Positions 1 through 64,000 of a stretch of 64,000 nucleotides of DNA are shown here, in pieces (the first letter of the stretch is position 1; each line of letters begins with the position of its first letter). The translations under genes were made by a program, and so were the position numbers. The notes under the pieces are model-generated. The model did not search any database. It was given only the letters and a program-made list of their open reading frames with translations, and was not told where the DNA came from. Source of the DNA: Gemmatimonadota bacterium (GTDB taxonomy: Bacteria > Gemmatimonadota > Gemmatimonadetes > Palauibacterales > Palauibacteraceae). The stretch spans positions 576,001 through 640,000 of the forward strand of contig OZ220691.1 in NCBI GenBank assembly GCA_965116475.1. Reading direction: 5' to 3'.

Positions 1-432
1 CCGTCTCAGGTCTCTTTGGCCCATCTTCGATATCCTGCCAAGCCTCGGCTTGCCGCCGGTGGTGTGCTGCCGCGGCAGGTCACCGCGATGGCGTTGCAGG
101 CCTTCGCACCGCCCATGAAGAGCTTCCGGCGCTGCCGAGCGCCACGACCTCACGGCCCCATTAGTGGGCGCCGGCGCACGCCTCCATCGCCACCGTACAC
201 GGCGGCTGTGAGCCGAGCAAGCCCAGCAGCTTCCCCCGGCCCAACTTCCTGCGGAACGCAACCGATCCGTCGGCCCTCGCCCCGTGCACCTGAAAGCTGC
301 GCTTTGCCAGATCGATCCCGATGATCGTAACCTCTTCCACGTGGATGCCTCCTCCCTCGGATGGTCGACTGAATCGCTTCAGCACCATCTTGGCACATCG
401 CGATGCCGTCGGGAGAGGGCGTCCACTCCATC
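1..432 (-). mobile_element. IS110-family transposase remnant (nonsense codon plus large internal deletion), runs off the window
   Basis: GTG at 340 with GGAGG RBS gives VEEVTIIGIDLAKRSFQVHG...VAMEACAGAH*WGRE (TAA at 161-163). Within ~100 nt the C-terminal motif PRQHTTGGKPRLGRISKMGQRDLRR appears (positions ~1-75), so the middle of the gene is missing. Left end placed tentatively near 432, where composition shifts. Confidence 0.88.
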
Positions 433-572
433 GTACTTGTACACCTTGTCCACTCACGGCACCGTCCGATATCATCTGGATGCCACGCACTGTATCAGTT
501 TTTTGTAGTCAATCGCGTTCGATGTCGTTACACAACGGGATTCAAACGTTGGGAAAAGGAGCTTTGTGATCC

Positions 573-1085
573 ATGACCATCACGCAAGATTCATATATTG
601 AAGTCCGTAAACGTCTCGTTGAACTCGGATGTGCTTCGCCGCGCAGCGTTGCAATTCTACCGATGAACTTTGACAAGGTCTCGTCCGTTGATGAGTTCCG
701 TTTCCCGTTTACAATGCTCACAACGACGAAGCTGCTACAAGCTGTCGGTTTATCAATCGACGATATCATGCCGCATGATTCATCACGACGTTATACGAAG
801 AATCGTGCTGACGATTGGATTCTGCCTACTCTATTCCTTACTTATTACTGGCTAGCTCAGCAACCGGCCGGCCTCGAGATAATCATAACAGCAATATTAG
901 AATACGCCGAACGGTTCTATGGTGCGATGCCGACACCACGAGTCTCGATGTCAATTGTAAGGGAACATCCAGATGGCGTGTGCGAGAAGATATCGTATGA
1001 TGGACCCGTGAAGGGGCTCCGGGATCTCACGCAAGTGGTCCAATCAACATCCTTCCTAGGACGAGGAGATGATCTCGATGGATAG
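573..1085 (+). CDS. Hypothetical protein (170 aa), first gene of an AT-richer two-gene module
   Basis: Clean ORF with GGAG RBS upstream; overlaps the next gene; central hydrophobic segment. Confidence 0.75.
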   Translation: MTITQDSYIEVRKRLVELGCASPRSVAILPMNFDKVSSVDEFRFPFTMLTTTKLLQAVGLSIDDIMPHDSSRRYTKNRADDWILPTLFLTYYWLAQQPAGLEIIITAILEYAERFYGAMPTPRVSMSIVREHPDGVCEKISYDGPVKGLRDLTQVVQSTSFLGRGDDLDG

Positions 1086-1716
1086 GAGTTTCATAGAAAA
1101 AATGAACGAATCAGTTCGCGAATTTGAACGATTCTTGTATATAACGCGATGCTCGAATCTTCAACATAACGCGATAAGCGCAATCGCGCAAACAAACGAT
1201 GAGATTGCAAGAGAAAAAGAACATGCAGTAGATCAACACGATGAAGAATATGCCAACATTCTACTTGGATTTCATTGTGTAATGGGCGCACTGGCCGCCG
1301 AATTATCGATGTATTTGGCGCTCAAGGAACAGAAGCCCGATGCAGCTTGGGATCACCTTGTGGAGGCTCAGGGGGCGCTAGCCGCGGCAGGCCGAGCCTC
1401 GTCAGGTTTCCGACACTTGAGAGTTCGCTATGACAGGCTAATTGCGATCGAAAAGATTGTATTCCCACCGCAAGTGTTCTTGAGTGCTGGCATGACTGTA
1501 GTGCAGGCAGAATGTTCAATCTGCAATAATGACTACACTGATTGCAATCACGTTACTGGATTCCCATATATGGGTAAGTTCTGCAATACGGTAATCACAG
1601 AGGTTGACCTTGATCACGTGGCGATCGTTGAAGAACCAGCGGACAAGAGGTGCCGCGTTACGACGCACAGCTCCGACGACGAGGGACGGAACTGGATGAC
1701 GCTTCGAATGGAATAG
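1078..1716 (+). CDS. Hypothetical protein with helical N-terminus and C-terminal CxxC-x6-CxH-x9-C motif resembling phage prohead-protease C-terminal region
   Basis: GAGGAG RBS at 1063-1068, ATG at 1078; motif FLSAG...ECSICNNDYTDCNHVTGFPYMGKFC...DHVAIVEEPA. Confidence 0.75.
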   Translation: MDRSFIEKMNESVREFERFLYITRCSNLQHNAISAIAQTNDEIAREKEHAVDQHDEEYANILLGFHCVMGALAAELSMYLALKEQKPDAAWDHLVEAQGALAAAGRASSGFRHLRVRYDRLIAIEKIVFPPQVFLSAGMTVVQAECSICNNDYTDCNHVTGFPYMGKFCNTVITEVDLDHVAIVEEPADKRCRVTTHSSDDEGRNWMTLRME

Positions 1717-1841
1717 ATCGATTGTCACGGCGGCAGAACTGTACGGTTTCCACCCGAGCCTCGGCCGCGCTGACGCAGGGACGGCTGCTGCGGTTTTCGC
1801 GCCGTATTCCGGGACAGAGATGAGGGACGAAGGATCGAATC

Positions 1842-3062
1842 ATGCCGCAACTGGCGTTTTTTCCATGGATCAACCTTGAGCGCGATATCGAGGTCGGCGC
1901 GTACTCGCTGACACCGTCGGTGCGGGGAGCCCGGCCGGGGTCGGATGTCGAGCGGTAATTCACGCTCGATTCCGTCCTTGCTCCATACCGTAACCGTCGG
2001 GACGAGCCGGTCCAGACTGCAGTGATCCTAGCGGCGCGTGACCGACGGCTGACGGACGATCTGTCCGGGAGGGATAGGGCTGATCTGTTTCTGTTTGCCG
2101 AGTTGTTCGCCTTCGCCGCCTTGTCAGCGCGTGAATTCTTTACTTGGGACTACTTCAACCGCGACCAACTACGGCTTGTGATCGAAGCGTTCAAGGAGCC
2201 GGGCGGCGGCGTGGTTGTGGAGACGCGCCGACGCGATGGACGCGTATCGTCGTGGATCGCCGGCGAGGACTATAAGGTCCAGATGCCGGCGCACGTAAGC
2301 TTGGAAGGCCAGGCAATCCAGCCCGACCGCGCCTTGCTCGACGCGCTGCTGGCGTTGCGAGAGCGAGAGCCGGAGGCGTGGACGGGACTGCACCGCGGTA
2401 TTGTCCTCTTCAACCAAGCCAATACCGACGCACTGGATATGTCACTGGAGATCGAACTGGTGCTTACGTACGCGGCGATGGAGCAAGTACTCGGAATCAG
2501 GTCGCGGAGGGACCAAAGGCGGTTCGCTACTAAGTTCGCCGAAGCGTGGTGGCCGAGCCGGGAGGTACCTCGGTGCGAATGGCGACCCCAGCCGAGGGGC
2601 AGGCCCTGGCCGAAAGGCAGCCTCCGGGCCTGCTGGGCTTCGGACCTGCAGGACTGTCGCGGGAACCTCGCGCACGGGCACAGGGAGGACCTAAAGCCGT
2701 CGCGGTGGACGGTTCGGCAACACCTGTTGCTGACCTCCTTCGCCATCCCCCGGCTCGTCAAGCAAATCCTGTCTCAACTGGACCTCTACGACCCGACGGA
2801 CGAGGACCACCGCGACATCAACGCCCTTGAACCTCTCCTAAACCTGCCGGACGTGTTCGCGCCGCCCGATTTCGACGACGACGAGCATGGCTTCTTGGGC
2901 GAAGATTATGCGTGGCTGCGGGTGCTGCGATGCGAGGGGGATCGCCGGGTCCGTCAATGGATCGAGCGGAGGGCGGAAGAGTTGCTTCTTCGACACGAAG
3001 ATGGTGACGATTCCCCGGCTGACGACCCACTGTTGAACGAGTCTGAGATACCCGAGCCGTGA
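1842..3062 (+). pseudogene. HEPN-domain (ApeA-like) protein interrupted by an in-frame TAA
   Basis: ATG 1842 (MPQLAFFPWINLE) is in frame with the 2022-3062 ORF apart from TAA at 1956-1958; RGNLAHG = Rx4H HEPN motif, preceded by a YAAMEQVLG helix. Confidence 0.7.
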
Positions 3063-3144
3063 ACAGCGCGAGGCACGCCCTTCGTCGAGACGGTGCGCGT
3101 GAGCTGGAGCGACGTCAGAGGCGTGTGGACCCCGAGCGGCATCG

Positions 3145-3332
3145 ATACACGTCCTGAGCGGCTCCGAAACCGTTCGGCGCGCGGCCGCATGGAGGTGCGA
3201 AGGCCATATCGGATCATCGACGCACCGATCCCGGGAGCCGGAAAAAGTCAACCGGAAAGGAGGTGAAGACCGCAGCCCGAAGCGGCTGACCTCGGCCGAG
3301 GCCGGGTGTCAGGTGAATACCGCACCTGTACA
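3145..3332 (+). mobile_element. IS481-family relic: transposase C-terminus and right end
   Basis: Decayed RGRME.RRPY and KSTGKEVKTAA remnants; ends TGTCAGGTGAATACCGCACCTGTACA; similar to 9574-9655 and to the reverse complement of 4346-4440. Confidence 0.7.
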
Positions 3333-3465
3333 CTCTACACTCGGGGCCACCCGCAGCAGTGACCTTAGCGAGGGTACATATCATTATCATACCGACACAC
3401 CGAGTCCAATCTCCACCCAAGCATCCTCCAACTCACTGCCTCCATTGTCAGTGTAGTGGCACGAC

Positions 3466-4302
3466 TCATGCACCCTCGCTTCGATCTCTTCCCATCCGAC
3501 TCAGTATACCTCTTACAGTTATATCCATCTGTGAATCTTTCTTATAGTCCGCAGGAGCTACGAAGTCGACCCGTCGGTCGGCAATCAGATGATGGATTTT
3601 GTTGAGATCTTTATCACTACGCTCGGGATCGTATACTGCGATCGCCCAACCACCTTGTTGCGTCGTCATCTTCATCGCCGGAATGTCCGTCTCACCATCG
3701 CCTATAAAAATCATTCGCTTGAACGGAATGGGGCGTTCGCGGTCAGACATATAGCGGTTGATTTCTTTGTTGTCATAATGGTTTTCTATTCCCTTGTTGA
3801 TGCGGAACAGATATTGTGTTTTAGTCGTATAATTGATGGCTACGCCGGGCCATCGCACATGTGCTCCATCGTAGATGAACTTGGAAGCAAATATATATCT
3901 GAATTCATCGTGGATAGGACAACCTCTAATCATCTCATCAATACCTGACGATATGATATAGTGATCGACAAGCAGGCCACAGTTTCTACCATGTTCGTTT
4001 ATTCGCCTAAACCAACTTCCATCAACCAGACCCGGAAAGAGTTCAGCTTTGGCGCCGTGCTGTCGCAACATCTCTTCCGTAACGTCGACCTTTTGTTCTT
4101 TTGCTTTCGCGATCATCTCGCACATATATATGAGAATCTCGTCAACATTTGCTTGCTTTGCGATGGCTTTGACTCCATCCCAGAAAGGACCATTCTCCAT
4201 CTGTAGCACTTCGGGAATAAAGGTCTGTTCTTGTAGATTCCCTCTGGCGAGTGTACCGTCAAAATCATAGATAAGCGCAGCTCGTTGATAGGTTCCAATC
4301 AT
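3466..4302 (-). CDS. HAD-superfamily hydrolase
   Basis: Motif I YDFDGT, motif II IISSG, motif IV FIGDGETD; AAAGGGGA RBS before ATG 4302; AT-richer than flanks. Confidence 0.9.
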   Translation of the reverse strand: MIGTYQRAALIYDFDGTLARGNLQEQTFIPEVLQMENGPFWDGVKAIAKQANVDEILIYMCEMIAKAKEQKVDVTEEMLRQHGAKAELFPGLVDGSWFRRINEHGRNCGLLVDHYIISSGIDEMIRGCPIHDEFRYIFASKFIYDGAHVRWPGVAINYTTKTQYLFRINKGIENHYDNKEINRYMSDRERPIPFKRMIFIGDGETDIPAMKMTTQQGGWAIAVYDPERSDKDLNKIHHLIADRRVDFVAPADYKKDSQMDITVRGILSRMGRDRSEGA

Positions 4303-4345
4303 TGTGAGTCCCCTTTCTGTGTGTGGCAGTTTTTCTCGAAGAAGA

Positions 4346-4900
4346 CGTACAAGTTCGGCAATCACCTGACGCCCGGTTTAGCCGACGTCAGAGTCGCGGA
4401 CTGCTGTCTTCATTTCGCCCTTGGTTGATTTCTCCCCAACCCTTCGGTTCCGGATCCCATCCTTGAGACCCTGATGCCATGTTGGCCGCGCCATGCTGGG
4501 ACCGCAGTGCAGACGGGATCCGTACAGTGGCAGTCCACTTGCGCCGCGTCGGTGGCCGCTTCCGGGGAATCCCGTACATGTCGACGTAGCTGTGTTTGCT
4601 CGGCCGATTCATCGGAACGGATTCATCAAGGGTGTGCAGGATGATGTGGTCGGCGGTCTCCTCGGGCCGACTCCAGAGTTGCGACGAACATCCCAGGTTG
4701 ATGCCCAGATCCTGTAGGATGCGGCTGGGCTGGTCGTCCTCGCCACCCTCCCGGCGCAGCGACGTGTACGGCTCGATGTAGCACAGCTCCTTCATTGGCC
4801 GATTCGCATCGATTGCCGTGCGGGGGAACAGGCACTGGGGGAAGCGGTTGCGTCCGCGGCAAGCTCCGGTTGCCGTTCCGGTTGAGCGCCGGGCAATCGA
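4346..4900 (-). mobile_element. Heavily decayed IS481-family relic
   Basis: Minus strand ends ...CCGGGCGTCAGGTGATTGCCGAACTTGTAC, matching the 3233-3332 end, preceded by KDGIRNRRVGEKSTKGEMKTA; upstream fragments PHGNRCESANEGAVL and HSYVDMYG loosely recall IS481 transposase segments. Left limit uncertain. Confidence 0.55.
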
Positions 4901-4946
4901 GGTTGGAGTTGGGTTCGAAGGATAGGATCAGCCGCGAGCGGTTCTT

Positions 4947-6527
4947 TCAGTCGCCCGGCCACTTCTGGGACCGACTCGAAACGGCGTCCACGGCTGCCGC
5001 GAGAGCATCGATGCCGCCCGGTGATGTCAGATCCTGAAGGGCCGTCAGCCCAATCGACTTCTGCGCGGGGAGATCGCGCTCGGCAACGACATAGAACTCC
5101 CAGCTCCCGGCGTCCCGTTGGTCGGCCGTGTCCCCGTCGGCTCCGTGCCACGCGAACACGTAGAGGTGCGCGTGGCGTCCGGGCTTCGCGACCCAGTCTC
5201 CTTCCTTGTCCCAATACCCCGTCCGGGGGGCGATATCGTATCGAGCGGGGCTCTGTCGCTCGGGGCTCTTCCAGGCCTGGGCTGCCGCGGACTGCTTGAC
5301 CTCGAGCCTGATTCCCGACTTGTGCTCGAAGTCCCACGAGTCCCATGGCGTCGTGCGCGCCCAGCCGCTGGCCTTGAGCGTGAGCGCCACGATCGCCTCG
5401 ACGTACTCGGAACGGTGGACGTTGTTCATCACCGGCTCCTTGTACGGCCGGATGACGTCCTCAAGCACGATGGCGTCCGACTGCCACGGCTCCGCCAGCT
5501 CGTCCAGGATCCCGACGATGCGCTCGAGCGCGGCCGCATACCGGTCGGGTCCCTTGCCTCCCTCCGGGATGACCGGAACCCACAACTGCTCGCCGACCTC
5601 GTGGAGTCTCGACCCCATGCGAGCCTCGAGTATTGCCTTGACACCGGGGTTCCAGCCCTGGCCGTCGGCGAAGACCCAATCCACACACACCATCCAGAGT
5701 GGCGTCGAGGCGAACTCCTGATACAGACGTGAGTTGATCCCCAACCAAACACCGAGCTTGTAGCGGCGATCGATGCGCGCGTATCGGCCGTAGCCGTAGC
5801 CACGCGGCGCTACCTGGTAGCTGCCACGACCCGACATGGTCCTGGTCGCCAGCCAGCCGGCCGCCTTCCCGATCTCGGTAACCGTATCGACCATCTCCTT
5901 TCCCGGGAGCGTAGCCTTGCTCTCCTTTGCCTCGGCGAACCGCACGAGTCCTCGGAGTTGCCGGAGGTCCGCCCGACCGAACTCGTCACCCTCCAGCGGT
6001 TCCTTCATGCTGTCCAACAAGGTGGTCCAGTCGATGATGCAGAGGTGCTTCTCCGTCCCATCGATCCGGACGCAGCGCGGATGCTCGAGACCGGTATACG
6101 GGAGTCCCTTCCTTTCGAGCCGGCCGAGCAGCCGCGGCCAGAGCTCCTCCACTCGCCGGGTTGGAACCAGGAACATGAGCACCGAGACACCGGCCGACGG
6201 CAACTGCTCCAGGTAGGAAACGGGCTGAGCCCGCATGAGCGGCGCATCGAACTTGGCCTCGATGAGGAACCGCTGCTCCCCGTTGTCTCCCTTCTGCAGC
6301 ACGTCCGGGCGCCCCAACTCCGGATCGGGAGTCTCCGTCTCGAAGTCCATGCCGGACAACCGCATGCCCGGGACGATTCGCGCCAGCAGCTCGTTCAACC
6401 CCTCTCGCGAGCCGGGATGGCTGTTGAGGATGTACTCGAGCACGGAGCAGGCGAGCACCTCCATCGGTGGATGAAACCGCCAGCTCAGGTGAGTCAGCAG
6501 CGGCTTTGACGTCTCAGTATCACTCAC
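4947..6527 (-). CDS. Fusion protein with two PD-(D/E)XK nuclease-like domains
   Basis: N-terminal GRPDVL...FLIEAKFDA; C-terminal NNVHRSEYVE...WDFE...RLEVKQS...YVFAWH...WEFYVV. Confidence 0.8.
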   Translation of the reverse strand: MSDTETSKPLLTHLSWRFHPPMEVLACSVLEYILNSHPGSREGLNELLARIVPGMRLSGMDFETETPDPELGRPDVLQKGDNGEQRFLIEAKFDAPLMRAQPVSYLEQLPSAGVSVLMFLVPTRRVEELWPRLLGRLERKGLPYTGLEHPRCVRIDGTEKHLCIIDWTTLLDSMKEPLEGDEFGRADLRQLRGLVRFAEAKESKATLPGKEMVDTVTEIGKAAGWLATRTMSGRGSYQVAPRGYGYGRYARIDRRYKLGVWLGINSRLYQEFASTPLWMVCVDWVFADGQGWNPGVKAILEARMGSRLHEVGEQLWVPVIPEGGKGPDRYAAALERIVGILDELAEPWQSDAIVLEDVIRPYKEPVMNNVHRSEYVEAIVALTLKASGWARTTPWDSWDFEHKSGIRLEVKQSAAAQAWKSPERQSPARYDIAPRTGYWDKEGDWVAKPGRHAHLYVFAWHGADGDTADQRDAGSWEFYVVAERDLPAQKSIGLTALQDLTSPGGIDALAAAVDAVSSRSQKWPGD

Positions 6528-6719
6528 GAATCAGTTCCTCCACCTGACGACATCGGACCGCGTCGGACGAGCGGCACCAGAGTCGGGCCAGATGCGTTCG
6601 CCCGTCAAGGCTCCGACTCTCCCGAGTCCCGGTATCGATTGACCAACAACCATTTGTGGAACATCGTAGGGACTACGGTGAAGTTCTTTTCTCCCCGTTG
6701 GCGAGCACGAGGGGGTGAC

Positions 6720-6941
6720 ATGCGGAAGTGGTTCGGCGACATGATGGCCGACGACGAAGGACGGCCCTCATCCATGCGGGTCACGATGCTGATCGGCATG
6801 GTCGGCGGGATGGGGGTATTGGTCGGGACCGCGTTCGGCGTCGGGGACTGTTCGACAGACTACAGTACGACGCTCACGTTCTTGTTCGGAGGAATCCTCG
6901 GCGCGAAGGCGTGGCAGAAGCACTCCGAGACCAAGAGCTAG
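6720..6941 (+). CDS. Small two-TM membrane protein, holin-like
   Basis: GAGGGGG RBS, 73 aa, SSMRV before TM1, second hydrophobic helix, charged tail AKAWQKHSETKS. Confidence 0.65.
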   Translation: MRKWFGDMMADDEGRPSSMRVTMLIGMVGGMGVLVGTAFGVGDCSTDYSTTLTFLFGGILGAKAWQKHSETKS

Positions 6942-7024
6942 AGTTCGGCCTTCAGATCAGCATTTCCCCGAGGTCACCAGGTCGTACTTCGTCAATGGCT
7001 TCCCGCATATCGGCGTCTGAATCG

Positions 7025-7759
7025 ATGGTCACGCTTGGAGTCGACCTCGCCTCGCAGCCGAAGCGGACGGCCACCTGCCTGATTCGGTGGGATCGCGGGT
7101 CGGCGCGCGTGGAGACCCTCTCGCTGGGCGCGACGGACGCCGACCTGCATGAGTTGTTCAGGCGCGCGGACAGGATCGGCATCGACGCCCCCTTCGGCTG
7201 GCCCGCGCCGTTCACCCGAGCCGTCGCCGCCTATTCGACAGAGACGGTCTGGCCTTCCACCGCCGTTCCACAGCTTCGGTTTCGACGAACCGATGAGTTC
7301 GTGAGGGAGAGACTGGGTCGATGGCCGCTCAGCGTCTCGTCGGATCTGATCGCGGTGCCGGCGATGCGCGCCGTCCGCCTGCTCGCGGAGGCGTCGGCCG
7401 CCGGTGAAGCCATCGACCGGAGCGGCGGCGGCCGCTTCGTCGAGGTCTACCCCGCAGCCGCCCTCCACGTATGGGGCTTCCCCTCGCGCGGCTACAAGCG
7501 TGCCAAGGGGGCGACGGTTCGAGCCCGGCTCGTAAGCGATCTTGCCGAGCGAACCGTGGACTGGCTCACCCTCTCCGAGGAGGACCGGGCTCGGTGCACG
7601 GCTTCGGACGACATGCTCGATGCGCTCGTCGCGGCCCTGGTCGCCCGAGCGGCCACCACGGGCCGTTGCGAGCCGATTCCTCCCGAAGATCGCGAGCTGG
7701 CTCGGGAGGAGGGTTGGATCGCCCTACCGCAGTCCCGAAGTCTCAACCAACTCGCGTGA
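7025..7759 (+). CDS. DUF429 family protein (predicted RNase H-fold nuclease)
   Basis: LGVDLA, IGIDAPFGWP, RRTD, EVYPAAAL, DMLDALVAAL, EGWI motifs; alternative start at 6995. Confidence 0.85.
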   Translation: MVTLGVDLASQPKRTATCLIRWDRGSARVETLSLGATDADLHELFRRADRIGIDAPFGWPAPFTRAVAAYSTETVWPSTAVPQLRFRRTDEFVRERLGRWPLSVSSDLIAVPAMRAVRLLAEASAAGEAIDRSGGGRFVEVYPAAALHVWGFPSRGYKRAKGATVRARLVSDLAERTVDWLTLSEEDRARCTASDDMLDALVAALVARAATTGRCEPIPPEDRELAREEGWIALPQSRSLNQLA

Positions 7760-7804
7760 ATCGTGGCGATCTCGCGGATCGACGACGTCCCCCGCGCCTC
7801 AGCA

Positions 7805-9364
7805 TTAGCCCCGTTCGTCAGCCTTCGCTTGCCCCCACTTGCGTTCGACTTCATCAATGACGGGGATCGCATTGACCGCTAGGTCCATGATGCTATCGAC
7901 GTAGTAGTCCGTGATGGGCCCATGGCCATCCTTCCATTCTCGGTACAAGTCCGCGAGGAGGGAATCCCATCTGGTCATTTCGTCGCGAGCTTGGCGGACA
8001 TAGGGCCACCAGAGCAGGGTTCCACCGGGATCGAGGTCACGCCGAAGCCTGTCCTCCAATGCTCCACGCCGCTCTCTATCCGCAGCGGTCATGTTGTTCT
8101 TGTCTAGCGGATGCAGCACACCCCACCTCCATTGATTCGGTCCCGGCCCAACCGATTGCAGTACAACACCCGTGCACCCCTCAAGTGGAGGATGGTCCTT
8201 CTTCTTCCTTTCCCACGGAGGCCACCCCACGCGGTACAGCCAGAGGAAGTTCGACCATTTTGCTTCTCCGCCGTACCTGCACTCGACACGAAGGTCCGGA
8301 GCGAGATCGGGCAGTTGCTCCTGTACCCGCCGGTGGACCTCAGCGCGCAGGTGTTCCAGAAAGCCCCCGCACAGCTCCGCCTTCAGCTTCGGCCAGACAT
8401 CCGAGACGGTCTGCGCGGTTGAAAGCTGATTCGGGTTGGCGAAGAGGTAATCCTGGATTGCCCGCGTGTCGCTGTCCGTCGCCATCGAATGTCCTCCAAA
8501 TTGTTGTCGGCAGAATGCTTCGGCATCCCGCAGGAACCACCGGAGCCGGTCGGCGTGGCACTGGGTCCGACAGGCGGCGAACCAATCGGCCAGGGAGAAC
8601 CGAGTCCGGAAATCGGCGAACACATCGTCCGCGAGAGCTTGCTCATCGCTGGGCGCGTCGTCCGCCTCGCCCCCAGCCGCCTCGGTGTACTCGGCGGCCC
8701 GATCGGCGCTCCCAGGGACCCCCCAATAGGGCATGACGGCGAGCCGCCCCCGCCAACGAGGGAGTTCCTCCTTCGGCAGGCTATGAGGCGTCGGTCCTTC
8801 CCCCCGCGGCGAAAGATAGATGAGCAGAAAACGCTCCTCGTACTTCCCCTTGAGGTACTTCAGGTAGTCCCGCACCTGGTGCCGCTGATCATCCGCGAAG
8901 GGCTTGTTCTCGATGGCCAGGCACCACGGCCCGGCGCCGGTCTCGACGTCCACCGTGATGTCGATGCGACGCCTCTTGGGGATCACGCGCTCCAACTGCA
9001 CACGTACCGGCTTCGAGAAGTCCGGCCTCGGCTTTGATGTGCCGCCTTCCGCGAACAACTGTTCCAGGAGGATCCCGAGCAGGGACGTGCCCTGGCCGTG
9101 TCGGGCCGCGGGGTTGAGCAGGTCGCCGATGATTCTCGAAAGCAGCACTTCGCTCGGGCGATCCTCGCCCATGTAGTCGAACACGTTGAAGCGATGCGCG
9201 AGATGCCGGTCAAGCTCCCGCTCCAGCTTCCGGGCCGCCTCCAGCACGGGATTCAGCTCGACGAAGAGCTGCTCAAGCCGGCGTCGGTCGGCTTGCCGTG
9301 CCTCATCCATCCGCGCCTCCAGCCCCGCGAAGAATGCAGGGATCCCCGCAGCGCGCTCCGTCAC
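7805..9364 (-). CDS. PD-(D/E)XK nuclease family protein
   Basis: FNVFDY..SEVLLSRIIGDLLNP...HGQG, RRIDI, IENKPFADDQ..Q..DY, IYLSP; GTG 9364 after AGGGAG. Confidence 0.85.
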   Translation of the reverse strand: MTERAAGIPAFFAGLEARMDEARQADRRRLEQLFVELNPVLEAARKLERELDRHLAHRFNVFDYMGEDRPSEVLLSRIIGDLLNPAARHGQGTSLLGILLEQLFAEGGTSKPRPDFSKPVRVQLERVIPKRRRIDITVDVETGAGPWCLAIENKPFADDQRHQVRDYLKYLKGKYEERFLLIYLSPRGEGPTPHSLPKEELPRWRGRLAVMPYWGVPGSADRAAEYTEAAGGEADDAPSDEQALADDVFADFRTRFSLADWFAACRTQCHADRLRWFLRDAEAFCRQQFGGHSMATDSDTRAIQDYLFANPNQLSTAQTVSDVWPKLKAELCGGFLEHLRAEVHRRVQEQLPDLAPDLRVECRYGGEAKWSNFLWLYRVGWPPWERKKKDHPPLEGCTGVVLQSVGPGPNQWRWGVLHPLDKNNMTAADRERRGALEDRLRRDLDPGGTLLWWPYVRQARDEMTRWDSLLADLYREWKDGHGPITDYYVDSIMDLAVNAIPVIDEVERKWGQAKADERG

Positions 9365-9453
9365 GCAACATCTCCCTGCGTCGTCTCGACCATGCTGGCG
9401 AACTTCACGCCTCCCTGCCCTCCGCCTCCCCCAGGAGGAAAGCTCGCAGTAGG

Positions 9454-9660
9454 TGTTCCCGTTCTTCGATGAGCACGGGGTGAAGGTCGAGACGGTCCTG
9501 AGCGACAACGGGCGCGAGTACTGCGGCCGCGAGGATCGGCACCCCTGCGAGCAGAAGGGGAGCCGGAAGCCGAGGAGCCGGAAGAAGTCAACGGGAAAGA
9601 GGCTGAAGACGGCGGCCTGAAGCGCTGATCTCGGCGAGGCCGGGTGTCAGGTGATTCACA
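9454..9660 (+). mobile_element. IS481-family relic (integrase-core fragment joined to right end)
   Basis: VFPFFDEHGVKVETVLSDNGREYCGREDRHP followed directly by the end sequence ...GAGGCCGGGTGTCAGGTGA shared with 3233-3317. Confidence 0.8.
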
Positions 9661-9727
9661 TGCGTTCCTTTCCGCCGTCAACCCGGAATCAACTGCGCGT
9701 TCGATCTGGCCGGCGGTCCTCGTTTCG

Positions 9728-10873
9728 CTACGGGTCCACCTGCCGATGGAATCTCTTCACGCCGTCCTCGATGGTCATGATGACGGCGCTCTTGGTCGGG
9801 TGGCGGGCGTCGTTGTAGTGGGAGATGCGCGTGGCTCCGGCGTATTGTCGGGTGGCCAGCATCTCCCGGCGGACGGCATCGGCGTCGAGACTGCCCGCCC
9901 GCGCCGCAGCCTCCAGAAACAACCGGACCGCATCATAGCTCACCGCGTCGCCGCCCGTCGGCATGATGCCGTACCGAGTCCGGTAGGTGTCGACGAACGC
10001 CCGCGCCGTCGGCTCGTCTGTGTCCGGTGAGAAGTGACCCGTGAAGAAGCTGCCATCCACGGCGGCGCTCCGGTTGTCGAGCAGCGCGGGGTTGTCCCAG
10101 GCATCGGCCCCGAGCAGCAAGACCGGTTCTCCGGCGGCGTCGAGCACCGGCAGAGCCCTTGCCTGCGCGCTCAGGAGGGCCACCTCCTCAGCCCGGCCCG
10201 GCACGAACACTGCGCGGGGAGTCACAGCCGCGATGCGCGCCAGTTGCGCGGAGAAATCCGTCGCGCCACGCTCGTACGAATCCTCGGCCACGATCGCGCC
10301 GCCGGAGCTGAGGAAATGATCGACGAAGAACTCCCCGATCCCCTCGCTGTATACGTCCCCCCGCTGGGTCAGAACGGCGGCGGTCGTCACTCCGAGCGCC
10401 CCCGCGGCGAACTCCGCCATGACGCGCCCCTGGAACTGGTCGGTGAACGCGGCCATGAAGACAAGGTCGCCAGCCGAGGTCACGCCCGGATTGGTGGCCG
10501 CCGTCGTGATCATCGGCACGCCGCGGCGCTGGGCGACGGCCCCCACCTCGATAGCGTGCGAAGAGCGGTTGGGGCCGATGACGGCGACGACCTGGTCACT
10601 GTCGATCAAGACCTCCGCGGCCTCGACCGCAGCCGCCGCTTCCTCGAGCCCCTCCCGGACGACGAGCTCGACGGTACGGCCCAACAGGCCCCCGCGGCCG
10701 TTGGTTTCGTCCACCGCGATCATCGCTCCGTTCGGATAGGTCCGGACACCCGAGACGAGGAAGCCGACTCTCACCGGGGCATCGTCGGCGTCCCCACCGG
10801 CTGTCGGCGACGTCCCATCGCCGCAGGCCGTCAGGAAGAGGGCCGCGACGCAGGCAGCATGAAGCAGTCTCAT
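9728..10873 (-). CDS. ABC transporter substrate-binding lipoprotein, LivJ/LivK-like
   Basis: Lipobox LTAC; NGRGGLLGR, VIGP..S, TDQFQG, TDFSAQL, YDAV motifs. No permease/ATPase genes adjacent. Confidence 0.9.
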   Translation of the reverse strand: MRLLHAACVAALFLTACGDGTSPTAGGDADDAPVRVGFLVSGVRTYPNGAMIAVDETNGRGGLLGRTVELVVREGLEEAAAAVEAAEVLIDSDQVVAVIGPNRSSHAIEVGAVAQRRGVPMITTAATNPGVTSAGDLVFMAAFTDQFQGRVMAEFAAGALGVTTAAVLTQRGDVYSEGIGEFFVDHFLSSGGAIVAEDSYERGATDFSAQLARIAAVTPRAVFVPGRAEEVALLSAQARALPVLDAAGEPVLLLGADAWDNPALLDNRSAAVDGSFFTGHFSPDTDEPTARAFVDTYRTRYGIMPTGGDAVSYDAVRLFLEAAARAGSLDADAVRREMLATRQYAGATRISHYNDARHPTKSAVIMTIEDGVKRFHRQVDP

Positions 10874-11128
10874 GGAGATAAACCTAATCGTTTTCTTGTG
10901 GACAATACATGTACTGCCGGCATGTTTTCGTGTCGATCTGATGTGTAGCGGTCGAGCGGGTCCCGGAGATCCGGTGTCCAGCTTCTGGCGGAGGTCGAGG
11001 GCTGCCGCACGCCCCTCCCCCGACAGGGGGTTGCCAACATCGCGGACGGGAAGAGTATGTCGCGTTCCCACGATCCGTCGCGGCCGTCGGAGGGGCCGCG
11101 GATCGAGCCGATACAGGAGGAGTAGAGC

Positions 11129-11686
11129 ATGAACAGGTACGTCGGACGAATCTTCCTGGGGGTGCTTGGCGTGGCGGTGGCCGGCGCCGTCCTTGCGCTG
11201 GGTGATGCCTGGACGGCGGTCGGCGTGGCCGAAGGGGTGAACCCGTTCCGCGCCGCACTCAGCCAGCTTGGGGTCTTGTACATCGTTGCGATGTTCGTCG
11301 AACGGTCGCTCGAGGTGCTCCTCAAGGCATGGCGGCAGGGCGGGAAGATCCGCCTCGAGGAAGAGGCGCGTTCAGCCGGAGAGGACGCAGCTGGAGAGGA
11401 CGGCAGGGCCGCAGCCGAGGCGAAGCTCCGGCAATACAGGCTGGGGACGCAGCGGCGGGCGCTTCTCTTCGGTTTGACGCTCGGCATCATGGTGTCGCTC
11501 GGTGGCGTGCGGCTGCTTGGCTCGATCTTCGAGTTCGGCACCGGAACCGCGCCCTTCCAGCGAGATCTGTTCCGGTTCACCGACGTCATCGTGACGGCCG
11601 GCCTGATCGCCGGGGGATCCGCTACCATCCACAAGCTGATGGCGTTCATCGAAGACCTGCTGAAGGCCAACCGAACCGCTCGATAA
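11129..11686 (+). CDS. Multi-pass membrane protein with holin-like C-terminal motif
   Basis: Strong AGGAGG RBS; about four hydrophobic segments; FVERSLEV and TAGLIAGGSATIHKL motifs. Confidence 0.8.
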   Translation: MNRYVGRIFLGVLGVAVAGAVLALGDAWTAVGVAEGVNPFRAALSQLGVLYIVAMFVERSLEVLLKAWRQGGKIRLEEEARSAGEDAAGEDGRAAAEAKLRQYRLGTQRRALLFGLTLGIMVSLGGVRLLGSIFEFGTGTAPFQRDLFRFTDVIVTAGLIAGGSATIHKLMAFIEDLLKANRTAR

Positions 11687-11697
11687 CGGCGACACGC

Positions 11698-13509
11698 ATG
11701 CATGATCCAAATGGCCCGCCCCCGGCGGCTGGCAACGGACGGGACGCCACCGGCGCCGCGGCGCACGGACCGGACTCGCTGGTCTTCAAGTCGGACCGGC
11801 CGTGGCCCAACGCCCGCCTGCGCGTGGGGGCGATCATCGGGCACGCCACATCGGATTCGGTGCGGTTGTGGCTGCGCACGGGGAGGCCGGGACGCTTCAC
11901 GCTGCTGCTCTACGATTGCGGCGAGGCGATGGGGTCGTCGTCGGTGCGGGCGGAACTGCGGGCCGCGCTCGGCCGGGTGCCGGTGTCGGCGGAGGAGACT
12001 GCCGACGCCCTGGCCGCGTTGCGCGCCGTGCCGTTCGAGGTGGCCGGCTACGCCGACGACACGACGCGCGTGCTGGACCTCGCGGATCTGCGGCCGGACA
12101 CGCGCTACGGCTACGCGCTGCACTCGGAGGACGACGGCGGCAAGGTGATCCTGGGACACAACCGCCTGCGCAGCTTTCGCACGCCTCCCGCCGAGGACGA
12201 GCGGCGCCCGTTCCATGTCGCGCTCTTCTCCTGTCACATGCCGTACCGCGTGAGCGGGCTGTTCCGGAAGCGGACGGATGTGGGCGACATCGATACGTGG
12301 GACTTCCTCGCCGCGACGCTCGCCCGGCACCGCGACAACGTCGACGTGGTGATCGCCGGCGGCGACCAGTGCTACAGCGACGGGGTGGCGACGCTGGACA
12401 TCTGGAAGCTGCTGAACCGCAGCATGCGCCGCGAGGGGGGCGAGTTGCTGCCCGACGAGCGCTCCATGCGCAGCTGGTACCGCGACATCTACCGGGGATA
12501 CTGGGGCTTCGAGGGCGTGCGCCGCGTCCTCGACGCCTACCCGACCTACATGATCTGGGACGACCACGAGATCGGCGACGGCTGGGGATCGCACTATCTC
12601 ACGGACGATCCCCCGTACGACGCCCCGTACGACAGCCTCGCACACATTCTTCCGGATCTCGAAGACCGGGGGCTGACCCGCGACGAGGGGCGGCGCCTGG
12701 TCCGCCGCATGTTCCGCGCGGCGTGCCACGTGTACCGGGAATACCAGCACAGCCACAATCCCCCGACGGAGGCCGTTGCGGAGGCCAGCGGGGATGCGCA
12801 CGACGTGTGGGACTACTCCTTCGCCAGGGGCGGGGCGGCGTTCTACGTCCTGGATGGCCGCGGCCACCGCGACATCGAGCGCGACGGCTTCCGGATCCTG
12901 GGCGAGGCCCAGTTTCGGCGCTTCGAGGCGTGGGCGGACGCGCTCGAGCCGGAGGAGACGCCGTTCATGTTCGTGGTCTCGGCGGTGCCCGTGCTCCACG
13001 CGAGGTCGGCCCTGGCGAACGCGGATCTCGAGTTCCCGCTCCGCGCGGCGGGCCTCGGCGACGATCTGCGCGATTCGTGGGAGCACAGCCTCCACGACGA
13101 GGAGCGGGCCGCCCTCATGGAGGTGCTGTTCCGGGCGGCGCGGCGCGGCGTGCGTCCCCTCGTCCTGAGCGGCGACGTGCACTGCTCGGCCGTCTTCAGC
13201 CTCAACGACGACGACGGGCACCGCGTCTGGCAACTCACCTCGAGCGCCGTGACCTACCACGTGCCGCGCGCGCTGGGCTGGGCGCTCCGCTTCGGCGCGG
13301 CCGACGACGGCGAGACCCCGGAGGGATACGGATTCAGGCGGCTCGCCCTCTACACGGGCACGTCCTACGCCCTCATCGAGGTCAATCCCGGCGCGGGAGA
13401 GGCCTGGTTCAAGCTGTACGGAAACCAGGTCGTCGAGGAACCGACCCCGGACCCGGGCCGGCGCGCCGTACCGCTAAGCCACTCGGTCGCCAAAATCAAA
13501 CTCTTCTGA
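11698..13509 (+). CDS. PhoD-like (alkaline phosphatase D family) metallophosphoesterase without signal peptide
   Basis: FSC, GDQCYSD, WDDHE, LDGR, DSW, LSGDVH motifs; N-terminal FN3/purple-acid-phosphatase-like region (LRPDTRYGY). Confidence 0.88.
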   Translation: MHDPNGPPPAAGNGRDATGAAAHGPDSLVFKSDRPWPNARLRVGAIIGHATSDSVRLWLRTGRPGRFTLLLYDCGEAMGSSSVRAELRAALGRVPVSAEETADALAALRAVPFEVAGYADDTTRVLDLADLRPDTRYGYALHSEDDGGKVILGHNRLRSFRTPPAEDERRPFHVALFSCHMPYRVSGLFRKRTDVGDIDTWDFLAATLARHRDNVDVVIAGGDQCYSDGVATLDIWKLLNRSMRREGGELLPDERSMRSWYRDIYRGYWGFEGVRRVLDAYPTYMIWDDHEIGDGWGSHYLTDDPPYDAPYDSLAHILPDLEDRGLTRDEGRRLVRRMFRAACHVYREYQHSHNPPTEAVAEASGDAHDVWDYSFARGGAAFYVLDGRGHRDIERDGFRILGEAQFRRFEAWADALEPEETPFMFVVSAVPVLHARSALANADLEFPLRAAGLGDDLRDSWEHSLHDEERAALMEVLFRAARRGVRPLVLSGDVHCSAVFSLNDDDGHRVWQLTSSAVTYHVPRALGWALRFGAADDGETPEGYGFRRLALYTGTSYALIEVNPGAGEAWFKLYGNQVVEEPTPDPGRRAVPLSHSVAKIKLF

Positions 13510-13546
13510 CGACGCCGGCCGGCGTGTCCGGCCCCCGCCCCTCGTA

Positions 13547-14146
13547 CTATCCGCCCAACTGGGCGTCGACGATTATCGCGGACAGCAGTGCGAGGCCTGC
13601 CCCCACCGCGAACCCGAGCGCGAGCCATGCCAGGTTGACCATCTGCTTGCCGGTCGTGTCGCCAATCGCCGCCAGCCGCGACATCAGGGCGGTCTCGGCC
13701 TGCGGATCTCCACCCTCCTCACCCTCCTCACCCTCTTCCACAGACTCCGAATCTGTGCTCATCCCGCTCGCCAGGGCCCGGCGAACGCTCCTGTTGACGC
13801 GTCCGCCCATCAGGAGGGCGAGCATGAAAAGCAGCAATGCGAACCAACCCACCGCGTCCGACACGACGATCACGGTCATGCCGGCGATCCCGACGAGGAC
13901 GCCCACCGCGAACACGAGTCGGAAACGCCCCGGGAGTCCGTCCGACGCCTCGCTTTGGGCGTCCAGGTAGCTCCTCACTTCCAGCTGGGAGATCTGGCTG
14001 GCGAGGGCGCCCATCAGGAGGCCGAAGAGAATGATCCAGAGCGCCGCGGCTCCGGCGGTCGCCATGGCCATTGTGAAGAATGTGGCAAGCCCGAGGCCGA
14101 AGACCGGCAGGACCAGCGACGGGATGCGCTTCGAACCTTCGGTCAT
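13547..14146 (-). CDS. Hypothetical membrane protein (about 5 TM)
   Basis: Multiple hydrophobic helices and an acidic loop; GAGGGGG RBS. Confidence 0.7.
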   Translation of the reverse strand: MTEGSKRIPSLVLPVFGLGLATFFTMAMATAGAAALWIILFGLLMGALASQISQLEVRSYLDAQSEASDGLPGRFRLVFAVGVLVGIAGMTVIVVSDAVGWFALLLFMLALLMGGRVNRSVRRALASGMSTDSESVEEGEEGEEGGDPQAETALMSRLAAIGDTTGKQMVNLAWLALGFAVGAGLALLSAIIVDAQLGG

Positions 14147-14156
14147 GGATCCCCCC

Positions 14157-15071
14157 TCAGTACAGGCCGCTCGCCTTCAGATAATCCAGGGTCGCGGCCG
14201 CGCTCGCCTCCGGCTGCTCCAGCTGCAGGAGGTGCGTTCCTCCGGGCAGGTAGGCGTAGTCCACGGTCGGAATGTGATGGAGTTCGGTGGTCGGAAAATA
14301 GGTGTGCGGGATGGCGGGGTCGGCCCCCATGACCATCGTCGGACAGGCGAGAGCCCCGAAGTCGATCAACGCCGCGTACTGTCCGCCGTACCTGTAGATC
14401 TGGGCCTCGTATTCGCGGGGACAACGGAGAATGTAGCCGTCCCCGTCCGGGCTTCGGCGCAGCGTCGTCCGGGCCATGAGACGGCGGACGCCGGGGACCA
14501 CATGCTGGAAGGCGGGCATGTGACGAAGCACCTCCGCGAAGTCCGCGCGGGTCGGATACCGGTCCGCGCGCGCAAGCGTCATCGTGGCCGCCCGCCTCGC
14601 CACGTCGGGACACTCCTCCCGGGCGGGGCCGAACTCGCACAGCGGCGGATCGAAAAGCACGCGGGCCGTGAACTCCCCCCCTCGCGTCGGGGACAGCAGG
14701 GAGACCAGCCCGGAGAGCGAATGGAACACGCCGGCCTGCGGCTTCTTCCCGAATCCCCGCTCGATGGCGTCCTGGATGCGCAGGTGGTCATCGATGAGTG
14801 TGGGCACATGGTGGCTGCGCAGCGGCCCGGGAGTGTTCCAGCCGTGGTTCCTGAGGTCGTAGAGCACGAGATCGAAGGCGTCCGCGAACTGCGACCAGAA
14901 CGGGTAATAGAGGTCGATCGCGAGGCTGTTGCCGTGGCTGAGCACGATGCGCGGGCCGGAGGGATTCCCGTGACGCCGGAGCGTGATCACGGCGCCGTCG
15001 CCCAGGCGCACGTCATGCACGGCAAGGGGCTCGGGCACCTGCCAGACCTGCGTGCGTTCAGGGTCACTCAT
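14157..15071 (-). CDS. Alpha/beta hydrolase fold protein
   Basis: LSHGN, YDLRNHG, nucleophile elbow FHSLSG, LFDP, C-terminal GTHLLQLEQP. Confidence 0.85.
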   Translation of the reverse strand: MSDPERTQVWQVPEPLAVHDVRLGDGAVITLRRHGNPSGPRIVLSHGNSLAIDLYYPFWSQFADAFDLVLYDLRNHGWNTPGPLRSHHVPTLIDDHLRIQDAIERGFGKKPQAGVFHSLSGLVSLLSPTRGGEFTARVLFDPPLCEFGPAREECPDVARRAATMTLARADRYPTRADFAEVLRHMPAFQHVVPGVRRLMARTTLRRSPDGDGYILRCPREYEAQIYRYGGQYAALIDFGALACPTMVMGADPAIPHTYFPTTELHHIPTVDYAYLPGGTHLLQLEQPEASAAATLDYLKASGLY

Positions 15072-15345
15072 GGCGGAGCCGGGCGAGGGTTGACGGTCGG
15101 CGCGATCACGGCGCAAGCCGCGGGGGCCGCGGAGTCCGCGGGGGGCCGGAGAACGCATAGGGTCGAACGCGATGCCCCGGCATGTCAACCCGCGGGCGAC
15201 CCACGATCGGCGAGACGGTTGCCGGCCGGCATCCGTCGCAATCGGTGGCCGGAAGGCGTTCTACATGAGTCCCCTGCGCGCCACGCGCGGCGGGCTCAAC
15301 TGACGCGATTCCGTGTTCCGGCCGGTTCAGAAAGCGAGTGTAGCC

Positions 15346-15987
15346 ATGAGGACCCGTTCCGCCCTGCTGGGCCTCCTGACGTTGGTCGTGGGCGGGTGCG
15401 CGAGCATCCCGAGCGAGGCGCCGGAGCTGTCGCAAACCCTCGGTCAGCGGATCAAGGCTCTGGAGAACGCCAACGTCACGCTCCTGGAGCGGTACTTCGA
15501 CCTCAAGCGCCGTGAGATCGACCGTTTTCTCGCCGAGAAATGGGTGCCGCGGTTCGCCCGGAACATCTTCGGCAACCCGCAGGTGGCCGCGGAGTGGCGC
15601 CGCATCGTCGAGGACGGGAGCGACGCGGACCGCCTCCAGTTTCTGGTCGATGCCGGCCCCGCCCTTCAGATGCAGATCAACGACAAGCGTCTGGAGCTGG
15701 TGGCGCCGCTCGACGCGCTGGAGCGTCAGATCGGCCGGAGCATCAAACGGGCGTATGACGAAGCGGCGGCGATCAACAACACGCTCACCAGCTTCCTCTG
15801 GTCCGCGGCCGAGGTCGCCGAGAACCGCGATCGCTTTCTCGAGGCGGGCGGCGTGACGGAGGACCGGGTGTCCAGCGTGATCGACGGGGTCGACAGCGCC
15901 GTGTCGCGCCTGGTTTCGGGCGCTGGCGAGGCCAACGAGTACCTGGAAAAGCTCGAAGAGATCAAGACGACGATCGCGGGCAGCTGA
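15346..15987 (+). CDS. Hypothetical helical lipoprotein
   Basis: Signal peptide with VGGC lipobox; coiled-coil-like mature region. Confidence 0.8.
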   Translation: MRTRSALLGLLTLVVGGCASIPSEAPELSQTLGQRIKALENANVTLLERYFDLKRREIDRFLAEKWVPRFARNIFGNPQVAAEWRRIVEDGSDADRLQFLVDAGPALQMQINDKRLELVAPLDALERQIGRSIKRAYDEAAAINNTLTSFLWSAAEVAENRDRFLEAGGVTEDRVSSVIDGVDSAVSRLVSGAGEANEYLEKLEEIKTTIAGS

Positions 15988-16010
15988 CGCACGGGAGAGG
16001 AGAACGACCC

Positions 16011-16274
16011 ATGGGCCTGGACTGGAGCAAGATCGCCGCGGAGGCTGCGGAGGAGACCGACCGTCAGCTGGCCGGCGATATCTCGTCACTCACCACGATG
16101 ACCGACCGCGAGATCGATGAGCTGTTCCCCACCCACGACGACAAGCGGCGCCTGGCCGAGCTGATGGAGATCGTGAACGGCGCGGACCAGCGGAACGAGA
16201 AGATCAACCGGATCGTCGCCAATATCGACGACCTCGCCGGCACGGTCCTCAAGATCGCCCAAAAGCTGGGCTAG
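16011..16274 (+). CDS. Small hypothetical helical protein, co-transcribed with the lipoprotein
   Basis: GAGGAG RBS, 87 aa, typical codon bias, 23 nt downstream of previous gene. Confidence 0.8.
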   Translation: MGLDWSKIAAEAAEETDRQLAGDISSLTTMTDREIDELFPTHDDKRRLAELMEIVNGADQRNEKINRIVANIDDLAGTVLKIAQKLG

Positions 16275-16343
16275 CTGTAGATGCCACGATGGTTGTTCAC
16301 TGGATCGACGCCCGCCGCGCGTGAGTAGCGGCTGACTCGCCGC

Positions 16344-16365
16344 GGACGTTCCCGCGGGAACGTCC
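16344..16365. repeat. Perfect palindrome GGACGTTCCCGCGGGAACGTCC, copy 1
   Basis: 22-bp palindrome between convergent genes; core recurs at 22498, 38297, 51911. Confidence 0.9.
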
Positions 16366-16451
16366 CGCACGCTGAGACCCCGTTGAAACCGCGCTTGAGT
16401 CGCGCTGAGACGGCAACCTCGATCTCGCGGATCACCATGCCCGGCCTTATT

Positions 16452-17108
16452 TCAGCCGACGGGGACGATCGCGCCGGCCTGGATCGCCACGAACCTCGTC
16501 GTCTGGTCCGAAAACGACGTCAATCCGTGGTAGTAGATGGCTTCCACGCCGAGACTCAACCGGCTCGAGAGTGCGGCCTCTACGCCCCCGCCGACCGCGA
16601 CACCCGCGTCGGGCGTGTCGGGGTCGATGCCGGCGCAGGTCGTATTTTGCCTGCCGTCCGCGTCGCACCACAGCCGGAGCGCCACCCACGGGCCGGCCAG
16701 GAGGCGCACCGACAGCGGGCCGAGCGACCTGTCGCGGATGCGAGCGCCCAGAAACGATGAGAGCTGAAAGTAGCCCGCGGAAAGTCTGCCGCTGATGGGG
16801 TCGGGGTTCGCTCCGTGTTCAAACCCGGCGCCCCCCTTTACGGCGTACGAACCGCCGATGCGGACTTCGTACGGATCGACCGCGAGGGGCACCGTCAGGT
16901 CGGCTCCGAAGGTGAAGCTGCCCGCCGGGTCGTTCGGGAAGCCCGGGCAGGTCACGCCCGGCGGGCATGGCGCGAAGTAGACATCGTCTCGCAGATCCAT
17001 GCGCGCGATCCCCACTCCGGCGCGCACCCCAAGCGTCGTCTGCGCGGCGGCAGGCAACGGAACGGACAGCAGGATTCATCCCGCCAACACTGACGTCCGT
17101 ATTCGCAC
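16452..17108 (-). pseudogene. Outer-membrane beta-barrel paralog 1, TGA in signal peptide
   Basis: GTG 17108 after AAGGGGGG: VRIRTSVLAG*ILLSVPLPAAAQTTLGVRAG; stop at 17076-17078; C-terminal AIQAGAIVPVG like paralogs. Confidence 0.72.
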
Positions 17109-17320
17109 ATCCCCCCCTTGGTCAAAGGCATGATAACGCCGGTCCGTCCTCCCGTTCCTACCGATCCGAGCACCGTATGGTCCTCCGCGCGAAGTATGGG
17201 TGGCCGGACAAAGTGTACCGGGGTACGGCATGTCGTATCTTGGCGGCGACACGAGACCGGGGTGCCGCCCCGGCCGACGCGCGACGAAACCGAAACCTGG
17301 GCTTCGGAGGCCCGCAAGCC

Positions 17321-17746
17321 GTGAGCATCGACACCACCTTCCTGCGCCGCTGCATCGCTTCGCTGGAGCGGGCGGTCGAGGGTTTCGAAGGGCAGGAGGA
17401 CCGCGAGGATGTCATGTACGACATCTACCGCGCCGCCTGCGTCAAGGGGTTCGAACTCGTGCTCGAGCAGAGCGGCAAGCTGCTTCGCAAACGGCTCGCC
17501 GCCTGGTTCGCCAGCAACCGCCAGGCGGATCGTCTGCACTTCAAGGACCTGTTCCGCCATGCGGCCCGCCACGACCTCATCGACTGCGAAGCGGCCGAGC
17601 GGTGGCTGCGCTACCGCGACAACCGGAACGAGACGGCGCACAACTACGGCGAGGACTTCGCCGAAGCCACCCTGAAGCTGCTGCCGGACTTCATCGGCGA
17701 CGCCCGGGCGCTCGCCGACATGATCGACCGGGCGGACGATGCCTGA
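17321..17746 (+). CDS. HEPN toxin, HI0074 / nucleotidyltransferase substrate-binding family
   Basis: FELVLE, FKDLFR, RNETAHNY (Rx4H then Y); GGAGG RBS before GTG. Confidence 0.9.
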   Translation: MSIDTTFLRRCIASLERAVEGFEGQEDREDVMYDIYRAACVKGFELVLEQSGKLLRKRLAAWFASNRQADRLHFKDLFRHAARHDLIDCEAAERWLRYRDNRNETAHNYGEDFAEATLKLLPDFIGDARALADMIDRADDA

Positions 17747-18068
17747 CCGCGTTCACCTGCCCGCCCGGCATCGGCGGGTTCTCGAGGCGCTGCTCCGGGA
17801 ACACCTGCCGGATGTCGAGGTGTGGGCCTACGGAAGCCGGGTGAGTGGCCTCGGCCACGACGGAAGCGACCTCGATCTGGTGCTGCGGGGGCCGAAACTT
17901 GAAGAGATCCCCGTCGATCGACTGATGGACTTCGAGGAGGCCGTGCGGGAGTCCACGATTCCGTTCCTCGTCGAGGCGCGGGACTGGGCGCGGCTCCCGG
18001 AGCGGTTCCATCGCGAGATCGAACGGGAGTACGTGGTGGTCGCAGCGGGAGGCCCCTGGAGCGCTTGA
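17739..18068 (+). CDS. Minimal nucleotidyltransferase (MNT) antitoxin
   Basis: GS-x10-DLD motif (YGSRVSGLGHDGSDLDL); overlaps HEPN gene. Confidence 0.9.
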   Translation: MPDRVHLPARHRRVLEALLREHLPDVEVWAYGSRVSGLGHDGSDLDLVLRGPKLEEIPVDRLMDFEEAVRESTIPFLVEARDWARLPERFHREIEREYVVVAAGGPWSA

Positions 18069-18099
18069 CCGCCGAGGAAGTGTTTGCAGGTGCGGCGGT

Positions 18100-18519
18100 T
18101 CAGAGCACTCTGAACCCCTCGCGGCGCGCGGCGGCCGAGAGACGATCGTCGCTGCTGACCAGGTCCAGCCGCTGCGGATCTTCGCCGGCGGCCGTCAGCG
18201 CCGCGGCCAACTGCAACGCGTCGGCCGCGCGCAGCGGATGAAGCCGAAGCAGTCTGATCGCGCGCTTGCGAACCTGCTCCAGAGGCTCGATCTCGATCCA
18301 ACTCCCGGCCAACAGCCCAAGCTGGTCGAGGGACCGGTCGAGCCCGTCTCCCTCGAAACGGCCGTCGCGCTCCAGGCGGTTCAGAGCCGATGCGCATTCG
18401 ATCCGGCTTCCCCACCACGTCACGATCACCGGATCCCGGCGGATCGTCGCTCGGCGCTCGGCACTTCGCGGTTGGTCCAGCACGAGCGCGACCAGAGCTG
18501 AGGAGTCCCAGTACTTCAA
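18100..18519 (-). CDS. vapC: VapC-family PIN toxin
   Basis: YWDSSALV, E, DALQLAAA, SSDDRL acidic residues. Confidence 0.9.
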   Translation of the reverse strand: MKYWDSSALVALVLDQPRSAERRATIRRDPVIVTWWGSRIECASALNRLERDGRFEGDGLDRSLDQLGLLAGSWIEIEPLEQVRKRAIRLLRLHPLRAADALQLAAALTAAGEDPQRLDLVSSDDRLSAAARREGFRVL

Positions 18520-18815
18520 TCGCGCGCGCTGCGCTCGGCCACGATGATCTCGCTGGCCGTGTCGCCCTCGCTCGCGCGAACGAGGGGGGCATCCAGGAAG
18601 CGATCGACATCGAGAGGGGCGCGCGGCGGGACCGCAACGCCCCGCCGCAGGAGTTCGACCACGGCCTGCTCGGCGCCGGGGCCGTCGACCTGGCAGGGCT
18701 CGATCCGCGCGACGGGCCGTCCGCGGTGCGTGATCAGTACCGCCTCTCCACGCCGAACTTCGCTCAGCAACCCACTGAGTCCGTTCTTCGCCTCGCTGAC
18801 GCTGGCTCGTTTCAT
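18516..18815 (-). CDS. Phd/YefM-family antitoxin
   Basis: SVSEAKNGLSGLL..V..GE.VLITHRGRPVARI; 4-nt overlap with vapC. Confidence 0.92.
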   Translation of the reverse strand: MKRASVSEAKNGLSGLLSEVRRGEAVLITHRGRPVARIEPCQVDGPGAEQAVVELLRRGVAVPPRAPLDVDRFLDAPLVRASEGDTASEIIVAERSARD

Positions 18816-18890
18816 CTGGCTATAATGGCCATATGGATATGGTCCGTCAAGCGTTCCTGGACACGACCCCTCTGCACTGCCCGAGTTACC

Positions 18891-19676
18891 TCACCCGATG
18901 GCGAACACGAGGCCGCCCTGGAAGGCTACGTGGGCGGTCTTTCGCCCTTCATCGTCGATGTTGGAGAGGCCCCTGGCGTAGATGACCTCGAACCCCAGGC
19001 CCATCGAATCGGTCAGTCGCACCTCGAACCCGCCGCCGACGGCGAGTCCGAAGTCGGTGGACTTGACCGCGCTCACGCCGCCCTCCCCGCAGGCCACCGC
19101 CGCGTCCTCCGCGCTCGCCGTCCGTCCCGCGCCCCCGGTTCCTCCCGCGCTGACGCGGCTGGGAATCCCCGGCGGAACCTCGGGGCGGAGGGGCCCGGGA
19201 TCGACGGACGACACCGCCACCTGGCACGAGAGGTTGAAGGCTACGTAGGGCCCGGCGAGCAGGCCAAAGCTGAGACCGCCCCCTTCGGCGTCGGTGCCCG
19301 CCCGGAAGAGCGCGGAGAGCTGCAGGTAGTCCATCTCGGCCTTCGACTCGGAGAGCAGGCGGCTCGCGACGATCGAGGGCGGCACCTCCGCGGCGCCACC
19401 CTTCTGGAGCAGTCCCAGGCCGAGGCGCACGCCCAGGCCGCCGCTCAGCGGCATCCCCGCGTCCACCCCCGCCACGATCCCGCCCCTGGGTTCGTCGAAC
19501 GCGGATGCGCCTCGCGTGTCCCGGTCACCCGCGGACAGGGATGCGGAACCGAGGCCGACCCTCACGCCGATGGTCGTCTGCGCCGCGAGCGGCAGGGCGA
19601 GCGGTGCGGCCGCCAGCGCGAAACCCAGGGCCAGAGCGTGGATGGCGGCTTGCGCGGAACTACGTCCTGCGGACAT
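18891..19676 (-). CDS. Outer-membrane beta-barrel paralog 2
   Basis: Signal peptide then AQTTIGVRVG, QKGG, DYLQ, GPY...C...C, TDFGLAVGGG. Confidence 0.85.
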   Translation of the reverse strand: MSAGRSSAQAAIHALALGFALAAAPLALPLAAQTTIGVRVGLGSASLSAGDRDTRGASAFDEPRGGIVAGVDAGMPLSGGLGVRLGLGLLQKGGAAEVPPSIVASRLLSESKAEMDYLQLSALFRAGTDAEGGGLSFGLLAGPYVAFNLSCQVAVSSVDPGPLRPEVPPGIPSRVSAGGTGGAGRTASAEDAAVACGEGGVSAVKSTDFGLAVGGGFEVRLTDSMGLGFEVIYARGLSNIDDEGRKTAHVAFQGGLVFAIG

Positions 19677-19897
19677 GGCGTCTCCCCCCATGCGAATTGT
19701 GTACGCTGGCAGCCACCCACCAACCCCGCGGCGGCGACCCCTCCCCGCCCCATTCTCCGCCGTTGGGCTCCGATCATCAACCGGCGCGCTGTTGAGGTGT
19801 CTTCCTGCCTTTGTATTATGTGTGACGGTCGTGTGACGGCCGCTTGAAATCCATGCGACCGCATCCTTCACTCTCACACATCCCAGGTCTCCGACCC

Positions 19898-20737
19898 ATG
19901 ATCGATATCAACGAAATCGGTGCGACCGCCTTCGTCATCGCGTCCATCCGGGCGCTGGAACCCGAGAAGCCGCGGCCGCTGTTCAACGATCCCTACGCGC
20001 CGTGGTTCTCGAACGACCGGGCGCGCACGGCGGCGCGGCAACTGGACGCGGCGTTCCCGCCCTCGACCACGATGGTCCGCTTCCGCACCCGCTTCTTCAA
20101 CCGGTTCGTCGAGCGCGGGATCGTGGACGGGGCCCGGCAGGTCGTGCTGCTCGGGGGCGGCTTCGACATGCGCGCCCACTTCTACCGCGGCACGGGCGCG
20201 ACCTTCTACGAGGTGGACCAGAAGGCGGTCCTCGAGTTCAAGCGCCACATCCTGTCGGACAACGGGGTCGAACAGCCGCCGTCGCTCTTCGCCAACTACC
20301 TGGAGGCGGACGTTCCGGGCGGTCTGGCCGACCTCGGCTTCGACCCCGCGGCGCCCACGCTGATGGTGTGGGAGGGCAACACGATGTACCTGCCCCCCGA
20401 GAGCATCATGCCGTTCCTGAACCGGCTCGGGAGCGCGATGCCGTCGCTCCGCATCGCCTTCGACTACTTCTCGGTCGACCTGCAGCGCCGCGAATTCGAC
20501 AACGAAGAGGACCGCAGGCGACTCGAGGGCGTGGAGCGCGCGATGAACGCCTCGTTCCCCACCGGCTTCCCCGACCTCACGGTGTTCGAGAAGCAGGCGC
20601 CGTTCGAGGTGGCGGAGTCCGGCACGTTCGCCGAACTGGCCGAGGAATACGGCCTGGGCGAGATGGTGGCCGAATACCCCGAGGACTGGCGCGAAACCCT
20701 GAAACTCTACCGCTACTGCGTACTGAAACGGCGGTAG
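19898..20737 (+). CDS. SAM-dependent methyltransferase, leucine carboxyl methyltransferase-like family
   Basis: TAF..A..RA.E, DPYA, RTRFF, QVVLLGGGFDMR, EVDQ, WEGNTMYL. Confidence 0.9.
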   Translation: MIDINEIGATAFVIASIRALEPEKPRPLFNDPYAPWFSNDRARTAARQLDAAFPPSTTMVRFRTRFFNRFVERGIVDGARQVVLLGGGFDMRAHFYRGTGATFYEVDQKAVLEFKRHILSDNGVEQPPSLFANYLEADVPGGLADLGFDPAAPTLMVWEGNTMYLPPESIMPFLNRLGSAMPSLRIAFDYFSVDLQRREFDNEEDRRRLEGVERAMNASFPTGFPDLTVFEKQAPFEVAESGTFAELAEEYGLGEMVAEYPEDWRETLKLYRYCVLKRR

Positions 20738-20764
20738 TCTATCTGCTTGGTTCGGACCGCACGA

Positions 20765-21082
20765 TCACACTTCGACTTCTCTGAACTGACCTTGTTGCAT
20801 CTCGTTCACGGCCGAGCGGACCTTGTCGATTCGCGCTCGAATCCGCGGCCAAGCGGTCGATCGCAGAACCAGCACCGCCACTCCCCGCGCCTCGAGGTCC
20901 TGCTGGTGTCGCAGACTCTGATCGGTCGTGATCAGAAGTTCGTAGTCGTGCTCCTCAGCTTTGTCCAGCAAGGCACTGTTTCGAAGCTCGGACCACCCGC
21001 GCTCATAGGCCGTATCCACGTGGTGGCCCTCAAGATGCCGTCGGAGCGGCACAGGGGTCCCCTGGTCGAACAGGATCTTCAC
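20765..21082 (-). CDS. DUF5615-type PIN-like toxin
   Basis: MKILFDQG, LITTD..L..QQ motifs; paired with DUF433. Confidence 0.85.
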   Translation of the reverse strand: MKILFDQGTPVPLRRHLEGHHVDTAYERGWSELRNSALLDKAEEHDYELLITTDQSLRHQQDLEARGVAVLVLRSTAWPRIRARIDKVRSAVNEMQQGQFREVEV

Positions 21083-21306
21083 TGACCACCGACGCCCGCC
21101 AGCGCTTCCACTTCGTGGTCGAGGACGGACTCGACCTGCCAGCGCTCCACGCCCTGAAACCAGTCGAGAAACTGCTCAATCGAGGCGCCCGCCCGCAGGT
21201 TCTCGAACAGGGCGCTCAGCGGAACCCGTGTGCCCGCAAATACCCAAACTCCGCTGACCTTCCGCGGATCACGCTCCACGGCGTCACATTCCTTCCAATT
21301 CGGCAT
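21079..21306 (-). CDS. DUF433 antitoxin
   Basis: RDPRKVSGVWVFAGTRVP...LFENL..GASIEQFLDWF; overlaps toxin start. Confidence 0.88.
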   Translation of the reverse strand: MPNWKECDAVERDPRKVSGVWVFAGTRVPLSALFENLRAGASIEQFLDWFQGVERWQVESVLDHEVEALAGVGGQ

Positions 21307-21445
21307 TAGGGCACCTCGCTTCCGAGCCCAAGGCCCGACTCCACGACACGCGATCCTGTCAAGGTAGCATCGCCACCCGCCGGAATCGCCAGCGTCGGGG
21401 TCGCGGGTTGTATACCCCCCGAGAGCCATGGGCCTCCTGACCGCA

Positions 21446-22456
21446 TCAGTCGCGGTTTCCGTGGCGGTCGAAGAATTCGTCGGTGCGCGCGGGGAGGAGG
21501 AGACGGTCGGCGATGGCCGCAATCTCTTCCGCCTCCTTCCACGCCTGTTCCAGGATCCAGAGTTCGCCCTCGAGCGCGCGGCGTTCCTGCTCTTCGTGAA
21601 GGGACATTTCCAGAGCGAGGCGCGTGGGCTGGGACATGCTGCGGATGCGTCCCTTCTGACGCAGCGCTCCGACGCGGTCCCGGTTGGCCACATCGGCAAG
21701 AAAACGACGGGGGTGGCCGCTGGATTCGATTTCAGCCACGGCCCGCTGGACGGCGGAGCGGGAACCACCCCACCCGTTCAGGTGCGGGACGACGGCCGCC
21801 GCCACGCGCCGGGCGTCTTCGCCTGCGAACCAGGCCTTCTGCAGCGACCGTCTGATCTCGACGCCGAATCCGAGGTCGCCATCGTCGGGCAAGATGCGAA
21901 TAGACCCCAGGTCGAGGAATCTGAACTTCGCGACGTTTTCCGCAGTGACGGGGCCATCCTCGCGTGCCTTGCCACCGACACGAACCTTGGCCATCGGGCG
22001 GAGGTAGACCCATCCCAGCAGGGACCATGTGGCAACCATACCAAGGGCGGCCGTGACCCCCAGACCGGTTAGCACCCACCCGCCTCCCAAGCCGGCAGCG
22101 ACCCCGAGCCCCGTGCGGCGCATCCGCCTCCCGAACTGGTCGCCGTAGCGCCAGGCGGCGAACTCGGGCCGGGGCGGCTTCCCGATCCGCACCAGGTCCA
22201 GCCCTTCCTTGTGGCGCGCGATCCCGATGTTCTCGGTCGAGGCCCGGGTGCGCGTGTCGCGGAAGATGCGCTCGCAGGTCTCGATCGCCTCCCAGCGCTC
22301 CTCAAGCGGGGTCAGGTTCCACCGGTGGCACTTTCTGCAGACTACCCAGAGCCTCCCCTTCGCCGCGTCGAACGCGAGCCTCCGTCCAACGGGGAACTCC
22401 TCCACCACCTCGTTGGAGTCGAGGGGTTTCTTGCAGAAGATGCAGGTCTTGTACAC
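21446..22456 (-). CDS. Hypothetical protein with N-terminal Zn-ribbon and central TM hairpin
   Basis: CIFC and CRKC pairs; hydrophobic stretch; GAGGAG RBS before GTG. Confidence 0.8.
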   Translation of the reverse strand: MYKTCIFCKKPLDSNEVVEEFPVGRRLAFDAAKGRLWVVCRKCHRWNLTPLEERWEAIETCERIFRDTRTRASTENIGIARHKEGLDLVRIGKPPRPEFAAWRYGDQFGRRMRRTGLGVAAGLGGGWVLTGLGVTAALGMVATWSLLGWVYLRPMAKVRVGGKAREDGPVTAENVAKFRFLDLGSIRILPDDGDLGFGVEIRRSLQKAWFAGEDARRVAAAVVPHLNGWGGSRSAVQRAVAEIESSGHPRRFLADVANRDRVGALRQKGRIRSMSQPTRLALEMSLHEEQERRALEGELWILEQAWKEAEEIAAIADRLLLPARTDEFFDRHGNRD

Positions 22457-22497
22457 AACACTCCTCTTCGGCCGCCACCACGCTGAAGTTGCTACGA

Positions 22498-22517
22498 GAC
22501 GTTCCCGCGGGAACGTC
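22498..22517. repeat. Palindrome copy 2 (GACGTTCCCGCGGGAACGTC)
   Basis: In divergent intergenic region. Confidence 0.9.
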
Positions 22518-22668
22518 CGTCAAGCGTCCACAAGATTTGATCAGCGGCGGAATGACGGGCTTCACGGAAAAGTCGTATGACCCCTCTTCTTGTCACCGTC
22601 CAGTTGGGTCGCCGATCATGATCCGGTAGGCGGACGGTCCCGTTCACCCCTGGCGAGGGAGCGAATCG

Positions 22669-23229
22669 ATGGTTTCCGTGTTCAGCCTGTGGCTGCCGAT
22701 CCTGGTCTCCGGCGTGCTCGTGTTTCTCGCGAGTTGCGTCATTCACATGGTCCTCAACTACCACCGGCACGACTACCGGGCGCTCGCGGACGAGGACGGC
22801 GTGATGGACGCCCTCCGCGACTTCGACATCCCCGGCGGCACCTACGCCGTCCCGCACGCCGCGTCCCGCGAAGTCCTGATGAGCGAGGCGTTCCAGGAGA
22901 AGGTGAAGCGGGGCCCGGTCGCGTTCATGACGGTGCTGCCCCCCGGCCATCCCCTCATGCGGAGCAGCCAGCTCGTGCAGTGGTTCGTCTACTGCCTCGT
23001 CGTGAGCCTGCTCGCGGCGTACGTCACCGGCCTCGGGCTCGGACCGGGCGCGGAGTACATGTCGGTCTTCAAGATCGCCTCGACGGCCGCGGTGATGGGA
23101 TACGCGCTCGCCCACGCCCAGGACGCGATCTGGACGTTCCAGGGCTGGCCGGCGACGGCCCGCAGCATGTTCGACGGCGTCGTCTACGGCCTCCTGACCG
23201 GCGGCGCCTTCGGCTGGCTCTGGCCCTGA
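22669..23229 (+). CDS. Hypothetical membrane protein
   Basis: Several TM helices, strong GC3 bias, GAGGGAG RBS. Confidence 0.8.
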   Translation: MVSVFSLWLPILVSGVLVFLASCVIHMVLNYHRHDYRALADEDGVMDALRDFDIPGGTYAVPHAASREVLMSEAFQEKVKRGPVAFMTVLPPGHPLMRSSQLVQWFVYCLVVSLLAAYVTGLGLGPGAEYMSVFKIASTAAVMGYALAHAQDAIWTFQGWPATARSMFDGVVYGLLTGGAFGWLWP

Positions 23230-23618
23230 CTCAGCCCTGAGACTGCGCGCAGGTGGTCGCGGATCGCCTGCTCGCTGAGCGTGTTGCGGCGCCGGCACTC
23301 CATGGTCCACAGGGCGCCGTGGACCTGGGAGACGATGAACGACCCCGCAATGATGGCGGAACCGACGCGGTATCCGTCGTAGGCGTCATCCGAATCGAAC
23401 GCGTCGCGCGACTCTCCCCAGACGCCCACGGCCTGTCCGAGGTGCCCCCAGCCGACGACGCCATCGATGACCGGAGCTACGAGGCTGCGGGTGCAGTCGC
23501 CGCGCGCCACCGGGCCCTCGCCCTTGGGCGGCCTGCGCATAAAAAGCATGGAGCACCCGCTCGAGAGCAGTGCGATGGCGAGGACCACCGGGACCGCGAA
23601 ACGACGTTCAGCCGACAA
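23184..23618 (-). CDS. Putative lipoprotein
   Basis: Hydrophobic leader ending SSGC; start uncertain (TTG 23618); 3' end overlaps convergent gene. Confidence 0.5.
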   Translation of the reverse strand: MSAERRFAVPVVLAIALLSSGCSMLFMRRPPKGEGPVARGDCTRSLVAPVIDGVVGWGHLGQAVGVWGESRDAFDSDDAYDGYRVGSAIIAGSFIVSQVHGALWTMECRRRNTLSEQAIRDHLRAVSGLSQGQSQPKAPPVRRP

Positions 23619-24300
23619 CGAACACGAGCCCGCTCTGCAGGGCCAGGTGACGGTTTCTGGTTCCGTCGTCATCGATCCGGGAGAGGCCCGTCGCGTAGAT
23701 CAGATCGAACGCGAGGCGCAGCGAATCGTTCAGCCTTGCCTCGACACCCGCTCCAACGGCCAACCCGAAGTCGGTCGACCTGAAGTCGGCGCCCTCGGCC
23801 TCGGTGCATGACATCGCGGCGCCCTCGGAGGGGCGGACGAGAAAGGTGATCGCTCCGAGTTGTCTTTCGCTGCCCCGCACATCGAGACCGCATGAAAGGT
23901 TGAAAGCCATGTAGGGACCGGCGAGCAGGCCTATGTTGACGAGTCCCCGCTCGGTGTCCGTACCAGCGCGGAGGAGCGTGGAGAACTGCAGATAGTTCAG
24001 CTCGGCCATCGCATCGTAGAACGACCTGCCCGCACCGATCGTCGGCGGCACATCGATGCTGCCGCCCTTCTGTGCCAGCGCCACGCCGACACGTGCGTCC
24101 AGGAAGCCGGGCAGCGGGATCCCCACGTCGAGCCCCGCCGCGACCCCGAGTATGGCCCCGCTTTCCACGTGCCGCGCTTCGTCGGTCAGGGACGCGGTGC
24201 TGACTCCGCCCTTGAGACCGATCGTCGTCTGCGCGGCGAGTGGCGCGGCCGCCAGCGACGCGAGCATGGTTGCGGCGAGGGCCTTCGTCGGGGCGGACAT
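23608..24300 (-). CDS. Outer-membrane beta-barrel paralog 3
   Basis: AQTTIGLKGG, QKGG, NYLQF, GPY..FNLSC...C, STDFGLAVGAG, ALQSGLVF. Confidence 0.85.
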   Translation of the reverse strand: MSAPTKALAATMLASLAAAPLAAQTTIGLKGGVSTASLTDEARHVESGAILGVAAGLDVGIPLPGFLDARVGVALAQKGGSIDVPPTIGAGRSFYDAMAELNYLQFSTLLRAGTDTERGLVNIGLLAGPYMAFNLSCGLDVRGSERQLGAITFLVRPSEGAAMSCTEAEGADFRSTDFGLAVGAGVEARLNDSLRLAFDLIYATGLSRIDDDGTRNRHLALQSGLVFVVG

Positions 24301-25922
24301 CAGGACTCCCGGAGTCTGAAGCGCTGGATTTTTCCGGTCGCGGTCTTGGGGAGTTCGGCCGCGAAGCGGATCCAGCGCGGATACATGTAGCGCGGGAGGC
24401 CCGCCTGGCAATGTGCGACGAGTTCGGCCCGCAGCGTGTCGGCGGCCGGGGGCGCGCCCGCCGTCTCCCGGAGCGGCTCCGACAGTACGACGTGCGCCTC
24501 CGGCTTCACGAGGCCGTGGTCGTCTTCGCGGCCCACGACCGCCGCCTCCAGCACGGAGGGATGTTCCATGAGGCGGGCCTCGATGTCGAACGGGGAGCAC
24601 CAGATCCCGCCCACTTTCATCATGTCGTCGGCGCGGCCCTGGTAGTGAAACCAGCCCTCCGCTTCGCGCACGTACTGGTCGCCGGTGCGGAGCCAGCCGT
24701 CGACGATCGTCCGTCCCTCGAGTTCCGGACGGTTCCAGTAGCCGGGGGTCGTCGAGTCGCCGCGGATCTCCAGTTGTCCCGCCTCGCCCGGCGCGGCCAC
24801 AGCGCCGCCTTCAGCGCCGTCCTCGCCCACGATCCGCGCCTCGTAGCCGGGGACGACGCGGCCGGTGCTCCCGGGTTTCACCTCTCCCGGTGCGTTGGAG
24901 ATGAAGATGTGAAGCGCCTCGGTCGAGCCGATCCCGTCCAGGATCTCGAGCCCCGTCGCCGCCTCCCAGCGGCGGAAGAGGTCCGGGGGCAGCGCCTCGC
25001 CGGCGGAGACGCACAGCCGCAGCGAACTCAGATCCGGACCGCCAGCCGCCGCCTGGTCGAGTGCCTGCAGCTGGGCGGCGTAGAGCGTCGGCACCCCGAA
25101 ATACGCTGTCGGCCGTAGCGTCTCGATCGTCTCGAAGGTCGTCGCGGGCGTCGGCCGCCGCTCATCGAGGATCGCGGTACCTCCCACCCACAGCGGGAAG
25201 GTCATCGCGTTCCCGAGTCCGTACGCGAAGAAGAGCTTGGCCGCCGAGTAGCAGCGGTCGTCCTCTCCCAACCCCAGGATCCCCACGGCGTAGTGCTCGC
25301 AGGTGGCGGGCATATCGCGGTGGCGGTGCGGCACCCCCTTGGGACGGCCCGTGGTGCCCGAGGAGTAGAGCCAGAACGCGATGTCGTCCGGCTGGGCGGT
25401 CGCGGCCTCCAGCTCCGGAGCGGCCGCGGCGACGTCGTCCAGCACCCCGCCCTCCGCCTCGAGCGCGAGCCCGCGGGCGCCCGTGCGCACCGCCGCCAGC
25501 GCCGGCACGACCTCGGACGCGAACTCCGGCGAGTACACGACGGCCCGGCACTCGGAGTCGGCGATGATGAACGCGAGGTCCCGCGCCCGCATGAGGTAGC
25601 TCACCGGCACCGGCACGATCCCCGCCTTGATCGCCCCCCAGAAGAAAAAGAAGAACTCCGGACAGTCCTTCACGACCATCAGCACGCGGTCGCCCGGCGC
25701 GAGCCCGAGCCCGAGGAGCGCGTTCCCGGCCCGCGCCACCCTCCCGGCCAGCTCCGCGTACGTGACCGTCGTTGCGGCCTGCGCGATGGCGACCCTGCCG
25801 CCCCGCCCCTCGGCCACATGCCGGTCGATGTACCACGAGGCCGCGTTGAACGTCTCCCCATACCGAAGACGCGCCGGGCGGGTGGAGCGGTCGATCGTGA
25901 GTTCCATCCGAATCATGGTCAT
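24300..25922 (-). CDS. Benzoate-CoA ligase family protein
   Basis: FNAA, WLYSSGTTGRPKG, KLFFAYGLGN, SAGEALP, DGIGSTE, TGD, PKTATGKIQRF. Confidence 0.92.
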   Translation of the reverse strand: MTMIRMELTIDRSTRPARLRYGETFNAASWYIDRHVAEGRGGRVAIAQAATTVTYAELAGRVARAGNALLGLGLAPGDRVLMVVKDCPEFFFFFWGAIKAGIVPVPVSYLMRARDLAFIIADSECRAVVYSPEFASEVVPALAAVRTGARGLALEAEGGVLDDVAAAAPELEAATAQPDDIAFWLYSSGTTGRPKGVPHRHRDMPATCEHYAVGILGLGEDDRCYSAAKLFFAYGLGNAMTFPLWVGGTAILDERRPTPATTFETIETLRPTAYFGVPTLYAAQLQALDQAAAGGPDLSSLRLCVSAGEALPPDLFRRWEAATGLEILDGIGSTEALHIFISNAPGEVKPGSTGRVVPGYEARIVGEDGAEGGAVAAPGEAGQLEIRGDSTTPGYWNRPELEGRTIVDGWLRTGDQYVREAEGWFHYQGRADDMMKVGGIWCSPFDIEARLMEHPSVLEAAVVGREDDHGLVKPEAHVVLSEPLRETAGAPPAADTLRAELVAHCQAGLPRYMYPRWIRFAAELPKTATGKIQRFRLRES

Positions 25923-27088
25923 GAGTCCGGCTTCCGGTGCGCTGGCCCCTCCCGGTTCACCGGAAGGTGCCGCGTCCCGCACACCGTGAACTCCCATTCG
26001 CCGCGGCGCATGCGGTAGGGTTCCCGGACCGCCGGGACGACCACGTAGTTGCGGCCCAGGGGATAGCGCCGCCTCAGGGCTTCGACGGCGGTCTTCTCGA
26101 CTTCGTCCGCGTTGACCTTGCACTCGAACGCATCCAGGCGGCCGTCCCCGCGGCGCACGACGAAGTCCACTTCCCTGCCCGACTTGTCTCGCCAATAGAA
26201 GATGTCGTCGCCCAGGTGGCGGAACCGCAGCGAGTCCAGCACCAGGTGCTCCCATAGCACTCCGCGGTCATCATCGCGGATGCGACTCCAGCCCCGCTCG
26301 AAGGCGACGAAGCCCGTGTCGAAGGCGTAGCACTTGGGGCGGCTGACGATCTCCCCGCCCCCGCCGCCGCGAAAGGGACGAAGGAGGTGGACGGCGTGCG
26401 CGATTTCCAGGGCCTCGACGTAGGTCTTGACGGTCGGCCGGCTGAGCTCCGTCAGCCGAGAGAGACGGCTGTAATCGACCTGCCCGCCGCTCCATCTCAG
26501 CAGAAGCCGAAACAGCGACAGAAACCCTTGGCGGTTCCGGACGCGGAACAGTTCCAGGATGCCCCGCGCGTAGAAGCTGTCGATCCACTCCGAGAACGAC
26601 GGCGCCGACTTCGTTTCCGCCAGCAGCGGCTCCGGCAGCCCGCCGTGAAGCAGCCGGTGATCGAAACCCGCGCGTCCGAACGGTTCGGCACATTCCTCCC
26701 ACAGCACCGGACACAGGTGGACCGCGACCTTCCGGCCTGCCAGCGAATCGCGGAACTTTCCCGTGGCCGCCAGCGTGGACGATCCGGTGGCCAGGATCCT
26801 GAGCGCCGGGTATTCGTCGGCCGCGATCTTGAGGAGAAGACTGGGATCCGGCAGACGGTGTACCTCGTCCACGACAAGCACGGTTCCCGGTGCGAGGCCG
26901 CCGAGAAAGAGTTCGGGGTCGTCGAGTCTCCGGGCGGTGGACGGAAGATCGCAGTTCAGGTAGACGGCATCCGGCAACATCCGGGCGAGGGTCGTCTTCC
27001 CCACCCGCCGCACGCCGGACAGCCACACCACGGGCCTCTCGGCCCACGCCCGCCGGATTCTCTCCAGCCACATCGGACGCCGAATCAT
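25919..27088 (-). CDS. AAA+ ATPase with DUF4143 domain
   Basis: GVRRVGKT, VVDEVH, ATGSS, SLAGR, PK.YAFDTG, YWRDKSGREVDFV, FECK. Confidence 0.92.
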   Translation of the reverse strand: MIRRPMWLERIRRAWAERPVVWLSGVRRVGKTTLARMLPDAVYLNCDLPSTARRLDDPELFLGGLAPGTVLVVDEVHRLPDPSLLLKIAADEYPALRILATGSSTLAATGKFRDSLAGRKVAVHLCPVLWEECAEPFGRAGFDHRLLHGGLPEPLLAETKSAPSFSEWIDSFYARGILELFRVRNRQGFLSLFRLLLRWSGGQVDYSRLSRLTELSRPTVKTYVEALEIAHAVHLLRPFRGGGGGEIVSRPKCYAFDTGFVAFERGWSRIRDDDRGVLWEHLVLDSLRFRHLGDDIFYWRDKSGREVDFVVRRGDGRLDAFECKVNADEVEKTAVEALRRRYPLGRNYVVVPAVREPYRMRRGEWEFTVCGTRHLPVNREGPAHRKPDS

Positions 27089-27195
27089 AACCGTATTTTA
27101 CATTTGGTCGACCCAGATGACAAATACGATAGCAGCTTGGGCGCCGAGATCGCAGGCTCAAGGTGCGGCCACCGACGTCGTGCAGGCGTCGCTCA

Positions 27196-27231
27196 CGACA
27201 TTAGCCTCCCTCGACATTAGCCTCCCTCGAC
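27196..27231. repeat. 16-bp tandem duplication spanning a stop codon
   Basis: CGACATTAGCCTCCCT twice plus CGAC. Confidence 0.85.
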
Positions 27232-27813
27232 GGCTGCGGCGAAGGCTTCGACCTCGCGGGGGGATGTGAGGCGCACGAGCCGGATGTGCGCCCAGCGTGG
27301 GTCCGATATGCACGCGGCCATGTTTCGTCGCTTCCGCCTGTGCTGCGTGATGATCCAGCCCAGCAGCGAGTCGTGCCGCCAGACCAGGAGGTGGCGCCAG
27401 AACCGCTCCCGGTTCGTCCCCCACACCAGTTCCCCGGACCGCGACCGCCGCCACGAGCGGCGGAGGAAGCGCCACACGAGCAAGGACAGCGGCAGGTCGA
27501 GCCAAACGACGGTATCGAGACGCGGCCACAGGATCCGCCGGGAGAACCTCTCATACGAACCCGCGGCGACCCACCGCTCCCCGCGCGTCGCCTTTCGAAT
27601 TCGGCGCTCGAACCTGTCGGGGTCCGTCTGGTTCAGCCCGACCCAGCCCGGCAGCCAGTTGAGCGCATCCAGTTCCACGAATGGCGCATCCAGCGCCTCC
27701 GCCAGCCGCGCCGCGAGCGTGCTCTTCCCCGCCCCGCTGTTGCCCATCACCTGAATCCGGTCTCCGATCACAGCGTCCGTCGCGATTCGGCTCTCATGAA
27801 CTCGGCGGATCAT
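27217..27813 (-). CDS. Adenylate-kinase-like P-loop protein (topology modulation protein family)
   Basis: GNSGAGKSTLA, ELDAL.W.PGW, VWLDLP; start uncertain. Confidence 0.85.
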   Translation of the reverse strand: MIRRVHESRIATDAVIGDRIQVMGNSGAGKSTLAARLAEALDAPFVELDALNWLPGWVGLNQTDPDRFERRIRKATRGERWVAAGSYERFSRRILWPRLDTVVWLDLPLSLLVWRFLRRSWRRSRSGELVWGTNRERFWRHLLVWRHDSLLGWIITQHRRKRRNMAACISDPRWAHIRLVRLTSPREVEAFAAAVEGG

Positions 27814-27937
27814 GGTCGGCAGTCTACGCTGGAGCATGCCGGGCCGCTTGCCGCTCGGTCGGGGCGGGGGGCACAATGGCGGCCGACGTCCGAATCCAAT
27901 GCTCGATTCCGAACTCCAGTCCCGGGAGTCACTTCAG

Positions 27938-29851
27938 ATGCGCGACGCAGACCGAATCGATACCACGCGGCCACGTTGGCCGACGTTCCGCCACCGTCGG
28001 ACCCCGCTTTCGCTCGGCGCGGCGCTGGCGCTTCTGCTGTTCGTCTGCGGCTGCCAGCCGGGCGAGGCGGGGGGCGGCTCCGAGGGCGGCGTCGAGGCCG
28101 GCTCCGAGGCTGGCGCCGAGGCCGGTGTCGCGAGCGGCACGGCCAGCGCGTTCATCGAGGCGGGGGGCGCTTTCCCCGAGGGGTGGCCGTTTGCGGCCGA
28201 AGACGCGCCCGTGACGGCCACCGAGGGCATGGTCGTCTCGACGGACGAGTACGCGTCGCGCGTCGGCATCGAGATCCTCGCGGCCGGGGGCAACGCGGTG
28301 GACGCGGCGGTCGCCACGGGGCTGGCGCTCGCCGTCGTGAACCCGGAGGCCGGCAACCTGGGCGGGGGCGGGTTCATGATGATCCGTCTCGCCGACGGCA
28401 CCGTCTTCGCGCAGGACCACCGGGAGAAGGCGCCGCTCGCCGCCACCCGCGACATGTATCTCGACGAGGACGGGAACGTGACCGACCTCTCCGTGCGGGG
28501 ACACCTCGCGGCGGGCGTGCCCGGGACCGTCTCCGGCCTGTGGGAGGCGCACCGGCGCTTCGGGGCGCTCGAGTGGACCGACGTGGTGCAACCGTCCATC
28601 GACCTCGCGCACGGGTTCGAGGTCACGACGCGGCTGGTGTCCACGCTCGACGCGGCGCAGGAGGGGATCCGCGCCTTCCCGCACAGCGCGCGCATCTTCC
28701 TCCCCGGCGACGCCGTCCCCGGCATCGGCGACACGTTCGCGCAGCCGGATCTCGCCGCGGTCCTCACGCGCCTCCGCGACCAGGGGCCGGATGACTTCTA
28801 CCGCGGTGAGACGGCCGCCCTGATCGTGGCGGAGATGGAGCGCGGCGGCGGCATCATCACGCTGGAGGACCTCGACCGCTACGAGACGGTGTGGCGCGAG
28901 CCGGTCGCCTTCGACTACCGCGGCTACACGGTGCACTCGATGCCGCCGCCGTCCTCGGGCGGCCTCACGATGGCGGCCATCGCCAACATCCTCGAGCGCT
29001 GGGACCTGGGCGCGATGGGGTGGAACAGCCCCGAGACGATCCATGTCATGGCGGAGTCCTTCCGGCGCGCCTACGCCGACCGCAACGAGTACCTTGCGGA
29101 TCCGGACTTCGTCGAACTCCCCGCCGGCGAGTTCCTCTCGGAGGCCTACGCGGACAGCCGCGCGGCGACGATCTCCACGGAGCGCGCGACGCCCTCCGCC
29201 GAGGTCAACCCCGGGATCGACGCCTTCCTCGACGAGAGCCACACGACCCACTACGCGGTCGTCGACTCGGAGGGGAACGCGGTCGCGGTCACGACCAGCA
29301 TCAACTCGTGGTACGGCGGCAAGGTCGTGGTGGACGGCGCGGGGTTCTTCCTCAACAACACGATGGACGACTTCGCGGCCAAGCCGGGCACGCCCAACCA
29401 GTTCGGCCTCGTGCAGGGCGAGCGCAACGCGATCGGCTCCGGGAAGCGCATGCTGTCGGCCATGAGCCCCACGATCGTCGAGGACGCGGACGGCGACCTC
29501 TTCCTCGTCACCGGCACCCCCGGCGGCGCCACGATCATCACGACGGTGCTGCAATCGATCTTCAACGTCGTCGACCACGGGATGAACGTCGTGCAGGCGG
29601 TCCACGCCCCTCGGGTGCACCACCAGCATCTCCCGGACCTCGTCTTCCACGAGTACGGAGGATTGGGAGGAACCACGGCGAGCGCGCTGGAGGCGCTGGG
29701 GCACACCGTCCTCGAGCGCGACCCGGGCCCGCCCGACGCCTACTTCACGGGCGGCATGTCGGGCGACCTGCAACTGATCATGGCGCTGCCGGACGGATCG
29801 TGGACGGGCTGGTCGGACCCCCGCCGCGGCGGAAGGACGCTGGGCCGTTAG
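27938..29851 (+). CDS. ggt: Gamma-glutamyltransferase
   Basis: GGNAVDAAVA, GGGGFM, REKAP, PPPSSGG, autoprocessing ESH/TTHY, LNNTMDDF, LSAMSPT, GTPGG, SDPRR; start uncertain. Confidence 0.95.
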   Translation: MRDADRIDTTRPRWPTFRHRRTPLSLGAALALLLFVCGCQPGEAGGGSEGGVEAGSEAGAEAGVASGTASAFIEAGGAFPEGWPFAAEDAPVTATEGMVVSTDEYASRVGIEILAAGGNAVDAAVATGLALAVVNPEAGNLGGGGFMMIRLADGTVFAQDHREKAPLAATRDMYLDEDGNVTDLSVRGHLAAGVPGTVSGLWEAHRRFGALEWTDVVQPSIDLAHGFEVTTRLVSTLDAAQEGIRAFPHSARIFLPGDAVPGIGDTFAQPDLAAVLTRLRDQGPDDFYRGETAALIVAEMERGGGIITLEDLDRYETVWREPVAFDYRGYTVHSMPPPSSGGLTMAAIANILERWDLGAMGWNSPETIHVMAESFRRAYADRNEYLADPDFVELPAGEFLSEAYADSRAATISTERATPSAEVNPGIDAFLDESHTTHYAVVDSEGNAVAVTTSINSWYGGKVVVDGAGFFLNNTMDDFAAKPGTPNQFGLVQGERNAIGSGKRMLSAMSPTIVEDADGDLFLVTGTPGGATIITTVLQSIFNVVDHGMNVVQAVHAPRVHHQHLPDLVFHEYGGLGGTTASALEALGHTVLERDPGPPDAYFTGGMSGDLQLIMALPDGSWTGWSDPRRGGRTLGR

Positions 29852-30654
29852 CTCCGGAGCTGGATCTCGCGTCCGTTGAGCGGCTGCACGGGGCGCGCGT
29901 TCATCGGGTAGAGCGCCGCGAAGGCGTCGATCTGCGCCTGTGAGACGGAGATCGAGTCCGTCATCACGACCCAGCTGACCACCTCCGAGCAGGGCGGCGT
30001 GGTCAGCGAGCCCTGGTAGCGGTAGTAGGCGCGCCCCCCGGGAAGCAGCGTGCCGGGATCGAGCGCGCCGACGGCGGCCGGCGACTCGTCGACGCCGGGA
30101 ATCGCGTCCCACAGACCCTGGATCGTCGCGTCGGCGTCGCCCGCCTCCATGAGGACGCCGATCACGGCGAGATCTCCCTCCTCGGCCCCGTGCACGAAGT
30201 GCACCTCCATCGCGGAGGCGGTCCCGTCGACGGTGTGTTCGCTCGGCAGGTGGAAGTGGAACTGCACGAGCGAGAACTCGCGGCCCTCGAGGACGATCGA
30301 ACTCCCCTCAGCCACGTTGATCTGGATGGTGTGGCCGTTGTCCACGACCTCCGCCTCCGTGGCCTGCCACCGGATGTCGAGGCCGCCGCCCTCCGCCGCG
30401 TCCCCCGGAACCGCGCCCGCCAGGTCCACCGGAGACTGCTCGATGCCGACGTCGCACACCGCGAACGACGCGTCGAGCCCGCCCCACAGCTCCGGCGCCG
30501 TGTCGCCCTCGTACCCCCAGTGGACTTCCGCCTCCATCTCCCCCTCCGCCTCCGCGTGATCCTCGGCTTCCGGCCCACACCCCTGCTGCGCCCCCATGAG
30601 CAAGAGCAGCACCAGGCCGACGAATGTCCCGGGAATACGCGTCGCTGCTCGCAT
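29848..30654 (-). CDS. Alpha-class carbonic anhydrase, exported/lipoprotein
   Basis: HWGY, QSPVD, NGHTIQ, QFHFH..SEH, EVHFVH, GSLTTPPCSE, NARPVQPLNGR. Confidence 0.95.
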   Translation of the reverse strand: MRAATRIPGTFVGLVLLLLMGAQQGCGPEAEDHAEAEGEMEAEVHWGYEGDTAPELWGGLDASFAVCDVGIEQSPVDLAGAVPGDAAEGGGLDIRWQATEAEVVDNGHTIQINVAEGSSIVLEGREFSLVQFHFHLPSEHTVDGTASAMEVHFVHGAEEGDLAVIGVLMEAGDADATIQGLWDAIPGVDESPAAVGALDPGTLLPGGRAYYRYQGSLTTPPCSEVVSWVVMTDSISVSQAQIDAFAALYPMNARPVQPLNGREIQLRS

Positions 30655-30814
30655 TGGTTCCTCCATTGGGCACGAGGGGCTGGACCCGACTCCCCGCAAA
30701 TCTGCCTGCCTCCCCCAACCCGTCAAGAGGATCGGCGCCGGCCCGGGGTCTTGCCGAGGACTGAAGGGCCTGTCGTATCTCTTCTTCATCTTGAGAGAAC
30801 AGGAGCTGACGTCC

Positions 30815-33800
30815 ATGTACCAGGTATCAGTCCCCCGCAGCCGTCCTTCGTTCAGCGCGCTCACCCCCCTGGCGGCGCGGTCGCTTCTGCCCGTGGCGCT
30901 GTTTCTTCTGCCGGCGGCGGCGCAGGCGCAGGATCGGGAGGTGCGGGTCACCGTCTCCGAGGGGACGAACATGGCGGCGGCGGTCTCGCCGGACGGGAGC
31001 CGGATCGTGCTCGACCTGCAGGGGACGCTGTGGGTGATGGACGCCGGGGGCGGCGAGGCGCGCGCGATCACGGACATGTACTACGACGCGCGGCAGCCGC
31101 AGTGGGCGCCGGACGGGAGCCGGATCGTGTTCCAGTCGTTTCGGGACGGGCGCTGGCACATCTGGTCGATCGCGCCCGACGGCTCCGACCCGGCGCAGCA
31201 CACCTTCGGTCCCTACGACGAGCGGGAGCCGGCCTACTCCCCCGATGGCGGCGCGATCGCCTTCGCGTCGGATCGTTCCGGCACCTACGACATCTGGACG
31301 CTCGACATCTCGGGCGGGCCCGGCGACGGCCGAATCCAGCGGGTGACGGACGCGCCCACGCACGAGTTCACGCCGCAGTGGTCGCCGGATGGGGAATCCC
31401 TGGCCTACGCCTCGGACCGCGGCCTCGGGGCGATCATCGTCCGCGAGAGCGGCGGCTCGACCCGGGTCGTGGCGCGGAACGCGGGCGCGATTTCGCCGGC
31501 GTGGAGCCCGGACGGAAGCCGGATCGCGTACTCGGCCGTCGTCCGGGGCCAGACGGGGCTCTGGGTGGCCGACGCCGGCGCGGGCGGCAGCGGGGGCGGA
31601 GGCGGGGGCGCTGCCACGCCGACGCGCCTCACCGAGGAGGGGGCGGACGTCTTCCCCTTCCGTCCCATGTGGATGGGAGCCCGAACGGGGGACGGGACTG
31701 ACGCAGGGACTGACGCCGCGGAGATCGCCTACACGGGCGACGGCCGCATCCGGCGCGTGTCGGCGGACGGCGCGCCGGGGGCGGACATCCCCTTCGAGGC
31801 CACGTTCGCGTTTACGCGGCGCGACTACGAGCGCGCGCCGCGTTCGTTCGAGGCGGGAGAACCGGAGCCCGTGCAGGGGATCGTCGCCCCGGCGGTCTCC
31901 CCCGACGGTCGCCACATCGCCTTCACCGCCCTCGGCGACCTGTGGCTGCTCGACATCGCGGCGGACGGAGCGGACGGAGCGGACAGCGCAACGCCCCGGC
32001 AGCTCACGGACGACCCCTTCGTCGACCTGATGCCGGCGTGGTCGCGCGACGGCTCGCGGCTTGCCTACGCCTCGGATCGGGCGGGCTCGCTCGACATCTG
32101 GGTGCGCGACATGGCCACCGGCGCCGAGACGCGCGTCACCACCGCGCCGGGCGGCGAGGTGGGCCCCGTGTTCTCTCCCGCCGGAGACCGGATCGTCTTC
32201 ACCTCCGTCATGGGACTGGAGGCCGCCGTGCAGGTCGTGAACCTCGCGACGGGCGAACTCACCACGATCCGCAACGATCTCTTCGCCCCCAGCCGGCCGT
32301 CGTTCTCCCCGGATGGGCGGACGATCGCGATGTCCGTCCTCTCGCAGTACTCGTCGCGCTTCCGCGAGGGGCGGAACGAGATCCTCCTGCAGCCGCTGGA
32401 CGGGGGCGAGACGCGCCGGGTCACGGCGGCCGATCACGAGAACATGGGGGTGCGGGCGCTCGACGGGCCGGTGTGGTCGCCGGACGGGCGGCGCATGGCG
32501 TACGCCAGCGAGGGCGTGCTGTGGATGGTCGAGGTCGACGGGGAGGGCGCGCCCAGCGGGCCGCCGATCCGTCTCTCCAACCACCACGCGGACGCGATCT
32601 CGTGGACGGGCGACTCACGGTCCATCGTCTATCAGTCGACGCGCGGCCTTCGCCGCCACCACCTCGACGACGGCCACTCCGAGGAGATTCCGCTGCGGCT
32701 GGAGTGGCGACGCCCCGCGCGCGAGGGTGCCGTGGTCGTACGGGCGGCGCGCGTGTGGGACGGCGTCTCGGACGACATCTCCCGCGACATGGACATTATC
32801 GTCGAGGGCAACCGGATCGTCTCCGTCGTCCCGCGCGGCGACGCGCGTGCCGCCGCGGTCATCGACGCGGGGGGCGAGGTCGTGGACGCGGGCGACCACA
32901 CCGTCCTTCCGGGCCTCGTCGACATGCACTCGCACATGGGCTACGGGATGGGCGAGGCGCTGGGCCGCGCCTTTCTCGCCTACGGGGTGACGACGATCCG
33001 CGATCCCACCTCCGACCCGTACGAGATCGCCGAACGCCGGGAGTCCATCGACTCGGGCCGCCGCATCGGACCGCGGGAGTTCGCCACCGGCCGCACGATG
33101 GACGGCAACCGGATCTACTACTCGGGCGCCGGCTCCCTCGGCCCCAACGGCAACCTCGAGCTGGAGCTGGACCGCGCCGAGCACGTGGGCTACTCCCTCA
33201 TCAAGACCTACGTCCGCATGCCGGACCTCATCCAGCGCCGCATCATCGAGTTCGCGCACGGGATCGGGATTCCGGTGGCGAGTCACGAAATCTATCCCGC
33301 CGTCGCGCACGGCCAGGACCACGTCGAACACATCTCGGGCACGAGCCGCCGCGGCTATTCGCCGAAGGTGACGGCGATGTACCGGACGTACGACGACGTG
33401 ATCCAGCTCCTTACCGCCTCCGGCATGACGATCACGCCGACGATGGCCCTTATGGGCGGCTGGTGGAAGTCCGTCGGCGACGACCCGTCGTGGACGACCG
33501 ACGCCCGCTTCGAGGCCCTGTTCCCCGAGGGGATGGCCGAAGCCATGACCGCACGCGCCCTCACGAGGGGCCGGGCCGGCGGCATCGACGAGCTGCTCGC
33601 CGACGCCGGCCGCACCGTGACCCGCGTCGTGCGCGGCGGCGGCAAGGTGGTGGCGGGCACCGACTCCCCCATCATCCCCTACGGCGCCGCCCTCATCGCC
33701 GAGGTCGAGAACTACGTCTGGGGCGGCCTCACCGAGGTCGAGGCCCTGCGCACGGCGACGTCGGTCGCCGCCGAGGCGCTGGCCATGGAAGGGGAGATCG

Positions 33801-33958
33801 GCACCCTGTCCGCCGGCGCCCTCGCCGACATCCTCATCGTCGAGGGCAACCCGCTGGAGGACATCACGGACCTCCGCCGCGCCCGCATCGTCCTCAAGGA
33901 CGGCGAGATCTTCCGCCTCGAGGACCTCATGCAGCCGCCCCGCGCGCTCGTGCCCTGA
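30815..33958 (+). CDS. Amidohydrolase with N-terminal TolB-like (PD40) beta-propellers
   Basis: Signal peptide, repeated P.WSPDG motifs, PGLVDMHSH, AGTDSP, G.LAD...V.GNPLEDI. Confidence 0.92.
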   Translation: MYQVSVPRSRPSFSALTPLAARSLLPVALFLLPAAAQAQDREVRVTVSEGTNMAAAVSPDGSRIVLDLQGTLWVMDAGGGEARAITDMYYDARQPQWAPDGSRIVFQSFRDGRWHIWSIAPDGSDPAQHTFGPYDEREPAYSPDGGAIAFASDRSGTYDIWTLDISGGPGDGRIQRVTDAPTHEFTPQWSPDGESLAYASDRGLGAIIVRESGGSTRVVARNAGAISPAWSPDGSRIAYSAVVRGQTGLWVADAGAGGSGGGGGGAATPTRLTEEGADVFPFRPMWMGARTGDGTDAGTDAAEIAYTGDGRIRRVSADGAPGADIPFEATFAFTRRDYERAPRSFEAGEPEPVQGIVAPAVSPDGRHIAFTALGDLWLLDIAADGADGADSATPRQLTDDPFVDLMPAWSRDGSRLAYASDRAGSLDIWVRDMATGAETRVTTAPGGEVGPVFSPAGDRIVFTSVMGLEAAVQVVNLATGELTTIRNDLFAPSRPSFSPDGRTIAMSVLSQYSSRFREGRNEILLQPLDGGETRRVTAADHENMGVRALDGPVWSPDGRRMAYASEGVLWMVEVDGEGAPSGPPIRLSNHHADAISWTGDSRSIVYQSTRGLRRHHLDDGHSEEIPLRLEWRRPAREGAVVVRAARVWDGVSDDISRDMDIIVEGNRIVSVVPRGDARAAAVIDAGGEVVDAGDHTVLPGLVDMHSHMGYGMGEALGRAFLAYGVTTIRDPTSDPYEIAERRESIDSGRRIGPREFATGRTMDGNRIYYSGAGSLGPNGNLELELDRAEHVGYSLIKTYVRMPDLIQRRIIEFAHGIGIPVASHEIYPAVAHGQDHVEHISGTSRRGYSPKVTAMYRTYDDVIQLLTASGMTITPTMALMGGWWKSVGDDPSWTTDARFEALFPEGMAEAMTARALTRGRAGGIDELLADAGRTVTRVVRGGGKVVAGTDSPIIPYGAALIAEVENYVWGGLTEVEALRTATSVAAEALAMEGEIGTLSAGALADILIVEGNPLEDITDLRRARIVLKDGEIFRLEDLMQPPRALVP

Positions 33959-34003
33959 CCCGGCCGGTTTTCGACCGTCCAGGCGAAAGCGCGGCGGGGT
34001 TCG

Positions 34004-34654
34004 TCAGCCTCCGACCGGAAACACGAACCCGGCCTGAAGCGCCAGGTGCCGCGTCTTGATGGCCTGCAGTGACGTGTCGTCGACGTTCGCGAGTCCCAGC
34101 GAGTAAATCAGGTCGACACCCAGCCGCAGACGGTCGGAAATCGCCAGTTCCACCCCGGCGCCCGCCGCGACGCCGTAATCGATCGGTTTCGTCGTAGCGT
34201 CGCACGACCCGGATTCGCTCATCGATCCCAGTTCGCCAAGGTCGAAGTCCAGGCTCGCGTCGCAGAAAAGGAGGGACGCCGCCCACGGGCCCAGCAACAG
34301 TCCGACGGACGCTGCGCGGTCTCGCGGTGTACCGATTCGCACGAGCGCCGACGCCTGTAACCAGTTCGCCTCGATGCTGGCCGATCCCCCGATGCCTTCC
34401 GAGGGGAGGTTCGCGGACCAGACCGTACCCTTCTGCGCATACGCTCCGCCGATCCGAAGGTCGACCGAGCTTCCGACCGGAAACGTGACGTCGAAGCTCG
34501 CGACCACACCCCGCCGCCCGTCCTGATCCGGCGTTCCCTCCACATCCGAGGAGATGGTGGCCTCGCTCAGCCCGCCACGAAATCCGAGCGTCGTTTGCCC
34601 CATCAGCGGGGCGGCGATCAGGAGGGGAAGGAGCGACGCGACGACTCTGCGCAT
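34004..34654 (-). CDS. Outer-membrane beta-barrel paralog 4
   Basis: GQTTLGFRGG, YAQKG, GPW...C...C, DYGVAAGAG, ALQAGFVFP. Confidence 0.85.
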   Translation of the reverse strand: MRRVVASLLPLLIAAPLMGQTTLGFRGGLSEATISSDVEGTPDQDGRRGVVASFDVTFPVGSSVDLRIGGAYAQKGTVWSANLPSEGIGGSASIEANWLQASALVRIGTPRDRAASVGLLLGPWAASLLFCDASLDFDLGELGSMSESGSCDATTKPIDYGVAAGAGVELAISDRLRLGVDLIYSLGLANVDDTSLQAIKTRHLALQAGFVFPVGG

Positions 34655-34718
34655 GTGGAACCGACCTTTCTGGAGGAGACTCGTTGCGATGAACACTACC
34701 GTGACGCCGTGCGCTTCG

Positions 34719-35393
34719 TCAGCGGCCGATCGGGATCACGACACCGGCCTGGACCGCCAGGCTTCGGTGCTTTGGGGCGGCCGGGTCGTCATCGATCCGT
34801 GAGAGTCCGATCGAGTACACCACATCCAGCCCCAGGCTGAGGCCGTCCGAGACCGCCAGTTCCACACCGCCCCCGGCCGCCACGCCGAAATCGGTCTTGC
34901 TTCCCTCTTCCGAGCACGATCCCGACTCGCTGATCGAGCCGAATTCCCCGAGATCGACTGCGGTGCTCGCATCGCAGAAAAGGCGATAGGCCATCCACGG
35001 GCCCAGCAGGACGCCCACCGATAGTGGGCCGTCTCGCGACGACCCGACGCGCGCCAGGGTGGAGAACTGAAGGTAGTCCATCTCGAAACCGGTCGATCCG
35101 CTGCCGCCGACTCCGGAAACGCTCAGGCTGTACCCCTTCTGCGCGTACGCGCCCCCGACGCGAAGTTCGATCCCCCGTGCCAGCGGGAAGGCGACATCGA
35201 TCCCCGCGACCGCTCCCATGCGTGGATCTTCGCTCGCGGCGACCCCGAACTCCTCGAGTTCCACCAACTCGTCCTCGACGAACTCCGAGAACGTGGCCCG
35301 GTTCAGCCCGGCCCTGAATCCCACCATCGTCTGCGCCATGAGTGGAGCGGCAACGAGCAGCGGGAGGAGTGATACGACGATTCTGCGTAGCAT
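34719..35393 (-). CDS. Outer-membrane beta-barrel paralog 5 (tandem with paralog 4)
   Basis: AQTMVGFRAG, YAQKG, DYLQF, GPW...C...C, TDFGVAAGGG, AVQAGVVIP. Confidence 0.85.
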   Translation of the reverse strand: MLRRIVVSLLPLLVAAPLMAQTMVGFRAGLNRATFSEFVEDELVELEEFGVAASEDPRMGAVAGIDVAFPLARGIELRVGGAYAQKGYSLSVSGVGGSGSTGFEMDYLQFSTLARVGSSRDGPLSVGVLLGPWMAYRLFCDASTAVDLGEFGSISESGSCSEEGSKTDFGVAAGGGVELAVSDGLSLGLDVVYSIGLSRIDDDPAAPKHRSLAVQAGVVIPIGR

Positions 35394-35407
35394 TGGAGCC
35401 TCTCTCG

Positions 35408-35438
35408 TGTCCGGGTCATGTCCGGGTCATGTCCAGGT
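35408..35438. repeat. 11-bp tandem repeat just upstream of paralog 5
   Basis: TGTCCGGGTCA twice plus TGTCCAGGT. Confidence 0.8.
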
Positions 35439-35526
35439 GTCGTCTCCGTACCGGTGGATCAGCGGGATGACGAGCGGAGACCGCGGCTGGTCACTCTGCC
35501 GGGCGCCGGCGCCACGGCTCGTCGTT

Positions 35527-36525
35527 TCAGAAAACGTTCATGAAGATGAACACGACCGCGACGGCGCTCAGGGCCCAGATCACGCGGTCGCTGCGCTGCA
35601 GGAGGACGTGCTTGTTGAGGATCGCCCCGATCGGGGCGGCGAAGGCGTAGGTGGCGAAGAACGTCTGGAAGTAGTCCATCATCAGGGAGCCGGGGTTGAA
35701 GCCTCCAGGGCCGCCAAGGCCCGCCTCGATGAGATCGAAGACGGTGAAGATGATCGTGAACCAGACGCCGAACTGCAGGTAGAGCTTGGCCTCGGCCCGC
35801 CGCCGCCTGCGGAGGATGGCGAACGCCGCCAGCACCTGCCGGAAGGCGAGCGACAGCGCTCCGCCGGGATCGTTGGTGTAGTAGAACAGCCGCAGCCGGT
35901 GCGCCCAGCGGTCGAATCCGCGCAGGATGGGCAGGTTGGAGAGGGCGGCCCAGCGGGTTCCCAGCAGCGTGATCGCGATGAGCGCGAGCACGGCGATGAT
36001 CGGCTCGTAGATCCCGAATCCGCGCGCGAAGGCGCCCATCGACCCGCCCGCCAGCATCATCACGATGGCGTCGGCCACGAGGCGCACGCGCGTCCGCCGC
36101 TTGGCGGCCCAGTGCGGCTCCGGCGGGAGCGTCTCGCCCTTGGCCGGCATGAAGGCGAGCTGGCGGGGCGGCAGGCCCAGGAACCGCCGCCGCGCCTGGT
36201 CTTCGTTGAACTTCCGCACCATGCGCGGGATGAGCAGGACGTCCGCGACCCACCACAGCCCCGCCCCCCCGACGGTGAGCAGCATGAGGAAGCCGGTGCC
36301 GGGACGGTCGAGATAGAAGCGGTGGCCGCCGAAGATCCCCGTCAGGAGCCACAGCGGATAGGCGATGCCTTCGCGCTTCGGCCGGTAGCTGTACAGCTGG
36401 TCGAGCACGGCGCGCGAGAAGTCGAGGTCGCCCCTGCCGGGCACCTGGGGAGGGCCCTGATGCAGCGCGGAGAGCCCGAAGAGCGTGTCGTCGGAGGTCC
36501 CGGGGCGTGGCGGATCCCCGGACAT
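35527..36525 (-). CDS. TM2-domain membrane protein
   Basis: AYPLWLLTGIFGGHRFYL...GLWWVADVLLIP, followed by further TM helices. Confidence 0.88.
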   Translation of the reverse strand: MSGDPPRPGTSDDTLFGLSALHQGPPQVPGRGDLDFSRAVLDQLYSYRPKREGIAYPLWLLTGIFGGHRFYLDRPGTGFLMLLTVGGAGLWWVADVLLIPRMVRKFNEDQARRRFLGLPPRQLAFMPAKGETLPPEPHWAAKRRTRVRLVADAIVMMLAGGSMGAFARGFGIYEPIIAVLALIAITLLGTRWAALSNLPILRGFDRWAHRLRLFYYTNDPGGALSLAFRQVLAAFAILRRRRRAEAKLYLQFGVWFTIIFTVFDLIEAGLGGPGGFNPGSLMMDYFQTFFATYAFAAPIGAILNKHVLLQRSDRVIWALSAVAVVFIFMNVF

Positions 36526-38193
36526 CTAGAAGGCCACGGGCTCCTTGAAGCGGCCGTACACCTTCTCGAGCACGATCCGGATCTCGCCCAGCGTCGCGTA
36601 GGCCCGCACCGCGTCGAGCAGGGGCGGCAGCAGGTTCTCGTCTTCGCGCGCGGCCCGCCCCAGCGTCTCGAGCGCCTGCTCGACGGCACCGGAATCGCGG
36701 CGCGCGCGGAGATCCGCCAGCCGCGCCTCCTGCTTCGCCGCGGCCTCCTCGCCGATCCTCAGAATCTCGATCGGGGGCTCCTCCGCATCCTCGAACCGGT
36801 TCACGCCCACGATCGTCTGCGTCCCCTTCTCCACCTCATCCTGGAACCGGCGCGCGGAAGCCGCGATCTGCGCCTGGAAATAGCCGGACTCGATCCCGTA
36901 CACGACCCCGCCGATGTCGTCGATCTCGCGGAAGATCTCCTCCGCCTCCGCCTCGAGTGCGTCCGTCAGCGACTCGACGTAGTAGGAACCCGCGAGGGGA
37001 TCGATCGTGTTCGGGACGCCGGTCTCGTAGGCGAGGATCTGCTGCGTGCGCAGGGCGATCTTCGCCGCCTCCTCGGTGGGGAGCGCGAGGGTCTCGTCCA
37101 TCGCGTTCGTGTGCAGCGACTGCGTGCCGCCGAGCGCCGCCGCCATCGCCTGGTACGCGACCCGCACGATGTTGTTGTGCGGCTGCTGCGCGGTGAGGGA
37201 GACGCCGGCCGTCTGGGCGTGCGTCCGCAGCCGCAGGCTCCGGGGATCGCGGGCGCCGTACGCGTCGCGCATGTGCCGGGCCCAGATGCGGCGGCCGGCC
37301 CGGAACTTCGCGATTTCCTCGAAGAAGTCGTTGTGAACGTCCCAGAAGAAGGAGAGCCGCGGCGCGAAGCTGTCCACGTCGAGCCCGCGTTCGATGCCCC
37401 GCTCCACGTAGGTGAAGCCGTTCTTCAGCGTGTAGGCGAGTTCCTGCGCGGCGGTCGCCCCCGCCTCCCGGATGTGGTAACCGGAGATGGAGATCGTGTT
37501 GAAGCGCGGCGCGGCGTCCGCCGACCACTCGAAGATGTCGGCGATGATCTTGAGCGCGGGCTCGGGCGGGAAGATCCAGGCGTGCTGGGCCTGGTATTCC
37601 TTGAGGATGTCGTTCTGGATCGTCCCGCGGACCCGGTCGAGCGGCACCCCCTGGTTCTCCGCCGTTACGAGGAGGAAGGCGTACAGCATGAGGGCGGGCC
37701 CGTTGATCGTCATCGACACGGACACCTGGTCGAGCGGGATCCCGTCGAAGAGCGTCTCCATGTCGGCGAGGCTCGAGATCGCGACGCCGCACTTCCCCAC
37801 TTCTCCCTCGGAGCGGCGGTCGTCGGAGTCGTACCCCATGAGGGTGGGGAAGTCGAAGGCGACGGAGAGTCCCGTCTGTCCGCGCCGGAGGAGGTACTTG
37901 TAGCGCTCGTTCGTCTCGTGCGCGGTGGCGAAGCCGGAGAAGAGCCGCATCGTCCACAGCTTCGTGCGGTACATCGAATGGTACGGGCCGCGCGTGAACG
38001 GGAACTCGCCGGGCGTGCCGAGCCGGTCCAGGTAGCCCCCCGGGCCGGTGTCGCCGGCGTCGAGGGGGGTGTAGAGCGGCTTGATCTCCCGCCCGGAGAT
38101 GCTCCGGAAGCTGGTGTCGTCGCGCTGCGGCGCCTGGCGGAAGACCGCCTCCCAAAGCTCGAGCTGATCGCTCAGCGCACCGTGCTTGCTCAT
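36526..38193 (-). CDS. Methylmalonyl-CoA mutase family, substrate-binding (N-terminal) subunit
   Basis: [58 protein letters not shown]; no B12-binding domain. LWTMRLFSG has F at the specificity position, so the substrate may not be methylmalonyl-CoA. Confidence 0.93.
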
Positions 38194-38296
38194 GCCCCGT
38201 CCCGTATCGTCCGGCTCGTCGGCGCCGGGTCCATGCCGCGGAGGCTGCCGGCTCCCGGCTACCGGCTCCCAAAGTAGGGGACAAAGTAGGGAACGG

Positions 38297-38314
38297 ACGT
38301 TCCCGCGGGAACGT
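38297..38314. repeat. Palindrome copy 3 (ACGTTCCCGCGGGAACGT)
   Basis: Divergent intergenic region, next to a CAAAGTAGGG duplication. Confidence 0.88.
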
Positions 38315-38334
38315 GCCGGCCGCGAATACCGTGA

Positions 38335-38404
38335 GAGGGGCAGCACACAGGGGCAGCACGAGACACACGCAGAGGCACACGCAGAGGCAAACGCAGAGGC
38401 AAAC
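38335..38404. repeat. Short tandem repeats upstream of the 38406 gene
   Basis: AGGGGCAGCAC twice, then 12-bp ACGCAGAGGCA(C/A) three times. Confidence 0.8.
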
Positions 38405-38405
38405 A

Positions 38406-39254
38406 ATGCGCGGACGATGGATGGTTCGGGCCCTCGGGATCGGGGCGCTCTTTGTGATGGCGGCCGGTGTGACGCCGGCCGGGGCCGCGCACGGGCAGCG
38501 GGGACCGCTCGTGGCGGACCGGCCGGACTTCACCGAGGCGGCGGCAACGGTGGGGCGCGGCGTGTTCCAGCTCGAGTTCGGCTACACCTACGAGCATGAC
38601 CGGCCGGAGGGCGGCCGCGGTGGCGTGTGGACGCACTCGCTGGGCGAACCCCTCCTGCGGCTCGGCGTGCTCGGCGAGGGACTGGAACTTCGGCTGGGCC
38701 TGAGTCCCGTGTCCGAGGGTGCGGGGACGGACGGGCGGAACATCACCGAGACGGGGATGGAAGATCTCTACCTGGGAGTCAAGCTGGTCCTGACCGAACA
38801 GGAGGGGCTGCGGCCGGCGATGGCGGTCCTTCCCCAGGTGACGGTCCCCGCGGGAAGCGACGCCTTCACGAGCGATCGCACGCTGCCGGGGGTGAACTTC
38901 ATCTACGGCTGGGACGTCACGGAGGACGTCGCGCTGTCGGGAAGCACGCAGATGAACCGGGCCCTGAGCGATGCCGGCGGCGGGGCGGGCCGTGAGGGAG
39001 AGGCGGAGTACGCCGAGTGGGCGCAGTCGGCGGTGGCCGGGTTCTCGGTGGGCGCGCGGGCCGGGGTCTACGCCGAGTGGTTCGCCTTCTTCCACGCGGA
39101 AGCGGAGGGGACGCGCGCGGAGCACTACGCCAACGGCGGCTTCACGTGGAGCTTCAGCGACGATCTCCAGTGGGACATCCGCGCCGGCGTGGGGCTGAAC
39201 GAGTCCGCGACGGGCTTTTTCGCGGGGACGGGACTCGTCGTCAGGTTCCCCTGA
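38406..39254 (+). CDS. Outer-membrane transporter (MetA-pathway phenol degradation-like beta-barrel)
   Basis: Signal peptide, DRPDFTE..TVGRGVFQLE.G, alternating beta pattern, C-terminal F. Confidence 0.85.
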   Translation: MRGRWMVRALGIGALFVMAAGVTPAGAAHGQRGPLVADRPDFTEAAATVGRGVFQLEFGYTYEHDRPEGGRGGVWTHSLGEPLLRLGVLGEGLELRLGLSPVSEGAGTDGRNITETGMEDLYLGVKLVLTEQEGLRPAMAVLPQVTVPAGSDAFTSDRTLPGVNFIYGWDVTEDVALSGSTQMNRALSDAGGGAGREGEAEYAEWAQSAVAGFSVGARAGVYAEWFAFFHAEAEGTRAEHYANGGFTWSFSDDLQWDIRAGVGLNESATGFFAGTGLVVRFP

Positions 39255-40257
39255 GACCTTCCCTGAACTCGTCGTACAGCCGGCGCGCGATCGCGTAGGG
39301 GGAAGCCCCGGAATCCAGCGTTGCGGGGGAGGCGGCGCGCCAGATCCGCTCGGCGTCGCGGCTGGAGCGGCGGAGGAGCGCGTCGTGCGCGCGGCGCAGG
39401 CGGGCGGCGCGGCGGTTCGCCTCGAGCCGCCCCGTCGACCGCAGCCAGTCGAAGTGCCGGTCGAGGTGCGCCGCGAACTCCTCGATCCCCCGGGCCTCCG
39501 ACGCGACGGTCTGCGTGATCGGCATGCGCCAGGGGGCGTCGGCGCCGTCGCTGCTGTCTCCGCCGTCGCCGCCGTCACCCGGGCCGGCCGCGGGGCGGTT
39601 CGCGAAGCGGATCGACATGATGATCGCGATCTCCTTCTCCAGCCGGTCCGCGCCGGGCCGGTCCGACTTGTTGATGACGAAGAGGTCCGCCACCTCCATG
39701 AGCCCGGCCTTCATCGCCTGCACCCCATCGCCCGATTCCGGGACGAGGACGACGGCGGTCGTGTCGGCGGAGACGGCGATGTCGAGTTCCGCCTGGCCCA
39801 CGCCGAGCGTCTCGAGGATCACGCGGTCGTAACCGGCCGCGTCCATGAGATCGGCCGCTTCCCGCGTGGCGGTCGCGAGGCCGCCGAGCGAGCCGCGGCT
39901 CGCCATCGAACGGATGAAGACGCCGGGCTCGGTGGAGAGTTCTCCCATGCGGATGCGGTCGCCGAGCAGGGCTCCGCCGGTGAACGGACTCGTCGGGTCC
40001 ACGGCGACGATCCCGACCTTGAGAGACTGGTTGAGATAATGCCGCGTAAGTGCCTCCGTCAGCGTCGACTTGCCGGCACCGGGCGGCCCCGTGATGCCAA
40101 TGCGCCGCGCGCGTCCGGTGCGCCCGTCCAGCCGCTCGAGAAGCGCCTCGAAGCCGTCGCTCTCGTTCTCGACGTGCGAGATCCCCCGGGCCAGCGCCAG
40201 CGGCTCGCCGCCCGCAATGCGGCCGGCGAGCCGCCCCGCATCGAACGCCGGACTCAC
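39241..40257 (-). CDS. meaB: Methylmalonyl-CoA mutase-associated GTPase
   Basis: GITGPPGAGKST, AVDPTSPFTGGALLGDRIRM, ETLGVGQ, KAGLME, NKSD. Confidence 0.95.
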   Translation of the reverse strand: MSPAFDAGRLAGRIAGGEPLALARGISHVENESDGFEALLERLDGRTGRARRIGITGPPGAGKSTLTEALTRHYLNQSLKVGIVAVDPTSPFTGGALLGDRIRMGELSTEPGVFIRSMASRGSLGGLATATREAADLMDAAGYDRVILETLGVGQAELDIAVSADTTAVVLVPESGDGVQAMKAGLMEVADLFVINKSDRPGADRLEKEIAIIMSIRFANRPAAGPGDGGDGGDSSDGADAPWRMPITQTVASEARGIEEFAAHLDRHFDWLRSTGRLEANRRAARLRRAHDALLRRSSRDAERIWRAASPATLDSGASPYAIARRLYDEFREGLRGT

Positions 40258-40273
40258 CCCGCGTCCCCCGCCC

Positions 40274-41635
40274 TCACAGGAGGAACCGGGTCGCGAGCCC
40301 CAGCAGCAGGACGAACCCGAACAGGTCCGTGAAGGTCGTGACGAAGACCGACGAGGCGACCGCCGGATCCACGCCGGACCGCTCGAGCAGGATCGGGAAG
40401 AACGCGCCCAGCGCCGAGGCCACGGCGAGGTTCCCCCACATCGCGATCATCACGACGAGCCCGAAGATGGCCTCGGTGTTCGGGAGCAGCAGCGAGACGA
40501 GCGCCACGAGCAGCCCGATCGCGAGCCCGTTCACGAGGCCCACGACGAGTTCCTTGACCACGGCGGACCAGCGCTCTTCCGGCAGTTCGTCGGCGAGCGC
40601 GATGCGGCGGATCGTGACCGCCAGCGCCTGCGTGCCCGCGTTTCCGCCCAGTCCCGCGATCACCGGCATCACGGCCGCGAGGATCGCCAACTGTTCGATC
40701 GTGTCCCGGTACAGCCACACCGCGACCGCCGCGACCGAAAGGGTGAGCGTGTTCACCGCGAGCCACGGCAGCCGGCTCCGGATCGCGCCGAGCGTCGTCC
40801 CGCGCAGCTGCTCCTCGTCCGACACCGCAGCGAAGCGCAGGATGTCCTCGGTGACCTCCGCCTCGACGACATCGATCACATCGTCGAAGGTGATCTGCCC
40901 CACCAGCCGGTCCTCGTCGTCGATGACCCCGATCGCAGCCAGGTTGTAACGGGACAGGACCTTCCCCACCTCCTCCTGGTCGAGATCCACCGAAACCACG
41001 GCCGGGGGTTCCTCGAGCAGGGCGGAGATCGGCGTCTCCGGCGCCGCGAGCACGAGATCCCGCAGCGTGACGACGCCGCGCAGCCGCCCCCGCCGCCCGA
41101 CGACGAACACGGTGTAGAGGTCCTCGGTCTCCTCCGCCTGTGCCCGCAGCTCCTCGATCGCCGCCGCGGCCGTCGCCTCCGAGTCGACTGCGCACAGCTC
41201 GCGGGTCATGATCCCGCCCGCGGACTCCTCCGGATACTCGAGCAGTTCGCGGATCTCCCGCTCTTCCTCGTCCGGCATCGACTCGAAGACGCGGGCCCGC
41301 TCCTCCGGATCGAGTTCGCCGATGAGGTCGGCCGCGTCGTCGTCCGCGAGTTCCTCGACGATTTCGGCGATCCGCTCCGGCTCCATGCTCGCGAGCAGCT
41401 CGCCCGGCTTCTCCTCCTCCTCCATCTCGGCGAGGGAGTCCGAGGCGAGGGCGGCCGGGATGAGCTGGAGGAGAGCCAGGCGTTCGGCCTCCTCCATGTG
41501 CTCGAGCACGTCCGCCATGTCGCTCGGATGCAGCGGTTCCACGAACGCGAGGAGCGCGTCCACGTCGCCTGCCTCGAGGCAGGCGCGGGCCTCCTCGGTC
41601 AGGAGGTGGCGCTGCTCTTCCGGATGCTCGTGCAT
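40274..41635 (-). CDS. mgtE: Magnesium transporter MgtE
   Basis: Acidic N-domain, CBS pair, RLPWL, GGNAGTQ, DPAVAS..FVTT.TD. Confidence 0.96.
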   Translation of the reverse strand: MHEHPEEQRHLLTEEARACLEAGDVDALLAFVEPLHPSDMADVLEHMEEAERLALLQLIPAALASDSLAEMEEEEKPGELLASMEPERIAEIVEELADDDAADLIGELDPEERARVFESMPDEEEREIRELLEYPEESAGGIMTRELCAVDSEATAAAAIEELRAQAEETEDLYTVFVVGRRGRLRGVVTLRDLVLAAPETPISALLEEPPAVVSVDLDQEEVGKVLSRYNLAAIGVIDDEDRLVGQITFDDVIDVVEAEVTEDILRFAAVSDEEQLRGTTLGAIRSRLPWLAVNTLTLSVAAVAVWLYRDTIEQLAILAAVMPVIAGLGGNAGTQALAVTIRRIALADELPEERWSAVVKELVVGLVNGLAIGLLVALVSLLLPNTEAIFGLVVMIAMWGNLAVASALGAFFPILLERSGVDPAVASSVFVTTFTDLFGFVLLLGLATRFLL

Positions 41636-41714
41636 GCTCGCTCGGGAGCCGGCCCGCGGCGGCGGGCGGTTCGCGGATCAGGGCCTTCGGGAAGGCCGCG
41701 GAGGACGGGGAATG

Positions 41715-42188
41715 CTACGCGCGGCCACCGAACTCGGCCAGCAGCCGCGCGAGCAGCCGCTCCTGCAGTGCGAACATCGGAGAAGCGTAGCGCGCCTCGC
41801 CTTCCGGATGGTCGTGGCCGAGCAGGTGAAGGACGCCGTGGATGAGGAGGCGCAGGACTTCCTCGCCGGGATCGAGCCCCAGCTCGCGGGCCGAGGCCTC
41901 GGCGGCTTGCGGAGAGATGTAGATGTCACCGACCAGCGGGTCCTCGCCGAGCCCGAACGCGAGCACGTCGGTGAGGGCGTCGACCCCGTGGTAGTCCCGG
42001 TTCAGGACGCGCATGGCCGCCGCCGGAAGAAAGGTGACGGAAAGCTCGGCGCCCTCGCCCGCGACCCCACCCGCGCGAAGAGCCGCCCGCGCGGCCGCCT
42101 TCAGTTCCGCCTCGGAGGGGCCGCTCCAATCTTCGTCCTCGCCGGGGGGGGAGGCGATGCGGATCGTCGGCGGCACCGGCCGGGTCAA
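41715..42188 (-). CDS. ybeY: rRNA maturation endoribonuclease YbeY
   Basis: LNRDY, TDVLAF, GDIYIS, HGVLHLLGHDH; TTG overlaps upstream stop (alternative GTG 42176). Confidence 0.93.
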   Translation of the reverse strand: MTRPVPPTIRIASPPGEDEDWSGPSEAELKAAARAALRAGGVAGEGAELSVTFLPAAAMRVLNRDYHGVDALTDVLAFGLGEDPLVGDIYISPQAAEASARELGLDPGEEVLRLLIHGVLHLLGHDHPEGEARYASPMFALQERLLARLLAEFGGRA

Positions 42189-44680
42189 TCCGTCCGCCCG
42201 CCGGCGACTCCTTCCGGCTCCGCGGCCGGCTCCGAGTCCGCGTCCGAGTCCGCGTCCGAGTCCGAGTCCGAGTCCGGGAGCGAATCCAGCGCGGGGATGG
42301 GGCCGGTGTCGCCCTGCGCGGCCTGCTCGAGGTCGATCGGGGCCGACGCGCCCTTCTCCCCCGCGGTCGCGGCCGCCTCCTCCACGCCGCTCTTCTCCGG
42401 CCCTCCACCGGTGGCCGTCCGGCCGGGACCGGCGGGCGTCTCGGCGGACGCCGTCGGCTTCGGATAGTCGATGCGGTGGTGATAGAGCCCCGTGAGGACG
42501 TGCGCGAACTCGCGCTTGACGATGCGGACGTCCCGGTACGTGAGCGGGCAGTCGTCGAGTTCGCCGTGGTCGATGCGGTCCTCCACGAGGCGGTCGATGA
42601 GCGCCCGGATGCGCTCGGGACTCGGGTTCGAGAGGACTCGGGACGCGGCTTCGACCGCATCCGCGAGCATCGCCACGCCCGTCTCCCTGGTCTGCGGCTT
42701 GGGGCCGGGGTAGGCGAAGTCGCTCGGGTCCACCTCCGCGACGCCGTCCTGCGCGCGCGCCTTCTCGAGGAAGTAGCGGATGAGCTGCGTCCCGTGGTGC
42801 TCGCGGATGAAGTCCTTCACGACCTCGGGCAGGCGCGCCTCCTCGGCCATGACGAGCCCGTGGCGCACGTGGTCGCGCAGGATCTCGGCGCTCTGCCACG
42901 GGGTGAGATGGTCGTGCGGGTTCAGCCCCCGCGGCTGGTTCTCGATGAAGTACTGCGGACGCTCGAGCTTCCCGATGTCGTGGTAGTAGACCCCCACGCG
43001 GCCCTGGACGGCGTCGGCCCCGATCGCCTCGCAGGCCGCCTCGACGAGGTTCGCGACGTTGATCGAGTGGGCGTAGGTGCCGGGCGCCTCGCGCGCCAGC
43101 CGCCTCAGCAGCGGCCGGTTCATGTCGGAGAGTTCGAGGAGCGACGCCTCCGTCGTCCGTCCGGTGAAGGTCTCGAGCAGCGGAAGGCCGACGCCGACGC
43201 CGAGTCCCGTACACACGGTGGCGTTGAGGAACCCGAGCGCCGCGGTCGAACCCAGCTCGCCCAGCGCGTAGTGGCCCGTGAGGACGAGCAGCAGGCCGGC
43301 CCCCACGTAAGCCGCCGTGATCAGCATCACGAGCACCCAGCTCTGCGAACGCGTGCGGATCGTGTGGACCGCGAAGGCCGCCGTGACCCCGCCCGCCACG
43401 GTCACCATGGGGGCCGCGAGTCCCGAGAAGTGCGGCTGGCCCATGAGGATCCCCGTGATCGTCGAAACGACGACGAGGCCGAGCAGGCTGTCGAACAGCG
43501 CCGCCGCGAGCAGGCCGGCCAGCGCGACCGGCACGAGCGCGGGCGAACCCTCGGTGGCGGCCACGGCGCCGGCCGCCGCCATCACGATGACGACGAGCCC
43601 GAGGAGGACGGTGAAGCTGGGAAGGTTCTCGTAGATGTCGCGGCGGAAGCGGAACGTCGCGAAGACGAGAATGCCGAGCATGCTCACGACGAGGAGGACC
43701 ATGCCCACGTTGCGGAGAAAGTCCGACGTCGTCCGCGTCCCCCCGCGCTCCAGGATCTGGGCCTGGTAGGCGAGGAGTCGGCGGTACTCCTCCTCCGTCA
43801 CCACCGTGTTTTCGGTGATGATGCGCTCCCCCTCGAGCACGAAGCCCTCCACCTGGGGGATCGCGGCCCGGGCCTGCTCCAGCGCCTGCCGGGTCGCGTC
43901 CTGGTCGATGCGCAGCGTCGGCTGCCCCAGGAGGAGGAGTTGCTGGAAGAGCGCCGCTCCCCCGGGCGGCAGCCGGTCTCCCACGCCCTCCCGGGCCGCC
44001 CGCGTGAAGTCGCCGAGCCGGACGAGGTCCCCGACGGCCCGCACCCGGTCATCGCCGGACGATCCCTCGCGCACGACGACGTTCGCGGCGCTGATGTCCG
44101 CGAGTTCGCTCTCGCGGATCACGCCCTCGCGCAGTCCCTCGAAGGCCGTCTCGAGTTCGTCGCGAAGCTGGGTGCGCGACGCGCCGTCGAGGAGGTAGTC
44201 GACCTGGAGCGAGTCGATCACCCCCTCGGCCGTGAGGTCGATCCCGATCCCGCCCGCGACCCGCCGGACCTCGTCCCGGACGAGTGCGGTGTCGGCCGCG
44301 GGGACGGCGGGGACGATGGAATCGAGTTGTGCGATGAAGGCGTTCACCCGCTCGACGATGCTGTCCGCGCGCGCGGGTTCGAAGCGCAGCCTCGGCGTCA
44401 CGCCGGCCTCCGCGTCGTCCTGCTGCTCGCGGAGGCGGTCCGGGTCCTTGGGCACGTCGAAGTCGAAGTCCGCGTTGATCGTCTGCCGGGCGACGCTGCC
44501 GGGGTCGATGCCGTCGAACCGGCCCGGCGTGCTCTGCGGGAACATGAGGGGGACGGCGAGGGCGATGACGGCGACCATCCCGGCCCGGAATCCGTGGTGG
44601 ACCCACTCGTCCCGGCGGCCGCCGGCCGGCGGCCGGTTCACGGGGCGGAGGTAGTCTCGGACGCGGCCGAAGAAACTCAA
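42185..44680 (-). CDS. 7TM-HD phosphohydrolase (PgpH-like)
   Basis: Extracytoplasmic domain, 7 TM block, APGTYAHS, YYHDIGK, EHHGT, YPGPKPQ, MLAD; low-complexity acidic tail. Confidence 0.93.
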   Translation of the reverse strand: MSFFGRVRDYLRPVNRPPAGGRRDEWVHHGFRAGMVAVIALAVPLMFPQSTPGRFDGIDPGSVARQTINADFDFDVPKDPDRLREQQDDAEAGVTPRLRFEPARADSIVERVNAFIAQLDSIVPAVPAADTALVRDEVRRVAGGIGIDLTAEGVIDSLQVDYLLDGASRTQLRDELETAFEGLREGVIRESELADISAANVVVREGSSGDDRVRAVGDLVRLGDFTRAAREGVGDRLPPGGAALFQQLLLLGQPTLRIDQDATRQALEQARAAIPQVEGFVLEGERIITENTVVTEEEYRRLLAYQAQILERGGTRTTSDFLRNVGMVLLVVSMLGILVFATFRFRRDIYENLPSFTVLLGLVVIVMAAAGAVAATEGSPALVPVALAGLLAAALFDSLLGLVVVSTITGILMGQPHFSGLAAPMVTVAGGVTAAFAVHTIRTRSQSWVLVMLITAAYVGAGLLLVLTGHYALGELGSTAALGFLNATVCTGLGVGVGLPLLETFTGRTTEASLLELSDMNRPLLRRLAREAPGTYAHSINVANLVEAACEAIGADAVQGRVGVYYHDIGKLERPQYFIENQPRGLNPHDHLTPWQSAEILRDHVRHGLVMAEEARLPEVVKDFIREHHGTQLIRYFLEKARAQDGVAEVDPSDFAYPGPKPQTRETGVAMLADAVEAASRVLSNPSPERIRALIDRLVEDRIDHGELDDCPLTYRDVRIVKREFAHVLTGLYHHRIDYPKPTASAETPAGPGRTATGGGPEKSGVEEAAATAGEKGASAPIDLEQAAQGDTGPIPALDSLPDSDSDSDADSDADSEPAAEPEGVAGGRTD

Positions 44681-45657
44681 CGCTCGGACTCCCGGTACGC
44701 GCGGATGATCTCCTTCACGAGTCGGTGCCGGACGACATCCGCGTCATCCAGATAAACGAAGTCGATCCCGACCACGTCGCGCAAGACGTCCTCGATCTCC
44801 AGGAGTCCCGAATCCTCGGGACGCGGGAGGTCGATCTGCGTCTTGTCCCCCGTGATCACGGTCCTGGAGTTCAGCCCCAGCCGGGTGAGAAACATCTTCA
44901 TCTGGGCGGCCGTCGCGTTCTGCGCCTCGTCGAGGATGAGGAACGCGTCGGAGAGCGTCCGGCCGCGCATGTACGCGAGCGGGGCGACCTCGATCACGCG
45001 GTCCTCGATCGCGCGGCGGACGCGGTCGTGCGGCATCATGTCCTCGAGCGCGTCGTAGAGCGGGCGCAGGTAGGGGTCGACCTTCTCGCGGATGTCGCCG
45101 GGCAGGAAGCCGAGCGCCTCGCCGGCTTCGACCGCGGGCCGGGTAAGAATTATGCGGCGGATCCGCTTCCGGTTGAGCGCCTCGACCGCGGCGGCGACGG
45201 CGAGATAGGTCTTTCCGGTGCCGGCCGGGCCGATGCCGACGACGATGTCCCGCTCGCGAATCGCGGCCAGGTACTTGTCCTGTCCCGGGGACTTGGGCCG
45301 GATCGTCCGCCGGGCCCCGGCCAGCGCGACCTCCGATTGGCCGGAACCGCCGGAATTCCCGGCGGCGGCGGATTTCCGCGACCCGTCATCGCCGTCGGCC
45401 GGTGCTTCGAGAAAACGCTCGACATCCACCGCGCCGAAGGGACGCCGCAGCCGCGCGTAGCGGATCATGCGCCGCGCGGTGGGGGAGGCCCGATCCACGT
45501 CCGCCTGCGGTCCGGAGAGGATCATCTCGTCGCGCCGGAGGACGACGCGGATGTCGCAGTGGCGGGCCAGCGTCGTGAGGTTCGAGTCGTTCACGCCGGC
45601 CAGCAACTGCTGGTCGGCCCCTTCGATGGAGAGGCGCCGCTCCGTCGCCACGCTCAA
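44677..45657 (-). CDS. phoH: PhoH-family ATPase
   Basis: GPAGTGKT, RPAVEAGE.LGFLPGD, PLAYMRGRTL, LDEAQN, QIDLP, VVRH.LV. Confidence 0.95.
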   Translation of the reverse strand: MSVATERRLSIEGADQQLLAGVNDSNLTTLARHCDIRVVLRRDEMILSGPQADVDRASPTARRMIRYARLRRPFGAVDVERFLEAPADGDDGSRKSAAAGNSGGSGQSEVALAGARRTIRPKSPGQDKYLAAIRERDIVVGIGPAGTGKTYLAVAAAVEALNRKRIRRIILTRPAVEAGEALGFLPGDIREKVDPYLRPLYDALEDMMPHDRVRRAIEDRVIEVAPLAYMRGRTLSDAFLILDEAQNATAAQMKMFLTRLGLNSRTVITGDKTQIDLPRPEDSGLLEIEDVLRDVVGIDFVYLDDADVVRHRLVKEIIRAYRESER

Positions 45658-47435
45658 GTCCCGTTGCCTCCGGTCCCTCCCGTCACGGAGATGCCGAGTT
45701 CCTCGAGTTCGGCCGGGGTCACGGACGATGGCGACCGCTCGAGCAGGCCTCTGGCCGCGGCCGTCTTCGGGAACGCGATGACGTCCCGGATCGACGCGCA
45801 GCCGACCATCTCGGCCACCAGGCGGTCCATGCCGACCGCGAACCCTCCGTGCGGCGGGACGCCGTAGCGGAACGCCTCGAGCAGGAAACCGAAGCGCGCC
45901 TCGACCTCCTCGGGCGTGAGCCCCGTCGCCTCGAGGATGACGCGCTGCACCTCGGGCAGGTGGCAGCGGATGCTTCCGCTGGCCAACTCGATCCCGTTGT
46001 AGACGAGGTCGTAGGCGACCGCGTTCACGGAGAGCGGGTCTTCGCGCAGCCGCTCGGGGTCGGGGTCGGCGGGCATCGTGAAGGCGTGCTGGGCCGGCAC
46101 GGGAAGGCCGGTGTCCGGGTCCTGCGCGTAGAGGGGGAACTCCGTGATCCAGAGCCACGCTTCCCCGCTCTCGTTCACGGCGCCGAGTTCGCGGGCCACC
46201 GCGCGCCGCAGCCGGTCGAGGGCCGGCGAGCTCTCCGCGTCGCGGCCGGCGACGAAGAAGACGAGGTCGCCCTCCCGCACGCCGAACTCCGCCTCGAGCG
46301 CGCGCCCGACCTCCTCGCCGATGACCTTCGCGGGCGGACCGGACCAGCCGTCGGCGGTGCGCTTCAGCCACAGGGCGCCCCTCGCGCCGGCCTCCTGGGC
46401 AAGCTTGTCGTAGTGGGCGATCCGCGAGCGGGAGAGCGCCGCGCCGCCCGGCACGACGAGCCCGCGCACGCGGCCGCCGGCCCGCGCGGCGCCGTCGAAG
46501 ATGCCGAACCCGATGCCGGTGAGCGCGTCCGTGAAATCCCGTATCTCCCAGGGGATGCGGAGGTCGGGCTTGTCCGTGCCGTAGCGCTCCAGCGCCTCGG
46601 CGTGGGGCAGGCGCCTGAAGGGGACGGCGAGGTCCCGCTCGAGTCCGTCCCGCCAGATGCGCGCGAACATCTTCTCCGCGGCGCGGAAGACGTCGTCCTG
46701 CTCGACGAACGCCATCTCCACGTCGATCTGCGTGAATTCGGGCTGTCGGTCCGCCCGCAGGTCCTCGTCCCGGAGACACTTCGCGATCTGGAAGTAGCGG
46801 TCGAAGCCGCCGCACATGAGAAGCTGCTTGTAGAGCTGCGGCGACTGCGGGAGGGCGAAGAACCGGCCCTGGTGGACCCGGCTGGGGACGAGATAGTCCC
46901 GCGCGCCCTCCGGCGTCTGCCGCGTGAGGAGCGGGGTCTCGATCTCGATGAATCCCTGCTCGGAAAGCGAGGCGCGCACCGCGTTCGTCGCCACGTGCCG
47001 CAGCCTCAAGTTGCGCTGCATCTCGGGACGGCGCAGGTCGAGGATGCGGTGCTTGAGGCGCAGTTCCTCCGAGGGCAGCTCTTCGTCCGGGGGCTGGTAG
47101 ACGAGGATCGGGAGGGCGTCGGAGACGGACACGCGCCGCAGACTCGACACGCGAACCTCGACCTCGCCCGTGAGCATCTCCGGGTTGGGCTCGGGGCGCG
47201 GCGCGACGACGCCGGTCGCCTGCACGACATCCTCCGGGTTCAGCGCCGCCACGAGCGCGAGGCTGGCGCCATCCGACCACTCCGGGCCGAAGGACAGCTG
47301 GAGCAGGCCGGTCCGGTCGCGCAGGTCGACGAAGAAGAGTCCTCCGAGGTCCCGGCGGCGGTGCACCCACCCGATGACCCGGACTTCGCGTCCGGACCAC
47401 GAGGCCTCGACCTGCCCGCAGCCGGCGTCGCGCAA
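45654..47435 (-). CDS. aspS: Aspartate--tRNA ligase
   Basis: WVHRRRDLGG, IETP.L...TPEGARDY, LPQSPQ, RDEDLRADRQPEFTQ, PPHGG.A.G.DR, VIAFPKT; start uncertain (TTG 47435). Confidence 0.96.
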   Translation of the reverse strand: MRDAGCGQVEASWSGREVRVIGWVHRRRDLGGLFFVDLRDRTGLLQLSFGPEWSDGASLALVAALNPEDVVQATGVVAPRPEPNPEMLTGEVEVRVSSLRRVSVSDALPILVYQPPDEELPSEELRLKHRILDLRRPEMQRNLRLRHVATNAVRASLSEQGFIEIETPLLTRQTPEGARDYLVPSRVHQGRFFALPQSPQLYKQLLMCGGFDRYFQIAKCLRDEDLRADRQPEFTQIDVEMAFVEQDDVFRAAEKMFARIWRDGLERDLAVPFRRLPHAEALERYGTDKPDLRIPWEIRDFTDALTGIGFGIFDGAARAGGRVRGLVVPGGAALSRSRIAHYDKLAQEAGARGALWLKRTADGWSGPPAKVIGEEVGRALEAEFGVREGDLVFFVAGRDAESSPALDRLRRAVARELGAVNESGEAWLWITEFPLYAQDPDTGLPVPAQHAFTMPADPDPERLREDPLSVNAVAYDLVYNGIELASGSIRCHLPEVQRVILEATGLTPEEVEARFGFLLEAFRYGVPPHGGFAVGMDRLVAEMVGCASIRDVIAFPKTAAARGLLERSPSSVTPAELEELGISVTGGTGGNGT

Positions 47436-47573
47436 GGCGGTCTCGAGGGAGGCCGGCTCACGCCGTTCGGTCGGTAGCGATAGTTTGGTCAGGAGAACTC
47501 GCGGCGTAAGGGATTCGGCTCGGAATCGGTCCCGAGAAGTGCGGAACGCCGCGAAAGATAGCCGATTTTCGGC

Positions 47574-47655
47574 AGCGCCAGCAAGAAGCGCCGACAAGAA
47601 GCGCCGACAAGAAGCGCCGGCAGGAAGCGCCGGCAGGAAGCGCCGGCGGGAAGCG
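47574..47655. repeat. 13-bp tandem repeat (about 6 units) between aspS and rlmN
   Basis: Units of GAAGCGCCG(A/G)C(A/G)(A/G), ending at the rlmN RBS. Confidence 0.9.
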
Positions 47656-47659
47656 GGGG

Positions 47660-48730
47660 ATGACGGAAAGCACACGAGCGGAACTGCTCGCGGAGCCGGG
47701 AGACGGCGGGCGGGCGCGGCTGGCGGCGTTCTTCGCCGCGCGCGGAGAGCCGGCGTACCGGGCGCGGCAGGTGGAGAGGTGGGTCTGGGAGCGGGGCGCG
47801 CGTTCGTTCGACGAGATGACGAACGTCCCCGCCGGCCTGCGGGAAGCGCTGGGCGCGGCTTTCTCCCTCACTCCGATCAAACCGGACTACGTGGCCCGCT
47901 CGAAGGACGGGACGGTGAAGCACCTGTGGCGGCTCGACGACGGCGAGCGGGTCGAGTCCGTGCTCATCCCGACGCGCGACCGCCTCACGCTCTGTCTCTC
48001 GTCGCAGGCCGGCTGCGCGCTCGCGTGCCGCTTCTGCGCCACCGGCGACTTCGGGTTCCGGCGCCAGTTGAGGGCGGCGGAGATCGTGGCGCAGTACCGC
48101 GACTCCCTGCGACTCGCCCGCGAGGAGATGGGGCGCCCCGCGTCCAGTCCGATCTCCAACGTCGTGTACATGGGGATGGGAGAACCGCTGGCGAACCTCG
48201 ATGGGGTCATCGGATCGCTCGCCTCCCTGCACGGCGGGTTCGGTCTCGGGGCGCGGCGGATCACCGTGTCGACGGTGGGACTCATCCCCGGGATCCTGGA
48301 ACTCGCCCGGCGCCCGGAGCCGTTCGAACTCGCCGTCTCGCTGCACGCGCCGTCCCACGAACTGCGGCTCGAGCTGATGCCGATCGAGAAGCGCTACCCG
48401 CTGCCGGAGCTGTTCGAGGCCCTGCGCACGTATCAGGGCTACAAGAACCGGCGCATCAGCTTCGAGTACACGCTCATCCGGGGGGTGAACGACGACCCGG
48501 CGCTGGCGGAGCCGCTGGCGAGGCTGGCGCGGGGGCTCATCTGCTTCGTGAATCTCATCCCCTTCAACCCCATCCCGTCGCGTCCGGAGTGGGGTCCGAG
48601 TTCGGCCGAGGGGATCGCGCGTTTTTCGGAGGCGCTCGCCGCGCGGGGCGTGGGCAATGCGGTGAGGAGGCCGCGGGGACGGGACATCGCCGCCGCGTGC
48701 GGACAGCTGCGCCTGTCGCGGGAGAGCTAG
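47660..48730 (+). CDS. rlmN: 23S rRNA/tRNA adenine C2-methyltransferase RlmN
   Basis: SSQAGCALACRFC, MGMGEP, SLHAP, NLIPFN, DIAAACGQL. Confidence 0.96.
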   Translation: MTESTRAELLAEPGDGGRARLAAFFAARGEPAYRARQVERWVWERGARSFDEMTNVPAGLREALGAAFSLTPIKPDYVARSKDGTVKHLWRLDDGERVESVLIPTRDRLTLCLSSQAGCALACRFCATGDFGFRRQLRAAEIVAQYRDSLRLAREEMGRPASSPISNVVYMGMGEPLANLDGVIGSLASLHGGFGLGARRITVSTVGLIPGILELARRPEPFELAVSLHAPSHELRLELMPIEKRYPLPELFEALRTYQGYKNRRISFEYTLIRGVNDDPALAEPLARLARGLICFVNLIPFNPIPSRPEWGPSSAEGIARFSEALAARGVGNAVRRPRGRDIAAACGQLRLSRES

Positions 48731-48775
48731 CGCCTGCGGGCGCGCCTGCGGGGGCGCCCGGGGGGGAAGTGCCGC

Positions 48776-49387
48776 TCAGTCCTTGCCGAGGTTGACGAGC
48801 AGGCCCGCCCAGTCGCCCCCGACCACCACGCTCGCATCGAGATAGAGTTCGGGATTGATGGCGACGGCCAGCGAATCGGTGCTCAGCTCGCGGGCCACGG
48901 TGATCGCGGCGCCGAGACGGCCCGACCGATCCAGGACGTGCGTGACCCTGTGGTCGAAGTGCTCGGCGTTGCCGGTCGCGACGACGTCGAAGCCGAGGAG
49001 GCGGAGCCGGTCGGCGAACTGACGCGCGAGGCCCCGCTCTCCGGCCCCGTTGAGGACCTCGACCTTGATCCGGTCCGTCAGGTCCCCCCGCGCGGGAATC
49101 TCCCCCGTCGCGGAACCCGTCGCCGTGGAACCGTCGTCCGCCGCGGGCGCCGCGGTCGCGGCCGGTACGGGTGCGGCTCCGGCCAGGACCGCGAGTCGCA
49201 CGGCTTTCCATTCCTCCCAGAAGAGACCGATGAAGGCGCCGGCGCCGATGAGGATCGCCGTCGTGATCAGTCCCCGGAAGGCGGAAGCCACTCGCTGGAA
49301 GGCGCCCTGCCGCCTGCGATAGCGGGTATGACCCTCGGGACCTCGTCGGGTTTCCCGCCTGGACCGCCGTCTGGACCTCGAAAGCAC
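48776..49387 (-). CDS. LytR C-terminal domain membrane protein
   Basis: Single TM, VEVLNGAG..GLA, GFDV...GNA, VVVGGDW. Confidence 0.88.
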   Translation of the reverse strand: MLSRSRRRSRRETRRGPEGHTRYRRRQGAFQRVASAFRGLITTAILIGAGAFIGLFWEEWKAVRLAVLAGAAPVPAATAAPAADDGSTATGSATGEIPARGDLTDRIKVEVLNGAGERGLARQFADRLRLLGFDVVATGNAEHFDHRVTHVLDRSGRLGAAITVARELSTDSLAVAINPELYLDASVVVGGDWAGLLVNLGKD

Positions 49388-49487
49388 TTTGTCGCCTCCC
49401 GTCGTCCTCCCGTCCTCCCATCGACCGTGCTCGGCCGCCTCCTTGGCAATCTAATCAACCAATTCGCGATGTGCGAAAAACGGGCCG

Positions 49488-50069
49488 TCAGCGCGGGGTG
49501 GTGATCTCCTCCCAGAACCCGGCGGTCGCGGCGGATACGGGGATCTGGGCGTCGATGAGAATGCCGATCTTCGCGGTCGCGACGTCGAGGAGAACGGCGT
49601 GCCAGTCGTCCGGCATGCGGCCGCGCAGGCCGGCCCGTTCGGGGGCCGAGGCGAGGCGGCCGGGCTCCAGGAAATCGGCCATGTAGAGGGCGTGCCCGAG
49701 GGCGTCGAGATCCCGGTGTCCGGTGGTGTGGAAGGCGATGGCTCGCAGGAGCGGCTCGTCGTCGACGCCGGTCGCCCGCAGCCGGTTCGCGCACGCCGGA
49801 CCGTGGAGTAGCGCGTCGGGCCACCCTTCCGACCCGTCAACGAGCGGACGCAGGGCGTCGACGCCTTCTTCCTTTAGCGCGTCGTGCAGAAGGCCTGCCG
49901 CGCGCCAGCGGATCCGCGTCTCCGCGTCGTGCCCGAGGGCGTCCGCCCAGTCCCGGAGCAACTGGCCGACCCGCCCGGCGTGGCGAATGCGGGCGGGGCT
50001 CATGACGGCCCAGTCCGGGAGACGCGCCTCGGCGCCGGCCGCGTGAATGATCGGGTGAAGCTTGTCCAC
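49488..50069 (-). CDS. YqeK-like HD-domain hydrolase
   Basis: R..H...V, GLLHDALK, LHGP, FHTTG, LYMADFLEPGR. Confidence 0.88.
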   Translation of the reverse strand: MDKLHPIIHAAGAEARLPDWAVMSPARIRHAGRVGQLLRDWADALGHDAETRIRWRAAGLLHDALKEEGVDALRPLVDGSEGWPDALLHGPACANRLRATGVDDEPLLRAIAFHTTGHRDLDALGHALYMADFLEPGRLASAPERAGLRGRMPDDWHAVLLDVATAKIGILIDAQIPVSAATAGFWEEITTPR

Positions 50070-50130
50070 GTGAGGTTCGTCTCGATCGGAGAGTTTGTCG
50101 GGATCGCGCGGGGCCCCGAATATAGTTTCA

Positions 50131-51900
50131 ATGGGCATCCGATACGACTCCCTCCTCGCCCGGGCCCTCGCCCGGGATATCCTCGATCGCTGGCGGGGCG
50201 TCCGCATCGCCGGGCTTCGCATGGCGTCGGGGCGGCGCGCCGTGGAACTCGCTTTCGAGGACGAGTCGCGGCTCGTCGCGATGCTGCACCCGCTGCACGG
50301 GTACGTGCTGGCGCTGGGGCCCGATGCGCCGGCCTCGGGGGTGGAGGGGAAGGCGCTGCGCGTCGGACGCCTGTCGCTCGTGGACGCGCGGGCGCCGGCG
50401 GACGAGCGCGCTCTGCTCCTGACGCTCGGCGACCGGGCGGGGCGGCCCTGGGAGATGCTCGCGATCGAACTTCCGACCCGCCGCCGGAACGCCGTGCACT
50501 GCCGGCGGGCGGAGTCGGACGCGGAATCGGACGCGGCATGGCGCATCGAAGCGGCGCTCCTCGCGAGGGATGCGGGCGACCGCGCGCTGCGTCGCGGGAC
50601 GGCGTACGTGCCGCCATCGTCGGCGCGGCAAGCCGTGGCCGCGCCGCCATCGGAGGCGGAATGGGCCGCCGTGCTGGCCGGCGACGAGGCCGACCGCCGC
50701 CGGGCCGTGCTGCGGACGTGGGCGTGGACGAGCGCGCTCAACGTCGACTGGATCCTGGCCGGCTCCGACCCGGCGGAGACGTACGCGCGATACCGGGCCC
50801 TGCACGCGCTCGCGGCGGCGCCCTCGGGGGGGCCGGCCGCATCCGATGCGCCGGGCACGCCGCCCCGGCCGGCCTTCGTGCTCGACCGCCCGTGGGGCCC
50901 CCAGCCCTATCCGCACCCCGCCGGGGCCGGCAGCGGGTCCGCCGCCGGACTGCTGACCGCGGCCGCGCAACTGCTCGGCCCCGGCGGCGGCCCCGCCCCC
51001 GCGCTTCAAGCCCTCCCCCAGGCGGCCGACGACGAGGATGCGGGGGACGAAGCCGCGCAGATCCGAAAACGCCTCCGAGCCCGCCGGAAGCGGCACGTGC
51101 GCCGGGCCGCCGCGCTCGAGCGGCAGTTGGCCGCGGCCGGTCCGCCGGACGAGCCGCGCCTCCTCGGCCAGATCCTCCTCGCCCGCAAGGACGAGGTGCC
51201 GAAGGGCGCCTCCGCTGTCACGCTGCCGGACTTCGACGGCGCGCCGCGCGAGATCGCGCTCGACCCCGCCCGCGACGTGGTCGCCAACGCGGAGGCTTTC
51301 TTCGACGAGGCCCGGCGCCGGGAGCGCGCGCTGGAGCGGCTACCCGGCGCGGTCGCGGCGGCCCGGGCGCGCGCGGCCGAGTTCGACGCCCACCTCGAGC
51401 GGCTCGCCGAGTCCGGCCCGTCGGCCGCCCTGTGGACCGCGGCCGGCGGGAAGCCGGTGCGCACCGGCGCGGGCGGCCGGCGGGCGGACCGTCCGGAACT
51501 CCGCGCGCCCTACTCGCGGCTCCGGTCCTCGGGCGGGCTGGAGATCCGGGTGGGGCGCGGCGCCCGCGACAATGACGACCTCACCTTCCGCCACTCCGCG
51601 CCGGACGACATCTGGCTGCACGCCTCCCAGGCCTCGGGCGCGCACGTGATTCTGCGCTGGGGGCGAAGGGACGAGAATCCGCCGCGGCGCGACCTGCTCG
51701 AAGCCGCGACCGTGGCGGCGGTCCACAGCGGCGCACGCCACAACCGCACGGCCCCGGTCGTCTGGACCCGCCGCAAGTACGTGCGCAAGCCGCGAAAATC
51801 CCCGCCGGGCACGGTAACCCCGGACCGCGTTCAGACGATCTTCGTCGAACCGGATTCGGACCTCGTGAAGGCGATGGTTCGGCGTACGGAGGAAGCATGA
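50131..51900 (+). CDS. rqcH: NFACT-family protein (RqcH/FbpA-like)
   Basis: I.LDP....NA..FF, VGRGARDNDDLTF, DIWLHA...GAHVIL, KYVRKPRKSPPG.V. Confidence 0.88.
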   Translation: MGIRYDSLLARALARDILDRWRGVRIAGLRMASGRRAVELAFEDESRLVAMLHPLHGYVLALGPDAPASGVEGKALRVGRLSLVDARAPADERALLLTLGDRAGRPWEMLAIELPTRRRNAVHCRRAESDAESDAAWRIEAALLARDAGDRALRRGTAYVPPSSARQAVAAPPSEAEWAAVLAGDEADRRRAVLRTWAWTSALNVDWILAGSDPAETYARYRALHALAAAPSGGPAASDAPGTPPRPAFVLDRPWGPQPYPHPAGAGSGSAAGLLTAAAQLLGPGGGPAPALQALPQAADDEDAGDEAAQIRKRLRARRKRHVRRAAALERQLAAAGPPDEPRLLGQILLARKDEVPKGASAVTLPDFDGAPREIALDPARDVVANAEAFFDEARRRERALERLPGAVAAARARAAEFDAHLERLAESGPSAALWTAAGGKPVRTGAGGRRADRPELRAPYSRLRSSGGLEIRVGRGARDNDDLTFRHSAPDDIWLHASQASGAHVILRWGRRDENPPRRDLLEAATVAAVHSGARHNRTAPVVWTRRKYVRKPRKSPPGTVTPDRVQTIFVEPDSDLVKAMVRRTEEA

Positions 51901-52889
51901 ACGGGGCGGCGGACGTTCCCGCGGGAACGTCCCGCGGCGAGGACGCGAGGCTCGACCGCGCGCGCGGCTGCCTCGTCGGCCAGATCGCCGGCGATTCGCT
52001 CGGCGGCCTCGTCGAGTTCCAGTCCTCCGGGGACATCCGCAGCCTCTACCCCGACGGGGTCCGCGACCTCGAGGACGGCGGCACACTCGACACGCTGGCC
52101 GGACAGCCGACGGACGACTCCGAGATGGCGCTCGCGCTGGCCCGCACGCTGACCGCCCGCGGCGCGTACGACCCGGAGGCGGCGAACCGCGCCTACCGAG
52201 AGTGGCTGGACTCGGACCCGTTCGACTGCGGCCTCACGATCCGCGACGGCCTGCTCGGCAACCCGCGCCACGAGAGCCAGGCCAACGGGGCGCTGATGCG
52301 CATCGGCCCGCTGGGCATCTTCGGCGCCTCCCACCGACTCGACGCCGTCGCGCGCTGGGCGCGGGAAGATGCCCGCCTCACGCACCCGCATCGCGTCTGT
52401 CTCGACGCGAACGCGCTCTTCGCGATGGCGATCGCGTACGCCGTCGACCGCGGCCCGGCGCCGCACGAGCTGTACGAGCGGATTGCGGCGTGGGCGAGCG
52501 AGGAGGAGATCTGCCCGGAGGTGCGGGCGTGCGTCGCGGCGGCCGCCACCGGGCCCCCGGACGACTACATGACGCACATGGGCTGGGTTCTGATCGCGCT
52601 CCGCAACGCGCTGTGGCAACTGCGGCACGCCCCGTCGCTCGAGGAGGGTGTGATCGACAGCGTGATGAGGGGCGGCGACACCGACACGAACGCCGCGATC
52701 TGCGGGGCGCTCCTCGGCGCGGTCCACGGGCTGGCGGCGATCCCCGCGCGCTGGACGGAGCGAATCCTCCGCTGCCGCCCCGAAGCGGGCCGACCCGGCG
52801 TCAGACGCCCGCGCCCAACAGTCTACTGGCCGGTCGACGCCCTCGACCTCGCCGCGCAGCTCATACGTTCAGAACCACCAGCGAGCTGA
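51897..52889 (+). CDS. ADP-ribosylglycohydrolase
   Basis: GDSLG..VEF, TDDSEM, ANGALMR, THP, GGDTDTNAAICGALLGA; ATGA overlap with NFACT gene. Confidence 0.93.
   Translation: MNGAADVPAGTSRGEDARLDRARGCLVGQIAGDSLGGLVEFQSSGDIRSLYPDGVRDLEDGGTLDTLAGQPTDDSEMALALARTLTARGAYDPEAANRAYREWLDSDPFDCGLTIRDGLLGNPRHESQANGALMRIGPLGIFGASHRLDAVARWAREDARLTHPHRVCLDANALFAMAIAYAVDRGPAPHELYERIAAWASEEEICPEVRACVAAAATGPPDDYMTHMGWVLIALRNALWQLRHAPSLEEGVIDSVMRGGDTDTNAAICGALLGAVHGLAAIPARWTERILRCRPEAGRPGVRRPRPTVYWPVDALDLAAQLIRSEPPAS
51911..51932. repeat. Palindrome copy 4, inside the 5' end of a CDS
   Basis: GGACGTTCCCGCGGGAACGTCC encodes DVPAGTS. Confidence 0.9.
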
Positions 52890-53019
52890 CGTTCGGCAGC
52901 AGTCCGTGGGCTCGGGACCGGCACCCCGTCCTCCCGCATCCCTTGGACTTGGCCCAAGGGCTACCTGTGTAGTGTCGACTACTCTGCGTGGGCCTCGTAG
53001 CACGCGCGCCCGCTTCGGG

Positions 53020-53748
53020 TCAGCGAGCCTCGAGGAGTGCTCGGATCGCGGCCACTTCCTCGCGGATCGCGTTCAACTGGCGGTCCTTCGCGTCCTCCCT
53101 TGGCCGGATCACCCAGGACACCAGCGTGGCGGTCAGCGTCCCGACGAGCGCCGCTCCGACCGTCATCAGGGCGAGGCCGATCGCGCGCCCTGCCGCGGTG
53201 ACCGGGAACGGGTCGCCCTGCTGGCCTGTCATGACGGTGAAGAAGGACCACCACAGCGCAGCCGGACCCGAGCCGATCTCGCCCCCCACCGCCCGCTCGA
53301 GATAAAGCACCGCGATACTCGCGCCCACAACCGTCAGGATCGCGACGGACACGGCGACGAGCGCCGTGGTCTGCGCCCGCCGTCCCATCCAGAACGAGCC
53401 GACGACCCGCGCGGCGCGCGCCGCACGGAGGAACCTCAGTATCCGCAGTACGCGGCCGATCCGGAACGCCCGGAGTTCGGTGATCGCGGGCAGGCTGGAG
53501 AGGAGATCGATCCAGCCCCAGGTGAGCATGTACCGCTTGCGGTCCTCGGCTCGCGCGAGAGAGAGGATAAAATCCGCGAAGAAGACGACGCAGAAGGCCG
53601 TGTCCGCGTAGAAGAGGATGCGCAGGATCTCGGGATCCAGCGGCAGCGCTAGTTCCACGATGAGAGCGACGAGCACGAGCACGCAGCAGACCAGCATGAA
53701 GATCTGGTACGGTGATGCGGCCGCAGGTTTTCGATCTGCTTCGGTCAT
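53020..53748 (-). CDS. 6-TM voltage-gated ion channel-like protein with non-canonical filter
   Basis: S1-S3, W.DLLSSLP, Arg-rich S4 LRAFRIGRVLRILRFLR, pore ALWWSFFTVMTGQQGDPFPVT.AGR. Confidence 0.88.
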   Translation of the reverse strand: MTEADRKPAAASPYQIFMLVCCVLVLVALIVELALPLDPEILRILFYADTAFCVVFFADFILSLARAEDRKRYMLTWGWIDLLSSLPAITELRAFRIGRVLRILRFLRAARAARVVGSFWMGRRAQTTALVAVSVAILTVVGASIAVLYLERAVGGEIGSGPAALWWSFFTVMTGQQGDPFPVTAAGRAIGLALMTVGAALVGTLTATLVSWVIRPREDAKDRQLNAIREEVAAIRALLEAR

Positions 53749-53798
53749 GCTTCCTCCCGAGAGTGTGTATCCGAAGTTTCGGTGCGCACTGCCACGCC

Positions 53799-56123
53799 CT
53801 AGAGGCCGATGGAGCCTTCGAGGCTGGATCGGGGGACGTCGAAGGCGTCGACGAGGGGGATGGCCTGGGGGCGGATTTCGGCGCAGAGCGCGGTCACGGT
53901 GCGGCGGATGGCTTTGCTCTTGGGCGGATCCAGGTAGCCCTGCTCGAGGAACCACGCGGCGTCGCGCTCGATCGTGGCGAGCGCGTAGAGGCAGCGCAGG
54001 CGCTCGAGCCATTCCGCGACGCCGGAACTCGGCGACCGTCCCTCGGCCGCGGTCATCGAGCGCAGGATCTCGCACTCGACGTGGGCCCGGGCGGCCGTGA
54101 GCGCGTGGTGCTGGCAGTCCGTGAGGGCGTCGAACGAGGTCATCCCGCCCGCGATGCGGTGCCGGACCCGCCGGGCCAGGGAAAGCACGAGGTCCGAGCG
54201 GCGGGCGTCGAGCACCGCGTCGTGGAACGCGGGATCGCGGAGGTGGGCTTCGCTCGTCTTCCTTGAGATGACCCAGTTGCGCTCGGCGATGGCACGGCGG
54301 GCGCGGGCGGCGGCGAAGCGCGCGACCCCGAGCGCGCCCAGATCCCCGAACCGCTGGCGGAAGCCCGTGAGGAGGTCCTTCGCCACGAGCTGCATGAGGA
54401 CGGTGTTGTCGCCCTCGAAGGTCGTGAACACGTCGCTGTCCGCCTTGAGCGCCGCGAAGCGGTTGTTGGCGAGGTAACCCCGCCCCCCGCACGACTCCCG
54501 GCACGCCTGAATCGTGTCCGTCGCGTGCCACGTGGCGCAGGCCTTGAGCCCGGCCGCGGCCGCTTCGATGCGCCGCTGGTCGGCCACGCCCCCTCCCTCC
54601 GGTTCGCCGGAGGCCCCGGTCGCCGCTTCCGCGGTCACCGCGGCCACGTACTCCGCCTGCAGGTCGTGGATGGCGAAGTTGAGCGCGTACGTCGTGGCGA
54701 GGCGCGGGAGCAGCCGCCGCCGGTGGGCGGGATAGTCGAGCAGGATGCGCTCGGCCTCGCCGGGCGAACCGAACTGCCGGCGCCGCGCGCCATACCGGAC
54801 CGCGATCGTGAGGGCGACCTTCGTCGCGCTGAGCGCCGCGCTCGCCACGGCCACGCGGCCGCTCACGAGGGTGCCGAGCATGGTGAAGAAGCGCCGGGCC
54901 GGGCTCGCGACCGGACTCCGGTAGGCGCCCTCGTCGTCGATGGAGGCGAAGCGGTCGAGGAGGTTCCCGCGCGGCACGCGCACGCGATTGAAATGGAGGC
55001 GTCCGTTGTCCACGCCGTTCAGGCCGAGCTTCTCGCCGCAGTCCTCGATCGTCACGCCGGGCAGCGGCTCCCCGCCCTCGCTGCGGATGGGGACGAGAAT
55101 CGCGTGCACCCCGCGTCCTTCCCCCTCGACCTCGAGTTGCGCGAACACCGTGGCGAGCCGGCCGTCCCGCGCGGCGTTCCCGATGTAGTCCTTGCGCGCC
55201 CCCGGCACCGGCGTGTGGACCTCGATTTCCCGCGTCTCCGGGTCGTAGACCGCCATCGTCTGGATATCCTGGACATTGGACCCGTGCAGCGTCTCGCTCA
55301 TCGCGAAGCACCCCGGCAGCGCCAGCGTGCCCGCGTCCCTCAGGAACTTCTCGTGGTGCCGCCGCGACCCGAGCTGGTGAATGCTGCCGCCGAAGAGCCC
55401 GAACTGGACACCGAACTTCGTGAGCAGGCTGAGGTCGAAGAAAGCGAGCGTCTCGAAGGTGGCGATGAAGGCCGCGGGATCGTCCCCGCCCCCGAATTCC
55501 GCGGGATAGCTGAGGGCCCCGAGCCCCTCGTCGGCGAGCGCCCGGCACCACTCCGAGACCCGGGCGCGGTAGTCGGCGATCGAAAGCCCGGCGACCGTCT
55601 CGAACCGGCCATCCGAAAGGAGCGCCCGCACGCGTTGCCGGGTCTCCGAAGCCGGACCGCCGAGCACGCCGGCCATCGCGCCGGGGTCGAACCTGGGCTG
55701 GACGTCGGGAAGCGGCGCGATCGGCCGCACGGGGTCGAAGAGCGTCGCCACCGCGTCCCGACCGCCCAGGCCCAGCGCCTCCTCGATGCGGAGGATGGCC
55801 GCGCGCTCCTCCCGCGTGGGGTGCTCTCCGTCGGCCTCCGCGATCGCGATGCCGAGTTCGGTGAGGGACCGCCGTCGCTCGGGCGAGATTTCCGCCGCCC
55901 GCCGCCGCACCTCATCGAGCAGATGGAGGAGCCGCTCCGCCGAGGGGGGCGCGCCGGGATCGAGCCACTCCGCGAGGGCTCCGTCGGGAAGCCCCGCCCC
56001 GCGCAGGTGTCCGCGCAGCATGGCGAGTTCTTCAGCCGCGAGCTCCCCGTCGGCCCACGCGACATAAAGGAGAGGATGGAAGGCGAGCGACCCCGGCTCG
56101 GCGGTCGGCCCCGGCTCGGCCAC
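53799..56123 (-). CDS. Acyl-CoA dehydrogenase/oxidase with N-terminal TerB-like domain
   Basis: LYVAWADG.L...E N-terminus; GCFAMSE..HGSNV, KLGLNGVDNG, CRESCGG.GY, TFEGDNTVL, oxidase-like C-terminal LVDAF. Confidence 0.9.
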   Translation of the reverse strand: MAEPGPTAEPGSLAFHPLLYVAWADGELAAEELAMLRGHLRGAGLPDGALAEWLDPGAPPSAERLLHLLDEVRRRAAEISPERRRSLTELGIAIAEADGEHPTREERAAILRIEEALGLGGRDAVATLFDPVRPIAPLPDVQPRFDPGAMAGVLGGPASETRQRVRALLSDGRFETVAGLSIADYRARVSEWCRALADEGLGALSYPAEFGGGDDPAAFIATFETLAFFDLSLLTKFGVQFGLFGGSIHQLGSRRHHEKFLRDAGTLALPGCFAMSETLHGSNVQDIQTMAVYDPETREIEVHTPVPGARKDYIGNAARDGRLATVFAQLEVEGEGRGVHAILVPIRSEGGEPLPGVTIEDCGEKLGLNGVDNGRLHFNRVRVPRGNLLDRFASIDDEGAYRSPVASPARRFFTMLGTLVSGRVAVASAALSATKVALTIAVRYGARRRQFGSPGEAERILLDYPAHRRRLLPRLATTYALNFAIHDLQAEYVAAVTAEAATGASGEPEGGGVADQRRIEAAAAGLKACATWHATDTIQACRESCGGRGYLANNRFAALKADSDVFTTFEGDNTVLMQLVAKDLLTGFRQRFGDLGALGVARFAAARARRAIAERNWVISRKTSEAHLRDPAFHDAVLDARRSDLVLSLARRVRHRIAGGMTSFDALTDCQHHALTAARAHVECEILRSMTAAEGRSPSSGVAEWLERLRCLYALATIERDAAWFLEQGYLDPPKSKAIRRTVTALCAEIRPQAIPLVDAFDVPRSSLEGSIGL

Positions 56124-56126
56124 GCC

Positions 56127-56594
56127 CTAGAGGCCCTCCGCCTCGAAGCCCATCTCCTTGTGCGAGCCGTCGCAGAACGGCTTGTTGTTCGACGCGCCGC
56201 AGCGGCACAGCCAGGGCTGCCGGAAGCGGGCGGACCCCTCGTGCCCTTCCCCGCTGATCTCCACGACGCCGTCAAAGTGCAGCGGACCGTTCGCGTGCGC
56301 CGTGACGACGGCCTCCCCGACCGCTTCCCCGGCCTCCCCTCCGGGCGGCGCCTCCGCCTCAGATGTCGCCTCGGATGTCGCGCGGCTCGTGTCGATCGGG
56401 CCGGAGGCCCGGAATTCGATGTCGCGGTGCGCCCCGTCGCAGAACGGCTTGTTCGCGGACTGCCCGCAGCGGCACAGCGCGGCCTTCGGCTTCGCGATCC
56501 CGTCTTCCGCTCCCGCCGTGCGCACGCGCAGCGGGCTCCGAACGAGCAGCGGGCCGTCGCCGCCGCAGTGAATGATGCATCCGTTTGCCGTCAT
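56127..56594 (-). CDS. CDGSH iron-sulfur protein, two domains
   Basis: LCRCGQSANKPFCDGAH and LCRCGASNNKPFCDGSH. Confidence 0.95.
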   Translation of the reverse strand: MTANGCIIHCGGDGPLLVRSPLRVRTAGAEDGIAKPKAALCRCGQSANKPFCDGAHRDIEFRASGPIDTSRATSEATSEAEAPPGGEAGEAVGEAVVTAHANGPLHFDGVVEISGEGHEGSARFRQPWLCRCGASNNKPFCDGSHKEMGFEAEGL

Positions 56595-56631
56595 CCGATC
56601 TCCCGTCGCAGTGGGTTCAGTGCGTCCGCCG

Positions 56632-59031
56632 TCAGGGGACGAGTTCGGTTCGCCTCGGTTTGAGGAGGAAGACGCCTTCGAGCATGCTCGTCACGAGCAC
56701 GGTCCCGCTCTCGAAGTAGGGAAAGGCGGTCCACGCGCCGTTGAAGCCGGGAGGATCGGCGCCGTACGGCGTGGTGTCGAAGTGCCCGACCTCCCGCAGG
56801 TTCTCCGGGTCGCTGATGTCGATGACGCGGAAGCCGGCCTGGTAATTGGCCTGGTACATCCGGTCGCCCTTCACGTAGAGGTTGTGGTCCGTCGCGTTGT
56901 TGGGTCCGTAGTAGTCCGCGATCACGACCGGGTCGTCGAGATCGGTCACGTCCCACACGATCGTCTTCGTCCGGTCCGTCGTGCCCACGAGTTCGTCGAG
57001 TTCGTCGTCCAGAAAGAAGTAGCGCCGGTCGTCGCTCAGCCATCCCTGGTGGATGTAGGCGACGCCGGGGTACGCGGCGGCCGAGATGGGGCGCGGGTTC
57101 GACTTGTCCGTGACGTCGACGATCCGGAGCGCGGTCTCGTTCGACGCGAAGCACAGTTCCCGGCCCTGGTAGTCCGTGTCGGGCCCGTCGTACACGAGGC
57201 ACTGCGCGTCGTGCGTCCGCCCCTGGAAGATGAGCCCCTCCGTATCCGTGTAGCAGCCGGCGAACTCGGGCGCGAGCGGCTGGCGGATGTCGATCATCAC
57301 GAGACCGCCGCCGCAGGTGTGCCCGTCACCGCTCGTGGAGACGGTGAAGGCGGTGCCCGCGCCGGTGTCGATGATGAGGTTGTGGGCGCTCCCGATTTCG
57401 TCCCAGCGGAGGTCGGGCGCGAACTCCACGGGGGGGCTCGCCACGTCGCGCAGCCGGGTGAGATCGAAGACGACGAGGCCGTGGGCGCCCGCCCCGTCCC
57501 CGGTGAAGAAGAGGTGGTCGGCGTACACCTTGAGATCGCGGGCGCCGCTGCGGTTCGCGGGGATGACGCCGAGGTAGACGGGGTTGACGGCATCGGTGAC
57601 GTCGACGATCGCAGCCCCGCCCGAACGGCCGACGAGGCCGTATTCGCGGCCGGTCTCGGGGTCCGTCCAGCCCCACGCGTCGCTCACGCGCTCCCCGGGT
57701 TCGGCGCCGATGGAGGCGAGCGGGAGGTACGCCTGGAGGTCGACGTCCGCGCAGTCGAAGCCGGCCGCGCGGTCATCCTCGCAGCGCACCTCCGCCGATG
57801 TCACGGCGACGGGCGGAGTCCCCGGGCGCAGCCAGACCGGCCCCGACCAGGAGCCGTCCGCCGCCGCCTCGTAGACGGCCGCGAGCCCCGCGCTCCCCTC
57901 GGATGCCGGGCTGCCGACGACGGCGAGCCCGGGGCCAAGGGCGAGGGCGGTGCCGAAGCCCGCCACGAGGGGGGCGCCTTCGGGCGCGAAGGAACGGACG
58001 GTGCTCCATTCACGGTCCGCGTTCGCGCGGGTGAAGGCGTCGATCCTGCCCCGGCCGTCCTCCGCCCCCGGCGCGCCGACGAGCAGTTCGTCTCCGGCGG
58101 CGGCGAGCGCGGTCCCGAAGCGCTGGCCGGGTCCGGAAGCGCCCGGGACCAGCGTCGCCGCCCCGGCCCAGTCGCCCCCCGCCCCGCGGGCGAAGAGCAC
58201 GACCCGGCCCGCCGACCCGTCGGCGGAAGGCGCGCCCACGGCGAGTTCATCGTCCCCGGTGAAGAGGACGCTGGAGCCCAGCCCGGCGCCCCCGCCCAGC
58301 GCTGGCGCCTCGAGCGCCGCCTCTCGGCTCCACGCACCGTCCGCCCCACGCGCAAACAGGTACACCGTGCCCGCACTTCCCTGCCCCGGCGCCCCGACCG
58401 CCGCCAGCCCGCCGCGCACCGCCAGCGCCGCCCCGTAGCGCGCGTTGGCCCGCAGGTCCCCGGCCTCCAACGAGCCCGCGGCGCTCCACGTTCCGTCCCC
58501 CCCGCGCGCGTAGGCCCGTACCTCGGTGCCGCCGCCCCGCCCGCCCGGCGCCGACACGAGCGCCACATCCCCGTCCGCCGCGACGACGCGCGCCGGCGGC
58601 TGCAGGATCGCCATCACCCGGCCCATGCTCATCTCTTCGGGGGCCGCGCGCGCCTCGGCCCGGAGCGGCAGGGAGCCCGACTCCGCCCACGCGCCATCGG
58701 CCCCGCGCGCGAACCCGTACGCGCCGATCATCACCTGCGGATCCCCGCTCGCCGCGAGAAAGCCGCCCTCCACCGCCGCCATCGTGCGGCCGAACGACTC
58801 CCCGAGGAGCGAGCCCGCCGACCACACTTCCTGGACCTGCGACCAGCCCGCATCGCCCTTCCTGAACACGAGCACCGAGGCGGCCCCCCGGCCGAACTCC
58901 GGCTTGAGGACGAGGATCTCGTCCGCCGCCGGCGCCCACACGGCCGCCCCGAACCCGTCCTGCGCCGCCAGGGGTCCGGTCACGGCGCACGCGAACAGCG
59001 CGACCACTGCGAGGTGCGGCGAGCGAGCCAT
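56632..59031 (-). CDS. Choice-of-anchor B family secreted protein with FG-GAP repeats
   Basis: Signal peptide, repeated (F/Y)G...VGAP, SDAWGWTDPETGREY, HDAQC, YIHQGW, DDELDE, DHNLY, GAW. Confidence 0.88.
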   Translation of the reverse strand: MARSPHLAVVALFACAVTGPLAAQDGFGAAVWAPAADEILVLKPEFGRGAASVLVFRKGDAGWSQVQEVWSAGSLLGESFGRTMAAVEGGFLAASGDPQVMIGAYGFARGADGAWAESGSLPLRAEARAAPEEMSMGRVMAILQPPARVVAADGDVALVSAPGGRGGGTEVRAYARGGDGTWSAAGSLEAGDLRANARYGAALAVRGGLAAVGAPGQGSAGTVYLFARGADGAWSREAALEAPALGGGAGLGSSVLFTGDDELAVGAPSADGSAGRVVLFARGAGGDWAGAATLVPGASGPGQRFGTALAAAGDELLVGAPGAEDGRGRIDAFTRANADREWSTVRSFAPEGAPLVAGFGTALALGPGLAVVGSPASEGSAGLAAVYEAAADGSWSGPVWLRPGTPPVAVTSAEVRCEDDRAAGFDCADVDLQAYLPLASIGAEPGERVSDAWGWTDPETGREYGLVGRSGGAAIVDVTDAVNPVYLGVIPANRSGARDLKVYADHLFFTGDGAGAHGLVVFDLTRLRDVASPPVEFAPDLRWDEIGSAHNLIIDTGAGTAFTVSTSGDGHTCGGGLVMIDIRQPLAPEFAGCYTDTEGLIFQGRTHDAQCLVYDGPDTDYQGRELCFASNETALRIVDVTDKSNPRPISAAAYPGVAYIHQGWLSDDRRYFFLDDELDELVGTTDRTKTIVWDVTDLDDPVVIADYYGPNNATDHNLYVKGDRMYQANYQAGFRVIDISDPENLREVGHFDTTPYGADPPGFNGAWTAFPYFESGTVLVTSMLEGVFLLKPRRTELVP

Positions 59032-59045
59032 GATTCTGCCTCTCT

Positions 59046-59864
59046 TCAAGAGTCGTTCTCGTGCACGGCGGCCGACAGGGCGGCGGACAGCTCCTGGAAG
59101 GCGGCCTCGCCGCGGCCGAGGGCGGCGATGAGCGCGGACCCGACGACGACCCCGTCGGCCATGCCCGCGACCGTCGCCGCCTGTTCCGGCGTCGAGATCC
59201 CGAACCCCACCGCCACCGGCAGCCGCACCGCTTTCCGAAGCCCTCTCACCTGGTCCTCAAGCGAAGCGTCCAGCGCCTTCCGCGCGCCCGTGACGCCGAG
59301 GCGAGAGATGTAGTAGAGGAACCCCGAGGCGTGGCCGAGGATGGTCTCGAGGCGCGCCCGCGGCGTGGTGGGGGCCGCGAGCGGGATGAGGTCAAGCGCA
59401 CCGGCCGCCAGCCGCCGCTCCAGCTCCGGGTGCGAGCCCACGGGCAGGTCGGTCACGAGGAGCCCCGCCGCCCCCGCGGCCTCCGCCCGGGCCAGGAAAC
59501 GCTCCACTCCCATGCGAAGAATCGGATTCAGGTAGGAGAAGAGGACGACGGGCGGCAGTTCGCCCGAGATCTCGGCCAGCTGGTCGAGCGTCGACTCGAC
59601 CGTGACGCCCCGCTCCAGCGCGCGCCAGCTCGCGGCCTGGATCGTCGGCCCGTCGGCGAGCGGATCGCTGAACGGGATCCCGAGTTCGATGATGTCCGCG
59701 CCGTCCGCCGCCAGCCGCTCCAGCAAACGCGGCGTGTCCGCCGGCCGCGGGAAGCCGCTCGACAGAAAGGGGATGAACGCCGCCCCGTCCCGGCCTTCGA
59801 AGGCGCCCTCGATCCGCGATCCGACGTGCGTCGCGGCGGGCGCCGTACCGCCGGGGACGCTCAA
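59046..59864 (-). CDS. trpA: Tryptophan synthase alpha chain
   Basis: IELGIPFSDPLADGPTIQ, YLNP, DLP, APTT, GVTG, VGFGI, DGVVVGSA. Confidence 0.95.
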   Translation of the reverse strand: MSVPGGTAPAATHVGSRIEGAFEGRDGAAFIPFLSSGFPRPADTPRLLERLAADGADIIELGIPFSDPLADGPTIQAASWRALERGVTVESTLDQLAEISGELPPVVLFSYLNPILRMGVERFLARAEAAGAAGLLVTDLPVGSHPELERRLAAGALDLIPLAAPTTPRARLETILGHASGFLYYISRLGVTGARKALDASLEDQVRGLRKAVRLPVAVGFGISTPEQAATVAGMADGVVVGSALIAALGRGEAAFQELSAALSAAVHENDS

Positions 59865-61924
59865 GAGCCGTCGTCCTCCGCGTCCTCCTCCTCCGTCGTC
59901 ACGGCCGGCCGGTGCGTCCCCCACTGCTCGAACCACTTCCTCAGGTAGAGCTGTGTGCGCAGGAAATTCGACGGACGCGAACTCGTCCCGTGCCACTCCC
60001 CCTGGAAGCGCACCATGACCGTCGGCACGCCCTCGTAGTGCAGCGCCTGGTAGAACTCCTCGGTCTGACCCATGGGCGTCCGCAGGTCCATCTCCCCGGT
60101 CATCAGCATCGTCGGCGTCGTCACGTTCCCGACGTAGAAGATGGACGAGCGGTCCATCCACTCCTCCGGGTCCTCCCAGAAGGGCTGCTCGAAGGTGCGC
60201 AGGTAGGCGATGGCATCCGACGTCCCCATCGCCGACATCCAGTTCACGATCGGACAGTTCGCCGACGCGGCCCGGAAGCGGTCCGTGTTCCCGACGATGT
60301 ACGAGGTGAGGATGCCGCCGCCCGAGCACCCGTACACGAACAGGTTGTCCTCGTCCACGTAGCCGCGACGCAGCATCTCGTCGACCCCGCCCATGAGGTC
60401 GGGGAAGTCCGCGCCCGGATAGTCGTGGTTGATCGCGTTCGCGAACTCCGTCCCGTATCCCGTGCTCCCCCGCGGGTTCGTGTAGAGGACGACATAGTCG
60501 TTCGAGGCGTGCTCCTGGAAGGCGAAGTTGAACCCGCCGTTGTACATCGCGTGCGGCCCGCCGTGGATGGCGAGCATCAGCGGATACTCGCGGTTCGGGT
60601 CGAAGTCGGGCGGTTTCACGATCCAGCCCTGGATCCGGAAGCCGTCCGTCGACTCGTACCAGACCTCCTCCACCTCGCCCAGGGTCACGCCGTGGAGCAC
60701 GTCCGCGTTCACCTCCGTGAGCCGCGTGGCGTCGCCCGGGTTCGAGAGGGAGAACCGGTAGATGTCCCCGGGTTCGTGGTCCGTCGAGATCGTGCCGACC
60801 GCCGTGCCGCCGTCGGAGAAGGAGGAGAGGGAGAAGAGATGCGCACCGTCGGTGAGCTGCGTGACGCCGCCGTCGACGGAGACGAAGTGGAGCTGCCGGT
60901 ACCCTTCCCGGTTCACGTTGAAGTAGAGGCCGCTCCCGTCGGGCGCCCACTGGAAGCCGCCGGACTGCCGGTCATAGTCCCCGGAGATGAGCCGCGAGCC
61001 GGACCCGTCCCGGTTCATCACGTGGATGCGGTTGTTCCGGTAGGTGTCGCGGTGCTCGTCCCCCACGCTGTAGGCGATGAGGCGGCCGTCCGGCGAGGGC
61101 ACGGGACCCGCGTCGGCGCCGCGCCGATCCGTGAGCTGGCGGATCGTGCCGGAGGCCAAGGAGACGGCGTAGATCTCCGACTCCTGCCAGTGCTCGGGCC
61201 GATCCCAGTCCGGGACGCGGTAGGAGGAGAAGTAGATCTCGCTCCCGTCGGGGCTCCAGGCGATCCCGCCGTGGTTCCAGTCCCCGGTCGTGAGCTGGCG
61301 GGCGGCGCCCCCGTCGGCCGGGACGACGAACACGTGGGTCCAGCCGGTGTCGACGTACCCCTGGCGGTCGCGCTTGTAGCCGGCGCGCTCGACGATCTTC
61401 GGCCCGGTGGTCCACGTCGCGCCATCCGGCCGCGAGGGAAGATCGACGCCGGCGAAGTCCGCGCGGTCGTTCACCCGGCTCGTGAAGGCGATCCACTCGC
61501 CGTCGGGCGACCAGCGGGGGGAGGAGGGGCCGTTCTCGAGGCGGGTGACCTGGGTCGTGGCGCCCTCCTCATCCATCCAGCGCACGAAGATCTGGCTCCC
61601 GGAGGGCTCGCCCGCCGCCGTGTACAGGATGCGCGTGCCGTCCGGCGACCAGCGCACCCCGCCGCCCTCGACGAGCGCCCGCTTCCGGCTGCCGTCCGCG
61701 TTCATCATGTAGAGGGACGACTCGCGCCGGTCGTTGACCTTGTCCACCCAGCCGCGGGTGTAGACGATCCTCGACCCGTCCGGCGAGATCCGCGGGTTGG
61801 AGACCGACTCCATGTCCATGTAGTGGTCGAGCGACAGCCGGCGGGTCTGGGCCGCCGCGTCCGCGGCGAGCGCTCCGCCGGCGATGGTCGCCAACAGCAC
61901 GGCGCTTCCAAGCTTCGTCTTCAT
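59861..61924 (-). CDS. S9 family peptidase
   Basis: Signal peptide, propeller repeats, HGGPH, NPRGSTGYG, GCSGGG nucleophile, DLRTP, WHG. Confidence 0.94.
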   Translation of the reverse strand: MKTKLGSAVLLATIAGGALAADAAAQTRRLSLDHYMDMESVSNPRISPDGSRIVYTRGWVDKVNDRRESSLYMMNADGSRKRALVEGGGVRWSPDGTRILYTAAGEPSGSQIFVRWMDEEGATTQVTRLENGPSSPRWSPDGEWIAFTSRVNDRADFAGVDLPSRPDGATWTTGPKIVERAGYKRDRQGYVDTGWTHVFVVPADGGAARQLTTGDWNHGGIAWSPDGSEIYFSSYRVPDWDRPEHWQESEIYAVSLASGTIRQLTDRRGADAGPVPSPDGRLIAYSVGDEHRDTYRNNRIHVMNRDGSGSRLISGDYDRQSGGFQWAPDGSGLYFNVNREGYRQLHFVSVDGGVTQLTDGAHLFSLSSFSDGGTAVGTISTDHEPGDIYRFSLSNPGDATRLTEVNADVLHGVTLGEVEEVWYESTDGFRIQGWIVKPPDFDPNREYPLMLAIHGGPHAMYNGGFNFAFQEHASNDYVVLYTNPRGSTGYGTEFANAINHDYPGADFPDLMGGVDEMLRRGYVDEDNLFVYGCSGGGILTSYIVGNTDRFRAASANCPIVNWMSAMGTSDAIAYLRTFEQPFWEDPEEWMDRSSIFYVGNVTTPTMLMTGEMDLRTPMGQTEEFYQALHYEGVPTVMVRFQGEWHGTSSRPSNFLRTQLYLRKWFEQWGTHRPAVTTEEEDAEDDGS

Positions 61925-62181
61925 CCTTCACTCCTTCGCTTCATGACCGGCCCCCCGTCGAACCCGTCAGTATCGCGCTTGACCTCATCCCAGTCGAGTA
62001 CGGGATCGCCGGGGTCGCCCAGCCGCTCCACGGCAACCTCCAGGTCGTCGAAATCTTCCAGATATCGCTCCAGCGCCTGCCGAACGATGTCGCCCCGGCT
62101 TCGCCCCAGTGTTGACGCCGCGGCATCCAAGGCTTCGATCATCGCGCCGGGGACGCGTGCAGTGATCTGACCCATATCCAT
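61921..62181 (-). CDS. Ribbon-helix-helix (CopG/RelB-like) protein, orphan antitoxin-like
   Basis: ITARVP...LD.AA...GRSR..IVRQALERYLEDFDDL...WDEVK. Confidence 0.85.
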   Translation of the reverse strand: MDMGQITARVPGAMIEALDAAASTLGRSRGDIVRQALERYLEDFDDLEVAVERLGDPGDPVLDWDEVKRDTDGFDGGPVMKRRSEG

Positions 62182-62202
62182 CAACGGACCTCCATCACAT
62201 CT

Positions 62203-63111
62203 CTAGAGGATTGCGGCGCCGAGGGCGGAGGCGATGAGGCCGACGCCGAGTTCGGCGGTCTGGTTGCGGTGGTCGAGGATGGGGTTGAGTTCGACGAGTT
62301 CGAGGCTCAGCAGCGTTCCCGAGTGCGCGGCCTTCTCGCACACGAGGTGTCCTTCGCGGTAGGTGAGGCCGCCGCGGACGGGCGTTCCCACGCCGGGGGC
62401 GATACGCGGGTCGAGCGCGTCGACGTCGAACGAGAGGTGGAACCCGCACGTGCCGGCGACGGCGCGCTCCACGGCCTCGTCCATGCAGGCTCCCACGCCG
62501 CGCTCGTCGATCTCGGACATCGTGAACACGCGGACGCCCAGCTCCCGGACGAGCCGCTTCTCGCCCGCATCCAGCGAGCGCGCGCCCAGGACGCTCACGT
62601 TTTCCGGCGCGACCCTCGGCGCCCCGCGGGTCAGTTGCGGCTCCCCGTGCCCCAGCAGCACGGCGAGCGACATCCCGTGAATGTTCCCGGTGGGCGTGGT
62701 GTCGGGGCGGTTCATGTCGGCGTGGGCGTCCACCCAGATGACCCCGATGGACGCCCCCCGGGACCGGTGGTGGTCGGCGACCGCCGCCACCGACCCGATC
62801 GAGAGCGAATGATCTCCACCGAGCACGAGCGGGGTGCAGTCCCGGTCGAATCCTGCGCGCACGAGCTTCCGCGTCTCCTCCGCGACGTGGACGATCTCGT
62901 CCAGGAAGCGCAGTTCGTGTTCGCCCGCGTCCGTGGTCTCCAGCCCGCCGGCCGTCACGGTGCCGAGTTCGACGATGTTGTGGCCGATGGCCTCGATCTC
63001 CCGGCTGATCCCGGCGATGCGGAGGGCGGAGGGACCCATGTCCACGCCCCGGCGTCCGGCGCCGAGGTCGATGGAGACGGAGATCAGCGCGATGTCCCGA
63101 TGTTCGTTCAA
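62203..63111 (-). CDS. rocF: Arginase
   Basis: RRGVDMGPSALR, GGDHS, WVDAHAD.N, GNIHGM, SFDVDALDP, VELNP; GAGG RBS before TTG. Confidence 0.95.
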   Translation of the reverse strand: MNEHRDIALISVSIDLGAGRRGVDMGPSALRIAGISREIEAIGHNIVELGTVTAGGLETTDAGEHELRFLDEIVHVAEETRKLVRAGFDRDCTPLVLGGDHSLSIGSVAAVADHHRSRGASIGVIWVDAHADMNRPDTTPTGNIHGMSLAVLLGHGEPQLTRGAPRVAPENVSVLGARSLDAGEKRLVRELGVRVFTMSEIDERGVGACMDEAVERAVAGTCGFHLSFDVDALDPRIAPGVGTPVRGGLTYREGHLVCEKAAHSGTLLSLELVELNPILDHRNQTAELGVGLIASALGAAIL

Positions 63112-63235
63112 GAATCGTTCCTCTTTGGTTGGTCGCTTTGGTTGGTCGCGGGTACCGGCCGACACTACTATAACGCTCGTACGTACTTCACCCTGTCCAC
63201 AGAATAAGGGTTCAACGCCCGAACGGAGTCGGCGA

Positions 63236-64000
63236 ATGTTCTCGTTCCACCATCGTCTGCGGCCGGTCGGCCTCTTGTGGCTCGCACCGCTCGTCATCTC
63301 GCTGGCCGCCCCATCGCCCGGCCTGAGCCAGGAGGAGGAGAAGAAGGATCCGGACCGGGGTCTCCCCCTCGAGCCGGCGCGCTGGGCCCGATTCACGACG
63401 AGCGAGGGGACCTGGATCTCGCTCGACGTGAGTCCGGACGGCGAGACGATCGTCTTCGACCTCCTGGGCGACCTCTACAGGATGCCCATCGCGGGCGGCG
63501 AGGCGACGCGGCTCACGAGCGGCCTGCCGCACGACATGCAGCCGCGCTTCAGCCCGGACGGGTCGCGGATCGTCTTCGTCTCCGACCGCAGCGGCGACGA
63601 GAACGTGTGGCTCATCGACGCGGAGGGGGGCGAGCCGACGCAGCTCAGCAAGGGGATCGGGAGCGTCTTCCTCTCGCCGGAATGGATGCCGGACGGCAAG
63701 TACGTCGTCGTCTCGCGCTCGCGGGCCTTCTTCGGACTGGAGAAGCTCTGGCTCTATCACGTGGACGGCGGCACCGGCCTCGAGATGGTCGGCGGGAGCG
63801 GGGCGCAGCGCATGCTGGGGGCGGCGGTCGACGCCGACGGGCGCTACGTCTGGTACGCACAGCGTCTCGGCACCTGGCAATACAACGCGATCTTCCCGCA
63901 GTACCAGCTCTGGGTCTACGACCGCCGGACCGGGACGCGCACGCCGATGACGAGCCGCTACGGCTCGGCGTTCCGGCCCGCCCTCTCGCCCGATGGAGAG
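63236..64000 (+). CDS. Secreted PD40-repeat protein (probable amidohydrolase), truncated by window end
   Basis: Signal peptide, EGTWISLDVSPDG.TIVFDLLGDLY, PRFSPDG, FVSDRSG; open to end. Confidence 0.85.
   Translation, partial: MFSFHHRLRPVGLLWLAPLVISLAAPSPGLSQEEEKKDPDRGLPLEPARWARFTTSEGTWISLDVSPDGETIVFDLLGDLYRMPIAGGEATRLTSGLPHDMQPRFSPDGSRIVFVSDRSGDENVWLIDAEGGEPTQLSKGIGSVFLSPEWMPDGKYVVVSRSRAFFGLEKLWLYHVDGGTGLEMVGGSGAQRMLGAAVDADGRYVWYAQRLGTWQYNAIFPQYQLWVYDRRTGTRTPMTSRYGSAFRPALSPDGE

Follow-up and report, generated by a model that had tools for sequence, protein, structure and literature searches.

Organization of the locus

In the window, a 64,000-nucleotide stretch of a Gemmatimonadota genome, we found two overlapping open reading frames (ORFs) at 573-1085 and 1069-1716, both on the plus strand, in agreement with the initial annotation. 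The features of the pair and its immediate flanks are as follows:

161-340, minus strand: relic of an IS110 transposase (flank), about 70% identical to annotated IS110 transposases
573-1085, plus strand: gene 1, an ORF of 170 aa; an alpha/beta family matching nothing known, obligate upstream partner of gene 2 and candidate latent effector
816-920, plus strand: gene 1 residues 82-116, nearly uncharged and moderately hydrophobic, with no classical transmembrane (TM) helix
1069-1716, plus strand: gene 2, an ORF of 215 aa (212 aa from the likely start at 1078); a helical N-terminal domain and the C-terminal half of a phage prohead protease
1069-1410, plus strand: gene 2 conserved N-terminal domain, residues 1-114, helical by sequence pattern, standing in for the protease N-half
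1411-1662, plus strand: gene 2 residues 115-198, the C-terminal half of a zinc-knuckle prohead protease
1483-1485, plus strand: gene 2 Ser139, presumed nucleophile, corresponding to the S-x-G serine that is invariant in the phage proteases
1513-1551, plus strand: gene 2 knuckle C149-x2-C152-x6-C159-x-H161, a presumed zinc site common to the phage enzymes
1615-1617, plus strand: gene 2 His183, the third triad position (His or Glu)
1842-3062, plus strand: HEPN-like gene (flank) with an RGNLAH motif, interrupted by an in-frame stop at codon 39; lies outside the conserved module

Residues of gene 2 are numbered here from 1069. The ATG at 1078 is the likelier start, as it leaves an 8-nt overlap with gene 1, has GGAG upstream, and yields a protein of 212 aa, as in the 95% identical homologue P0003; a -8 junction is also the commonest in the family (38 of 63 loci). 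The pair had been described as AT-richer, and its GC content (0.48, against 0.69 for the genome) is lower than that of all 3164 tiles of equal size. It is present as a single copy in its genome. Two public sequencing runs, one of them possibly from the source sample, cover the stretch and show zero differences in the pair; no RNA run was listed as covering it. Read depth over positions 1-450 of the window indicates a multicopy sequence. Promoter and terminator scans at the locus performed no better than chance.

The IS110 relic proposed as one flank was found where expected. The other proposed flank, a HEPN gene, has a single RxxxxH motif (RGNLAH, at residue 273 counted from the ATG at 1842), and it is named here from that motif because the gene has no Pfam match and is interrupted by a single TAA at codon 39. 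No variant is listed at this codon in the two public runs covering it, and the TAA is therefore probably either a real nonsense change or bypassed by a downstream restart. No portal or capsid genes were found among the window ORFs scanned, as had been claimed.

Gene 2 carries the second half of a prohead protease

The motif first read in gene 2 is exact (S139-x-G141...C149-S-I-C152-x6-C159-x-H161-xx-G164-xx-Y167-x-G169-xx-C172...H183-VAIVEEPA), and the suggested origin of its C-terminal half in phage prohead proteases was upheld by profile comparison and by the position of its phage relatives. Residues 115-198, and that segment only, aligned with a profile of six phage proteases (hhalign, 98.5%, E = 3.9e-15), and comparisons with single phage proteins gave 96.8% and 96.5%. 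A tblastn search of 50,697 phage records returned four. One, from pleolipovirus Humcor2, contains a full-length homologue; the other matches were partial, to ORF123 of Bacillus phage 0305phi8-36 (annotated as protease/scaffold, two records) and to a Moorella phage gene. Both partial matches sit between portal and major head genes, as do matches in Acinetobacter phage ME3, Flavonifractor phage Cormatin, and a phage-like plasmid of B. thuringiensis. Homologues of gene 2 itself (116 among 363 candidates) are nearly all full length, with 38-59% identity and one at 95%.

In the S78/assemblin family, a histidine is the base and the serine of S-x-G is the nucleophile. In the six phage proteases, the first half has two invariant residues, K48 and H54, and the second half has S104, four Cys/His, G, Y, S, P, and A. 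Among 146 gene 2 sequences (185 dereplicated at 90%, with a mean identity of roughly 45%), S139, C149, C152, C159, and H161 are each conserved at 100%, and position 183 in the main family is His in 84% and Glu in 12%. The S-x-G serine was found in 11/11 cassette proteins and 8/8 phage-type proteases aligned and is kept in the archaeal members and in remote members with a SEC-C-like tail; the third triad residue is not retained in the enterobacterial SEC-C-tailed copy. At C172, one cassette member has Ala instead, as do several of the phage enzymes, and K193 is K or R in the cassette proteins but not in the phage proteases.

The N-terminus of gene 2, described initially as unrelated and helical, is indeed a conserved domain with a helical sequence pattern, in which R27, Q32, N63, K86, A93, and W94 are near-invariant. 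Its histidines (columns 111 and 116) reach only 80%, and column 111 is Ser in the protein from the window. The alignment of gene 2 with the phage enzymes begins at residue 80 of MTATph1 CDS0006, past H54, and a profile of the phage N-half found nothing in the gene 1 and gene 2 families (best E, 0.6-6.5). A circularly permuted N-half in the C-terminal strands of some homologues was considered and rejected (best E, 0.7-1). No longer fused forms of gene 2 were found among 7997 candidates of 460-2000 aa, a search that offers weak evidence.

Judged from sequence, gene 2 is half an enzyme with a putative catalytic serine under selection, because the second-half residues are conserved and the first half, with its presumed catalytic histidine, did not turn up in either gene. 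A serine that is invariant in 146 sequences is not what one would expect of a dead scaffold. The Cys/His residues had been proposed as targets for mutation; the knuckle, however, is common to the phage proteases and its putative ligands most likely form a zinc site, leaving Ser139 as the invariant residue of catalytic type.

We compared gene 2 with the zinc-knuckle prohead proteases (0305phi8-36 ORF123, MTATph1 CDS0006, ME3_20, and Cormatin WAK79859; an S78/XkdF/DUF2213-like group). Both have a C-terminal helix, an S-x-G strand, a CxxC-CxH knuckle, an (H/E)-x-S/A strand, and a PA motif. Unlike these proteases, gene 2 lacks the N-half bearing the invariant K..H motif and has a conserved helical domain instead; it also lacks a scaffold tail, has never been seen between portal and capsid genes, and has an obligate partner. 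Without the first half and the head-operon position, gene 2 falls outside the prohead proteases.

Database models were of little help in placing either protein. Pfam, NCBIfam, and PADLOC gave no credible match for the two window proteins (PADLOC 2.0, none at E 0.1), and PDB sequence searches with profiles of the two genes and of the phage proteases yielded no credible match. None of 86 gene 2 members matched Peptidase_S78, S78_2, or DUF2213 in Pfam at E 0.05, models that are weak for the phage relatives too (2/6 match, below the cutoff). PHROG 16951 (312 positions, no assigned function) matches residues 139-199 in 85/86 members, although only about 60/312 of its positions are covered. An Atlas lead pointed to PF04586 in 12% of one cluster, and a match to GntC (E 0.008), far below the cutoff, was rejected.

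Gene 1 is a conserved family lacking a classical transmembrane helix

The gene 1 family comprises 357 cluster representatives (50% clustering) at E ≤ 0.001, with no match in Pfam, PHROG, PADLOC, or NCBIfam. Conserved residues include P30, W82, P85, Y142, and G144. None looks catalytic, and the best His column reaches 22%. A hydrophobic helix had been read in gene 1. The hydrophobicity was found but is moderate, with a best 19-residue Kyte-Doolittle mean (KD19) of 1.06 that lies outside segment 82-116, and no classical TM helix was found, so the description of gene 1 as a membrane-associated partner gained no support. Across the family, the median KD19 is 1.31, with 11% of 172 members above 1.6, and columns 82-112 hold a median of one charged residue. 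Read from the alignment, residues 82-116 are followed by a beta-hairpin pattern and then an amphipathic helix.

By analogy with the cleaved effector EACC1, the variable loop at about residues 66-81 is a candidate cut site; no cleavage-site residue is conspicuously conserved before W82, and position 81 is E in 41% and D in 32%. In one protein (P0245), a RES domain (E 4e-14) precedes a complete gene 1 domain, which may be an effector fusion or a gene-calling read-through. Two other ideas for gene 1 were abandoned. As the missing half of the protease, it has no sequence likeness to the phage proteases or to their N-half, and a supposed likeness to TRADD-N was dropped, the literature passages available offering no support.

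The absence of catalytic-looking residues and of a TM helix in gene 1 would suit a dominant-negative decoy, in which the half-protease would bind to the scaffold, the capsid protein, or the protease of the phage and stop maturation, with no killing by gene 1, which would serve as a folding partner or adaptor. Half-domains are natural poisons of oligomeric enzymes, and the pair has prophage and provirus carriers, in which sparing the host is useful. A pure decoy, however, needs neither an invariant Ser139 nor a position 183 restricted to His or Glu, and we regard this explanation as unlikely.

The two genes are strictly paired

It had been suggested that homologues of the two genes might stay together, and they do. 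Gene 1 lies directly upstream in 68/68 loci with an intact gene 2 5′-end, a count that was drawn from loci L002-L084, leaves out the phage proteases (L080 and L085) and loci with <150 nt upstream, and includes some duplicates and two loci with a truncated gene 1. Gene 1 is absent from the four loci with a 5′-truncated gene 2. The gene 1 stop overlaps the gene 2 start in 62 of the 63 measurable loci. A reverse search with the gene 1 profile alone yielded eight new loci, of which seven have gene 2 next to gene 1, one of them frameshifted; at the eighth, gene 1 itself is broken, with a fragment remaining. The distance matrices of the two genes correlate (rho 0.85, 49 pairs, 0/999 permutations), a measure of coinheritance rather than of binding. 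The two genes are thus coinherited and translationally coupled.

This obligate, coupled 1:1 pairing also fits a self-contained heterodimeric protease, in which strands of gene 1 would complete the gene 2 barrel and a noncanonical base (e.g., K193, K86, or H161) would serve Ser139, acting on a phage or host target in defence or stress regulation. Several strands are predicted in gene 1, and K193 is the residue held as K/R by the cassette proteins and not by the phage enzymes. The idea fits poorly with K193 being Arg in some members, with the lack of a conserved His in gene 1 (its best column being the one at 22%), and with the lack of sequence likeness between gene 1 and the protease N-half, and we find it doubtful.

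A few loci have lost one partner. In E. coli AW1.7, an IS3 element interrupts gene 2 and gene 1 is intact; in L124, gene 2 is frameshifted next to a gene 1, possibly through an assembly error; and in L007 and L061, a truncated gene 1 stands beside an intact gene 2. These losses bear on whether the pair is a classical toxin-antitoxin (addiction) system with one protein neutralizing the other, as two small overlapping genes on plasmids and insertion sequence-linked units, often beside toxin-antitoxin genes, might suggest. One-sided losses in both directions, AW1.7 and L124 on one side and L007 and L061 on the other, argue against it, although they reflect the state of the genes and not their expression, and we consider such a system very improbable.

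The pair is rare, mobile, and found in bacteria and archaea

Record titles place the pair in Pseudomonadota, Bacteroidota, Planctomycetota, Acidobacteriota, Poribacteria, Fibrobacterota, and others, as well as in haloarchaea, and five loci were found on IMG/VR contigs. It was found in 0/300 other genomes of its own phylum and 0/15 of its own genus, and four other samples of 250-400 genomes contained it in two genomes each beyond the seed. The pair is rare and mobile, and its carriers include prophage contigs, plasmids, an ISLad2-linked enterobacterial unit, and Humcor2. Pleolipoviruses are not known to have an HK97-type head, and the pair in Humcor2, which lies antisense between rep and structural genes, is therefore cargo. 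Humcor2 is described as an induced provirus (PMC7911831), and the passages available from that paper do not discuss the pair.

A remote clade, in which gene 2 has the SEC-C-like tail, keeps both genes and belongs to the ISLad2-linked unit, which also contains an FRG gene and resides on enterobacterial plasmids and E. coli chromosomes. Four loci (L116, L118, L120, and L121) represent an identical five-gene unit, present in many such plasmids and chromosomes and consisting of an ISLad2 transposase, a hypothetical gene, FRG, gene 1, and gene 2, which looks like an ISNCY element with candidate defence passengers. An identical SEC-C-tailed version is present in 24 of 5426 complete E. coli genomes, near full length in 21, and 211 plasmid records match the tailed protein, most of them from conjugative plasmids of enterobacteria. 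A small Acinetobacter plasmid carries a SEC-C-tailed pair with RelB/YafQ and AbiEii genes.

Two further arrangements were seen. In a prophage hotspot (L023, 2456-6098), a trypsin-like gene and a ShosTA system come after the pair; in three near-identical loci of Bacteroidaceae type (L008, L028, and L039), two small genes and a caspase-domain gene lie downstream of gene 2.

Defence genes in the neighborhood

The proposal that the pair might be part of a defence system agrees with its own locus, a defence island where restriction genes lie upstream and PDC matches occur on both sides. Within 14 kb upstream are type I restriction subunits, DUF262-type proteins, and PDC-S15, and the window contains three candidate defence genes downstream:

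3466-4365, minus strand: HAD protein matching PADLOC PDC-S34 (E 3e-102)
6728-7759, plus strand: DUF429 protein with a PDC-S44 match
7805-9508, minus strand: PD-(D/E)XK protein with a PDC-S26 match

The upstream genes, on L105 at 3125-14080 (G000 C1, about 563-574 kb, upstream of the window), include HsdR, HsdS, a DUF262-type protein (PADLOC Orf5/HEC-06), and an FRG protein (PDC-S15) beside an NsnA-like protein, followed by an insertion sequence-like gene. Elsewhere in the window, a 526-aa protein at 4947-6527 (minus strand) shows nuclease-like motifs by eye and has no Pfam, PADLOC, or NCBIfam match, and a small membrane protein followed by a PhoD-like phosphatase was recognized by eye at 11129-13509 (plus strand). 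The downstream neighbors vary between related loci.

Enrichment near defence genes, also suggested at the outset, is modest across the family. The nearest three ORFs on each side matched PADLOC at E ≤ 1e-25 in 21/277 cases, against 3/75 distal ORFs of the same loci and 0/60 random ORFs of the pair's own genome (3/135 pooled; 135 of 150 sampled controls were scanned). The difference was significant against the pooled controls (Fisher p 0.041) and the own genome (p 0.033) but not against the distal genes (p 0.44). We take it as modest support only, because the ORFs were called by a crude longest-frame rule, the loci are not independent, and some matches were ClpB-, RecN-, or intron-RT-like. Frequent Pfam neighbors are integrases, transposases, toxin-antitoxin toxins, DUF4145, PIN, Mrr, TIR, HNH, caspase, and methylase genes, and many copies lie among ordinary or housekeeping genes (e.g., L004, L006, and L031). 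The pair occurs away from head operons, no portal or capsid family having been found in the 150 of 277 neighbors fully scanned (E 1e-8), in part of the rest, or in annotated loci.

This weak enrichment leaves room for a nondefensive accessory role, either as a zinc- or redox-responsive switch, for which the Cys-rich domain and the extra SEC-C-like tail of one clade would speak, or as a decayed phage relic riding mobile elements. The relic is ruled out by strong conservation in both bacteria and archaea, the coupled frames being intact, and sporadic spread on mobile elements is unlike core physiology. An accessory role of this kind seems rather improbable to us.

Comparison with known defence systems

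One close parallel is with EACC1 modules. As described in the passages available from Kaur 2020 (PMC7159879), EACC1 has a single TM helix with alpha+beta extensions and is encoded 5′ of a caspase gene; according to the available part of Evans 2025 (bioRxiv 10.1101/2025.11.14.688446), it is cleaved to give an N-part that inhibits and a C-part that disrupts membranes. On those descriptions, both modules consist of two genes, with a small nonenzymatic protein first and a strictly linked protease-type protein second, and both EACC1 and gene 1 place a hydrophobic segment between alpha+beta elements and show a C-terminal hairpin pattern. They differ in that gene 1 has about 165 aa, against a model of about 107 positions for EACC1, and lacks its Gly-rich TM helix. 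The EACC1 partner, as the same passages describe it, is a caspase fused to variable sensors, whereas gene 2 is one half of a phage-derived serine protease and keeps a constant architecture.

The EACC1 domain PF19953 was found in 0/121 gene 1 members at E 0.1, and the single conserved TM helix with a small-residue patch that typifies EACC1 is missing from gene 1, given its median KD19. The Atlas score of gene 1 for EACC1 (0.79) is within the chance range, and a search for EACC1 sequences returned none from sets of 1, 5, and 251 genomes or from the controls. Lacking both the PF19953 domain and the TM helix, the pair is not an EACC1 system, and the relation of gene 1 to EACC1 is one of analogy, not membership.

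Phage prohead proteases are proven immune triggers that activate CBASS CD-NTases, according to the available text of Hobbs and Kranzusch 2026 (PMC12991175). Going by that text, the pair would share with CBASS a defence keyed to the prohead protease late in infection, but in CBASS the phage enzyme acts on a host protein that has a cleavable loop and produces a nucleotide signal, whereas in this pair part of the protease itself is host-encoded and there is no linked CD-NTase. The lactococcal anti-phage protein Rugutis (PMC11381338), compared by its description in the accessible part of the paper, shares a SEC-C motif with one gene 2 clade; it is a single 359-aa gene with an N-terminal SEC-C, and gene 2 in the window has no SEC-C tail.

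A full-text literature search that included protein accessions found no description of the pair; supplementary tables of defence screens could list these families, one such screen, from the part available, being bioRxiv 10.1101/2025.01.08.631966. The pair is real, conserved, and undescribed in the literature searched.

A possible protease-gated mechanism

We consider an anti-phage function of some kind, inferred from the evidence above, to be reasonably probable, and the pair probably works like a protease-gated defence module. The full chain, in which a mobile two-gene unit combines a protease with a latent effector, is speculative in its mechanism, and we put it forward tentatively, as possible but short of an even chance. 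On its own, gene 2 would be inactive, its helical domain keeping it together with gene 1. Once infection by a tailed virus reaches its late stage, the prohead protease of the phage, or another head-assembly protein, would pair with the half-barrel and supply the missing strands and base; alternatively, that phage protein may be lured to the gene 1/gene 2 complex. Cleavage or release of gene 1 would follow, in the loop ahead of W82-P85, and the C-terminal part of gene 1, with the helix and beta-hairpin, would oligomerize and damage the membrane as EACC1 does, aborting infection.

In favor of this protease-gated chain we counted the half-protease anatomy, the invariance of Ser139, the strict coupled pairing, the patchy mobile spread, and the defence island at the pair's own locus, together with the EACC1-like gene order and segment layout and the role of prohead proteases as immune triggers, the last two as far as the available passages of the cited papers describe them. 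Against it we counted the absence of PF19953, the greater length and lower hydrophobicity of gene 1, the lack of a conspicuously conserved cut site, the weak defence enrichment, and the many copies among ordinary genes, together with the mechanical demands of complementing a folded phage protease in trans, for which we know of no precedent. A more specific version is a split-enzyme immune sensor, in which a host half-protease is completed in trans by an invading phage head-assembly protein and activates a new family of death effectors. Such a sensor would serve bacteria and haloarchaea alike, and also a pleolipovirus, itself free of the HK97 fold, in competition with tailed viruses. We hold this version to be rather unlikely.

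A natural split point in the prohead-protease fold would be useful for protein engineering. If the pair is defensive, bacteria and archaea would share a system assembled from part of a phage enzyme; its effector family would be new, and its sensing logic might be new as well, that of completing a split viral enzyme rather than binding it or being cut by it. In that case, the copies in E. coli and on conjugative plasmids may shape the phage susceptibility of common strains.
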